Below are positions 1-64,000 of a stretch of 64,000 bases of DNA, piece after piece. The stretch comes from Vitrella brassicaformis CCMP3155 (Eukaryota > Protista > Chromerida): NCBI GenBank assembly GCA_001179505.1, contig CDMY01000718.1, positions 223,383 to 287,382 on the forward strand, read 5' to 3'. A program made the translations under genes and the position numbers. Under the pieces are notes generated by a model. That model did no database searches. It was not told the origin of the DNA and saw only the letters and a program-made list of their open reading frames with translations. The stretch's first letter is position 1, and each line of letters opens with the position of its first letter.

Positions 1-448
1 GTGCGTCTGGTTTGACACAGATGATGTGCCTCGGTTCAAGACGGTTGAGCTGTCGAGTCTGACCAACGACGACATAGTGGCGATATTCATGCAAGACGCG
101 CGTCTGACGAACCTAGTGGACACTGCTAGGACGGTAGGTACCTTCACTTGCAAGACAGATGGATGGATGGATGGATGGCGGGCGTCACGGCCATGTCTGT
201 GGCGCACAGGAGGAGTGGGATGGCGAGACCTTCGCTGAGGTATTAGAGACCGACAAGATGAACGTGCAAAAGGCCATCAACGAGGTGCTGGGCAACCGCA
301 TTACCACCGGCAAGGTCGCACGCATCGTCAGATGGCTCAAACGCATCGATCCAAACGCGGTCAGTCAGTACACACACACACACACAAGCAGCCACCAGGA
401 GCGTTGTGTGATTGTTGCGCACAGGTGCAGGTGCCCCTTTCGACGTAG
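1..448 (+). CDS. 3' end of a spliced gene, SAM-like C-terminal helical domain (partial)
   Basis: Exons ~21-133 (DVPRFKTVELSSLTNDDIVAIFMQDARLTNLVDTART) and ~210-360 (EEWDGETFAEVLETDKMNVQKAINEVLGNRITTGKVARIVRWLKRIDPNA) are flanked by GT..AG. The EEWDGETF motif resembles the SAM-domain EEIDGETL. Likely stop TAG 446-448. Confidence 0.5.
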
Positions 449-1398
449 ACGATAGCTGCAGATGCGCATCCAGACCACTGCATCAATCAAGTGAGAATGT
501 ACGCACACACACAACACGACACTCACAGCTACACACATGGTCGCGGCCGTCTTCGATCGTGTGTGTGCAGGTGGTATCTTGTCTGTTCGAGGGCTGACGA
601 TGTAGCGATAGCGGTTTTCGGTCTTCAGGGGTCCGAGTGGGTGGGGTGGTATGCCGGCTGCTGTGCATAGGTCTGTCTCTCTCTTGTGTATGTGACCTAC
701 AAGACGTTTCTGCACATATGCTGCAGTTTTGCCGGTGAGAGGGCGCATTGAGTGTGTCAACAGATAGGGCCGCGTCGGGTGTACCTTCACTGTGCATAGG
801 CGTGTTACATGTGAAGATTGGACAGCGAGCTGCAGTCAATGGCATCCATCCCATACCCATCCACGAGGGGCACAGAGAAGAATCAGTGCAATTGAGGAGC
901 ATCATCAATGAACCAAATCTTGCCTTTTCGTAACTTGCCTGTTTCCGACAGCCCTACTGCCTCACCCTGAGGCTCTCAGGTCCAGGGGAAACCGCCTGGA
1001 AGGCTTCGGAAAGGGCCGATCGAGTGAGGATCGAATTGTCGTCGGTTTCCAAACTGGCAAATTCAATTCCTAAACTGCTTGACTGAATTAATGCTATGTG
1101 TGTTGAGGAAGCATATCATGAAAGAAACGGCTCAAAAGGGCCTGCAGAAACCATCCGCTTCACTTCAAAGCTCGCATCTCGCTAGTGCGTCCATCCTTCT
1201 TTGTTTCTTTGTGTTGCAGCTCGTGTGAAGCCAACTCTGTGACGCCATACCAAGCATCGAAAGATCTGCAATAATCGCCGAAGGTACACTTACATGAACG
1301 CAACGTCATTCGTTCGCTGACCGCTCTGCCAACAACACAGTAGAGTGGCAGGTAGAGCAGCGGAGGTTTCTTCCTTTCTCGTCGGGCTTGGATCAGCC

Positions 1399-4300
1399 AT
1401 GGCAAGTCAATCTCCCTCTCGTGGGGAAGAGGGCGTTCAGCAGCAGGAGCCTTCGAGAGCTGCTGGGCTGTGCGCAGTCCAGCCGACAAGTGAGCACACG
1501 AGAGGCAACTCTGCGCATGGTCCTCACTCTGTTGGATGCGTGATCTTTTCTCAGGTGCTTCCAGTCAGCTTCGCAGCAACCACGATGCTGCCCTGCCTGA
1601 GCCGCCACGGATCAGTGGGGGCACACCAGTGACTGAAGATATGATACAGACAGCTGTTGCCACGATCGCCGTCACAGGCGTGCCACTGAGCAGCAATGCA
1701 CCTGGGCACAACACGTCACAGGTATGTGGACAAGTGAGCGGGCACGCAAAGATACGTGTGGCGCTTGATACCTGTCTGCCTGCTGGTTCCACCCAGGGCT
1801 CTCTCCATCATTTTTCATCAACAGGACCGTCATCGATCGACCATGATCCGCCATTCCCCTACCCACAGCCACCAGCCGCCGCTCTTCCTCACCCCTCGCA
1901 GCCACCAATCCACCCGTATTACCTACTCCCGCACCACGCCCTCGTCCATTGCCCCGTGGATGGCGTACCTGCTGTGTCGCCGGATGCGACGGCCGGGTCG
2001 GCACGCCGGCGTGCGTCATCCCTCCCGTACTCTTCTCGATCAAGGGAATTCACGATCGACGAGAGAGAGAGGCTTGTGGACGAGTTCGAGACGCGCAGGG
2101 CAGCGGGAGAGGCCCTCACGCAGCAGGCATTTGCACTCGAGAAGGGCATCACACTCAGCCAGCTGAAGCACTGGCTGGTCAAGGTGGGACAGGAGACTGA
2201 AGCAGCCGACAAGACAAAGAAGCGCAACAGGCCACCGAGGTATGGGCCGATCGAGGCCGAGATGCGTCAATGGATGCTAACCCAGCAACAGCCTATGCAA
2301 GTCCCGTGCGAGGCAATCCGCCGCAGAGCGCTGGAGATCGCTCGTCGCCTGGGCATCAACGACTTCAAGGCGAGCAACAGCTGGATCACAGGCCTCAAGG
2401 AACGCTACCAACAGGTGGGACAGAGATCGAGCAGGCGGGGCATGAGCGTATGCGCAATCCATCGCATGTCTGTTGCGTTGCCCGATTCAGGGTATCACTT
2501 TCGTCCCCGAACTGTCTCCTGCTGCTTCTGTCGCTGCTGCTGCTGCTGCTCCTGACACCGATGACGTGATGGTGAGGGAAGACTACATGAAAGGCGCACT
2601 CACCTCGGATTTGCGTGTGGTCTAGTTGGTGGGACCGGAGGTGTTCAGAGCCGACGCATCGGATGACAGGCACAGCCAGCCGAAACGGACAAACAATCAG
2701 GTGACAGCAAGCAGTTCATGATTTCACATGACTCGTCATCTTGTGGGCGTTTCAGAGACGCGGAGAAGGGCGATCTGCTCCCCACTCCCCTCTCCCGACG
2801 CATCCACCCCATCCCCACCCTCTGCCGATATCCCTCACCCTCCACCCAGCCCCACAGCCCAACACACCTCCATCCATCGGCACTTGCCAGGAGGGTGCTG
2901 CTGCTCCACAGCCAGTTGACGACGATGATACACACACAGCGGATGGATTTATCGGCCGAGGTCGTGGCGACGAGCCAGCAGGGCCAACACAACAAGACAG
3001 CCTAATGGCGGAACTCGAGAGGGAGCTGAGAGACTACATGGCGAATTTTGGTTATCCAATGGCCGTGAACAGGGAGGTCATCAGGGACACAGCGTTGCAG
3101 ATTGCAAGTCGGCTGCTGGGGCTGAATGACTTCTGCGCGAGCGACGAGTGGATCGAGGCATTCATGGTGCCGTACCAGCAGGTAGGAGAGAGCAAACACA
3201 TGGAGGGAAGCAACGTCAATGGCGATTCCTGTTTGCCCGCATGCTCTATTTCTCTCCAGAGCCCACCTGTTGTTGCCGCTGCGGCGGCTGCAAACAGTGC
3301 CTACTGCCCGGGTCATCCAACCCCGAGCACACAGTCGCCCAGCCCCCTCACCCCACAAGCAGGTCGGCCGCTGAATGACTACACATGTACCAGCACATAT
3401 TCATTGGAACTGCTGCGCTTCAGGCAATGGCGGCGCTGCCGTACGTACCCCCGTGACGTCATCCCCTGCTCAGGTGAGCGTGTGTACGCACTTACGTGAC
3501 TGTAGCGGCCCTGTGTGATACTGTCTGTATATACATGTGTTCCCTACTGGCTCCAGAGCACTACGGGCGCTGCTGTGGAGCAACAGTCGGAACATTCACA
3601 TGGCCGGGACACCATGAGTGTAAGAAGCACTACCACACCATCTGTCTGAGTACACATCAGCCATCTACATGTGTACTGTGTTGTCTCAGGTCGTCCACTC
3701 AGAGGACAGGAGGACGGCCAGTGGCGACAGGCACCCCAAGTACCAGAAGAATGACCGATTCCCGCACTTAGAGGACCCGTGCTCGGTGGTAAGGGGTGCA
3801 TAGGGATCACTCGGCTGCAGCGCATCCGTATTGTCGTCTTCGTGTTGTGTGTTCAGGTATGGTCTCGTTCGTCGGTCAAGTCTGCGATCAGCGACAGCGC
3901 CGATGACACCTCCAGTGGCAAACAAGAGGTCAGTACGAAGGGAGGACACAGCAATAGCTTCCCTGCTGCACATGGGGTGTACACGTCCTTCTCTGTCTCT
4001 TGTGCCGTCACCAGGCCGATGCTGACATCATTAGTTTGTCATCCGATGGTGTGGTCGCTGCAAGGGTCCTGGCGGCTTGCAGCACGACAGAACAAGGCTG
4101 TAGCGACACACTGCGAGGCGACGTGATACCTAAAATGACAGCCATTGACCCCTCACTCGTTACCGTTCACCAAGCATACGACTGGTAAAACACTTGCACA
4201 CATACGTACTCGTCCACGTAAATTATCAGATGGTATGGCAGGTACACTTATGAGCAGAACAAGGGCGTCAGTGGCTGGTTCTCCTTACTGGGGCCTGTTC

Positions 4301-4926
4301 ATCAAGGAGGACAACACTACGACCTGCGCAGGCAGGTACTCAGCAAGCGAAACGACGCAGGATAGGCCGACAAAGACTCTAGTGTCCGGCGTTTCTCAGG
4401 GCTCGGGCTTGCCCCCGGCCCACGTGTCAAGTAGTGATAACCTGATGGTAGAGCTGTTAGGTGTGTCGAGCCTGTTGGTTTCACTTAAGGTTCTCGCCAG
4501 CACAGTGCCTTTGACGGAACAAGTGGTAGGCTGCGGTTCTGACGGTGCTTTGACATTGCGTCTTCTTGTCCTCTTCTCGGTGCAGGTCGCCCTGCTGATC
4601 GATCATCAGCTTCCATTCATCACTTCAACCATTCAAAAGAACCGAGAGGCAATCGACCAGAGGGAGGAGAAGATCTTCGGGCAACTGGGGGACAGCATGA
4701 GAGAGCTGCTCAGGAAGCTGGAACCGCACGTCGGCGAGCTCGACCAGGGCATCAAAAATGCCTTTCATCGACTGGCCGAGAAGATAAATGGCGGCGCTGC
4801 AGTCGCATCTTCTTCTCTTGGCGAGTCCCTGCACGGCTTCCTGCACTCGTTCATGCTGATTCCATCCGAGAAGCGGAACCTTCTCCTGGAGATTGTAGCG
4901 GCGTGGACTGTCGAGCTCTTCACAAG
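1399..4926 (+). CDS. CENP-B/Tc5-type HTH protein (two HTH modules plus an unassigned helical region); splices in frame into the downstream ZnF-PARG
   Basis: Module 1 ~2040-2414 (REFTIDERERLV...GITLSQLKHWL...RYGPIEAEMRQW...IRRRALEIARRLGINDFKASNSWITGLKERY). Module 2 ~3005-3180 (ELERELRDY...VIRDTALQIASRLLGLNDFCASDEWIEAF). Both match the FKAS.GW signature of CENP-B/pogo DNA-binding domains. Phase-compatible GT-AG introns traced from ATG 1399 through 3620-3690, 4185-4241, 4336-4399 and 4927-4982. Confidence 0.75.
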
Positions 4927-4982
4927 GTACATGGCAGAATGGAGGTGGCCTGAGAGCGCTGAGTTGGGGTGTGTCTTTGCAG

Positions 4983-6829
4983 GTGTCCTCCCAACAATCG
5001 TCACTCATCCAGCAGGGAGGGCTCAAGACAGCCGAAAGGCCGCCGTGTTGGGTGCCGGGTGCCTGGCTGCTATCATGCCAACTGCCTGAGAACCGGACAC
5101 CATTACTGCAAATGGTGCAAGGACACCGACTCTGCCCACTTCGCCGCTGATTGCCACCGCAAGCCCGGCTTCAGCGGGGAATACCCAGCAAACACGGCTT
5201 TGGTGAGTGGGCCAAACAAACGGGGACCGCTGCATGAGCCCATTTGGTGTGTCTGCTCATGCTCTTAGGCATTTTTATTGCCCTGGCCGTCGTTCCCATT
5301 CTGGTCGCACTACCCGTCACCCCAGTACAGCTCCCCTCGCAGCATCCAAGACATCCTGGCCCACCACGCCCACGATCACGGCCGCGCAAAGGAGCCCACG
5401 GACGTCACCCGTCTGCTGAGCACGCTGCAGTCGGCCATGGGCGGCCGAGGGGGCAGCTTCCGTGGAGTGGAAAAGATGTGGACCTCCATCTTCATCGACG
5501 AGACGCTGCCCGTCCTGTGTGACGTCCTCTCCAAGGGCGGCTACAGCTTCCCTCTGCGATCCTCCTCCAACAACCCGGGCAGCGGCATGGAGAAACAGAT
5601 GACGGCTCGGCAGTGCTTCGCCCTCATCGGCGCGGGCTTCCTCTGTCTGCACAAGCACGACGATCCAGGCAGCCTCAACTTTGACCGCCTGTTCGACAAC
5701 AGCACACCCTCTGGCATGGCCAAGCTGCAGTGCTTCATCAACTACCTCGACACCATGGCGCGGGCCATCAAGGAGAACAAGAGCACCGAGACGGATCGTG
5801 TGGTCATCTTCCAAGCCCTGCATAGCCCAGCGGCGGGGCTTCAGGAGTGGTCGGAGTCGACTGCCACTCTGGTGGACGTGCGATTCGTGGAAGGCACCCA
5901 AGCGTCCATCTTCGACTCGGAGGGCATTAGGGGCGACTTCGCCAACGAGGACATCGGTGGCGGAACGCTGGGAAACGGTACGCAGACCACCTCAGGGGAC
6001 CCACATGCCTTCTTGCATGTGTGTCTGTGTCTTGCTGTGTGTGTGTGTGTCTGTGTCAGGTGCGGTGCAGGAGGAGATTTTGTTCTCAATCGAGCCTGAG
6101 TGCCTTGTCGCCCGCTACCTCTTCCCCAGAGCCATGCAGCCCACAGAGGCCTTCATGATCGTCGGCTCCAAGACGTTCAGCCGCACATCGGGATACGGCC
6201 GCGAGACCCTCCGCTTCGCTGGCCCTGTCCTCGACACCGCCACCACGAGACACGTCGATGGCCATCCGGTGCTGAACAAGTACATCGTGGCCTTCGATGC
6301 CGTCAACTTTGGCAAGCACGGGGGCGATCAGCAGTACGACGAGACGTGTGTGCTGCGGGAGCTCAACAAGGCACACACGGCGTTCCACTGCAATGGCCTG
6401 ACGGTCGTCAGTGGCATGCCCTTCGCGACGGGTGAGTGAGGCACACACACAGAATGGTCATCTTGTCTTGTCTGCACATCTGCGTCGGCTCGTGTGTCTG
6501 TGCGTGTGTCTGTCTGTCCAGGCAATTGGGGCTGCGGTGTGTTTGGTGGCGACCCCCAGTGAAAGCTGCTCATCCAGTGGTGTGCTGCGAGTATCGCCGG
6601 CCGCCCGCTGCACTACTACCCGCGAGACGAGCGCAGCCTTATGGGCGCCGAGCGCTTCATCCACAGCCTGAAGGCCGCTGGGTGCGACACTGTAGGCGGG
6701 CTGGTCCAGCTGATGTGTGACAGGCGCACACAGAGGGCCATCGCGGGGCGGAATCGAATGTCGGCATTCGAGGCCATCAAGGCGATCTTCACGGAGCGGA
6801 GCAGACCATCCCCACCACCCGTGGTATAA
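4983..6829 (+). CDS. PARG: Poly(ADP-ribose) glycohydrolase catalytic domain with N-terminal zinc finger (copy 1, intact)
   Basis: Exons 4983-5202, 5269-5977, 6060-6431, 6522-6829. PARG signature DFANEDIGGGTLGNG|AVQEE (GGG-x-QEE), plus SGYG, AFDA, RELNKA and ATG|NWGCGVFGGD. Confidence 0.93.
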
Positions 6830-6914
6830 GCTGCCCCTCCATACCTGTCTGCATCAATCTCATCGGCTTTGTGCGTTTGTGTGCCAGTCTCGCAGCTCAT
6901 TGCCTCCATCCCAC

Positions 6915-8722
6915 ATGCAGCACTACTCGCCCCAGTTCGCATTGACCGACGCGCCTGCAACGCCACCCACGACACGTCAAGACGGCCAGCGCAACGTGGT
7001 GAGCCGTCAGCCAAAGCTGAGGTCCTGTGGTCATGCCTGTCTGTTTGTGCCCGCCATGTGTTGCCGTGGCTGTGTTGTCTGCAGGGTGGTTCGTCATCGT
7101 CAGGGCGGTCCCGCGGCCACCACTCGCCCGACCACCACGCTCACCACCGCGGCTCCCATGACAGAGAGCACAGCCACGAGAGAAAGCCAAGTTATGACCC
7201 CAAGCCCTTGGGCTGCCGTGTCAAGGGCTGCACTCATCCCAACTGCCGGAAGACGGGCAAGCACTACTGCAAAACCTGCGGCGACACGGTACTGTGCCGA
7301 CAAGAACCAAGGCCGATGATGCGACGCGACACCAGTATCGCCTCTCTGTGTGTTTGTCTGTGTGCAGGACTCTGATCACTATTCGTCTGCATGCCCCAAG
7401 CTGCGGAAGGCCTCGTCGAGTCGGGTGCGGTCGGCCGCTGACTCGGGTGGAAGTGATGATGACGGCAACGAATCGGACGATAGCACAGTGCAAAGGGATG
7501 GGAAGGGGAGGCCGCATTGCTTCCTACGCACTCATGGTTAGTGCTGTTGTCTGTTGTGTGTTGCTGTCAGGCTGCATCGTCCCGCAGGTCTCGTCGGTCG
7601 TCTGGCTGCTCGTCTGGCTCCCCGGGTGGCGCCAACCCGATGATGCAGCCCATGATGCAGGTTCGCTCATGCGCATGCACTCAGTGGATGCGAAGGCTGG
7701 CCGATGGTGTGTTCTTTGGCATTGTGTGGCGCAGCTCCTCATGTCAATGATGCAGCAGCCGCCTCCGCCACCCCCTGCGCCCGCCACAGGAGCTGGCCAG
7801 CAGGACACCGACCAGACGGCCAATCAGAACACCAATCAGCAGACCAACCAGAACGCCAATGCAGCCCTGGTGGGCACACGCCACTGCAAGCACCTCCGCC
7901 GCCTCTCACCGTGTATTTGTATGTCCCCTTCAGGCCGCCCCTGTGTGTGACCCGCGTGTGCTGGCTACAGCCATGCTCTTCAACAACCTCTTCATATCGG
8001 GTCAGCAGCAGCAGCAGGGCGGTGACTCGCCTCGCCACCGCCGCCGCTCCCCGTCCCCCCGTCGCCCGTCGTGCGGCGTCCGAGGCTGCCGCATCGACCA
8101 CTCCCAACACAAGTGCCGACGGTGCGGCAAGATCAACGACCATTTGACCAGGGACTGCACAGTGCAATGTCGTGTGCCCGGCTGCAAGAAAGCGCACAAT
8201 CACTACTGCCGTCTGTGTGGAGACAAGGACAGCGACCACTGGGCCAGCGAATGCCCCAAGGGCATCACACTTTACCACCAGACATCCATAGCGGCAGGTC
8301 AGGCGATCGCGTCGGGCCGCAACATGCAGCCGGGCACTGGTGGTCTCGTTGGTGGCGGCATCTATTTGTAAGCACATGGCACATCATGGCGTGAATGTGC
8401 TGTCTCTGCATGTACGTGCGCGTGTGTGTGTCTCGTCAGTGCGGCGACCGAGCAAGAGACCAACAGAAAGGCCCACCACCGCGGCTGCATGATCGAGGCC
8501 AGAGTGTACCTGGGAAAGATCAAGCAGATCACCAAGACCCAGATCTTCAACTACACCCACCAGAGCCTGCAGCAAGAGGGCTACGACTCGATACACGTGA
8601 CGCCCATGGTGACGGGGGATGAGTACATCGTCTTCAACCGGGCGCAGGTTAAGCTGAGGAAGGTGTGGGACATGGCGACCAAAGCAGAGATTCCCATCAA
8701 GCATCATGATCTGTCACAGTGA
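6915..8722 (+). CDS. Zinc-finger, Gig2/PARP-like H-Y-E ADP-ribosyltransferase (copy 1, intact)
   Basis: Exons 6915(or 6888)-6998, 7085-7288, 7368-7487, 7571-7660, 7735-7869, 7934-8367, 8440-8722. Three Cys/His fingers followed by LYHQTS...AIAS...GGGIY|FA...KAHHRG...ARVYLG...GYDS...GDEYIVF. The H-Y-E triad is intact. Confidence 0.85.
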
Positions 8723-9143
8723 GACCGGCATGTGTGATAAGACACATTGATGTGTGTAAGCTCTTTCCACGTGTTGTGTTGAGTGACTACGTGGTTAGTG
8801 ATGTATAAGAAGTGATATCTCGGTCGAGGTAGGTTTCGTGTGCTGGCTTTCCTTTTTGTCGGCTGCTGCCTTGGCCAACCGAAAGGTCGGCCCTGTAATG
8901 TGGTGTTGGTGGAGTGGGGGAGCTGACCGCATCGCTGTCATGCGCATGAATGCACTCTGTCTCTGTGCTACCGGCCTTGTGATGACTTGGTGCTACTAAC
9001 CCTCTTGGTGCTCCGACGACACACATTGCACAAGATATAATAAGTATTCACGAGCACATGAAAACACACCCAGTGAGTGCTGACCAGTCAGCTACAAGTG
9101 GGCAAATATCTACGCCTTGACCTGCTTCTACTCGCACTTGTGA

Positions 9144-12100
9144 TTATTTGCCTAGATAGTGCAGCCTATTGATTCGTTCGGGAAGCAGTTCCGCCAACTC
9201 CTTGGCCTAAAACACACACACACACACACACGCACACACGCGCACACACAGCCGTTTTGCTGTATCAGTTGCATCGGTTGGTCACTTACTCACCAGTCTG
9301 ACTTGCTCCTTGAGCGTAACGTCGCATTTCTCTACCATGTCGGGATGCTTGGACGCATAAGCCAACACACTCTCGTACTCCTATGAACACACACACACAC
9401 ACACCGCACGCAGAGACTCAGTGACACAACAGGTGTATTCGTCTCTTGTGGTTGCTGACTTTGAGCGCCTTGACGTAGCTCTCCTTCCTCTGCTCGAACG
9501 TCGTACCGCACTTCATCAACATACTAAACAACAACCACACATACACACACACACACACACACACAGATGCAACACAGCGCCTGAATGGACGCACTTATCA
9601 GCCTTCCTGACCTGGCTCTCGTCATCTTTGCCATCCAGTAGGGCTTGACATCGTCCTCCTCCAGCGACCACTCGCCCTCCCTCTCCCTCCTGTTGGCCTC
9701 ACGCACCTCACCCAGCTTCGCCGACGCCACCTTGTGGGGGTCCTTGTCGAACGTGTTGATGAAGTGCGAGTAGAATGTCACGGCCTGCTGCGCCAGCTCG
9801 GCCAGCTTGGCTTGCAACTTGCCGGACGGCTTCAGGCCTGGGAAAAGGGGAAGGCAGTTGGCAGATGAGTGTGTGCGTGGGTGTGTGTGTGGGGGAGGGG
9901 GGGAGGGGGGGCTGGCTGACCGGTGTCGTCTTCTTGTTGATCTTGGTCTTTTGCGGGTGGTGGCTCCTTGGGCCGTGATGTGTGCAGGGACACGGCGGGC
10001 ATATCGTATTTCTTGAGGTCGTGCAGCTCCTGACACAACTCGCCGCACTCGAACGCCATCTGACGACTGACAGACACGCACAGCCATCCACGCACATAAG
10101 TACACACAAGGCTGCGATCTGCCTTTGTGCGTGTGGGGGGCTTACACGTGAACGAGGAAGTGTTGTGGATTGAGTTGCTCGACCAGCGGTCCCAGTATCT
10201 TTAGTCGCCGCGACATCATCGATGCGATGCGCTGCGTGTCGGGCTCGAAGTAACTTAGATGCCTGTCAAGACACACACGTAGGTGTGTGAGAGGGTTCGT
10301 GGGCGCTGTGCATTGGACTCTCACCTGTACAGTGCTGATTGCAGAATGGCCAGCCTAACGTGATCGGTCACATACCCATCCAGCACATAATACTGACACA
10401 CACCACAGACACCAGCCACAAATGCATGCAGACCTTTCCACGATGGTCCCTGCCGTACAGACGTTCATGGCCTGCTGCGCGTAGTAGTTGCCCAGCTTGA
10501 AGATCTCCCGCGCCATCTCAAACGAGAAAGCAGCACCCCTGTGCCGCTGGAACACATCCGGCTGCTCTTTGACACAGGCCGGCAGGTCGTCCTTCTCCAT
10601 GTGCTCGGCTCGAAGGCGGAAGAACTCCTCGTTTGAGGACCGGATGCGGCGCTCGATCTCCTTGTGGATGGGAGGGAAGTGCACGGCAGGGGCCACCATC
10701 ATGTCGGCGGAGAGGGCGACACACCTGACGGCCACATGGACACACAGACGGCGTGCAAAAGGATCCCTGTATCTGTGCACGTGCGTGTTTGTGCGCACCG
10801 GTCCGGTGGCGTATGGATGCCGTTCTCTTTGTCGCTGGCCTGGCCGTTGGCCTGGTCTGCTGGTGGTGTGTCGATGATCCGCTCCTCACTTTGTGCGGTA
10901 TCCTTATCCTCCTCCCTGGACAACGCTATCACCTACACCACACACACACACACACACAAACAGACCCATTCACTTATCCATGGACACATGAATGCTGACC
11001 CACCCACCCGTCCACCCACCCACCCATCCGCCCGCCAGCCCACCTCAGGTCTCTCTTGGTTCCACACGATATCATTCTCCCCCCTGACGCGCCACATCCA
11101 GCTGTCCAGGGTCTCTGTCGTCGGCAGGGCGTACGAGGACGATGCCGAGCCGTCGGTGTCCATCGACGACGAGCGAGTGGCTGCATCGTCTGAGCTGGCG
11201 AGAGGGGGTCCCAATGGCAGAGGGGAGGGAGGGGGCTGACAGACACACAAAAAAATACACACAAGCACCAGGTATGTTCCCATCCTTAGCTCCTGTGCGT
11301 GTTACCTCACCTCTGGCGGGAACACCAGGCGGCCGTCTTCCTCGATGTCCTTCCCATCCCCCTCGCCGCTCCCCGCTGCCTTGGAGCCGCCCTTGAAGCT
11401 CTCGGCCGCCCTGTCGGGGTGCTGGCAGAGCTGCTGGGAGAACTTGAGACGGATCGAGTAGAGGGTGGCCAGATCACGATGTACCTCGGCACGCAGCTCG
11501 GCGATGGGGAACGTATCAACATCAGCCTGAAGGATCAACAAAGCGGAATGACGTCCTGCCGTCGGTTCGTAACGGGTGTGAAAGTGTGTGACCTGTGTGG
11601 CTCTCTGGGCGACGACAGCGGCTGCATGCAGCAGGTACTCGCTGGTCCACATCAGCACCTCGTTGACGAAGTAGTCGCTCAGCTGACAGGCGTTCCTCAC
11701 CCAATCCTTGACGTCGAACCGGTTGGCCTTGACCTTGTCATCCTCCTCATCCCCTCCCCTCTCTCTCCCCGGCGGCTGCATGAACTCGTCATCGGTGAAC
11801 GACGACTTGTTGGCCAGCTGCCGCTCCAGCGTCATGGCGCAGTACTCGGCAGACAGCCGCCCCTCGCCCATCCCGCCATAAGCTTGCGCGAGGTAGAAGA
11901 GGGTCAGCGTATATTCCTTCTCCAGGTCGTGTGTGAAGCCCTCTGCTGTCGGCTGGGCGGCGGATTGCTTGGCGTGGGTGTAGAGCAGGAGATTGCGCCG
12001 GAGGTAGTTGCAGCCTCGCCTGGAGCTGGCGCGGTTGCACCAGATGGAGGCCATCAAGTTGCCCATCTTGAGCAGCATCAGCCGGTGCTTCTGCATCGAC

Positions 12101-12480
12101 GCCTCGCCGACAGAAGGGTCGGAGCACAGCTGCAGCACCACCTGGTAGGCCCGCCTGAGCACCTTCTCCCCACTGGCAATCTCATCGGTGTCGACGTAGT
12201 TGAAGGCCAGCCTCACGTAGACGTCCATGAGCGCCTCCGTGAGCTTCCGCGAAGGCGACTGCTCACTCATGACGACCCCATCGCGCATCAACTCGAACAA
12301 TATCTGCACAAACCATCACACACTCGTCCATTTCACCACCGAATGTGTGTGTTTTCTCCTACGCACCTGTCTGCCTTTGTATTTCGAGGCGTATGGTGTG
12401 GTCTCCGGGTCAATCTTGGCGGATAGGTCATCGTACTGCTGCAGCCGCGACGCCCAGTCAGCAGGTAGGTGGGCAGCCAT
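9144..12480 (-). CDS. KIFBP: KIF-binding protein (KBP)
   Basis: N-terminus MAAHLPADW...PETTPYASKYKGR; core YTLTLFYLAQAYG...SAEYCAMTLERQL...DWVRNACQLSDYF; LNPQHF; C-terminus EQVRL|AKELAELLPERINRL*. All resemble KBP family motifs. Multi-exon. Confidence 0.88.
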
Positions 12481-12751
12481 GCCGAACGCGACGGGCGGCG
12501 GAGTGAATGAATCGCTTTCAGCACTGCTTTGTTCTACTGAGCCGTCGTCTGTCTTCGCTCCTCTTTTTTCGCGAGATCTGCAAGCTTCGCCGCGAGCTTG
12601 GAGAGGATCGCTCCTTTGTCGTTTCGACGCGTTTTGGCTGGTTTCGCCCTCCGCCTTCCTCAGAGGCATGCAAAGGACGAGATGAGTCAAAAAACAGCGA
12701 GAAAAGATGGTTTCTTCCGCTGCTGCTGTTGCGAATGTGCAGGTGGCTGCC

Positions 12752-13897
12752 ATGAGTTTCCTCCAGACAGACGCGGAGCGCGCCGCAGCGATGCGCGAGA
12801 GCGGACCCAAAGTCACCGTCTACTCTGTCCGGGTGAGCATTGAGCAGATCGTGGGACGCTGTCACTCTTTCTCACTGTGTGCGTGTGTGGGTGTGCCCTT
12901 ATACTTCAGTTTGAGAAGCCTCGTGACAAGAAGAGTTGGGATTCCTACCCTGTGGGCATGAGGAACCTCGAGTTCACCGTGTTCACCACAGAAGCATACG
13001 AGAAGAGGTACGCACGCTGCAGCCATGGCTGCGGAATTGTGTGCGCTGTATGTGCAGCGTTGGTGAGTTCGTCGGTGACGTGATCGACCTGGCGAAGGGG
13101 TACTGCAACGATGACGTGCCTGAGAAGGCGTTCGACCCGGAGATGTCCCTGAAGTACGTCGTTGCGATGATATGTAACCCCGATATCGACAAGATCTACG
13201 TGGCGCCACTCACACAGGAGAACATCCAGGTGTGTGTGCACGGCGCCACACATGCATACACCACACCGACCCTATCGATGTGTATACTGTATGTGTCAGT
13301 TGGGACTGTTGGCGGCTCGGATGAACGTCAAGTGCATCGACAGCACAGGCAAGACACTGATGGTGAGGACACCAATGGCACTGCTGTAAAGCCTATCATT
13401 ATCACATTGGTATGTGTGGATTGATGGTCCTTCAGGGCAAGCCGGCGCAGCGGTTCGATCAGGGCGTGCCGATGGGATTCAACCCCGACATCTGTGTGAG
13501 TGACACACATGCAGACACGAGACGCATACCACTCGCAGATGCGTGTGTGGATGGTGTTGTCTTGCCTTGGTTATGTCAGTTGGTCAAGACGTTCAAGCTG
13601 CAGATGTACACCGACTTTGAGTGCCGCTACATCGACCACCAACTGGCCAAGGCCACGGTGGGCAACACACAATATCAGAGAGACAGAGAGAGAGCGGGGG
13701 AGAGGGCACCCTCAGTGTGTGTGTGTGTGTGTGTGTGTCAGGATGAGGGCATGCCCTGTCTGTCCACAATCCGCGCCATGATCAAGGACACGAAGGCATA
13801 TGACGACATGACGCTCCTGGCTCTCGCCAACCACGCGATAGCCAAGTCGAAGCTGCAAGCGCACGACGTCAGCAAGAGCTATGCGCTGGCTGATTGA
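12752..13897 (+). CDS. Hypothetical protein, ~255 aa, 7 exons, divergent from KIFBP
   Basis: Clean GT-AG exons with globular composition (VGEFVGDVIDLAKGYCNDDVPEKAFDPEMSLKYVVAMICNPDIDKIYVAP...LVKTFKLQMYTDFECRYIDHQLAKAT). No family recognised. Confidence 0.7.
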
Positions 13898-14343
13898 CGT
13901 ACTGTTGGGACACACGACGAGCATGCATGAAGCGAGGGGTGGGGGTGGGGCGTGATTGTATCATGTACGGGCACGTGTATAGGCAGGCAGGTGTGCTCTC
14001 CATTGGTTTATGACATGGTGTACAGATAAGCTACCCGGCATCGCATTTGTGCTCTCCCGCTTGTGGTTGTCACCCGCGTGAACTCAGTGTGCGCGTGCGT
14101 GTATATGAGTGTGTTCGGACCATGTGTACAAGATGAACTTGACGCATAAAATGCCACATATCTCTTGACGTCCTTGGCAAATCACGCACTGACAAAGTCA
14201 TGCACCTTTGAGAGACGTACAAATACACAAGAACAAAGCCTCTGTTGACATAAAAAGCACCACAGTCTGCCTTCAACCTTGAAAAAGGAAATGTCCGCCT
14301 TTCCCAGTCTCCCTGCGGGCCCGCTGGATGGCCTGCTTGTCTG

Positions 14344-15956
14344 TCACTTGTGCTTGATGGGTATCTGTCTTCCCGACGCCATGTCCCGAATCTTCCTCGG
14401 CTTCACCTGCGCCCAGTTGAAGACGATGTACTCATCTCCCGTTCCCATGCCGGTCAGATGCACCGAGTCGTATCCCTGTGCTTTGAGGCTTGTGTGGGTG
14501 TACTGGCCAGACTGGGCCGCAGGAACCGTGAGGGTCCTTCCCAGAAATACTCGCGCCTCGATTATGCAGCCTCGGTGATGGGCCTTGCCTCTTGTGGCCT
14601 GTTCGGACGCCGCACTGACGAGACACATCGACACAGGCACACATGAGACAGAGACAGAAGGATGGTGACTACATGGTTTCCGTGGTTTCGCCTGCTTACA
14701 AGTAGATGCCGCCCCCGACGATGCCCGCCGCTCCCCGCATCATCTTCCCGCCCGACGCGATGGCCTGAGCTGCCTGGGGGCTCGTCTGGTGGTAGAGAGT
14801 GACGCCTTTGGGGCATTCGCTGGCCCAGTGGTCGCTGTTGTCGCTCCTGCAGAGGCGGCAGTGGTGGAAGTGGCGCTCCCTGCAGCCCCTGACTTTGCAT
14901 GGGGCCGGGCAGTCCCTGGTCAGGTGGCTGTTGATCTTGCCGCACCGTCGGCACTTGTGTGTGGAGTGGTTCTCCCGGCAACCTCGCACGCCGCACGACT
15001 AGCGACGGGGGGACTCTGAACGGGTACGGCGCCGGGACGAGGCAGTGCCCCGCTGCTGCTGTTGCTGCTGCTGGAAGATGGTGCTGAAGAGATTCATTGC
15101 TGCAATCAGCAAACCAGCCCACGCCGCAGCAGGGGCCTGAAGGAACATGCAAGTACACGGTGAGAGATTTGAAGTGTCTGTGAGTGCCCTGCCCACCGGG
15201 GCTGCATTGGTGTTCTGGTTGGTCTGCTGATAGGTGTTCTGATTGGCCGTCTGGTCGGTGTTGTCCTGCTGGCCAGCTCCTGTGGCGGGCGCAGGGGGTG
15301 GCGGAGGCGGTTGCTGCATCATTGACATGAGCAGCTGCGCCACACAATGCCAAAGAACACACCATCGGCCAGCCTTCGCATCCACCGAGTGCATGCGCAT
15401 GAGCGTACCTGCATCATGGGCTGCATCATCGGGTTGGCGCCACCCGGGGAGCCAGACGAGCAGCCAGACGACCGACGAGACCTGCGGGACGATGCAGCCT
15501 GACAGCCACACACAACAGACAGCAGCACCAACCATCAATGCATTGAATGCGGCCTCCCCCTCCCCTCGTACCGTGCTGTCGTCCGATTCGTTGCCGTCAT
15601 CATCACTTCCACCCGAGTCAGCAGCCGACCGCGCCCGACTCGACGAGGCCTTTCGCAGCTTGGGGCATGCAGACGAATAGTGATCAGAGTCCTGCACACA
15701 CACAAACACACAGAGAGGCGGTTCTGTCGCATCATCGGCCTTGGTTCATGTTGGCACAGGACCGCGTCGCCGCAGGTCTTGCAGTAGTGCTTGCCCGTCT
15801 TCTGGCAGTTGGGGTGAGTGCAGGAAGGGATCCTGCAGCCGCCGGAGCGACTCGGAGCCTGACAGACAGAGAAGGACGCATATCAAGCAGCGAAGAAGGA
15901 TGTGTCCAGGATGCGCGAGCTGTCCGTCATGAGCCAATCTTCCACACCTGCGACAT
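14344..15956 (-). pseudogene. Zinc-finger Gig2/PARP-like ADP-ribosyltransferase (copy 2) with an in-frame TAG
   Basis: ATG 15956 (MSQ|APSRSGGCRIPSC...). Paralog of 6915-8722 with the H-Y-E triad intact (LYHQTS, GIY|FA, GDEYIVF). Codon 14999-15001 is TAG where copy 1 has CCG (Pro). Confidence 0.8.
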
Positions 15957-16267
15957 TCGACGATGCCGCCGCCTGCCAGGCACCTCCAAAACGTCGGAAA
16001 AAAGGAAGAGGTCGTTTCCCTTGGTGCGAGCTAGCCTCGTAAATCCTGTTCGTCGGGCTAGCCTACGAGTCTCGACATCCAATTCCTACTTCGGGGCTAT
16101 TCCTGTCGAGGGTAGTTTGTCCTCACAAATCGTTCCCCGCTGTCGCCCTGGCGTCAAAGCTCGTTTCTGTGCTTTTTTTCCCATCTCGCCTCTTTCCCTT
16201 TGCCGGCCAAGGCAACAAGGACTGCCACAACACGCCCCCTTCCTTCGTGAGCGCAGAGAACCAAACC
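15957..16267. promoter_or_regulatory. Putative bidirectional promoter between ART copy 2 and PARG copy 2
   Basis: 311 bp between divergent predicted ATGs (15956 on minus, 16268 on plus). Contains GCTAGCCT twice (~16030, ~16057). Confidence 0.5.
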
Positions 16268-18442
16268 ATGCCAGCTCACATGGTAAGCCGGGCACGCACA
16301 CACGCACACACGCACACAGCAAGGCAGCGGTGCCTGTGATGTCTGTGCCTGTGCGCAGTCGGACAGAGGCTGCCGTGTCCGCGGTTGCACCTTCGCCAGC
16401 TGCCAGAAAACCGGCCGCCACCATTGCAGCAATTGCGATAACACAGACTCGGACCACTTCGCCACTGATTGCCCTTACGGACGCGGGAGACACAGTATAC
16501 CCTCGGTGAGCTGACACCCGCTCTCCACTTGTGCGTCTGTTGCCATTCCATCTCTCTGTGTTTCCTGTAGGGCGGGCGCCACTCGCCCAACAATCGTCAC
16601 TCATCCAGCAGGGAGGGCTCAAGACAGCCGAAAGGCCGTCGTGTTGGGTGCCGGGTGCCTGGCTGCTATCATGCCAACTGCCTGAGAACCGGACACCATT
16701 ACTGCAAATGGTGCAAGGACACCGACTCTGCCCACTTCGCCGCTGATTGCCACCGCAAGCCCGGCTTCAGCGGGGAATACCCAGCAAACACGGCTTTGGT
16801 GAGTGGGCCAAACAAACGGGGACCGCTGCATGAGCCCATTTGGTGTGTCTGCTCATGCTCTTAGGCATTTTCATTGCCCTGGCCGTCGTTCCCATTCTGG
16901 TCGCACTACCCGTCACCCCAGTACAGCTCCCCTCGCAGCATCCAAGACATCCTTGCCCACCACGCCACAGATGAGGGACGCGCAAAGGAGCCCACGGACG
17001 TCACTCGTCTGCTGAGCACGCTGCAGTCGGCCATGGGCGGCCGAGGGGGCAGCTTCCATGGCGTGGAGAGGGTGCTGACCTCCACCTTCATCGACGAGAC
17101 GCTGCCCGTCCTGTGCGGCATCCTCTCCAGGGGTGACTCCAGCTTCCCCCTGCAGCCGCCATCCAGCCACCCACACAGCACAATGGAGAAAAAGATGACG
17201 GCTCGGCAGTGCTTCGTCCTCATCGGTGCGGGCTTCCTCTGTCTGCACCAGCACGGAGACGGCAGCCTCAACTTCGATCGCCTGTTCGACAACCACACAC
17301 CCTCTGGCATGGCCAAGCTGCAGTGCTTCATCCACTACCTGGACGTCATGGCGCGGACAATCAAGCAGGGCAACACCGCCGAGACGGAGCGTTTGGTCGT
17401 GTTCCAAGCCCTCAGCAGCCCCGAGGCGGGTATCCACGAGTGGGCGACATCGACCGCCCCACTGGTGGATGTGCGCTTCGTGCAAGGCACCCAAGCGTCC
17501 ATCTTCGACGCGCCGGCCATCCGCGGGGACTTCGCCAATGCCCACATCGGCGGCGGGACACTGGGGAATGGTACGCACACAAAGACGAGAGACAGACAGG
17601 TTGATGTGCATCGATTCACATGTGTCTTTTCCGTCTCCATCTCTCTCTCTGTGTCTGTGTCTGTGTGTGTGTGTGTCTGTGTCAGGTGCGGTGCAGGAGG
17701 AGATCTTGTTCTCGATCGAGCCCGAGTGCCTCGTCGCCCGCCACCTCTTCCCCAGAGCCATGCAGCCCACAGAGGCCTTCATGATCGTCGGCTCCAAGAC
17801 GTTCAGCAAAACATCTGGCTACGGCCGCGAGACCCTCCGCTTCGCCGGCCCTGTCCTCGACACCGCCACCACGAGACACGTCGATGGCCATCCGGTTCTG
17901 AACAAGTACATCGTGGCCTTCGATGCCGTCAACTTCGGCGAGCACAGGGGCGATCAGCAGTACGACGAGAGGTGCGTGCTGCGGGAGCTCAACAAGGCAC
18001 ACGCGGCATTGCCACTGCAATGGCCAATTGGCCGGCTTGGCCTTCGCGACGGGTGAGTGAGGCACACACAGAATGGCCATCTTGTCTTGTCTGCACATCT
18101 GCGTCGGTTCGTGTGTCTGCGTGTCTCTGTCCAGGCAATTGGGGCTGTGGTGTGTTTGGTGGCGACCCCCAGTGGAAGCTGCTCATCCAGTGGTGTGCTG
18201 CGAGTATCGCCGGCCGCCCGCTGCACTACTACCCGCGAGACGAGCGCAGCATTATGGGCGCCGAGCGCTTCATCCACAGCCTGAAGGCCGCTGGGTGCGA
18301 CACTGTAGGCGGGCTGGTCCAGCTGATGTGTGACAGGCGCACACAGAGGGCCATCGCGGGGCGGAATCGAATGTCGGCATTCGAGGCCATCAAGGCGATC
18401 GTCACGGAGCGGAGCAGACCATCCCCACCACCCGTGGTATAA
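16268..18442 (+). pseudogene. PARG: Double-zinc-finger PARG (copy 2) with a +1 frameshift near 18011
   Basis: Exons 16268-16282, 16359-16505 (GCRVRGCTFASCQKTGRHHCSNCDNTDSDHFATDCP), 16571-16798, 16865-17570, 17686-18052, 18135-18442. GGG..QEE intact. An extra G at 18011 puts the NWGCG exon out of frame. Confidence 0.8.
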
Positions 18443-18527
18443 GCTGCCCCTCCATACCTGTCTGCATCAATCTCATCGGCTTTGTGCGTTTGTGTGCCAG
18501 TCTCGCAGCTCGTTGCCTCCATCCCAC

Positions 18528-19287
18528 ATGCAGCACTACTCGCCCCAGTTCGCATTGACCGACGCGCCTGCAACGTCACCCACGACACGTCAAGTCGGCC
18601 AGCGCAACGTGGTGAGCCGTCAGACAGAAGTGAGGTCCTGTAGTCATGCCTGTCTGTCTGTCCCCAGGCAGCCCTCGCTGCGTCTCCCATGTTGTCGGCC
18701 GTCACTGCAGAGGGTCATCACACGACTCGGGAGAATCCGAGAGAGGTCCGCCGAGACACAACGCACATGCGTCGGTGTTCGTGACTGATGGTCCATGTCG
18801 ATTGATGTGCTGTTATTGTTTTGCCGCGGCAGGCTGAGCACGCTCCTCTGGTCGACACGGCCGGCAACAAACCGACCACGAGCACCAAGAAGATCGACAA
18901 CAAGGCGGACATCGACACGGCGAAAACGAGCGGCAAAAAGTGAGCATTCGTGTCTCACTGCAGTGAGGAATCAGTGGACAGAGTCTGCATGTGTCTCTGT
19001 GTCCATGTCGTGTTGTCAGGGTCGACCACGTATTCGAGTACGTGCCGATGAAGCATCGTCGGCCCGCTAAGGTGGAGCTCAAGGGCTCTTTCGACGGCTG
19101 GCAGCGTCGTTACCAGATGCACTGGTCGCCCGAGAACAGCTGCTACGTGCTGCCTCTCTCGCTGCCCCCGGGCAAGCACATGTATAAGTTCATCGTGGAC
19201 GACAGGTGGACATGTGCATACACGCAACCGAAGGACAAAGATGGAGCTGGCAATACCAACAATGTACTCACCCTCCGACTTGACTGA
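18528..19287 (+). CDS. AMPK-beta-type glycogen-binding (CBM48) domain protein
   Basis: Last exon VDHVFEY...KVELKGSFDGWQRRYQM...YVLPLSLPPGKHMYKFIVDDRW...KDGAGNTNNVL is a typical AMPK1_CBM. Three upstream phase-compatible low-complexity exons. Confidence 0.8.
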
Positions 19288-20749
19288 CACGGCGCGGGGA
19301 CGGGGAAGGGTGCATACAACGGGGGACGCGACATGAGTCTTACTTTTATTTCAATCACAGTGGCGGTAGACGAGAGAGGACCTTGTAGGTAGTATGTTTG
19401 GATAGTCATTTTAGATTCTGCTTAAGTTGTACGGTCACACTTCATGGCTGCGTGCACTCGTTGTATGACACTCTGCGTGCACTTGGTTGTTTGACGGTAG
19501 GTCTGGTCTGCGTGAGACTCTTTGCACGGAGCATGAAAACGGATTTGTTCGGGAGACACCGACGAACGAAACGGCAAATATAAAATGTAAGCAGCGATAT
19601 AAGGCTCCCCACCCATCCATGACCCGGCCCCTTGCCGGCCTACTCGCTGACTCACCGCGGCAGATATATGGATGGGGAAGAGGTGCACACGTGAGTGACC
19701 GCGGCTTGGCCACGTCGAAGGGCTCATTACGTAATCAACCGACCTGCACCACAGAACACACACCACACAGTGGCACACACAAATAGGCATCGCGCAAAGT
19801 ACACAGCGTCGCGTGTCGCGCTGACCTCCTTGTTGGCGAAGACGACGAATGGATGGCCAAGCGGACAACGGGGCTACGGTGAGCAACTGCAGGTAAGAGA
19901 CACACAGCAAGACACCAAGACAGACAGACAAACAAACATGACCCACACGTGTGTGATGTGTATACGAGCGAACCTGTGTGTGGGTGGGGTGCGGAGGTGA
20001 GTATGGACCATTACACACAGACGGACAGACGCAGAGAGCCGACGCGGACACACAAAGCAAGACAGCCAAGCAGCCGGACGGACAGACAAATGTGCAGGCG
20101 GAAGCGTCCTAGGCGAATAAACGTCCATCCAGTAAGTACATCGATCCATAAACCAAGGAAAAACAAGGAGGTGCAAACACGTCGGTCGGTCGGTCGGTAT
20201 GTCGGTCGGTCAAGACAAAAAGAGGCGTTGCTCCTCTCGCTCCTCGTCAGACAGTGAGGCACCGCTCTACACATACGCCACACACCACACCATCATGCCA
20301 CGGCCTTTGTGCCCTCTCTCCTGACATTCTGCTCGTGGGTTCAGCGTGGCCACCGGTAGCTTGAGGAAGCTTCGAATCTTCTTCTTGAGATCCGACGTCG
20401 CCTCCGACAACTCCTGCAGCACCACCTTGCGTACTCAAAAAGTATCGCATCAAGCTGGGTCTTGCTCATGCAATGGATGCGGCCATACACCTCAAGGTCC
20501 TTCAGTCAGCGATGCTGGCAATGCGACCGACGTCCTGCGTACAACAAACAGCCGATCACACGGATGCGCTCTCTCCCTTTCGTTGGCGTGTTCTCAGTGC
20601 TCGTTGGCTACCGCTTTCTTGGCTTCCGGTGTGTCGTCAGTCGCCTTTCTTGGCTTCCGATGTGTCGTCAGTACACCACTCACCACCATTTAATGGCCTT
20701 TGTGCCCCTCTCTCTAACGCTTTCCTCGTGTGTTCACCGTGGCCGTCGG

Positions 20750-23617
20750 TGGCCGTCGTCGTGACACAGTGTTCCGTTGGTGTCGGAAACGGTGTTCCGT
20801 TGGTCCTTCAGGCACGCTCAAATTGTCGTCCTCGTCGCTCCACAGCCCCTGAAATCATCAGAAATACACTCGGTCTGCAATGACTCTGCATGCTATTATG
20901 CGTACATCCTACCTGCAGGCATAAGGGCTGTCGTAGTAGTAGGTAGGATGTATCCTCGAGGATATCCTGCATTGACAGTTGGGCCCTGCCAGTTCGAAAA
21001 ACGAATCCCGTTCTACATGTACTTTTCACCTCCAGATATCTCACGGCGACGGGGTATGTGGTGCCGCGTATAAAACAGACTGGCGCTCTGTGGAAAACGA
21101 AGAGCAGAGACATACAAGAGAATGCCATTTGTGTACGACTTAATGTCATGTCTTATCCAGCTCACTCGTCAAAGTACTCGCTGATGACGTGCTCCTGGAT
21201 TGTTGCCGATAGCAAAACCACACTCAGCTTCTTCTCTCTCTGAATCGGTATAGGAGGCAAAAGTCTAACAGATTCAAAGAGAAAGAAGTCTTTCTTTCCA
21301 CCTCCGCCAAAATGTCCTTAAAGATTGCCAGCAAGACATCGATCTGCTCTGTGCGCTCGTGCACCTCATCTATGAGCACGTGGGTGAAGTCCATCAACAA
21401 CGGATCTGCTGCGAGCCCCTGCACGCCCACATAAATGCAAATGAAACAGAACACAGCAAAGTGTTCATGCGCCGAAACGTTTCTCACTTGATGGCAATGC
21501 CCGTAGTGACAAAAAGGATTTTGGTGTGGTTGCTGCATATGCTTTGGTGTCTGGAACAGAAGTACTCGAAATCAGGTCGCTGCAAGAAAGCGATTTAGAC
21601 CTACCGGATTCTGTAGCTGACAATGTCTCCGAGCTTGTCGTTGAGCTCTTCGCTCACTCGCTCTGCCACGCTTGTGGCGGCGGGGCTGCGAAGAAGCAGA
21701 AGCAGGTAAAGAAAGCCACAAGCGGGCTGGATTGAGGTCGTCTCAATCTACTCGCCTGGCCCAGTCCTGCGCAAACACCGAGTATGTATAGGCTTACGCC
21801 AGTCAGCACATCGGATGCAGATCTACCTCGAGCAGGTACTGCGGCACCTGAATGGTCTTGCCTGCAGCAAAAGGCAAGAAACAAGAAAGACTCCATGCAA
21901 GAAAGTCTAGTTTCTTGCAGTAGCTACCGCAGCCTGTCTCTCCCGCAACACCGGTGCCCTTGTTGTTGTTGATAGTGTTGATAAGCTCGACTCTGTGGCC
22001 GTACGCCGGCAGCCCCTGATGCGACACAGGAGAGCTGTGAGAGAAGCGGACACGCGAGTATGTTTCATAAGCGCTTCACTCTCCCTCGGCCAAGCGCACA
22101 CAGGTGCACGTGCCATTGCTCGTTTCTAATCCATGCCCACCTTGTTGGCCGCAAATCGATCAATGCTGCCTTCGGTCCGCCGTAGTCTTGCGGTTCGTCA
22201 GACAGCGGCAGGGTTGACGCCATCAGCCTCTGTCTTCGTCTCTGCTTGGTGCCTCAGGGTGAAAATCTGCGACCGCTGTGCCCCACCTGAGAGAGACGCA
22301 GGGACACCGTCTGTCTCTTGTATCCTCTTGTCTCACCCCTGCTTTCCACAGCTTCAGATGCATCTCATCCTTCTTCCCCTTCTGAGAAGCTGGGTGAAGA
22401 GCCGGGCTTCGGGCACTGCGACGCAGCGAGCCGTGTTCCACACTCCCCGACTCGTCAGAGCTGCGATTGAAAAGCTACCAGGATGGTCACGTCCCTGCCT
22501 ACGGCGACCCCATCTTCCGCTTTCTCCCTCTTGTAGTCGGAGACGCGCACCGCCTTGTGATGCAGACGGCGACCGGGTGGCGCAGAGCTGGACCGTGACT
22601 TTGACGATGCAAAGGTTGCGGAGACAGGCAGCTTCTCCGATGGCGTGGTGAACGACGGGCTCAAGATGGTGCGGTCGTCAAGGGCGCGGGCCGACGGCTT
22701 CGAGCGCCCTCGAGATACGGCAGCATCCGCCCCTGATTTCGCGACGTCAGTCTCTGATGTGCCTCTGTGGCGGTGGTTGTGCGGGCAAGCCCCTGGTGTA
22801 GAGGGCGAATAAGACACTCTGGGGACACACGCCGCAGCAGGCGGGTGCTGCCGCTCTTGCTGCTGTTGCCTGCTGGTGTCACCAGCTGACAGGTGTGCTT
22901 CTCCAGGCATATCCGTGGTCTGCATGGAAAAGTGTAAAAGCGGGTTGCATGCAGCACGCACTTGTAAGCCCTGCCGTCCTTACCTTGATTCCTTTCAGAA
23001 GATCAATTTCACGTCGCATCTCCCTGATCTTTCTGTTCCTCTGTGAATAGGGAAAGAAAAGAAAGAGAAAAAAAAACATACACACACACACAGACAGACA
23101 GACACACATCTGCTCTGGAAGGCACGCAGGTGACACATGTATGTAAACTGCTGACCCTCCAGCCTTCTCGTGAGCTGCTCCGTTTCCCTGGCGTTGTATT
23201 TCCAGCTGAGGAGACATTGCAGTACAGACAAGGCGGTGCGGCATGAAGTGCCTTTCTCTTCCGCACTGGAGTGAAGACAGACAAACCGATAAATGACGAC
23301 TGATCGTTTTATTTGTGTAGACAAACTTACGCGTCATATGACGCCTTCATCGCTGGGAGCTCATTGCCCACATTGACGGCAAAGCGTTCGGCAGTCTTAC
23401 GGCGCGAACGCTCGCTGAAGGATGAACACAGAAGCAGAGATGCGAAAGATCCACACATACGTATTTCATCATCCAATACTTCTGCAGCTCTTCTTCTGCC
23501 TTTCGGCGGGCTCCTCGCTGCTCCTGCAGTTCTTTTCCGAGGCTGAATGAACCGTGGTGTCCGAGCCAAGCCGTATATCCGCTTGTTTCCATGAACGCTC
23601 GTTGTCGTCCTGTTCAC
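20750..23617 (-). pseudogene. Truncated/degenerate DEAH-box (DHX36/57-like) RNA helicase
   Basis: GETGCG|KTIQVPQYLLE, ATSVAERVSEELNDKLGDIVSYRIR, THVLIDEVHERTEQIDVLL, VVLLSATI, GTTYPVAVRYLE|DILEDT. Frameshift in motif Ia (~21670-21690). No RecA2/HA2 domain follows. Outer limits uncertain. Confidence 0.65.
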
Positions 23618-24459
23618 GCCCCAGGTCAGCTGTGAGGCTGCAGGCAGAACAAGCAGGGATTAATTACTCACCTCTAGACTTGTTTGCCGCCATCCCCTAC
23701 GTGGCAATTTTTACGCTCCTGCTCTCTGAGCAGAAATCACATAAAACGAGGTGCATGCGACAGAATACGAGACTCAGTATACTCGGACTTACATCTGCAG
23801 GGCCTCATGTAATCCGTTGGCGCGTTCCCTCTCCAACTGCGTGTTCCCATGGACAATCTCCTTCTACACGAGAGACAGCCAAGCATTAGCAACAGCCATT
23901 AGACCAGCACATGCAGTCCTTCCGCCTGGTGCTTACCTGACCGGTTGGCTGCGTGACTCGCCGGCGATCTGTCAAAGAGAGAAGTCAACCATCCATTCAT
24001 CAATTACTCATACATTTGGTATCTTCCTTACTGGTGGCCTCCCCTGGTGAGCACACGCAGGTACACGTGATCAGAATGCCTTCTCGTGTCCACCCGTTCA
24101 GCAGACGGCTGAGGCCTCGCTCGTGGCACGGTGATAGAGGAAGGAGGGACATAGGACGAGTTGGAAGGCGTGGGAGGGGATGGGGCGGACCACATACGAA
24201 AAATAGCAGGTGAAAAGAAAAAGGAGCGGGAGATCTTGTGGCTGAAACAACGCTGGCATGCCGGGAAATTGTGAAAAGCCGGACGAATTTTTTATCGGTC
24301 CCGTCTCCAATTCTCGCCGCGGGAAGTATTTTCTCGCCCGGGGCCGCGTCCAGTCACGGCGAAAGCACTGCGCGTGGAGCAGAGAGTTCAACTTCAAGTT
24401 CCTCCCCGTGCCAGTGGAGACTGACTCGGAGCCCCCAGGGAGCCCCCCCGCATCGCATC

Positions 24460-26630
24460 ATGATTGTTCCTGTTTCAAAGATGCTGACCACGGAGCTCAC
24501 CGCCGCTCAACCGCAACACGACGTTGAACATGTCATGAAAGTCAGCGCTGAACCAGCAGATCTTCTCAGCGGCGAGGCGCATGTCATTGACCCAGAGAGG
24601 GCACGCGCCACTGGGACCAACGACGTGACCTGCGGCCTGCCTACGGAAACCTACTCAGAAGGGGGGGTTGTCTCTCATGATAACGGAGAAGAAGACGAGA
24701 GAGCGCAGCGCAAAGAGGAGGTGGAGCTCGAAGAAAAGGTGAATGAATTCCGAGCATGTGCGGGAGATGCAGCCTCCTTTCAGGAGTTCCAAACTGACTT
24801 GCGATATGAGGGAGGCTCATTTGTTGGTGCGGTCTTCACTCCTGAGCCGCTTTGGACGACTGTAAGAAGAGTTAGAAAGGTAATCATTCGCACAATGTCG
24901 CAGTCCTTTCAGGTCTATCACTTTCCAGGTACTCTTATTCCACCTAATTGCAGCCGTCGGCTTCGCAGTCTGTTGGGCCCTGGTGTGGCTGGCGTACTGG
25001 TCGGCGTGCGAGAAGATGAGCGCGAGAGCAGCAGGCATAGTCCTTGATGTAACTCGCCGCATCATCGTTGTCCTATGCTCCATGGCTATGATACTACTTG
25101 TGGCTGAGGGCAGCGCAATTGGGGCCGTCCGCCGCTTGAGGACGACCTGGTATTTCTTTGTTCCTGGGTTTGTCCCATACGTGGCTTCTACACTTTTTCA
25201 CCACGTCGAGGCACTGCGGACCAACCATGGACACCAACGCCACAAATATGCCGCGCTCGTGCATTATCCCATCACAGTGCTCGTACCCCTCATGTGAGAG
25301 AAGAATTGTGATAGTAAGCACACATTCGATGTGCCTGTCTTTGTCAGGGTCTTTCGCCAGGTGGCTCAATCGGAGATAATAGTCAGGAAGTGGGCGTATA
25401 TTCTCAAGACATGGGGCGTGTTTGTAGTGGTCACGTGTTTTGCGATCGCCGTACCCCTCTATTTCGTGCCACTTGTTCGGACTGCAACAACAGATCGCGA
25501 GAAGACAGGCGTCGTCTTCACTTGGCTGCTCGTGGTGTCGCCCTTTGTTGCAACCCGTAAGAGATGCTACTCGATCGATGGATACATTCGCATGTTTCTA
25601 TGCGTATTCGGTCTGTGTTTCAGTCACAGGCATCGTTCGTTCTCTGAAGGACGGCCCTGCTCTGCAAAGGTCTCCAGCAATCACGTTTGTAGCGTTCGGC
25701 TTTGCACTCTTCCCACGGTTCGTCCAGGCCGAGATGGAATTTATCGCCTATCAGGTAGGCGGGCACATCGACGCTGTGCTCGCGTCAGATCCATTCCTTG
25801 CCTTTCCTGAATACGTCTCTCCTTATCAGGTTCTGTCGAGCTTGATCTTCGCATCATTCGACTTCGTTACCGACCTAGCCATGCCGTATTTCGTTCTCAT
25901 AGGTGAAGCCGCGAGAAGAAGTCTGGTGCGATTCCTATGCAGGCCGGTACGAGATCGGCACTTCGACACTGTCACTGCTGAGAATACTCAGGAAACGCGC
26001 GATAAGCAGACGCCGGTCATGCTACTCAGCCGCCTGTCTGCGACCATGATGAGTTTCAAGTCGGCCGGTCGCTATTCTATGAGGTCTTTGAGCACGTTTC
26101 TGGACGTTCCCACTCAGGCTGTTCAATTTGGTTATCACCCGATATTCCTACGGCGTCTCAGCGATGTAAGGAAGGAAAGCGACAGACAAGAAAATCCATC
26201 CATACTGCACATTTTTTTGCCTCCACTGCTGCAGCAAATGCATGCCTACAGCTTGATCGAGCTGACAGTGCTCATCTTCAGCAACCTGTTCAACATCACT
26301 CTTCGCCAGATCCTCTTTCCATCCGTCCGTCACCTGCTAGAGAGGCTAGTAGGTCTGGGAATCATGGTGCTGATCGAAGTCTTCTTCGAGGGTGCGCTCT
26401 ACATCTTCCTCGTGCGCTCTGCCAACTTGCCCCTGATTAAGAGCACAACCGAGCCGGGCGTCATCAGGATGCACTTACTGGCACTGGGTATCGGCGGCAC
26501 AGTGTTCATCTTTCGCAATGTGCCAGTCATTGTGCTGCAGCTCTTGACCGCTGCTGATGAGAAGAAGTATCAGTCAGTAAGCACATACGAGTTTTGTCCT
26601 TTTCATTCAAGTATGTTTGAGCTGTCATGA
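24460..26630 (+). CDS. Hypothetical multi-pass membrane protein
   Basis: Long exons with several hydrophobic segments (IIVVLCSMAMILLV; VFVVVTCFAIAVPLYFVPLV; LVGLGIMVLIEVFFEGALYIFLV; LLALGIGGTVFIF). 3' end may extend to ~26950. Confidence 0.65.
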
Positions 26631-27968
26631 CATGTCTGCTTGGACGATTGGTTTGATTTGCGGATGGAGACAGAAACACTTTACGATGCGACATCTCAAT
26701 GCACACCGACAATTGTTGTGTCGTACATGCTCTTTGGGGCGATGGATCGACCAAGACAGGCATGTCTACAGACCAATTATTGACCCTCCTGCAAGGAAGG
26801 TCCAAACCGAAGGTTGGACCTTCGTCTGCTTCCACGCTGCAGACACCAAGAGGAAGCGCACGTGTGACAAGTGACCCGGGCATGGCAGGACTGGGGTTGG
26901 TGGATCGAGGGAGGGATGTCTTCTTGACGAGGGAGGCGCGAAATGAGTGAAGCCAACGAAGTGGCATGGTCCACCGAGAAAGCAGAACTATCTGTGAGTG
27001 GGGTGGGCAGGTTTTGTCTCCAGGGGCTATGTGTCCCCACATTCTCTCCCACTCTCTTGATGACTGTGTTCTGTGTTGGCGCCTTTCAGGTCTAACGAAA
27101 CAAACCACATGCATCCCGACGCATCAAATCAAAAGAAAGCACTGGCAGCCAGTCAGCCCCATTAACGCTGTCCGTCGTGGGCCTGTCTCTGTAGTAGAGA
27201 GTGATGTCTGCCAGAGACATGTCCCCCCTCTGCCAGTGGAGAGAGAGCCGACATGCAATGTGCGTCATGCCAGAGTGATGCTAGAGATGCCAAGAGGCAA
27301 TTGCCAACATGCCTTACATGCCTTACATACATCCTGGCATGACGGCGTTGGAGGCGATGAGGCCACAGAGGGCCACCACAAACAGACAAGCCTTGGACAT
27401 TATTGGATAGCACCGCTTTTTCTGCTGGCCAGGAAAACGCCCCCAGAAGCCCACACCCCTCGCATCCTTTTTCCGGCTCCCTCTTTCTTGTGCGATGTCC
27501 AACCAACCCCTGCAGGAAGGCGAAGTCTCGCCATATGGATCAGGTGACCTGTGGAATCATTTGGAGTGGTAGTCATTCTGCTGAGCAGTCTGCGTCTTCC
27601 TCTCCGTCTCGATGTGCAGTGATGCGTGGCCCGAGCCGCAGGGCGGCTTTCTGGGGCCCTGAGCCTGATTATGACGCCTGGAGTGGCCGCTTCTCTGACA
27701 GGGTATTCGCGTAAGGCCTTCCATGGTTCGCCCCTACACCTCGATCTCTTCTCTGTCCTTTCTTCGTGCTGTACAGGTGTTTGAGCCATCCCCTCTCCTG
27801 TCTAGCGGGTGCGGCGGTTTTTTGCCTCGAGGTCCCCTGTCTCTTCAAGGCTTTTGTGCTCCACAAGAGCCGCGCCTTCCACGGCCGTGTTTCCTCGCCA
27901 TTCTCGCGGTGGTGACCATCCTGCAAATCGGGATCTTTTTTGCAGTGGTTATCGCGTAGGCACTCAAC

Positions 27969-29160
27969 ATGGCCCAACGGCTCACGTCAGCATGTGCTTT
28001 TCAATATGTGCACACAGGACGGCCACGCACATGACGCAGTCATACCCCAAATGCCTGGGGAAGCTGCTGGCGCACAACCCCACCCCTACCATCGTCGTTA
28101 ACTACCCCATCACCGCATCGACACCTGAGATGCTCCAATGCGAAGTGGACAAGAAGGGCGTGGACGCAACGGAGGACGAAAACTACTGCAAGCACTGGTA
28201 CGTGCATGCCAATCTGGCCTTCGACGGGCAGAAACCGATAGATGTCTATGTCTCTCTCTGTGTGTCTCTGCCTGTGCGTGTCTCCCTCCGTCTGTCTCCA
28301 CGTGTGATTGTGGGTGTCTCTCGCTGCGTGGCCACTTTCCTGTCTGTCTGCCTCTCTCATACGCAGGAGCTTCCAGGTGCTGAAGGGTCAGAAGCGGGTG
28401 GCGAACGTGACAGGCACCGGAGAGGCAGAGGTGCCCCACCAAGTGGCCGTCTCCAGAATGGACGATCTTTTTGTCTACATGATGGGCGTCATGGTAACGA
28501 AGGGCGAGAATGCGCCCATTAATGACTTGCTGTCTCTCCGCGATATGTGCATCCATGCAGTTCGACGAGTACAAGGCACTGGAGTGGGCGCTTGGCAACG
28601 GTCGAGTGTACACGGGCGAAAGTTGGAAGAAGCCATTTCACAAGCTCGAACCCCTTACTTCGATTCTGAAGTCTTCGAAAAACCGAGCAGGAGTCGACTC
28701 AGCCGCCGTCTGCAAGCAGGAGGTTGCCAAACTGCAAAAGGTACGTACGCTACGGGACAGCGACGCCGGAGAGCTGTTTCCGGGCTGTGTTGGATATCAG
28801 GACAGCATGATGACTACATACTTGGTGCTGTTGCTTCTGTGTCTACCTTTGACAATGATCCTCCACGTGGTCGTCGCCCTATTCTTCAGGTGATTCGTCA
28901 GCCTAACAAAGCCACAAGGAGACACATCAGTGAGGCCTGTGTGTGTGTGTCTCCCAGGAAGGCATTCCGGTACGCAGGCAGCCCGACGGCAGAGAGCCTG
29001 ACCGAGATCGACACGTCTCGTCACCGCTGTGTGGTGATTGTTGATTGATTGATTGCAGTCGGGCGTATTCGATGAAGGAGAACTGCTGCGAGGACACCTT
29101 GCTTGTGTGCGCCTGCTACCCATGCACCATCTGCCAGGAGCTGAGACACACCATGGTACC
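27969..29160 (+). CDS. Hypothetical spliced protein
   Basis: Protein-like exon segments (SYPKCLGKLLAHNPTPTIVVNYP...YCKHWYVHANLAFDG; FDEYKALEWALGNGRVYTGESWKKPF) with GT-AG sites. Exon chain not fully resolved. Confidence 0.45.
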
Positions 29161-29880
29161 TGCATGACATTGAGCGAATGAATGTAGTGCAGCCACAATC
29201 TGCAGACGACTGTCCTTTGTGCGTGGGTCTGTGTGTGTGTGTGCGCGCGCGCGTGTGTTCAGCGTTCCCAAAATGAGCTGAACGACATGGATCCCATCAA
29301 TCCCTAAGAATTGGCAAGACAGACACTAGGAGGACTATGCATTCGTCTGTGTAACATTTGGGAACTGAGTGGAAGGAGGATTGTCAAACGCTCGGGCAAA
29401 ACACGATACTTGAGGTGAAAGTGTGCCGTGTCTGTACATCCACATCCATGAAACGCACACATCACGTGTGCGAGGTGTCCTCACCCGACCCAATGCAAGG
29501 CAAAAAGCGGTGCACGTCTGTCCCTCCCACCGAGACGCTGTATTACCTGACTAAAGGATGCACGAAAGACAGGACCGGTCTCCCTATCCTACGGGTGCTG
29601 TGGGTATGATGAAGCGATTCATACTATCGAGGTGCCAGCTCAACAAGGGCACACATGCAGTGGGGCGGGGCGTAGCTGGGCGTACACGAAAAAGAGCAAC
29701 AAACGAGTAGGCGGCAAAATGCAGTCAGTGATCATTATACACCAGGGTATGCACAGAGGCCCTCACGGGCCCTCCCTTGCTGTCCGCTACGCACTAGAGG
29801 AAAGTCGTGAGCGACAAACATGAAAACTGCCCCTCACCCCCAGTGGAAAAACTCGCAGTAATACATGAAATGCCCTGCTC

Positions 29881-30697
29881 TCACGGCTCGGGCTGCACCT
29901 CCCTCACTTCATCGGCAGTCAGCGGCTCTTCCTCCGTGTTGCGGTCCAGCAGTGAGTCCAGGATGCTCGTCAGGGTCTCTCCAGCCTGAGAGCCTTGGTC
30001 GTCGCCGCCGCCCTCGCTGTCGCTGTCCTCGGTGTTGCTAGTGGTGTCGTCGACCGGCTCGTCGATGCGCTCCACACACATGCCTGGGCGGACACACACC
30101 TCACCCTCGATGCAACCCTCCCCGCTGCACCCAGTCGTGACTCTGCGGCAGGCGCAAGAGTCGCCCATAGGCAGGAAGGGAATGCGCATCGCCGTCCGCG
30201 TACACACCTCATCTGAAACACACACCGCAGCAGCAGCACGTCCCAATCTCTGCAGGTCTATGTGTTTGGGTCATCCATTGCCTCTCTGACCTTCAGCACA
30301 ACCGCCTTCGCAGCCCTCGTCAAACTCAGGGTCGCACACCTCCCTGCAGACGTTGCTGGATATGCCGAACATGTTGAAGAACTGCAATTTGAGCACACAA
30401 ACAACGACGACAGATGTGGCGATATGGATTTGGACACATTGGTCAGCCCACAGCTTCGCTCACTGAAGTGCAGACGGCCGCAGTCCCATCACAGGTGCAC
30501 ACGGGGCTCTCCTCAACGCACGTGCCCTGTGTGCGGTCTCTGACGAGGTTGGCGCACACGCGGCCCTCGTCGCAGTCGGCTGTCGAGCGGCAGGTGACGG
30601 ATGCGCCAAGATCTTGAGCGGCAACGAAGAGGGGAACGGCGAGGCAGACGGCGATGAAAACAAAGCGAGCGAATGTCATCTTGGCGATGAATGACAA
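29881..30697 (-). CDS. Secreted cysteine-rich protein with acidic tail
   Basis: Signal peptide (FARFVFIAVCLAVPLFVAA-Q) and three exons carrying Cys modules (CRSTADCDEGRVC...CTC; CREVCDPEFDEGCEGGC; CTR...CACRRVTTGCSGEGCIEGEVC). Stop 29881. Confidence 0.7.
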
Positions 30698-30858
30698 CAG
30701 TGGAGGCTCCTGAACGCTCCTCTTTTTCCAAACACTGGGGAAAGAAACGCGAGCCGGAATCAGACGGCGAGCTTAGCCGAAGTGAACCATAAGTTGAGAG
30801 CAGGACCAGAGATGCATTCATGACGGCTTGGTCCCCTCTGTGCCCCTGATCTATCAAA

Positions 30859-32980
30859 ATGTTTTGGTTTCTCGTCGGTCTTGTCCTTCTCTATCTGCCG
30901 ATGGGCATCGGGGCTGTGCTGTGGGTGCAGTCGAGCTACAAGCTGGGGCAGAAGCTGAGCTACAAGGAGCTGACGTCAGAGCAGCGGGAGCGCTATCGTG
31001 CTTTTGAGCGCTTCGACCTGCACAAGTGGAATTACACAGCCTTTCTGCTCGGAGGCTTCTTTTTGGTCAGATCTCACACACGCACACACACACCTCTGCA
31101 GGCACAGACGAGCATGAGTCTTCCCGATGAGATCTCTGCTTGTTTGGTTTTCAGATGCCGCTGCGCGCTGTCCTGTGCATTGTGATTACGTCGACTGCTG
31201 CCGTTCTCTTCTGTAGGTCACCGGCTATAAAATGTGCGACCAAAGATGCCCTTCGTGTGTGTGCGTGCAGGGTGCGTGGCGACGTTTTTTCGGAGGCGCG
31301 ATGCGTCAAAGGAGTCGTGTGACGAGGGCATCAGCCCACTCACACCATTGGGCAGGTCAGCAGTGGATGGGGCAACACACCAGCAGCACAATGGATGAGC
31401 CGCCTGTTTGTCTGTCTGTATGTGTGTTGATGTCAGCTGTCTGCTTCGTTGGCTTAGCTACACCTTCCCACGGATGCTGCTCTGGAGCATGGGTAAGCAC
31501 CGAACGGCGAGAGGTCCTGTGTGGTGTGGTTGTGAGATGGGCGTCTTGTCTTGCTGCGTCAATCAATCAGGTGTGGTGTGGATTCGCGAGTACGAATGGG
31601 ACTCCAAGATCGGCAAAGCCGCCCCCCTCCCCCCCTTCTCTCTCCAGCAATGGTCCGGCCGGCGGGGCCGCAACGCAACGGTCGTCGCCAACCATGTGGC
31701 CATGACGGTGGGGGCGACGCTCCGCTTGGTGACCACACCGGGCCATCTGTGTGTGTGTGTGTGTGTGTGTGTGTGCATCCATCTGCCCCCTCCCTCTCTC
31801 TCTGTGTGTGTGTGTGTCTGTGTGTGTGGTAGAGCAGGATATTTTGGTCTTTATGGTGACCTGCGCAGCATCGTTCGTCTCGAAGGTGAACAATGCACAC
31901 ACAATATTATTTATGCGACCACAGACGGAGAAGCCATTCATTTCTTTGCCTGCCTGTGTGTGTGTGTGTGTGTGTGTCTCTGGTTCTGCAGGATGTGATT
32001 CGCGGCTGGCCGTGTGTGGGCGTCATTGCCGAGAGCATCGGGACTGTTTTTGTCGATAGGGAAACAGAGGAGGCGCGGTGGGTGGCTGTCGGCTCAGACG
32101 GTGGGATCGCCATTCTGCATCTGTGTGTGTGTGTGTGTGTGTGTGTGTGGTGAGTCTGCAGGAAGTCTGCAGCCGATCGCGTGACGGCTCGCCAGGTGGC
32201 TCTGGCGGAGGGCAAGGCCGACCATCCCCTCTGCATCTTTGCCGAAGGTGCGCGCAGGCCACTCTCCACACACACTGACTGCAGCGAGACACCCGCCGGC
32301 ACGAATCTGTGTCTTGTGTTCGTAGGGACTACCACCAATGGGCGTCATGTGATTCCCTTCAAGACGGGCGGCTTCAGGGCACTCACACCCGTGCAGCCGG
32401 CAGGTTAGCCACAGTAACGTGACACGGCACACACGCATCCCTGACAAGAGATGCTGTCGTCTTCCTTTTCCCTCTGTGTGTTGACAGTGATGGTGTATCA
32501 GTTCCATTGGTTCAATCCGTCCGTCGAGATCGTGCCGGAAGAGTACTACTTCCCGCTGCTGCTGTCCCAGCCATACTACATTCTCCACCTGTATTGGCTG
32601 CCGCCTATGCAGCCCAGTCCACCAACGATCCCGCCAACATCTTCCCTCCCAGCCGACCAACAGAGGGAGGAGCGCGTCAACCGATTTGCGAACGAGGTGC
32701 GTGTGGCATGACACCACGCACAGAAAGCAGCCTTGGTGCATGTTCTGCCTGTGTGTGTCGGTGGGTGTCAGGTGCGCCAGCGGATATCAGAAGTGCTTGT
32801 GAAGGTCCATCCCAACCCGCCAAAGTAAGTGGGTCAATGCGTCAACGAGGCGAATGCGGCCATGCATTGTGGTGATGTGTTTGTGCGTGTAGGGGTTTGA
32901 AGCTGCCTGATGAGTGGCACGGCAGCTTTCGCGACAAGGCAGAGGTCTACAACATGCTGCTCCACATGGAGCGGCACTGA
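30859..32980 (+). CDS. Lysophospholipid acyltransferase (PlsC/LPCAT family)
   Basis: N-terminal TM; VVANHV..QDILVF; FVSK; GTVFVDRE; LCIFAEG|TTTNG..VIPFKTGGF..PVQP acyltransferase motifs I-IV. Stop TGA 32978-32980. Confidence 0.88.
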
Positions 32981-33344
32981 CCGACCGACACAGACACGGA
33001 TACCTGCCTGCTCTTTTTCTCATTTTTTTCGTTGATCGGTGTCGTCGTTGCTGCCGTACATACGTACGTCCTAATGGTGGCCAGCCACTCGCAGATCAGT
33101 GGCTTGTGGACAGACAGCCAGACAGCCAGACAGACACGATTTATGGGTCATGCACTCGGTGGGAATGTCAGCGACACTGATTGATGCATCCAATGGGAAG
33201 CCCATCACGCGCAAAAGGCAAGTCATGAAACACGAAAGAGACTCGCTCGCAGAGAGGGCAATCAAAACAAAAGGAGGTGTGGAAGCAGACCAATGCACCG
33301 AGAGCTGCTGCAGCCGCTTCGTGTGGGCGTGCGGAAGGGGCTAG

Positions 33345-35550
33345 TTAGTTGTAGACCATGTACTTTGGCGTGGCGGAGAACTTGGAGTAGCCCTTAATCA
33401 CCTTGTTGATCGCCTCGATCAGGTCCTTCTCGCTGATGCTCTGCACACACACGAACAACACACACACACACGTCAGCACGGCTTTTGTTTGCCGCACCAG
33501 CTGGCCCCCCTGCCTGTCAGTCATACCTTTCTTCTCGCTCGGATGGCAAACATGCCCGCCTCCGTGCACACACTGCGGATGTCAGCGCCTGAACTCACAC
33601 ACGCTCACGATGCGCGCGCAGTCTTCTCGCCGATATTCCCTCTCTCACCGGTAGTGTTTGGGCAGAGTCTGGCGAGCAGCTCGAACCGTATGTCCCTGTC
33701 CATGTTCATGACCTTGGCGTGGATCTGGAAGATCTGAGTGCGGCCCTGATCAGAATAACACACACACATACACACATACGTGCGGCTGTGGGTGTGTGTT
33801 GTGGTTATGTGTTTGTGTGACCTCGAGGTCGGGGAGGTTGAATTCGATTTTGCGGTCGAGTCGGCCTGGCCTGGTGAGTGCTGGGTCGAGTGTGTCGGGC
33901 CTGTTGGTGGCCATGAGCACCTTGATGTTGCCGCGAGCATCGAACCCGTCCAACTGATTCACGATCTCTGACAGACAGATGGACAGAAACATGCACACAC
34001 GAGTCGTCGTTGGTGGGCGGAGCATGGGTGCTGATTTCTTGTCTGTCTGACCGAGCATGGTCCTCTGCACTTCGTTGTCGCCCGTCGCATCGTCACCTCG
34101 GCTGCCTGAAGACACACACACACACACCCAAAGCGCCATATCTCAACCACACGTGTGCGTGTGTGGGCGTATGCGTGTGTGTGGTGTGTTCACTTACCTC
34201 CGATGGCATCGACTTCGTCAATGAACAGGATGCACGCCTTCTTGGAGCGGGCCATCTGGAACAGCTCACGCACCATACGCGCACCCTCACCCACATACCT
34301 GCAGACACACCGACATAACGACATGACGCCAACACAGAGCCATCCATGATGCATGGTCTTTCTCTTGAGCACTTTTGGACGAGCTCCGATCCGATGACGC
34401 AGATGAAGCAGGCGTCGGTGCGGTTGGCCACTGCACGAGCCGTCAGGGTCTTGCCCGTCCCCGGCGGTCCGTACAGCAGCACTCCCTTTGGCGGGTCGAT
34501 ACCCAAGGTGACAAAACGCTCCGGCTGAATGAGAACGCAACACGCGGTCGGTTCATGTGCCATAATGGGGTTCATTCCCTTGCCCACCTGCAGCAGTGGC
34601 ATTTCGACGACCTCCCTGAGTCGGTCGAGCTGCTCCTTGCACCCACCGATGTCGTTGTACGTGATGTCGGGTTTCTGAACACCCAGACGCCAGGCACACA
34701 AGCCAACGAATTGGGTTGTTCTCTCTCTCCCTCTTTGCTGTGTCTGTGTGACTAATTCTGACCTCCTCGACAGTCATCATGGTGACGGATGGGTCGATCT
34801 TGGGCGGAAGCGGCAGGTGGATCTGGTACTTCTGGCGGTCAACACTGAGCGCACAAAGCAGCGGTCACAACACGACAGTTGGTTGGTCGGTGGGTTGCAT
34901 ACCCGACTCTCATGCCCTCCTCGATGTCCGTGGGCGCCACCTTGTCACTCAAACCCTACAGAACAGACACATACGCACACCACGCACACACTCGGATGGA
35001 ACTCTCTGGTCAGGTCAGGCATCTTCCCTCCCGTCCTTACCGACACATATTTGGCGTATTGTCTGATGTTGATGATGTACTTGGCCTCCTCGGTGCCGGG
35101 GTTGATGATCTTGGTGCACCTGGCCACCTGCAGCGGCTGCTCCTCCTGCTGCATCTGCTTGTCGGCAGCAAGGTCCCACTGGCTCGGCTGGGCCAAACCA
35201 GTGTCCGACTCCCGGACTCCTGAACGACCAAACACAACAAGACAGCGTCCGGCAGCTGGTGTGTTTGGTGTGTCGGTCGGCAAGCGGCCGCTGTACCTGT
35301 GAGCTTGTTGATCTTCCCGACGAGGTCCGTGAGCTCCTTGTCCATGGACTTGACTTTGTCGGCATATGGTCCCAGCCCCTGTCACACGCAACACACCGTG
35401 CAGCAGCACAGGGCAGCGAATAGACACAGCAGGAGGCAGCTGTTGCCTGTCATCTCTCCTGCGTACGTATGTTTTGAGAATGGAGATGTCGGCGTCATCG
35501 AGGGGCTTGGTATCGGGCTCCTCCGGCTCATCGAGAGGCTTACTCGGCAT
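33345..35550 (-). CDS. PSMC2: 26S proteasome AAA-ATPase subunit RPT1 (regulatory subunit 7)
   Basis: [62 protein letters not shown]|[31 protein letters not shown]. Confidence 0.97.
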
Positions 35551-36024
35551 CTTCTCTTGATTGTTCGTTCGTTACTCTGCTTCCGCGAAAAAGCTCGCAC
35601 GGCCCGTCTCGTAAAAAGGGCCATTACTTTCCCCTCACATCACGCTGAGTCCGCAGGCCAACAAGAAGTCGGCAGACATTGTTCGTAAGGATGGAGTGCC
35701 GCTGCATGAGGAAGAACTGCTGCTGGTGACGTTCTTTGTGAGTTGCATGGGGGCTGAGGCAAGACCACCAGGAAGGAGACGGTGACCAAACAGGCAGAGG
35801 AGTTCTGCCGTCGTCTCCCGACAACGTTCGACAACCAGCACAGGGGATGAGCCGATTTTGAGAAGAAGACGCACACCTACGCAGGTTGCGCACCACTCGC
35901 CATTCGTGCGACGTGTGAATGCTGTTGTCGCAACCTGCGGACTGTGGCGCCGTGTTAGGGTACGCCGTGTGAATGCTGTTGAGGAGGCCGTCGCATCGGG
36001 AGGTGCGTGAGCTGATGCACGATA

Positions 36025-37057
36025 ATGGCTCCACTTTGTGGAAATGAATCGGTTCGAGCGGTTCGCGAGGAGCTGGAAGAGGCCAAGGAAAACCGAACAA
36101 GCTGCCTGAGTAAGGACATCAGTCAGGCACACACGCAGGCAAACAATCCCTTACCCCTGTGTGGTGTGGTGCTGGCAGTCTCGTTGTTTGTTTGTGCAAT
36201 CTCACCGAGGCCGAGAAGGAAGAATCCCAGATGCAGCAGGGCGATCAGCATCCCCCACCACCCCCTCCAGTGCCCACAGCAGACGACGCCAGACAGGCTG
36301 AGAGGGAGACGGAGGACCTCCGCGCGGCCAAAGAGCCGCCGACAGATGGCGGCCACGACAATGTCCGCTCACGGGCGGAGCAAGTGCAGAAATATTGATA
36401 TGGAGAGAGAGCGGCGTGCATGTGTGTGTGTGTGTATGTGAAGGATGCCCGTGTCTCAGGCACGAGAAGGCGTTGAAGGCCGTCGCCGCGAGTTGAAGAG
36501 CAAGCTCGCCGCACAGGACGCACTCATCAAAAAACACAACGAGGTACGCACACAGACGCGCACCCGTACTCATGTGTGTGTCTTAGAAGCGTGGACAGAA
36601 TCAGAAGGAGCTGACCTTCGCACGCGTGTAAAGGCACAGATGCGAACGCCTGAGGCGCAGGTCACGCTGTGACACACATTACACACATTACACACACACA
36701 CACACACAATCCATCCCTTTGTCAGGGAGGCCAGAGAACAGGCCGACCAAAAAGCCGCAGAGGTATCATGACGCAAGCGCTGACAACAATGTTTATGTGC
36801 ATCCATGTGTGTTGTCTCTCGCTACGAGCAGCCACTCGAGCGGCGGCGAAGGAAAACCGAGGAACAAAAGAAGGCCGCTGACGAGGTGTGCTATCAGACA
36901 CATACAAAGAGAAAGTCGAAAGTGTATCCACCCCGCTCTCTGTGTGCACCAAGAAGCTAACAAGGCCAAGAAGTTAGAGCACAAGGGAGCGCAGAGGGCA
37001 AGCACGACGGATTCTTTCACCGGTAATTTGTGCTCTAACTTCTTGGCCTTGGATTAG
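36025..37057 (+). CDS. Hypothetical charged/coiled-coil protein
   Basis: E/K/R-rich exon-like segments (VREELEEAKEN; RRELKSKLAAQDALIKKHNE). Exon phases unresolved. Confidence 0.4.
36961..37051. repeat. Perfect 24-bp inverted repeat with 43-nt spacer
   Basis: caaggccaagaagttagagcacaa (36961-36984) and ttgtgctctaacttcttggccttg (37028-37051). Confidence 0.95.
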
Positions 37058-38089
37058 CCTTCGTGCCTGCCGTCGTCCTCCACAGCACTTCCGGCCGTCG
37101 GCTGTGGAAAGTCCAAGCCAATCAGGTCTTCATCCGCGCGGCCAACAGCTCCGCGTCTTCTGCCGTCTCAATGAGGGGAGCTCATGACATCTGGGAGGCT
37201 CCATTTGCAATCACCGAATCGCAAAGAAGCCGGGATCATCGAAGCTCTTCAGACACAAACAGATTGCTGCAGAAGGCAAGAAGCACAAAGCCACAGCGCC
37301 TGCAGCTGCTACCGCCGCCGCTCCTGCGGGTGGTGACGAGTCCGACAGGAAGGCGGCATTCCATTGATGTGTGGCCTCGTACGTAAGGTGACGACGAGAT
37401 GTTCGGGCAATGTTCGGGGTCGCTCGTGTGAACGCCAAGGCGAAACCGAAGGCAAAGGCCGCCAACAGCACCAAGAAGCAGCCCAATGGTCATTGTGGCA
37501 TCATTGTTGTGTGTCCATTGTGATGCTGGTTTGTTCATTCAGGTGCTTCCAAGAAGGCCGCCGTCATGAAGAACATACACAAGCCAGCGGCGGTGGCGAG
37601 AGGAAGGAGACAGATCGACCTGCCGCAGCTGCTGCAGCATTGGAGGGAGGATACACTGGGGAGGAGAGAGGGCCGATTGCTGGGCTTCGCCGCCGAGCCC
37701 CGGCACTCAGGAGGCTATGTGGTGTACATTAGCGTGGAGCGCAACAGAAAGGATATGCAGTCATATCCATCTCCCGCTCTCTCTCTCTCTTTCCCTCTCT
37801 CTCTCTCTGTGAGTGTGTGTGTGTGTGTGTGTGGATGTTGATCAGGGGATGCACCCGAGACTCCGTCACATCCATCGTCACCGACTGCTCGAAGGTATGG
37901 AAGGCATGCTGCAGAAGTGTGTCTGTGTATGCGGCAATAGCAGCAAGAAAACGGGTGTTGAAAGGGGAAAACGACAGACGCAGACATGGAGAGGGTTTTT
38001 TGTTTGTGTCTTTCAGATTCCGTGTGTGTCGTTCTCACCTGCGTGGCAGCAATGGTCAACGGCTTTCAAGAAGTGCGAGAGGAGCGCAA

Positions 38090-39714
38090 ATGGCCATCAT
38101 TGCCGTGATTCTGGCTGGCGTGTGCTTTGGCATCATGCTCATAGACACAGCGGCGACAGGCAAGGCCAAGGCGAATGCCATGGGGCCAGGCATGTCGCAT
38201 TTATCGGTGCCTGCATTTTATTTTTAGAGGAGATCTGCGGCAGTCTATGTGACCCTCCTTGGCTGGAACGGTACTCACGTGGCTTGGCGTGTGTTTTTTC
38301 ACTTATCGGCTGATGACATACTCAAGCTGAGCATCAGTGGCGAACATTGGAAGGTTCGCCGCTTCACCCTGTGTGCTGTGAGAGGCTCTGTGATGGAGCT
38401 GCTCTTCTCGGGCCGCTTCGACGACAAGTTTATCAGGGACAGGAACAATCGCATTCGAGTGGTGAGCAGAGTTGCGGCGCTCATGGTGAACTGCCTGTCT
38501 TGCGCTTGTTCCAGGTTGTATGGCCAGCTGAAGCTGTTCGAGAGAATCAGACGGCCAATGGCGTGACGCTGCCGCCAACGAAATCGGCTGTGTGTTCAGG
38601 TTGGCGGACGCACACACAGCTGATGGGTGTGTGACGGAGTTCGTTTGTTGAATCATGTTGGTGTTTGTCTGTCAGCTATTGGGTTGACTTGCTGACGTCC
38701 AATCCTGCTTCCAAGAAGCGAGCGTCATCTTTTCACACACACGACAAACAGCAGGGCTTGCAGCCGAAGACTGAGCTGCCGACGATGTTCAGCAAGGCAG
38801 ATGACACCAAAGCTGCCCATGAGGAACGCCTTAAGGCGATGCTGATGCGGTGAGCCACACAGGGAGAAGGAGAGAGAGGGAGAGGATCCGGTACCCTTCA
38901 TTTGGCGGGTGTCCATGCGCTGCTCTTCAGTTGGTGTCGAAGGAGGTGTGTGGGTTCACTGTCGCCGTGGCCACGGGCGTGGTCAGGTCGCTGGGCGAGG
39001 ACTGGCTTCTCGCCAATCAATTCCTCAGGCTGACCTGCCCTACCAATCACGACACATACACACATGCCGCCATCCCGTTGTCAGCTCACTCGCATTGTCC
39101 TCTGTCTGTGTGTGTGGGCTGTCAGGTATGATCGGTCGACTGTTGAGTTGCCGATTGTGTACGTCGTGTGGTCGATATCGTCGCGCCTGCGCACATGAGA
39201 GGGGCCGCCATCAAAAACGTGCAGGATGCCCGGGGAGACACACATGAGAATGGCTTCCGCTACATTCTCAACATGTCAGCACGAGCACGGGCATTGCTAC
39301 GTCAACACTTAGTGGCTGGTTGTGCTGTCGATAGGTATGGTTTGCCCCCCGATCGCTACCTGGGCCCTGCTGATGGTCTTCCCACAACGGACCACCTCCA
39401 ACAGATGCGGGACTGGTGCGTGGGTCAGCATCATTCCCACGCACAAGCGACTTTATGCCTTTGTGTGTGGGCGACCCATTGGAACGCATTTATAAGTGAG
39501 TGAGGGGAGGATGGCAAGTGGGAGAATGGGGCCATCTCTGGTGCTGTTTATCCTGTCACGCCAGGGCCACAATGAATGGGTGGATCTGCTGGAGGCCGTC
39601 AAGGGCTACTCGCCGCTGCTGCTGGTATTTCGAGTGGAGGAATCGGACGAGCCGATTGAGGCCACTGGAGCGGCGAAAAGGGCGGCGACATCGAATCGTA
39701 TACCTTCAAGCTGA
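38090..39714 (+). CDS. BTB/POZ (KCTD T1-type) domain protein with a degenerate TLDc-like tail
   Basis: DDILKLSISGEHWKVRRFTLCAVRGSVMELLFSGRFDDKFIRDRNNRI is BTB-like. The tail SRQGHNEWVDLLEAVKGYSPLLLVFRV resembles a TLDc start. Model incomplete. Confidence 0.6.
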
Positions 39715-40425
39715 AAGTGACTGCCACACACCCATACGTGGGATACATGGGCTGGAGCCGCTCGATGGGCATTGCTGGCACGCAGGTACGCACAATACAA
39801 TAGGGGGCAATGTCCGGAATGCCTCTCTGTTTGTGATGCATATGCTGTGCAGGAGTCGGGAAAAGATATCGACCTCTCTTCGCCGACGACGAAAGTCGCA
39901 GCGTGAGCGAAGAGAGTCGACTGGCGCTCCAACGAGTGTGAGCTGATGGCCGGCACGGAGCCCTCAAACGCACGCACGCCCGCACCCAGTTCTGTGCGCT
40001 CTCAGGTGTGTGCCTGGCAGGTCTGTGAGAGTTTAGTCATCTTGATGCTCCGGTGTGCGGGTCTTCTCGCATTTATGTGTGTCAGCGCTAGCAATCCATC
40101 CCTCTCTGCCCCTCTGCGTGCCTTTTTCTTTAGTTCGCTTCCTATGTCCTTTTGTTTGTCTCCCTCCCCCCCTCCCTCCCTCATTGCGTCCCCACACATG
40201 CAGCTGAGCCGGGAAAGTGATCATAGCTGATTCTTGTCCTCCCTCGCCTCCTCTTCCCCTCTCTCTTCCTCCGCCGCTTTTTTTTGTCGCGCGCGCGGGA
40301 ATTGGCAAGTCTCCTCTACACTGACGTCTCCTATGCTGTATCATTCAATCGGCTGTGTTTGCGCGTGCGCGCGACAAGTGAGAGGATTGAACAAGGAGGG
40401 AGGGCTGTTCATGTCATCCGACACA

Positions 40426-40550
40426 CGAGATATACAATGCGGAGCAAAATGGGAAGCTCGAGTCATCACACAATCAACATGTCATCCGACACCTGACAAA
40501 CTCGTCCTCATGACTCCAGCCTCCCATTTTGCTCCGCATTGTATATTTCG
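40426..40550. repeat. 41-bp imperfect inverted repeat (3 mismatches), 43-nt spacer, plus a 15-bp direct repeat
   Basis: Arms 40426-40466 and 40510-40550. catgtcatccgacac at 40410-40424 and 40478-40492. Confidence 0.92.
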
Positions 40551-41078
40551 ATGCACACATCATAAACGAGCTTGTCGCAGTCCCCATGCTTGATGGCGTC
40601 TATGTCCGGCTCCATGTTGTGAACCTCTGAAACAGACAGACACGTCTCTTTATTCATTGATTCTGCAGACGAACTGCTTACCCACACTTGTAGGGTCAAA
40701 CAAACACCCGCACCAGAATTCCCGCCACGTGAGTGATGTAGGTCCCCCCAGATCATCCTTATGGTCGTTGTATATGTCCTCCAGCGTCACACAGTGTGAC
40801 GAATTCATGTAAAGGGCATATTCCACCCAGTTCTGAGGGTTTCTGTATTTACCCAGTTTCTCGACGTAGGTCGTGTATGGGTGGTCCTTTCCCTGCTTTT
40901 TTGCTTTCAGCTGCTCTCCCAACGGGAGATACGGGCGGAGGGTGTGGTATCCCTTTTTCATCGCTCTCTCGACGAACCGGCGCTGCGACAGCGTGGAATA
41001 GCAAAATCTCCCCTTCTCCAGATTCCATGCGCTGCACGAGGCAAGCAAGAGGACAAGCACGACGGATGCTTTCATCAT
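40508..41078 (-). CDS. Small secreted protein (2 exons)
   Basis: Signal peptide MMKASVVLVLLLASCSA-W, one GT-AG intron, last exon EVHNMEPDIDAIKHGDCDKLVYDVCIEIYNAEQNGRLES*. Confidence 0.7.
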
Positions 41079-41174
41079 CACTGTGACGAGTACGGCCAAG
41101 ATGCGATCGGATGGAAGCTCGCATCCGGACTCCTAAGGGTTTGGAAACCCTTGACTCCTGCGCAACGGCGTGAA

Positions 41175-42906
41175 ATGACTGCTCTTCGAACGATGCTTTC
41201 CCCAGCGATTCTTTTGTTCTGCTTGGCATGCTCCACACAAGCCGACCATGCTTCCTTCGTGGCTCCTCGCCCTGCTCCCACATCCCTTTCATTCGGCCGT
41301 CCTTCGTCATTGGTGCGCCTCAGGCAGAGGGCAGGCACGGTGGAGGGAGCGCAAGACGTCAACGCTGATCAGCCTCGGAAGCAGATGACGACAGAGGTGC
41401 CGACTCACGAGTCGCCTCCCGGATGGCTCCATGTTGTCAAGCTGAAGCGCCAGAACACCCTCCCGACACCCATGTTGATAGCGATGCTATTGGACAAGGA
41501 CCGAATGCGCGACGAGTTGGAGCTAGACTATCTTATCGCTGTCGGGTGAGTCGGTGAGTGCCATGCGCGTCGCGAATGATTGCTTCTGTGTGTCTGTGTG
41601 TGTATGATTGCCAGGGATCTCGTGTGCTGGAAGGTCTTCGACTCGTACGTCCGTGCCGCCCTGTTCAACACGGGCGGGGCCGACGCCAGGACCCTGAAGA
41701 AACTGCAGACCGAGGACGTTATTCATCTTCTGGAGCAACACATCAGTTCAGTAGCTGGATGCCTCACCCCGCTAGACCAAAAGGCCACCTTGCTTCTGGA
41801 GCTCTACGAGCGGGGCACATGCGGCAAGTCCTTCACCGAATTCTACATCGGGTTGTGGAACGATCTGACGAAAGGTACGTATGTAGCGCGCATTGCATTC
41901 ATGTGTGTCGGTCGGTGTAAGTTTGTCTGTTCTGGATGCAATGAATGCACTGCAGAGTGGGAGGAGACGGATCGGTCACGAAGGTACGATGGCTCCGTCC
42001 GCGCCCTGTACGTGCCCCCAATGATACAGCCATACCAGACGGCGATGTTGGCTATCGCCGCTGACGTGAACCTGCCAGTGGTCCTCGACAATCTGTCTGA
42101 GGACCTGCTGCCACGATGTTAGTGAGGAACAGACGGACATAGGATGGGGGAGGGAGGGGGGACCATACATCCTCGTCCATGTTTCAAGTACGAGGTCCTC
42201 GTAGGTAGGTAGTTGGGTGCGCCACGTCGCCGTGTGTAGATGAACGACGAAAGGCAGACGCCGTGCGTTGCAGTCTATCGAGTTTTTGTTTGTGCGTTGC
42301 AGACTACACTGAATTTTTCCTGTTGTCGGTTGGTCAGTCGGTCCATAGCATTTCATTCGCAGCACAGCCGCGTTCCTATCGACACCCAACACACCCACCT
42401 ACCGACCAACACACCGAAGACACCCATCCCCCGCCCCCCCACCCCACACATATGCATACGAGTACAAGCTCATACACCAGCACCTCGCCGAAGTACGTAC
42501 ATGTAACAGGAAAGGCAGGACAAGGCAGGGGCGGGGCTCTGAACGGCGAACAACGGACAAACCTTTGCCTCTCTTCTCTCTTTTTGTGTTTGTCTTTCTT
42601 CAACAGGGAAGCTTCAGTCCCTCCACGAGGCGGACACTCCGCGTGGATGACCTCAAACCCGGCCGCACTGTCCTCGCCATCATCGAGCTGTGGGCGAGGG
42701 ACAAGATGAAGGAGATCCACAACAACAAGCGCACCCGCAACGAGGACAGGGGGCTGTTCGTGCCTGACGGCGGCCCGTCCAAACGTCTCAAGCTCGACGG
42801 GGGTGCTGGTGACGGTGGTGGTGGTGGTGGGCAGGAGTGGGACAAGAAGGGCGGAAAGGACAGTCCAGAGGGCAGCATCAAGGAGGGGAGCCGGCGGACA
42901 TGCTGA
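41175..42906 (+). CDS. Hypothetical protein with bipartite leader (probable plastid targeting)
   Basis: Signal MTALRTMLSPAILLFCLACSTQA, then a Ser/Pro/Arg-rich transit-like stretch with early Phe (ASFVAPRPAPTSLSFGRPSSLVRLRQR). Multi-exon. Confidence 0.65.
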
Positions 42907-43466
42907 GAGAGGGATGCGGGATGCGGGGGGCGAGTGGGTGGATTGATGGATGGATTGATGGGTAGGCATTGAGAGCAGTGCAGTGCACTGACTGCGTGTG
43001 GTGACTGGCTGTAAGGTTCGCCTCTTCCTGCAACACTGGATTCGTGTGTGGTTGTGTGGATGGATGAATGGATAGCATCATGCAGTGCAGACGACTGGCT
43101 GTGCCATGCATCTACGGGTTCCCGTGGGTGTGATGTGCCTGAGAGAGTCGGATTCATGTTGGCCCACGGCAAGGGCCAACATGAATCCAGCCTCTTCACC
43201 GAACGCTGGAGCAATGCGCCCGGATTCTCAGTGTTGTCTGTAGATATCATATCTATTGACCTTGCATCTGTCCTTCTGAGAGGGGTCTGGGGGTGTGGGT
43301 GGGTGAACAATGGACCGACCAGATGTCAATCAGTCACATCGCATTCATCTCGTATAAATCCTTTGCCCTCTTCTCTACTCAAATGTCCTCATGACACAAA
43401 GCCAGCCACACAGACACACTACCACCACCACCACCACACAAGTGCAAAGACAAAGCTCAAAACCGA

Positions 43467-46400
43467 TCAGACACTGGTATCCTCATCGGCCGTGTCGTCG
43501 GCGTCGGCTGCTGGAAATTCATGCGACGACCAGCCAGACTGGTTCAGCCTAGACTCGTCCACCTCCACAACGCGAGACAGCATCTTTTTCGGCTGCGAAA
43601 GGTCACCTGTCTCGCCGCCCCCATACGTGTGGCTGCGTCTCAGCAGCCGCCCTGCTGGTGACGGCACGGGCACAGGAGCCACGATAGGCGAGGGGGTGTC
43701 GCCGGTGAGCTGCTGCATCACCTTGTCAGACACGGTCACCCGGTTGGCCATCGGCTTCGACCGCATCATCTGCCCTGCGAACGAGGACACCAGCAGCCCA
43801 TCTTGGTCGTGATCGGTCTGTCTGGGTGAGGGGGGCTCCAGCAGGAAGCACTCGGGCAGCTCGGCAACGTTTGTCGGCGCTTTCTGCTCAGAAGGGTGGA
43901 TGGATGCAACAGGGGATGGGGGGGCACTTGGGGTGATAGACATACGGTGCGGAGGGACAGGGAACCCCACTGGTGGCCGGGGGGCGGGCGCAAGAGGGGC
44001 CTCGGCGTGCTGTTGAAGACACGACGCCAGATGGGCGAGAAGCTGCTGGTTCCGGTGCAGCTCTCTCAACAACATGTCTCTCGCATTAGTCGGCGGCGCA
44101 GCACCCACCACGGGCTGCTGCTCTGCCAGTCGCTGCATAAAGACGTTCTCCCCAGCCATGATGGTCACTTCGGGGCCATGGCTCTGTGAAGATGACTTGG
44201 CCGTAAGCGGCGTCTCTGGGTGGGCAACGGCTCCATCCGGCAGCTGGAAGGTGATCCTGCCCCTGGACGATACCCTTTGACGCGATGGCGGAAGAAGAAT
44301 GCCGGCAGATGAACGCTTATGGTGTTGGAGCCTCTGGGGAATGGGGGTTTTGCTGTCGTCCAGTTGTTGGCCCTTGCTGCTTAGTTCAGTCCCTGTGCTG
44401 CTGCTGACGACGATCTGAACGTGGTCCGTGTCGGCCGCATCAGGGTTTCTCTCGCTGCTATCGGCTGTCGTTGACTGGTTGAGTGACTCAGGCGGCCCTT
44501 GACAGAAGATCGGCGTCTCAGCCACCTCACCACCCTCCCATCCATCGGGCTCGCGGTTGTCACCCACCTGTACAGAGCGACACCATCAACATGCCAGCAT
44601 ATCCATCCTCGCAATTCTCGTTGCTTTGCCACACTGACGCCTTCTCCGGCCGCCTGAGGCGAAGAGTCGCCGAGTGGGGTTCCCATCGTGTGAGGTGACG
44701 ACTGTCCGCTGGCGCGTGAGCTCATGACAGGTGTGAATGCTGAGGGGCCCCAGCCAGCCATTTGGGCGTGTGTCCGATAGTAGCCATGGGGGCCCAGCGC
44801 ACCCATAGCCGCGAACATTGAGGGCGTCATGGGCTGGGTGCCACGGCTCTGAAGGAAGGGACAAAACAAAGGAAGATACACGCAGCCGCGGACATGCAGA
44901 AAAGGCCTCTCTGTCGGTCCGTGTGTGTTGCCCACTGGTATGCTTTCCGATCCGTGTCTGATGGTGCCGGGGGTGATGCCGCCCACAGAAAAAGTGTCGC
45001 CCAGGAGCGGGTTGCTGATATTCGGTTCCAGGCGTGATGGCGGTGCGGTGTGGTTGAGCAGAGCAGCTGGGATTCCGGGCACAGTACGTTGGCTGACGGC
45101 CGCTGTGGAATTGGCATGTAATGAGGGACCTCGACTGAGGGAGATAAGGGGGGGGGGATGTGGCTTTTCTGTGTCGCTCTTGTATGATGTCGCGTACATG
45201 GTGATGCGTGGCAGCTTGACCACTCTTGACAGCCAGAAGGTCCGCTCAGAGGATCTGTCCATCATGGGCTGCCGGGACTCATCAGCGTCTGACACGGACA
45301 AGAAGACCGACAAGTTACTCAGTTGTGTGTCTCCACAAAATTCCCCCGTGACTGCTTTTACGTCGTGGGCAGTTGGATGTCCAGTGTCCCTCCTGTCCGC
45401 ACTTCTGGCAGTACACCTTAAGCATGTGTAAATGGCCCCTCGCTATCTCGTCTGCAGTTCGACGATAAAAATCCATTAACAAGGGAAAGGACTGAAGCAC
45501 CTCCAACAGCGCCTGAACAGCAAAACAGACGTGAGACGAATGTGGTGTCTCTTTTTCCGTCACATGTCTTGCTTACCTCTCTGGAAACAGAGACCAGTTC
45601 GCAGTATGTCTCGCACACGACAGTGGCGGTCCTCACTCGGTTGGCCATGAAGAGTGTCAGCTCCCCCAGCCACCCACCACCAGACACGGACGGGTAAAGG
45701 GCCACGTCGAAGGCTGACGGGTCCGCAGGGATGGTCGGCACCACACGCACTCTGCCTCGGACCACAAAAAACATCGTCGAGCCCTGAGAAGACGCACATA
45801 TCCGCACTTACACAAGGGAGCCAGAGGGCTGTGTGACGATTGTATGTGTATGTGTGTGTCTCACCCTCGATCCTTTTTCAAAAACCACATCGCCCGGTGC
45901 GAACAGGTTGCTCTCACACTTTTGCGAGAGTGACGTCATGAAGCGGCGGCCGCATTTCCGAAAGAAGGGGAACAAGATCAGCACATTGCCCAGCAGGTAG
46001 GCCAGCACTTCCTTGCGCAAAGAGTCAGAGAGTTTCGACAGCACCTCCCCTGACGCGTCCTGGTTGACACATGGGGACATTCCATGGGTGCCGATGGACT
46101 GCTCCTGGTGTCCCCTGGTTGTGTACCTGTCTATCGAGACCTGCGTCGAAGGCATGTGCGAGATATCTCCTGATGCGGTGCTGCAGCTCTGGAGGCAGCT
46201 TCTTCTTCCGCATGTAGCGATTCACCGACTTGATCTCTCGCCGAAACTCGGCCTACGGACACAATATGCAAAAATCCTACTAAGTACAGAGAAGTGTCTC
46301 CATGTGTGGCGTCTTACCTCTTCTTCGCCAAATTTGTTGGCCACGCTTGCAAGGGATGAGACAAATGTGGCGAAGAGGCCGGCAGCGATGACCATGCAGA

Positions 46401-47677
46401 AGACGGCGAAGATCTGGATTGATGAAGGGAACAACATGGAGAAATGACAGAGACGAGGGCGCGGGCTTGCGACCAACATTTACCTGTTCATGGTAGTTTC
46501 TCGGCCTGATGTCGCCATATCCCACAGTGCTCTGCCAAGCCAAAGACAGCAGACGAACGATTATTGCGCCCCGATACCCGTGTTTTCTCTCACCATCGTA
46601 GTGACAGCCCAGTAGACTGACGCAACATATTGGTGCGCCTTGGGGGCTTTCCGCAGCTCCTCAAAATCCACCCATGTTGTCGGCACCTCGTCTGCGCCCT
46701 CATACTGGGCCGGGGGGTCGATATGCGCCCCAACGGTCCACCAGATGCACGCTGCCCAATGTGCGATGAAAGCCTGCACATGGGAGACATGCATACCTCA
46801 GATCACTGCAAGTATCTGTTCCACATGGTGTGGCTCACCAGAAGGAACACGAGTTTGGTGGCTTGCAGGGAGAGGCTTAGCCAGTCCGAGTGGATGAGGT
46901 TCTCCACCGCGGCCCACACGTTCCTCAGCTTGAGGACGCGCACCAGACGGATGACCCTCAGCAGCTTGGTGAACCGCAGTATACGGACAAGCCGGAGGGT
47001 CATCCATATGTTGTCGTCGGTAAACCATGATATCGGGGAGGTGGCTGTGAGGTCGAGGATGAACCATGTGCCCAGGTAATGCACCACAACCAGCCTGACA
47101 AGACAAAGCGCCGGAAACGCTGGCCGCGGCCGCTCTCTTGTCGGAATCAATTCTTCCTTACTGTCTGTCGGTGATGAGCGTGTTGCCGTCGTAGTATGCC
47201 GTGTTGAAGTTAAGGAGGATGTCGACGATCCAGAAGACGTCCACCATGATGAAGAACACAGCTGCGCCCCCCGTGAAGGTGTGGACGAAGCACACCTCAA
47301 AAGGCACAACCACAATGATCACCAAAATCAGAACGAAACCCACCAACTGAACCGAGAATGGATTGAATGGATGCATGTTCGTCTTTCTGATCCATGCTTA
47401 CGTCCCAGGTCAGTCGGAAGGTTGATTCAGGCGAGATGACGCCCCAGCTCCTGCCTCTCTGCATGTAGGTCTGTTGGGACTCCATAAGCTTCCTCTTGAT
47501 GAGTGCCGATGCCCTCTTCTTCCACAGGTTGGCCTTATCCATGGTGTGGCGCAGAGTGGAGCCGCCGGCGGCCACGTCAGACTGTGCAGTAGGGGATGGC
47601 TCATCGCCACCAACTGATGAGCGAAGAGGGGCGGCCGAGTTCCTGGCTGACTGAATGTGAGGCTCTTCTGAAGCCAT
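43467..47677 (-). CDS. Cyclic-nucleotide-binding 6TM K+ channel (EAG/HCN/CNGK-like) with a CCHC knuckle and long disordered tail
   Basis: S1-S6 segments, S4 LRLVRILRFTKLLRVIRLVRV, pore VYWAVTTM|STVGYGD, C-linker, CNBD (FAPGDVVFEKG..MFFVVRG..GELTLF..RTATV), then CQKCGQEGHWTSNCP. Confidence 0.92.
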
Positions 47678-47952
47678 TGCGGTTGAATCGCCCACCCAAT
47701 TCCTCCTTGTCTGCAAGCTAAACTCACATGCATGGGGGCAGGGTGGGGGCGCGAGCTTCCCAGCGTCTCTCCCGAATCTCCCTGTCCCTCTTGCCCTGGT
47801 GCTGCACACGCCCCTCAGGCAGCATTGCATCGCTCCCCATTGCAATGGTGGATTCCTTCATTCGCTTCACAGGCAGCCTTCGGTCGTCAACCAACACCCA
47901 GTGACTGTCCCCCCCTCGAGCTTCCCAAGTACGGCATTCGCTCATTCCAGCG

Positions 47953-51214
<3,262 letters not shown>

Positions 51215-51763
51215 GGCGGCAGTCGGGGGATGGATGGATGGAGACAGAGGGAGAGGGGTCTACAGAGGCTTCATGGCGTGCATGTTAATGTGCGTGTTTC
51301 GACGACGTTTGCTGCGGTTGTGTTTGGTGTGTGTGTGGTGACTGATCCCTTGACTTCGCTGGTTGTTGGCCTCCCCTGTCCTCGAATGTGTCCATGCATG
51401 AAAGTCACTTTCACGCGACTCATCGGTCGCATGCCACGGAAGGGAGTGCTAGCTTGGCCCCAATTACGGACGGAGGGAGGAACACCTGAGCGTGCCGCGC
51501 TCGCCAAAGCTCCGAGTCGCGAGTGCCGACCTTGCGGGCCCGCGAGCTCGCCCTCCCCCCGTCTGCCCCCAGTCTACAGTCTCGGTCCTCTGTCTTGCAC
51601 AGCCTTCTTTTGTGTCTTTCCTGTACTGCAATCCATCCACCTGGCAGTGGGTAAGCAGTTGTCAACATTCGAGCAGCATCCGCCGCCTCGACTCGTGTAA
51701 AAGACACATGGTAGTGAAGCACATGTGCGATGTGTTTGCTTTCAATGCTGTGTCTCAGGCAGC

Positions 51764-53940
51764 ATGGTCGGGCCGGGCGTCTTTCGGGCTTTGCTGGGCC
51801 TTCTGTTCTGCTTCTTCTGCGCATGCCTCGCAATTCATCCATCTGTGAGGGCCGTTGACAATGCCAGCAGCGTCCGGCGTCTCGAAGAAGAGCCGGCCGA
51901 CACCATCGATGTGTACGACCTGGACGGTGCAAAAGGATTCGTCATCCGTCGCGACGGATGGACCTCAAATTTTTACCAGGAGAATTCGTTGGGCGTAGCA
52001 GACTTCGTTGGCGACGTGAACGATGACGGAATCGATGACATTCTCATCGCGGACCACAAGAGAACGCCAGACAACGTCTACCTAATCTTCGGGCGACAAG
52101 GGGACAAGCCGTTTGGCTCGCCGGAATACACGCTGGGATCGTAAGTGGACGCAAGAAGCTAACTGCAAACGATGTGTCTGTCTTTTCTTTGATTGTCAGC
52201 GACGGTGTCCGTTTCTTCGATTCTCATTCCCCTGTTGATGCCAGCGTAGGATCGAGCGTTAAAGGGCTGGGCGACTTCAACGGTATAGCCCAGCCCAGCC
52301 CTGCATTCATGTACGCATTTCTGACTGCATGCAGGCGATGGGGTGCCTGATTTTGCCATCAGCGGAGGCTGGACGCACAGTAAGAGTGAAAGAACATGAG
52401 TCCGCAGCAATCGTTCTGACCGCTTTCTTTGATCAGCCACTCCCCGATGGCAATGCTATATTGTCTTTGGCGACCCAACATGGCAAGCAAGTGCGGCGCC
52501 AGCGGTCGATTTCGATCTGGCCTCGATGGACGGCACGAATGGCTTTCGGATTCGCTATAACCACCCCGAGTCGGACTTTTATTACTGTCAGCCGAGTCAA
52601 GGGTAAGAGAAGAAAGCCAAGCTTCCAGCATCACTTTTACCTGTCGCCTCCCCATCCAGAGGCGACGTTGACGGTGATGGCTATAACGATGTCGTGCTGG
52701 GAGGGTACCAAATAAATGCAGTCGTCCTTTACGGTAGGAGACATGAGACACCATGATAGTATCAGACCGTCCATTGGTTCTATTTCTGAATATGCAGGCG
52801 GACCAATGCCGTATCTGCCGGTCGGCTTTGGTGGCATCCTGGACTTGTACTCGACTGACAGCCAAGTGCCCCATTTTGATGTGATCTGCTCCGCCTTGGA
52901 TCTCGAAGGGGCCGGCAGCTCAGATGCCAGACACACGATAAGACGTCCTGACTCGCGTGGATGGCCATCGGACGACCTCGTATTCGGCTGGCCGATTGGG
53001 GACATTGGTAGGACCGGTAGGAGCGAGATACTCATTTGGGAGAAAACAGAGAGGGAAATCTTGTTTGAGAATAACGAATATGATAAGCAAAACTGGAGGC
53101 TCTCATACAAGGACTTCTCCAAATACATCAACGAGAGCGATGTCAAATGTGCGGACCTGAACAAGGTTGCTTCGGCAAAAGAAGAAACCTCTGAGAGTGT
53201 CTACGATCGCGATGACAAGCAAGACATTCGCGTCGGGTCCATCAGTGATGTCACAGGTAGAACAAGCGCATACACAGAGGACATCTACATCCAGCCGATT
53301 GGTGACGTCACAGGCGACGGAGTGACAGACTTCAGCTATATGTGGTACATCTACTGGAGCGACACTGAGACATTTGGGACGGAGATTGAATTCGAAACGA
53401 AAGTCGAACCTAGATTTAGGGAACAGATGAGCATCATCGATGCCGGCGACTTCAACGGCGATACCAAGCCTGACCTCTTGGTGTCTGCTTCGTTCCATGA
53501 CAATTACAAAGGAAGAGCCTACATAATCTACGGACGCAATGGCAATCAGCTGGGGGAGACGTCCGATCCAGAGGCAATGAATATCTCTCAGGGAGTCAAA
53601 ATTGAGGACACAGTGTCACAACCACCTTTACACTCTTTTCTCGGCCGGCAAATCGGTCGGGGAGATTTCAACGGTCAGCAAGAGGAGACCAACGTCATTA
53701 AGCTAGACCAACGTCATTAAGCTACTACCGTGAATTCATCGCTTTCTTTGTGTGGCTGCAGGTGATGGTGTCTCTGACATCATCATCTCTACAAATTCCA
53801 TCCAAAACAAGTTCATGTCGGATATCGGCAATCTAGAAGCAGGCGCATACGTCGTCTTCGGCTGCTGTTTCTCAGCGGCAAAGCCCCCCAGCATCCCTCA
53901 GCAGGTGGGCAGCTCCACTGAGGATGTCGGCACCAGCTAG
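51764..53940 (+). CDS. Secreted FG-GAP-repeat (integrin-alpha-like beta-propeller) protein
   Basis: Signal peptide and repeated Ca-binding motifs GDVNDDGIDD, GDFNG|DGVPD, GDVDGDGYND, GDVTGDGVTD, GDFNGDTKPD, GDFNG|DGVSD, with YLIFG/YIIYG and LDGAKGF/MDGTNGF. Confidence 0.88.
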
Positions 53941-55708
53941 GAGCCCACTGCCCCTGACGGACTCAGCACCATCAGTCAGGAGCCCGCCACCAGCACAGGT
54001 GGGTACAGCCAACAGTGCATGAGCACACTCACCAGTGACACGCTCCGTAATGACCTGTCCCTGTCACACACAGGGGAGCCCCCTGCCGGGGACGACGGCA
54101 GCAGTGCATTCAGGTGCGAACACCAGCTACCGTTGCCGACGGATACACAGGTGTCTCCTTGTGTCTTCGTGTCCTGCCGTGTTGACTGCGTCTATGCAGC
54201 GACGGTCCCCTCCATCTGCTGCTTCTGGCACTGACCGTTCTCACACTCACTCAGTGAGTGCCGGTATCGGCGAAAAGGCCAGCCGAACATTGCAGCGCTG
54301 TGGCGTGCCTTTGTAGTTTTTCAAGTCGTCCCTGTCTGGATGCCCGTGTTGAAACGGGCTGCATGCTGCATTTCATTTAGCACAGCAGCGTCTGACTGAT
54401 CGACAGTGCTGATCGGTTACCGATCTCTGTCTGCATTTCTCTGTCTGAACCGTTGGAAACCCTCTCGGGTTCAGGGCTGCACGTCAGATGAAGGCATGCA
54501 GCGTGCCTGACAATGCAAGTTCCTCCCTTCGTCGGGCTGCCGGGACTCAAGCCACAACGGAACCGAAGGGATTGCTAGCTTGGCCCCAATCGAAACGCCA
54601 AAGCTCGCGAGTCGAATGGCTGTATGCTGCGTGTATGCCGAGCGGACATCAGTTCAGTGCCATGGGACGGCGGCGGACAGAGAGAAAAAAAGTCCTACCC
54701 CCATCAGACGGTCAGGCGGCCGATTTGGTGCCGTGGAAGTACAGTGAGTGACGTGGGTGGGTGCAGGTACCGTCTTCATTCAATTAGAGGCATGTTTGTG
54801 GTACCAACACACGCACATACTCAAGACGTCCACACTCAGATGTATCCATGTACACAGCCGCCACACAGCATCCACCCACATATACTCGCACAACACAGTC
54901 GAGAGACAGACAGACATGTAGACTGATTGACAGCTGCACCCATCCCCACCATCCCCCCGCACACACACACGTGTGGACGCGTGGCGCGCGCGCCTACATG
55001 ATAATAATCCAGACACACACCCGTCTGTGAGAGTGTGCGTGTTGGCACAAAAAGAAGAGTCCGACTCTCAGTCACATCTGTCATATCCGTCACTCCCGCC
55101 CCCCCTCCCCCTCCCCACCGCAATATATTAGATACGAGATGAAGAAATACGCACGCTTACACAGACAGCCACAGCCGCAGCCACACGATTGCTCGGTCGT
55201 TCATCCCTGCCTCCCACGCGAGAGAGAGCGCCACACACGGGGTGGGGTTGTCGGGCCGTTCATTCATCCAGAGAGAGACTTTACAAAAGACCCACCGGCC
55301 GTTCATTCATTCATTCATCCATCCATCCATCCACTGCTTACCGAGAGAGAGAGACACACGATGGCCGACCAAAAAAGCCCTAGCTACCAGTTACCAAAGA
55401 GCCACAGACGGAGAGAGGACGATGCACATATGTGATTTGACCGAATGAATGGCTGACCGACCACCACCCAACAAGCGAGCCCCGTGGCATGCAACCGATC
55501 CCAATCAGGCGCCCTTCATCCATGTGACTAATTCCATTGGTACACATTGATAACACCACACAGCAGATTGGATAAAGCCCACACACCCCTCCCGGCCCCC
55601 TCCCTGCCCTCCCTTGTGACAAAATCGCATGAACAGGCAAGCCCCGCCAGGCCAGGCCGTCCATGCATCACTGACACCCACCCCTCCCTCTCTCCAACCA
55701 TCATTCGC

Positions 55709-57639
55709 TCATGCCGCGGCTCTCCGCCGTATCCCCGCCATAGCGCCCTCTTCCTCCGCCCCGCCACTGGTGTGGTGCTCATTGTTCTCGCTGTTGCTGG
55801 TGCCGTTGCTGACTTGGCTGGCGGTCTCGCCCTTGTCGGCCAGGGAGGATGCCAGCTCGTGCAAGGGGTGGACGGGAGCAGGGAGGGGAGGGGGCGGCAC
55901 ACGCAACTCGCCAGGATCCATCAGCAACAGCGCATCTGAAACACACACACACACACGCACACACACAAGGAGAGCGTCAGCAGTGCCTCCATGTGTTTCT
56001 TGCCCGTCTCCCCCTCTGCATCAGAGCTCACCAGAGGTGTTTGGCGGGCGCCTCATGTGTGTGCAGCAACGGAAAGGGTTGAGCTGCCACTCCGCCTCAC
56101 TCGTCGCAGCCACCCTGCTGCTGCTGCTGCCGCCAACTGCTACCCTCTTGCTGTTGGCGGCTGAAGGAATGGGGGTCTCGAGCAGCGGTGCGTTGGCCCT
56201 CTCCCTCTCCCTGGCCTCCCTCTCGGCTATGGCGCGGTTATCCGACGGGCAGGACGACGGCCGCGTGCTGCGGGCGGGGTTGCCGTCACGCTCACTCGCC
56301 ACTATGTCACGCAGATCGATCCCCTGCACACAAGTGAAATGGTAACACTGATCCATTTGCTGGCCTTGCCTTTCTCCCTCTCGCTTTCACTCACAGTAAG
56401 GTTCCAGAAGCGCTTCAGATACTCCTCCCTCTCCTTGGGCCCGTTGACCACCAGCTGCCCCCCCTCGGCGCCGCCGTCGCTGGCCTGCCCCTCCTTGTTC
56501 CGCCTGGCCATAACCTTCCTGTGGTAGTGCACCTCATAATGCGGGTCGTCGGTGCTGTCGATGTCGGACGCCGCACCACCCAGGCCCATTAGCGGGTCGT
56601 CGAGCGAGTGGTAGTGCGTGGCGCCGGTCTCGCCATTGCTGGAGGGGGAGGGCGTGGCCAGGGGGGGCAGCGGATTGGGGGAGGGGGGGTGGGGATGGGG
56701 CGCTGCTTTTCATCATGGCACAGACACACAGACAGACATGGCAGAGGCAGCGAGCAAGGACGATGATTGTGGGAAGGAGGGTGGGCATGGCTGTGCGTGG
56801 GAGTGTGTGTACCTCCTGATGGCGAGTCGCCCAGCGATGGGCTGCTGTCGGTGAGGCTCGGGTCAAGGACCGTGTGCAGCGGCGCTGACTGGACCTCGCC
56901 ATTCAAAATCGACAGAATGCCCGACTCTGAGAAGGACAAACCAACACAGAGGGGATACCAACAGATGCATGAAACACAGAGATGGTCCTTTGGATGCCAG
57001 GCAGCCTCACCTGTGGTTGCTCGTCTTGGTTTCCGGGCGATAGGGTTTCCGAATTGCCTGATAGAGGGAGGAGCATCCAACCGCAACACAGCAAATGAAG
57101 GCGGCCACGTCCTCTCTATCCGTTCCCTCCTCTGGTGTCCCTGCTCACGGTGTGGCTTTGGACGAGATGCCTGGCGACAACAAAAATAGCTTCTCAGGGC
57201 TCCTTTCGGGCCGACTCATCATCCGCGTCGGACCGCCGAGAGAGAAGACCGAGTCGGTGGAGGTGGTGTCCTGGTGGCCGAACAGCTTGGCCGGCGCCGT
57301 CTCGCCCCCCCTGGCCTCCACGCAGTAGGTGTTTGGCGTCACCTTGATCGAGTGCTGGTCGGAGAACGAGACGCTCCGCTGCAGCGCGGGGCCCTCGGTC
57401 TCGTCGATGGCCGCCAGGTCGCCCCTCGCCAACTGCTGGTGGTCGCCCGTCTGTGCCGCCGCGTGTAGCTCCTCCGTGGTGGTCATGACCTCCACGGTGT
57501 GCTGATGTGCGTGGTAGTACATGCCCGCCATCTGTGTCGGGACGAAGGTCTTGGCGTGGGAGGTGTCGCCGTCCTCGACGAGCGGCCGGTGGGGGGGTTG
57601 GGCGCTCAGGTCCTTCGGACGCGAGCACGACTGGCCCAT
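55709..57639 (-). CDS. Low-complexity hypothetical protein with a predicted N-myristoylation/palmitoylation motif
   Basis: Start MGQSCS (Gly2, Cys5, Ser6). Several GT-AG exons of disordered sequence. Confidence 0.55.
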
Positions 57640-57953
57640 TTTGGTGGCGACCAAGGTGATGCAGCTGCAGCGCCGCAGCCGAAGATCACGGTCCCTCGCA
57701 GCGCCTGGCGCCTGACCGCGGCTCTCAATACCTCATCTCTTGGACGCCAAGCTACTGCGAGCTTAAAAAGGTTGTGTTGGCCGTGAAACACAACACAAAA
57801 GGCAATCGAATTTCCCATCGCAGAACGCGGGAGAAGGTGCCACACGCACCACCTGCAGTCGCTCAATCGCTCAGGTGCTCGCAGCCTGAAGAACCGCCCT
57901 TCGAGGGAAGTGGATGCCCTCGGCGGCGCGCTGCTTGTTTTCCTCCGACAGCA

Positions 57954-60420
57954 ATGGGGTGAGCACCACACCACACGATGAGACCACATGTGAAGCATAC
58001 ACACTCTCTGATCTGCCTGGCTGTTGTGCTTTTGCGTGTTGCAGGTCCGAGGATGGTAGCGACCGTCCTGCAGGATTCAGGCTCATCCACAGAAGCGGCA
58101 GGCCTCCCGCACGCCAGCAGTCACCGGTAAACCAATTCCTCCCCGCACATGACGTAACCATCCATCCCGACAAGATTCTGTCATGTGTGCTGCTGTCAGG
58201 CTTCCAAGCGTCTGTCTGTTGAAGAGCTCTCGCGCGTGTTTGGCCACCTGCATCCGTGGGAGCTGACGCGGCTGCGGCCCGCCATCAGCTCATCGCTCGT
58301 CCGCACGTCGGCCGGCCTTTACAGCCACTTAGCGCTGGACTGCTCCAATGACGAGACCGCCCCGTTCTGGGTGACGATGCCCTTGAAGTTGGCGCACAGA
58401 TGGGGCGAGCGGGCCGTCAACCTGCGCACCATCACCCTCCGGCAACCCCGAAACATGAACCTGTGGTGCAACGTGACGATAGAGACCCTCGTGGAGGGGC
58501 ATGCTCGTGGGAGGGCGGCCATGATCGACAGAGAGCGGCGTAGGGCGAGCGAGGAAGGCGGGTTGGCGCAGCAGCCGGTGCAGACACAGCCGGAGGGGTC
58601 GCTGGAGCACATCATCTTCGATACGGACCCCGGCATGTCATGGTGCGACGCCCTCGAGCGAGGCATCCAGTCATGCGCCCTCTGTCACGACCCCCCCGGC
58701 GCCCCTGCCAGCCCCGTCACGGGCATCTGTCGAGATCTGCCCATGACCGAGGAGGGTGGTGGGGAGAGCGCCGCCGCGAGCCTCAGCCTGTCCCGTGATG
58801 CGTTGGCACCCACCACGCTCCACGGGCTCAAGTCGGTCAAGGGCGTCAAGGGCATCGATGACCTGAGCTGGGGCCGCAGCACCTCGCTGAGCTATCGACG
58901 ATGGCAGATGCCGCAGCTGCACGAGGTGGAGCTGCTGCACGACCCTTGGCGCGAGTCGGGGTTCCTGTGGTCGTCACGGTGTCTGCGGAAGATCACTGCC
59001 GAGGGAGGCATGTGGGCCAGCAGTTTTAGGGAGGCGAAGGATGGCACGCTGGCGCATCTGGAGGGCGTCGTGGGGATCTGCCTGCCGGACAAACCTGCCG
59101 ATGTGCTTCAGCTAAAGGTGCGTGGGGCCGGGAACCAGAGAGAGGGGACTTCACGTGAAACACATACATACGGGTACTTGGCGTCTTTGTGTTGCTTCTC
59201 AGGCCGATCTTGTGCGTGGCGGTTGTCGGTCGCTCAAGCGTCTGCAGTTCCGCAAGCAGCCGCCGCGCCCAGACGAACCTGACGACTTCAACTTCTACAC
59301 GGCCATCCCGGTCCTGCGGGAGATAGACAACCTCCGGTCGCAGCTCCCCCACTGCAAGGTGATGGCGCCTGGCGCAGACATCGACCTGGATGTTCCTGCG
59401 GCGCGCCATGTGGCCTTTCTCTGCCCTCCCCACGACATCTCACTCCCTGCCCCTGACACCCTCCCGGCATCCGTCAAGACCATGGCCCGGCAGCTCGCCG
59501 GGGCGATACAGACTGTCGCGTGGGACCCTGGGTGGAGCGAAGAGCACAACAACGCCGCGCCCACCGCACAGCACGTCACCGGCGACCCGGCGGCCTGGCG
59601 TGCGACCCGCGTCCACTCGTTTCCAAACGCCAAGCAGCTGTGCATTGACTCGCGGGACGACTACAGCCCGGCCGATCATCCGCCCGACCATCCTGTGTGG
59701 TCGTCGCTGCACCTGCTGCCGGATCTTCCCTCCAAACATGAAGCTGAAGGTTTCGACGTTTCGGGGAGGGAGTCTGGCTGTCGAGGCGGTCCACAAGTTG
59801 TCGGCAGCCGGGCAGCTCGCCGGAAAGCTCAAGTCGGTCTGTGTCGGTGGCCCGGCGAGCTTCCACGGCCTTGATGTGCTTGGCGTGTTGGAGGGTATAG
59901 GGAGGGGGGCACTGCTGGAGGAGGTAGAGGTGCGGATGTGCTACGAGACGGACGGCATTAGGCTGGGCGAGGTGGCAGAGAGGATACTGGCCATCCAAGG
60001 GCTCAAAATCACCATCAGCCATCTGTCTGCTGGTGAGACCGAGAGGAGCCACCAACAGAACCGCGATCCATTCACTGCGTTGTGTGTGGTCAGCGCCTGC
60101 CAGTGCTGATGTTCCGGTCTGCCACTGCACGATGGCGACCCTGGCGTCGTCCCTGCGGGTCCGCGGCTTGCAGAGGCTCCAGATCATCGCAGAATGGCTC
60201 GACCCAGAGGCAGCCGAGGAGCTGGTGGCGGAGCTGTCTGTGCAGGATGGCACCATGCCCGGATTCAGTGTCGAGTGGCAGCAGAGTGACCAGCCCCGCA
60301 ATAAGCAGCACAGACAGGTGACGGTCACAGCCGAACGCCTTGCTGCGGCCGCCGCACGCCCATCCAGCGCCATCCCTCCCCAGGCCGCCACCCCGCCCCT
60401 TTTCCCGACACACTCACACG
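57954..60420 (+). CDS. Lineage-expanded F-box-like/LRR-like protein; frameshift at ~59721
   Basis: Exons 57954-57958, ~58045-58126, 58200-59117 ([22 protein letters not shown]...[13 protein letters not shown]...[11 protein letters not shown]), 59203-60032, 60094 onward. The protein-like frame switches at CCG-G-ATC with no intron. Confidence 0.6.
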
Positions 60421-60519
60421 CCGCAGCGGCCACTGCTCATGGCGGGCTCGACAAGCTGGACCACTCAGCATCCGCTGCTGCCTACCAGCCCGACGGTGCA
60501 GCAGCGGCCAGTAGCGGTG

Positions 60520-61603
60520 GGATGGTCAAGCTCACGACCGGATGCGCCGCATTTGACAATCTCACCGATGGAGGCATAGAGACTGGTACGTGGGGGGCTG
60601 GACGGACTGGTGCACAGGGAAGGAACAGCACGCACAGACGGATGGATGGATGGATGGATGGATGTCGCGTCTGTGTAGGTGTGTTGACGGAGGTGTTTGG
60701 TGAGTTCGGTTCGGGCGTGGGGGTGTTGTGCCACACGTTGGCGGTGACGGCTCAGCTGCCGGTCGATCAGGGTGGGGCCGAGGGCAAGAAGGTGGCGTGG
60801 ATTGCCCTCGGCCCTCATCCGATCTTGCCAGGGCTCATCAGGAAGATAGCGGAACGTTTCGGTGAGTGTGGCCCACACACGGGGCGGCATCCCTCCATGG
60901 GCGCGTTCTGTGTGTAGGTTTGGACGCTAAGCAGGTGCTGAAGAACATCAGCTACGCGCGTCCGCTCAACTCGGACCATCGCACGAAGCTGCTGGTGAAG
61001 TTGGCCTCGATGATGAGGGAGGCTCGATTCGCACTCCTCATTGTAGACTCTGCCATCTCACGCTTCCAACTCGAGAATTCAGGATATTGCCAGGTACCAC
61101 ATGGGATGCACCCACACGTCATGCGTCTCCCTCTGTGTGTCTCTTTGTGGCTGTAAGAGTGTTCAGTTGGCGGGTCAGTTGCGCCTCTGCCAGTTCCTCC
61201 GGAAGCTGCAGAAAATGGCCAAGGAGCTCAAAGTCGCTGGTCGGTCAGCGGGCAGTAAGGGAGAGAGATCAGGCAGATGATCTGTGTCATCGATGTCTGT
61301 CTGTCTGTCTCTCTGGATGGATGGATGGATGCAGTGGTGGTGACGAACCAGGTGGAGGCGGCGGTTGACCCCTTGATGTCGGCGCTCGGCGGGGAGGACA
61401 CGAAGCCCCTCGCTGGCCACATCATGGCGCACGCGTCGCACAGGCGTCTGCACTTGCGCAAGGGCAAGGGTCAGAGCCGCGTGGCCACGATCTACGACTC
61501 GCCGTCGATGGCCGACAAGGTCGAGGCACACTTCGCCATCACTGAGGCCGGCATCGCAGGCAGACGAGATCATGGACAAGGACAAGGACAAGGCACGACA
61601 TAA
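60520..61603 (+). CDS. RAD51: Divergent RAD51-like RecA core with degenerate Walker A, fused to the upstream protein
   Basis: [20 protein letters not shown]|[14 protein letters not shown]; [11 protein letters not shown]; RFALLIVDS; AVVVTNQV; [25 protein letters not shown]. Four introns. No HhH N-terminal domain. Confidence 0.85.
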
Positions 61604-62412
61604 GAAAGATGCTGGTCGAGACGATGAGTGATCCACCTCAACACACCACACCGCACCAGATACACGGACATATGGATGGGCCAAGGGAGGGGGCGCGCAG
61701 GCAGAGACGCACCGATACATACCGGTTTGCCTGTGCCGATGGATGGATGGATGGATAGTACCAGCAGTTGCTTGACCATGCTGTGTGAGAGGGCTCTTGG
61801 CGTCCACGTGCGCACAAACCAGACCACTCTCGCAAAGAGCTGACCGACGCCATGCATTGTCGGACGCCTGGCTGCCTTACTGGGTGTGTGCATTCCCGTG
61901 TGTACTTGTGTGTGTTGTGCAGCCCCTGGTTCTCGCCTCCTCTTTCGTAACTGTGCATAGTACATGAAGGAATGTGTATATGGCTTTCCTGTCGGTTCCA
62001 TCCAGTGCATCTGGTTCCATCCAGTGAGCGCGCTCACTCACCGACTTGAGTGTGGCCGGTGTGCGGACACATAGACAGACAGACAGACAGACAGTCAGAC
62101 AGACATGGCATTGCATGAGGCGATGGGTGGAGGGGTGGACTGTAGGTAGCACGGGTGGGGTGGATGGATGGATGGACGGACGGACGCAGTGGTGTACCGT
62201 TTGTGTGAGTGTACGTACAGGTCTGAAATGTGCCGAATGAGTGCCACGCATCGCAGCATCTATCGAAACATCTACCCAGCTACATCACACGCAAGCACTG
62301 GGTGTGGTTGGGATGCTCTCTCCGTGCATTTCTGTCTAGTGGCTGACACTTTTGAGACTTTTTCACCAGTCCTCATATGTACTCAGACACTTACGCAGGC
62401 GTCTTCAAGACA

Positions 62413-63850
62413 TCACAACAGGAAGTCGCATGATCTTTCTCTCCCTTTCCCAAGCGAAAAGGTCCACACCTCCAAACAATCGACCTTGACAACCTCATTG
62501 CTCACCACCTCACGGCTCTGGATGAGGTTGCGGCAATGGGTAAGGTGGCGGCAAAAGCGCATGTCATGTCCGAAAGACAGATCACCAATTGTGAGCCTCG
62601 GACAGGGGGGTGCCAGCTTCCGCCCAGCCACGGACACGAACTGCAGCTGAGTGAGCAGGTCGACTCTTGTTCGCTTGTCGAAATGGCCAGCGAGCGAGAA
62701 CGCCACCACTTTGCACTCATAGTGATGGACCACATCCAAGTAGTTGGGCTCTTGGATACCGGCGCCGACGAAGTAGCCGAACAGATAGGTGCCTTTGCGT
62801 ATGACCAGCACAATCGGCCAGACGCCTATCACTTTGGCCAGCAAATCCACAAAATAGAAGCCGTGACGTGAAGTGCTGCAACACAAACATATACACCAAC
62901 TTCTGCCTGCGATCCTTCTCCTTTTGCCTGCCTGTCAGCTTGTCTCCCTGTGTACCTGTAGACAAGTGAGATCTCTCGGCCTTTAGCAAACCACCCGATC
63001 AACTGACGGAGATCTCCAGCACTAAGCGACGAGCCCCTCAGAAAAGCCAAGCGAGGCAAAAAGGGGTTCACGGCAAGAAGGGCTATCCGGAGAGCCGAGA
63101 GAGCCGGCAAAGAGGGACCAGGTAGCTCTGTGACGGCGGGCTGCTCGCACCTCTGCATACCACAGTAGTAACATTCGATGAGATCCTGTTGTCAGCTCTC
63201 GTTATTTCTCTTTTGACCTGCGATGAGATTGACGACACTCCGTCAGCATGAAGGACTTCCACCTCATCAGCCGTGAACAACTCACTCCCACCAAAGAGAG
63301 CATCGCCGTGTTGATTTGTCGGGCCCCGATAGCTTGCAGGCACATAATGGCTCCTCATAAGCTGACGGCATCTGCGTACACACGCGCCCGACTCATTAGC
63401 AGCGAACGACAAACACCCACCGATCATCACAGCGCCATCAGAAGTCACATGCACATTCTGATCGTCTCGATTGATGTCGATCTTTGTCGGTGTCCCAGCG
63501 AGGGAGAAGTGCCACACGTCACAGCAGTATTCGTGCCAGGAACAAGCGGCAGCGACAGGGCGGGCAGGCACTTTGATGCCGTCGCTGATATAGCTGCCGA
63601 AGACGTACTGGTCTTTGCGTACGACAAACACCAGACCCTTGGCGTCGCCCACACATCGAAGCAAATCTTGAAATGACGGGCCATCGCGGGAAGCGCTGAC
63701 AGAGAGACAGAGAGAGATACTCGAAGTGAAAGACAACGGAGGGAGCGAAAACATGCAGCGGACCTGTAAAGCAACCTTGGTCTGCAGTGGCTTGCTGAGC
63801 CGAGCCACCGACAGATTTTTGGGGGAAACTGTCATTAACCGTAACACTCG
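62413..63850 (-). CDS. Tandem TLDc-domain protein (5' partial)
   Basis: LLY|SASRDGPSFQDLLRCVGDAKGLVFVVRKDQYVFGSYI...FGGSELFTADEVEVL, then a second unit HGFYFVDLLAKV...VIRKGTYLFGYFV...VDCLEVW*. Confidence 0.85.
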
Positions 63851-64000
63851 TCTGTGTGTCCGTGATACTCATACAAATACAGTCCCATCAGCATGCAGAG
63901 TCAAACAGGCTCAAGGGGAGGAGGGATCCATCCCCGCCCCATCAGCACACCCCAGTCCCGCAAACCCTCCCCTCCCTCCCCCACGCAGACAGAAGCTAGT

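Follow-up and report, generated by a model that had tools for sequence, protein, structure and literature searches.

The stretch from 3005 to 8722 on the forward strand of the window (the whole 64,000-nucleotide stretch of Vitrella brassicaformis CCMP3155 DNA that was analyzed) is, with a probability of about 0.7, a single transcription unit, in which exons of a PARG, an eraser of ADP-ribosylation, are combined with those of a PARP-like ADP-ribosyltransferase (ART), a writer. The chimeric transcript is supported by assembled contigs and was probably built by exon shuffling, but a single polypeptide is unlikely to be made from it as encoded. The chimeric frame would specify, in order, a Tc5-type HTH, a helical region, a zinc finger, PARG, a linker, three zinc fingers, and the PARP-like ART. 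When translated exon by exon, one frame is kept through all 18 exons (3554-8722), and the only stop within it is a TGA at 6560-6562.

The two enzymes are joined through intron 11 (6824-6887, forward strand), a real spliceosomal GT-AG intron of 64 nt and phase 0 (GTATAAGC...TGTGCCAG) that probably connects PARG to the exons of the PARP-like transferase in one mRNA. The 3' end of exon 11 and the donor (GT, 6824-6825) read ...CCC GTG|GTATAA, the acceptor AG (6886-6887) follows ...TGTGCCAG, and joining 6823 to 6888 continues the PARG frame into that of the ATG at 6915. An earlier sequence-only reading had predicted this in-frame intron, with its TG-rich acceptor, from the letters, from which it would be only weakly indicated: the interval holds two candidate GT and two candidate AG sites, and two of the four combinations are in frame. 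The intron is ordinary for the PARG-ART gene, its length comparing with a median of 70 for the 17 introns and its T+G content before the acceptor being 0.82. The exact skip of 6824-6887, with GT..AG ends, is found in contigs of the RNA-like runs X1 and X5, which come from two studies, at contig depths of 5 and 32, respectively, and stands among 15 GT..AG joints, all of them seen at the level of contigs rather than reads. No contig of X1 or X5 covers the intron itself, and spliced contigs account for all bin depths. The junction peptide predicted for 6823|6888 is produced by this splice and is present in the public gene model P0151.

In an alignment of seven PARG paralogs, the position of the intron is common to all (lengths 61-77 nt, phase 0), with the donor position kept and the acceptor AG invariant, and the paralog model P0154 likewise splices the homologous intron. 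The alignment thus indicates that the intron is ancestral and PARG-family-wide, rather than cryptic as had been supposed, and that 6824-6887 is probably an ordinary, apparently constitutive intron shared by descent with the PARG paralogs. The TAA at 6827-6829 (forward strand), previously taken as the end of PARG1, is intronic and is spliced out; it arose by a 2-nt insertion common to PARG2, the other paralogs having GTAAGC. The raw sequence by itself can be read as two independent tandem genes, PARG1 stopping at TAA 6827-6829 and ART1 starting at ATG 6915 with 85 nt between them, which was the alternative offered in the earlier reading, but this is contradicted by the spliced contigs, by the paralog-conserved intron and linker exon, and by the public models, and is almost certainly wrong. 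The same TAA, lying right after the donor here and in PARG2, would close the frame cleanly if the intron were retained, and regulated retention could then yield PARG alone, ending at 6827, with splicing giving the fusion. Such a switch is very improbable: intron 11 is uncovered by contigs in both RNA runs (although contigs cannot exclude rare forms), PARG2 has the same TAA-bearing intron with no ART downstream, and the TGA upstream makes the splicing choice irrelevant for the protein.

The linkage of PARG to the downstream exons is carried by a 737-nt contig of run X5 (contig 28), which matches 6525-6822, 6888-6998, 7085-7288, and 7368-7489 with 0 differences and ties exon 11 of PARG to linker exon 12 and to the next two exons, which encode zinc fingers (exons 11-14); the letters specific to PARG1 at 6562, 6788, and 6899 are present in it. 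Overlapping contigs span the rest of the unit, apart from exon 10 (6060-6431), where X5 is without a contig, and joints in RNA contigs back the introns from 3620-3689 through 5203-5268. It should be noted that assembled contigs, unlike reads, are blind to transcript starts and ends, lose rare isoforms, and cannot prove that a sequence belongs to one molecule, and that paralogs can be mixed in them, since the exon-9 contig of X5 continues into exon 10 of another paralog. A continuous mRNA from HTH to ART is what we infer from these overlaps. Contigs from X3 and X4, which are DNA-like runs, align collinearly with the genome.

Linker exon 12 (6888-6998, forward strand; 37 codons, phase 0-0) has RNA joints on both sides. 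PARG2 and the paralogs at loci L009, L014, and L013 have in-frame homologues of 108-141 nt, and the exon is included in P0154. Its ATG (6915-6917), proposed earlier as the start of ART1, is an internal Met codon and not an ART start, because it is conserved in linker exons of paralogs that lack a downstream ART. The next donor, GTGAGCC, is common to the seven paralogs, as are intron 11 and the linker exon, and homology to the paralogs then stops at about 7052, inside intron 12 (6999-7084, forward strand; joint 6997->7084 in contigs of X1 and X5), beyond which the zinc-finger and PARP-like ART exons follow. By blastn, 4990-7052 matches PARG2 (16586-18665) to the left of this point, and to the right 7057-7292, which is of the zinc-finger-exon type, matches 2811-3046 of L013. 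At seven PARG loci, the exon downstream of PARG encodes instead an AMPK1_CBM domain (Pfam, 6e-20). Recombination within intron 12, at about 7052-7057, would have exchanged the CBM exons for zinc-finger and ART exons, an instance of exon shuffling that phase-0 introns would have aided.

The Vitrella PARG-CBM paralogs (P0154, and also P0155, P0156, and P0157) have the same zinc-finger and PARG exons, intron, and linker as the PARG-ART copy, with 76% identity over the junction region, but there the linker is followed by the glycogen-binding AMPK1_CBM, whereas the PARG-ART copy has zinc-finger and ART exons after the linker, HTH exons upstream, and TGA in place of a Trp codon; P0154 (808 aa; zinc finger-PARG-linker-CBM) has Trp at the codon matching TGA 6560-6562. 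The stand-alone zinc finger-ART paralogs, such as P0004 (392 aa, 79% identical to P0151), share the zinc fingers, the H-Y-E domain, and the intron within GIY|F|A, but have their own Met start and, at four loci, are arranged head-to-head with a PARG gene. In P0004 this Met stands just before the first zinc finger, whereas the 5' part of exon 13 in the chimeric gene has no ATG. Only in the PARG-ART copy does an ART lie downstream of PARG on the same strand and become spliced to it.

Exons 13-17 (first part; 7085-8263, forward strand) encode a His-rich stretch, three Cys/His zinc fingers, and low-complexity linkers, with introns at 7289-7367, 7488-7570, 7661-7734, and 7870-7933; the assignment rests on RNA joints, intron phases, and, for the exons, an exact match to P0151. 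The region that follows (8264-8722, forward strand), which is split by an intron at 8368-8439 and ends at the stop TGA 8720-8722, is a predicted PARP-like H-Y-E ADP-ribosyltransferase on the basis of profile matches, a catalytic triad, and the modeled fold. Pfam PARP (PF00644) matches residues 370-519 of P0151 with 29.2 bits against a cut-off of 26.7, but the whole protein scores 24.1, which makes this match borderline. A profile of the ART family run against the PDB retrieves PARP3 at 1.1e-10, followed by PARP4, ZAP, and tankyrase; searches of the PDB with the two halves of the domain as single exons gave no significant match (E 0.5-0.7). The triad codons are His 8276-8278, Tyr 8363-8365, and Glu 8621-8623 (forward strand), in the motifs YHQT, GGIYF, and DEYIVF, and across 60 ART relatives the Tyr and Glu are invariant and the His is present in at least 90%; all three are invariant in an alignment of 12 sequences. 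The AF2 model of the domain has a pLDDT of 91.3, and its top Foldseek matches are the ART domains of PARP1, 2, 3, and 4 (probability 1.00, TMq 0.52-0.59). A Pfam scan of 20 long relatives of the ART family found no PARG among them.

The upstream half of the unit (3005-6562, forward strand) corresponds to the public model P0159 (878 aa) and comprises an HTH_Tnp_Tc5 match (Pfam, 9.2e-6), a helical region, a Cys/His zinc finger, and PARG. Assignment to the PARG class is made on Pfam PF20811 and PF05028, both catalytic sub-domains scoring over the curated cut-offs (PARG_cat_N in exon 9, 35.1 versus 25.6 bits, 1.8e-8; PARG_cat_C in exon 10, 96.9 versus 26.3 bits, 1.6e-27). Searches of the chimeric gene used its exons singly, and its spliced products were covered through the public proteins. 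The PARG signature GGG-X6-8-QEE is present as GGGTLGNG|AVQEE across the junction of exons 9 and 10, and also in P0159, and a PARG paralog aligns with solved PARGs at 1e-27. The copy is a mosaic, with exon 9 resembling the copy on contig C238 and exons 11-12 being 97-99% identical to PARG2, and polarizing its changes (branch-wise dN/dS) is therefore unreliable.

Exon 11 (6522-6823, forward strand), the last PARG catalytic exon, contains the in-frame TGA at 6560-6562 (forward strand), where five paralogs have TGG (Trp). This nonsense codon, which the sequence-only reading had overlooked, lies 88 codons upstream of the intron 11 junction. The X5 RNA contig has A at 6562, and so do X3 and X4 DNA contigs, from two studies, at about single-copy depth. 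The DNA runs also contain G at this position, which might suggest a second allele, but it fits PARG2, where the identical 45-mer has G, and each variant is at about single-copy depth. The mRNA probably joins PARG to the zinc-finger and ART exons in one frame, but in the sequenced strain the TGA blocks the proposed single polypeptide of eraser and writer. The codon falls near position 179 of 207 in the profile, so that no single open frame contains the complete PARG macro fold; downstream of it lie the last conserved PARG helix and strand (KLLIQW...LHYY) and then about 60 more residues. The TGG to TGA change would cut the frame inside this fold in the sequenced strain, and ordinary translation would end there to give a C-terminally truncated, probably inactive PARG, with the ART part left untranslated barring read-through, re-initiation, or an internal start. 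Because of this upstream stop in the PARG part, the two-in-one protein is probably not made as encoded; the copy would then have lost PARG function. The 545 codons that follow the TGA are free of any further disabling change, which fits a very recent mutation but also continued use of the downstream frame. Degradation might be expected for an mRNA with a premature stop, yet this one was assembled in two runs, an observation that counts against the explanation preferred here.

Two ways of removing the nonsense codon were rejected. Splicing to an alternative acceptor AG at 6558-6559 would put the following codons out of frame, and the RNA contig runs unbroken over 6525-6822. An altered genetic code or selenocysteine does not fit either, as TGA also closes the ART frame and the codon ancestrally specified Trp rather than Cys. 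That the ART frame is itself ended by TGA 8720-8722 indicates that TGA acts as a stop here, and this also counts against synthesis of a full-length protein (about 1,424 aa). Trp can be inserted at UGA by near-cognate decoding, and such read-through, or a TGA specific to the culture with TGG in wild Vitrella, would give a working, self-reversing eraser-writer enzyme. The open 545 codons, the retention of the ART H-Y-E triad and all zinc fingers, the intact upstream signature GGG-X7-QEE, and a transcript plentiful enough for assembly in two runs are all consistent with this proposal. However, the base after the stop is A, and TGA A is not known to be a leaky context; the A at 6562 recurs in the DNA contigs of two studies and in RNA; and decay is common in the PARG/ART family, as the sister copy PARG2 (frameshift), ART2 (in-frame stop), and the L013 ART gene (TAA) are all broken. 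A full-length enzyme is therefore quite unlikely, and the same judgment applies to a functional fusion of canonical PARG and PARP-type ART with a transposase-derived DNA-binding domain, whether it arose by read-through or in TGG isolates. If functional, it would stand as a PARG-based counterpart to PARP14 that recombination within an intron had created very recently in a fast-evolving writer/eraser family.

A second proposal is that the locus gives two products: the long mRNA would yield a truncated PARG, and a zinc finger-ART protein (P0151-like or beginning at Met 6915) would come from shorter transcripts with an internal start in or near exon 11 or 12, or from re-initiation. In-frame ATGs do follow the TGA, at 6641 and 6915, and contig depth rises along the unit, in X5 from about 12-18 upstream to 32 across the junction and 44-90 downstream, and in X1 from 0-5 upstream to 6-17 downstream. 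However, contig depth does not measure expression, the neighboring gene is fused into the last contig, and the gradient is accounted for by 3' bias. The 5' end of exon 12 is set by a splice acceptor, every paralog has this exon in an internal position, and re-initiation is unlikely after a frame that has stayed open for 878 codons or more. Two products are thus also unlikely, and a single chimeric transcript interrupted by a nonsense codon is the preferred reading.

This reading also settles the annotation. The public models cut the locus at TGA 6560-6562 into P0159, which ends at the TGA and contains every upstream exon peptide in order, and P0151 (519 aa), which starts at the first in-frame ATG after it (6641-6643, forward strand) and matches the exons exactly. 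The two abutting models result from the nonsense codon and are probably halves of one chimeric transcript.

Human PARP14, a macrodomain-PARP, combines a transferase and a hydrolase activity in a single chain (PMC10499325, PMC10470015). The Vitrella copy resembles it in having one reading frame that encodes both a PARP-type ART and a macro-fold domain of the kind that removes ADP-ribose, but the eraser of PARP14 is a MacroD-type macrodomain rather than a canonical PARG, and PARP14 is intact and biochemically proven, whereas the Vitrella frame is interrupted and its activities are predicted from sequence. A limited literature search, which cannot prove absence, found no PARG-PARP fusion. Should some isolates carry a working fusion, PARP14 would be joined by a second writer-plus-eraser enzyme of independent evolutionary origin; the copy encoded in the reference strain has more likely been disabled recently, which would make its biological impact modest. 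In its intronic breakpoint, phase-compatible introns, chimeric transcript, and single nonsense codon, the locus resembles other exon-shuffled chimeric genes and expressed unitary pseudogenes, and it is unusual among them only in pairing two enzymes that act antagonistically in the same pathway; the intronic breakpoint between phase-0 exons makes it a clean, datable case of shuffling between such enzymes. The ADP-ribosylation family of Vitrella is expanded and comprises 10 or more PARG loci and 15 or more ART loci, of which several are broken.

The intron that the sequence-only reading had placed between the PARG and ART parts of the locus at 3005-8722 (+), hereafter PARG1, is as described in its letters: PARG runs into CCC GTG followed by GTATAA, with the donor GT at 6824, a TAA at 6827-6829, the acceptor TGTGCCAG with AG at 6886-6887, and an ATG at 6915, and removal of the 64 nucleotides puts PARG and the ATG at 6915 in one frame with the predicted junction peptide. 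The case for the intron from sequence by itself is weak, because two of the four GT/AG pairings within the interval are in frame. Its length (64 nucleotides; the 17 introns of the same gene have a median of 70) and the T+G content of 0.82 ahead of the acceptor are typical; beyond the GT, donor sequences across the PARG1 gene are highly variable.

Window positions 3500-9400 were compared with assembled contigs (Logan), as opposed to reads, of four sequencing runs from four studies. Runs X3 and X4 are DNA-like, with contigs collinear with the genome and zero joints, and runs X1 and X5 are RNA-like, with 15 joints, all having GT..AG ends. The spliced junction at 6823/6888, proposed earlier as the check on the intron, is found as a joint from 6822 to 6887 (+1) in contigs of both X1 (depth 5) and X5 (depth 32). 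X5 contig 28 (737 nucleotides, 0 differences from the window) consists of 6525-6822, 6888-6998, 7085-7288, and 7368-7489, and bears the letters at 6562, 6788, and 6899 that distinguish PARG1 from PARG2, the second PARG copy in the window; both exon 12 junctions are crossed by X1 contig 2 (208 nucleotides). No contig of X1 or X5 retains the intron, since the bin depths near it equal the expectation from spliced contigs alone. The contigs show that the spliced form is present and dominant, but they cannot prove zero retention or one molecule across both halves of the gene. Within 3500-9400, exon 10 is without any X5 contig. X5 contig 27, which covers PARG1 exon 9, runs on at 5979 into 25 letters of exon 10 of the L010/L005 paralog (C718:53.6 kb, on the contig of the window) instead of PARG1, indicating that this paralog is expressed and that Logan contigs can mix paralogs at shared words. 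The intron had been called cryptic; it exists, but it is ordinary, apparently constitutive, shared with paralogs, and already used by the public annotation, because the protein model P0151 holds the junction peptide.

PARG is present at 10 or more loci in the genome, and an ART of the PARG1 type at 15 or more. In an alignment of seven PARG paralogs, the intron occupies an identical phase-0 position and its acceptor AG is invariant, and three copies have GTAAGC as the donor, two others GTCAGC or GTACAC, and PARG1 and PARG2 GTATAAGC; the in-frame TAA results from two extra letters in the donor region of these last two copies. Of the six other copies, four have a homologous, in-frame linker exon after it and keep the next donor, GTGAGCC; in the remaining two the alignment covers a short stretch or breaks off early. 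The Met codon at 6915, previously taken as the ART1 ATG, is an internal residue and not a start: PARG2 and the L009 paralog, which both lack a downstream ART, also have it in their linker exons. The paralog frame goes on into an AMPK1_CBM exon (Pfam, 6e-20), which follows PARG at seven loci and is part of the public models P0154 to P0157. Pfam matches to this CBM48-type glycogen-binding domain lie at window 18991-19287 (+) and, at paralog loci, at L009 5952-6232, L010 6374-6652 (-), L014 4863-5142 and 5708-5987, and L017 996-1223. Such a fusion of PARG with a carbohydrate-binding module is architecturally unusual.

When the exons of PARG1, delimited by the contig joints and by two further introns (5978-6059 and 6432-6521) inferred from splice sites and homology, were translated singly with phase tracking, one frame was held across all 18 exons (3554-8722), and the sole stop within it is a TGA at 6560-6562 in exon 11, between GGDPQ and KLLIQW. 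Two public models agree exactly with this exon structure. P0159 (878 residues) begins at the ATG at 3005, covers the exons for HTH, zinc finger, and PARG, and has GGDPQ as its last residues, immediately 5' of the TGA; P0151 (519 residues) starts at the next in-frame ATG, at 6641, crosses 6823/6888, and reaches the ART stop. These models, adjacent in the annotation, together make up a single frame that a nonsense codon splits in two, a relationship on which the annotation is silent.

The codon at 6560-6562 is TGG (Trp) in five paralogs, and also in the paralog model P0154. The X5 RNA contig carries the A at 6562, and the DNA runs X3 and X4 each have one A-contig and one G-contig, both near single-copy depth; the G version matches PARG2, in whose sequence that 45-mer occurs with G. 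The TGA is genuine and confined to the PARG1 copy. It functions as a stop in the V. brassicaformis genome, because the ART frame itself ends with TGA, at 8720-8722. Its position is about 179 of 207 in the PARG_cat_C profile, downstream of the intact catalytic signature GGG-X7-QEE and ahead of the KLLIQW...LHYY elements, which are conserved and can be aligned to solved structures of PARG. The 545 codons 3' of the TGA are without further defect, which suggests either that the mutation is very recent or that the downstream part is still used to some extent.

The PARG1 locus is most likely a single transcription unit whose chimeric frame, HTH-zinc finger-PARG-linker-zinc fingers-ART, was put together recently. 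The nonsense mutation within PARG cuts this frame. Translation as encoded should end at 6560 and yield a truncated, probably inactive PARG, and the ART part would be untranslated, barring read-through, re-initiation, or an internal transcript start. The proposal that eraser and writer share one polypeptide is borne out in part: the gene, and probably its mRNA, joins PARG to ART in a shared frame, but a bifunctional protein is unlikely as encoded, since the TGA interrupts that frame. Human PARP14 has an ADP-ribosylation writer and eraser on one chain (PMC10499325, PMC10470015), but its eraser is a MacroD-type macrodomain, whereas that of the PARG1 locus is a canonical PARG; limited protein and literature searches found no fusion of a canonical PARG with a PARP-type ART.

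Homology between PARG1 and PARG2 spans 4990-7052, ending within intron 12 (6999-7084), and from 7057 the match is to the 3' end of an intron and a zinc-finger exon of a paralog on contig C238 (L013), 3' of which the locus matches zinc finger-ART genes. The ART gene is head-to-head upstream of PARG at four other loci and is downstream on the same strand only at the PARG1 locus. Head-to-head zinc finger-ART and PARG-CBM pairs, about 1-3 kb apart, lie at C718:171-176 kb, C718:52-57 kb, C238:96-102 kb, and window 14351-18665; duplication seems to act on the writer/eraser pair as a unit, with the fused tandem layout at 4983-8722 as the exception. The stand-alone ART paralog P0004 has its own Met just 5' of the first zinc finger, whereas exon 13 of the PARG1 locus differs in its 5' part, which lacks an ATG and is joined by splicing to the PARG linker exon. 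The break inside intron 12, the paralog matches, the altered ART arrangement, and the ATG-less 5' part of exon 13 together amount to exon shuffling via intron recombination. In exon 9 (window 5461-5950), most residues that differ from PARG2 and L009 agree with the C238 paralog, and in exons 11-12 the identity to PARG2 is 97-99%. PARG1 is a mosaic, as is the family, and this points to frequent gene conversion among paralogs.

Decay is common in the PARG/ART family, since other members are also broken. PARG2 has a 1-nucleotide insertion at 18011 relative to PARG1 and a 6-nucleotide deletion close by, and its public model, P0158, is truncated and ends in frameshifted residues. ART2, the ART copy head-to-head with PARG2, has an in-frame stop at about 14999-15001 (-) in the zinc-finger region, with only a 104-residue fragment (P0002) modelled, and the ART gene of L013 is broken by a TAA.

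The identities of the domains rest on several comparisons. PARG exons 9 and 10 match Pfam above the cut-off, and the upstream exons encode an HTH of the Tc5 transposase type. Residues 370-519 of P0151 score 29.2 bits against Pfam PARP (cut-off 26.7), and a profile built on 12 ART family members finds PARP3 (1.1e-10), then PARP4, ZAP, tankyrases, and PARP1/2. The AlphaFold model of the ART has a pLDDT of 91.3, its closest structures being the ART domains of PARP1-4, and in the H-Y-E triad across 60 relatives the Tyr and Glu are invariant and the His nearly so. Among 1.84 billion representatives there are 849 relatives of the ART family at E<=0.001, mostly short proteins; none of 20 long relatives scanned has a PARG domain. 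The best relative outside Vitrella, P0001 (1042 residues), has four tandem minimal PARP-like domains followed by a long low-complexity tail, and other relatives are fusions with helicase, WWE, or MOV10 domains.

Upstream of the P0159 start, an ATG-started open reading frame of 339 codons at 1536-2552 (+) contains a second HTH_Tnp_Tc5 (3.5e-8). At the other end, X5 contig 30 (3065 nucleotides) reads from the 3' region of ART through 9203 and on into the neighboring gene (window 8507-9490), and a loose end at 9380 in X1 and X5 matches 9461-9490, an intron of the opposite-strand gene; the two convergent genes seem to meet or overlap at their 3' ends.
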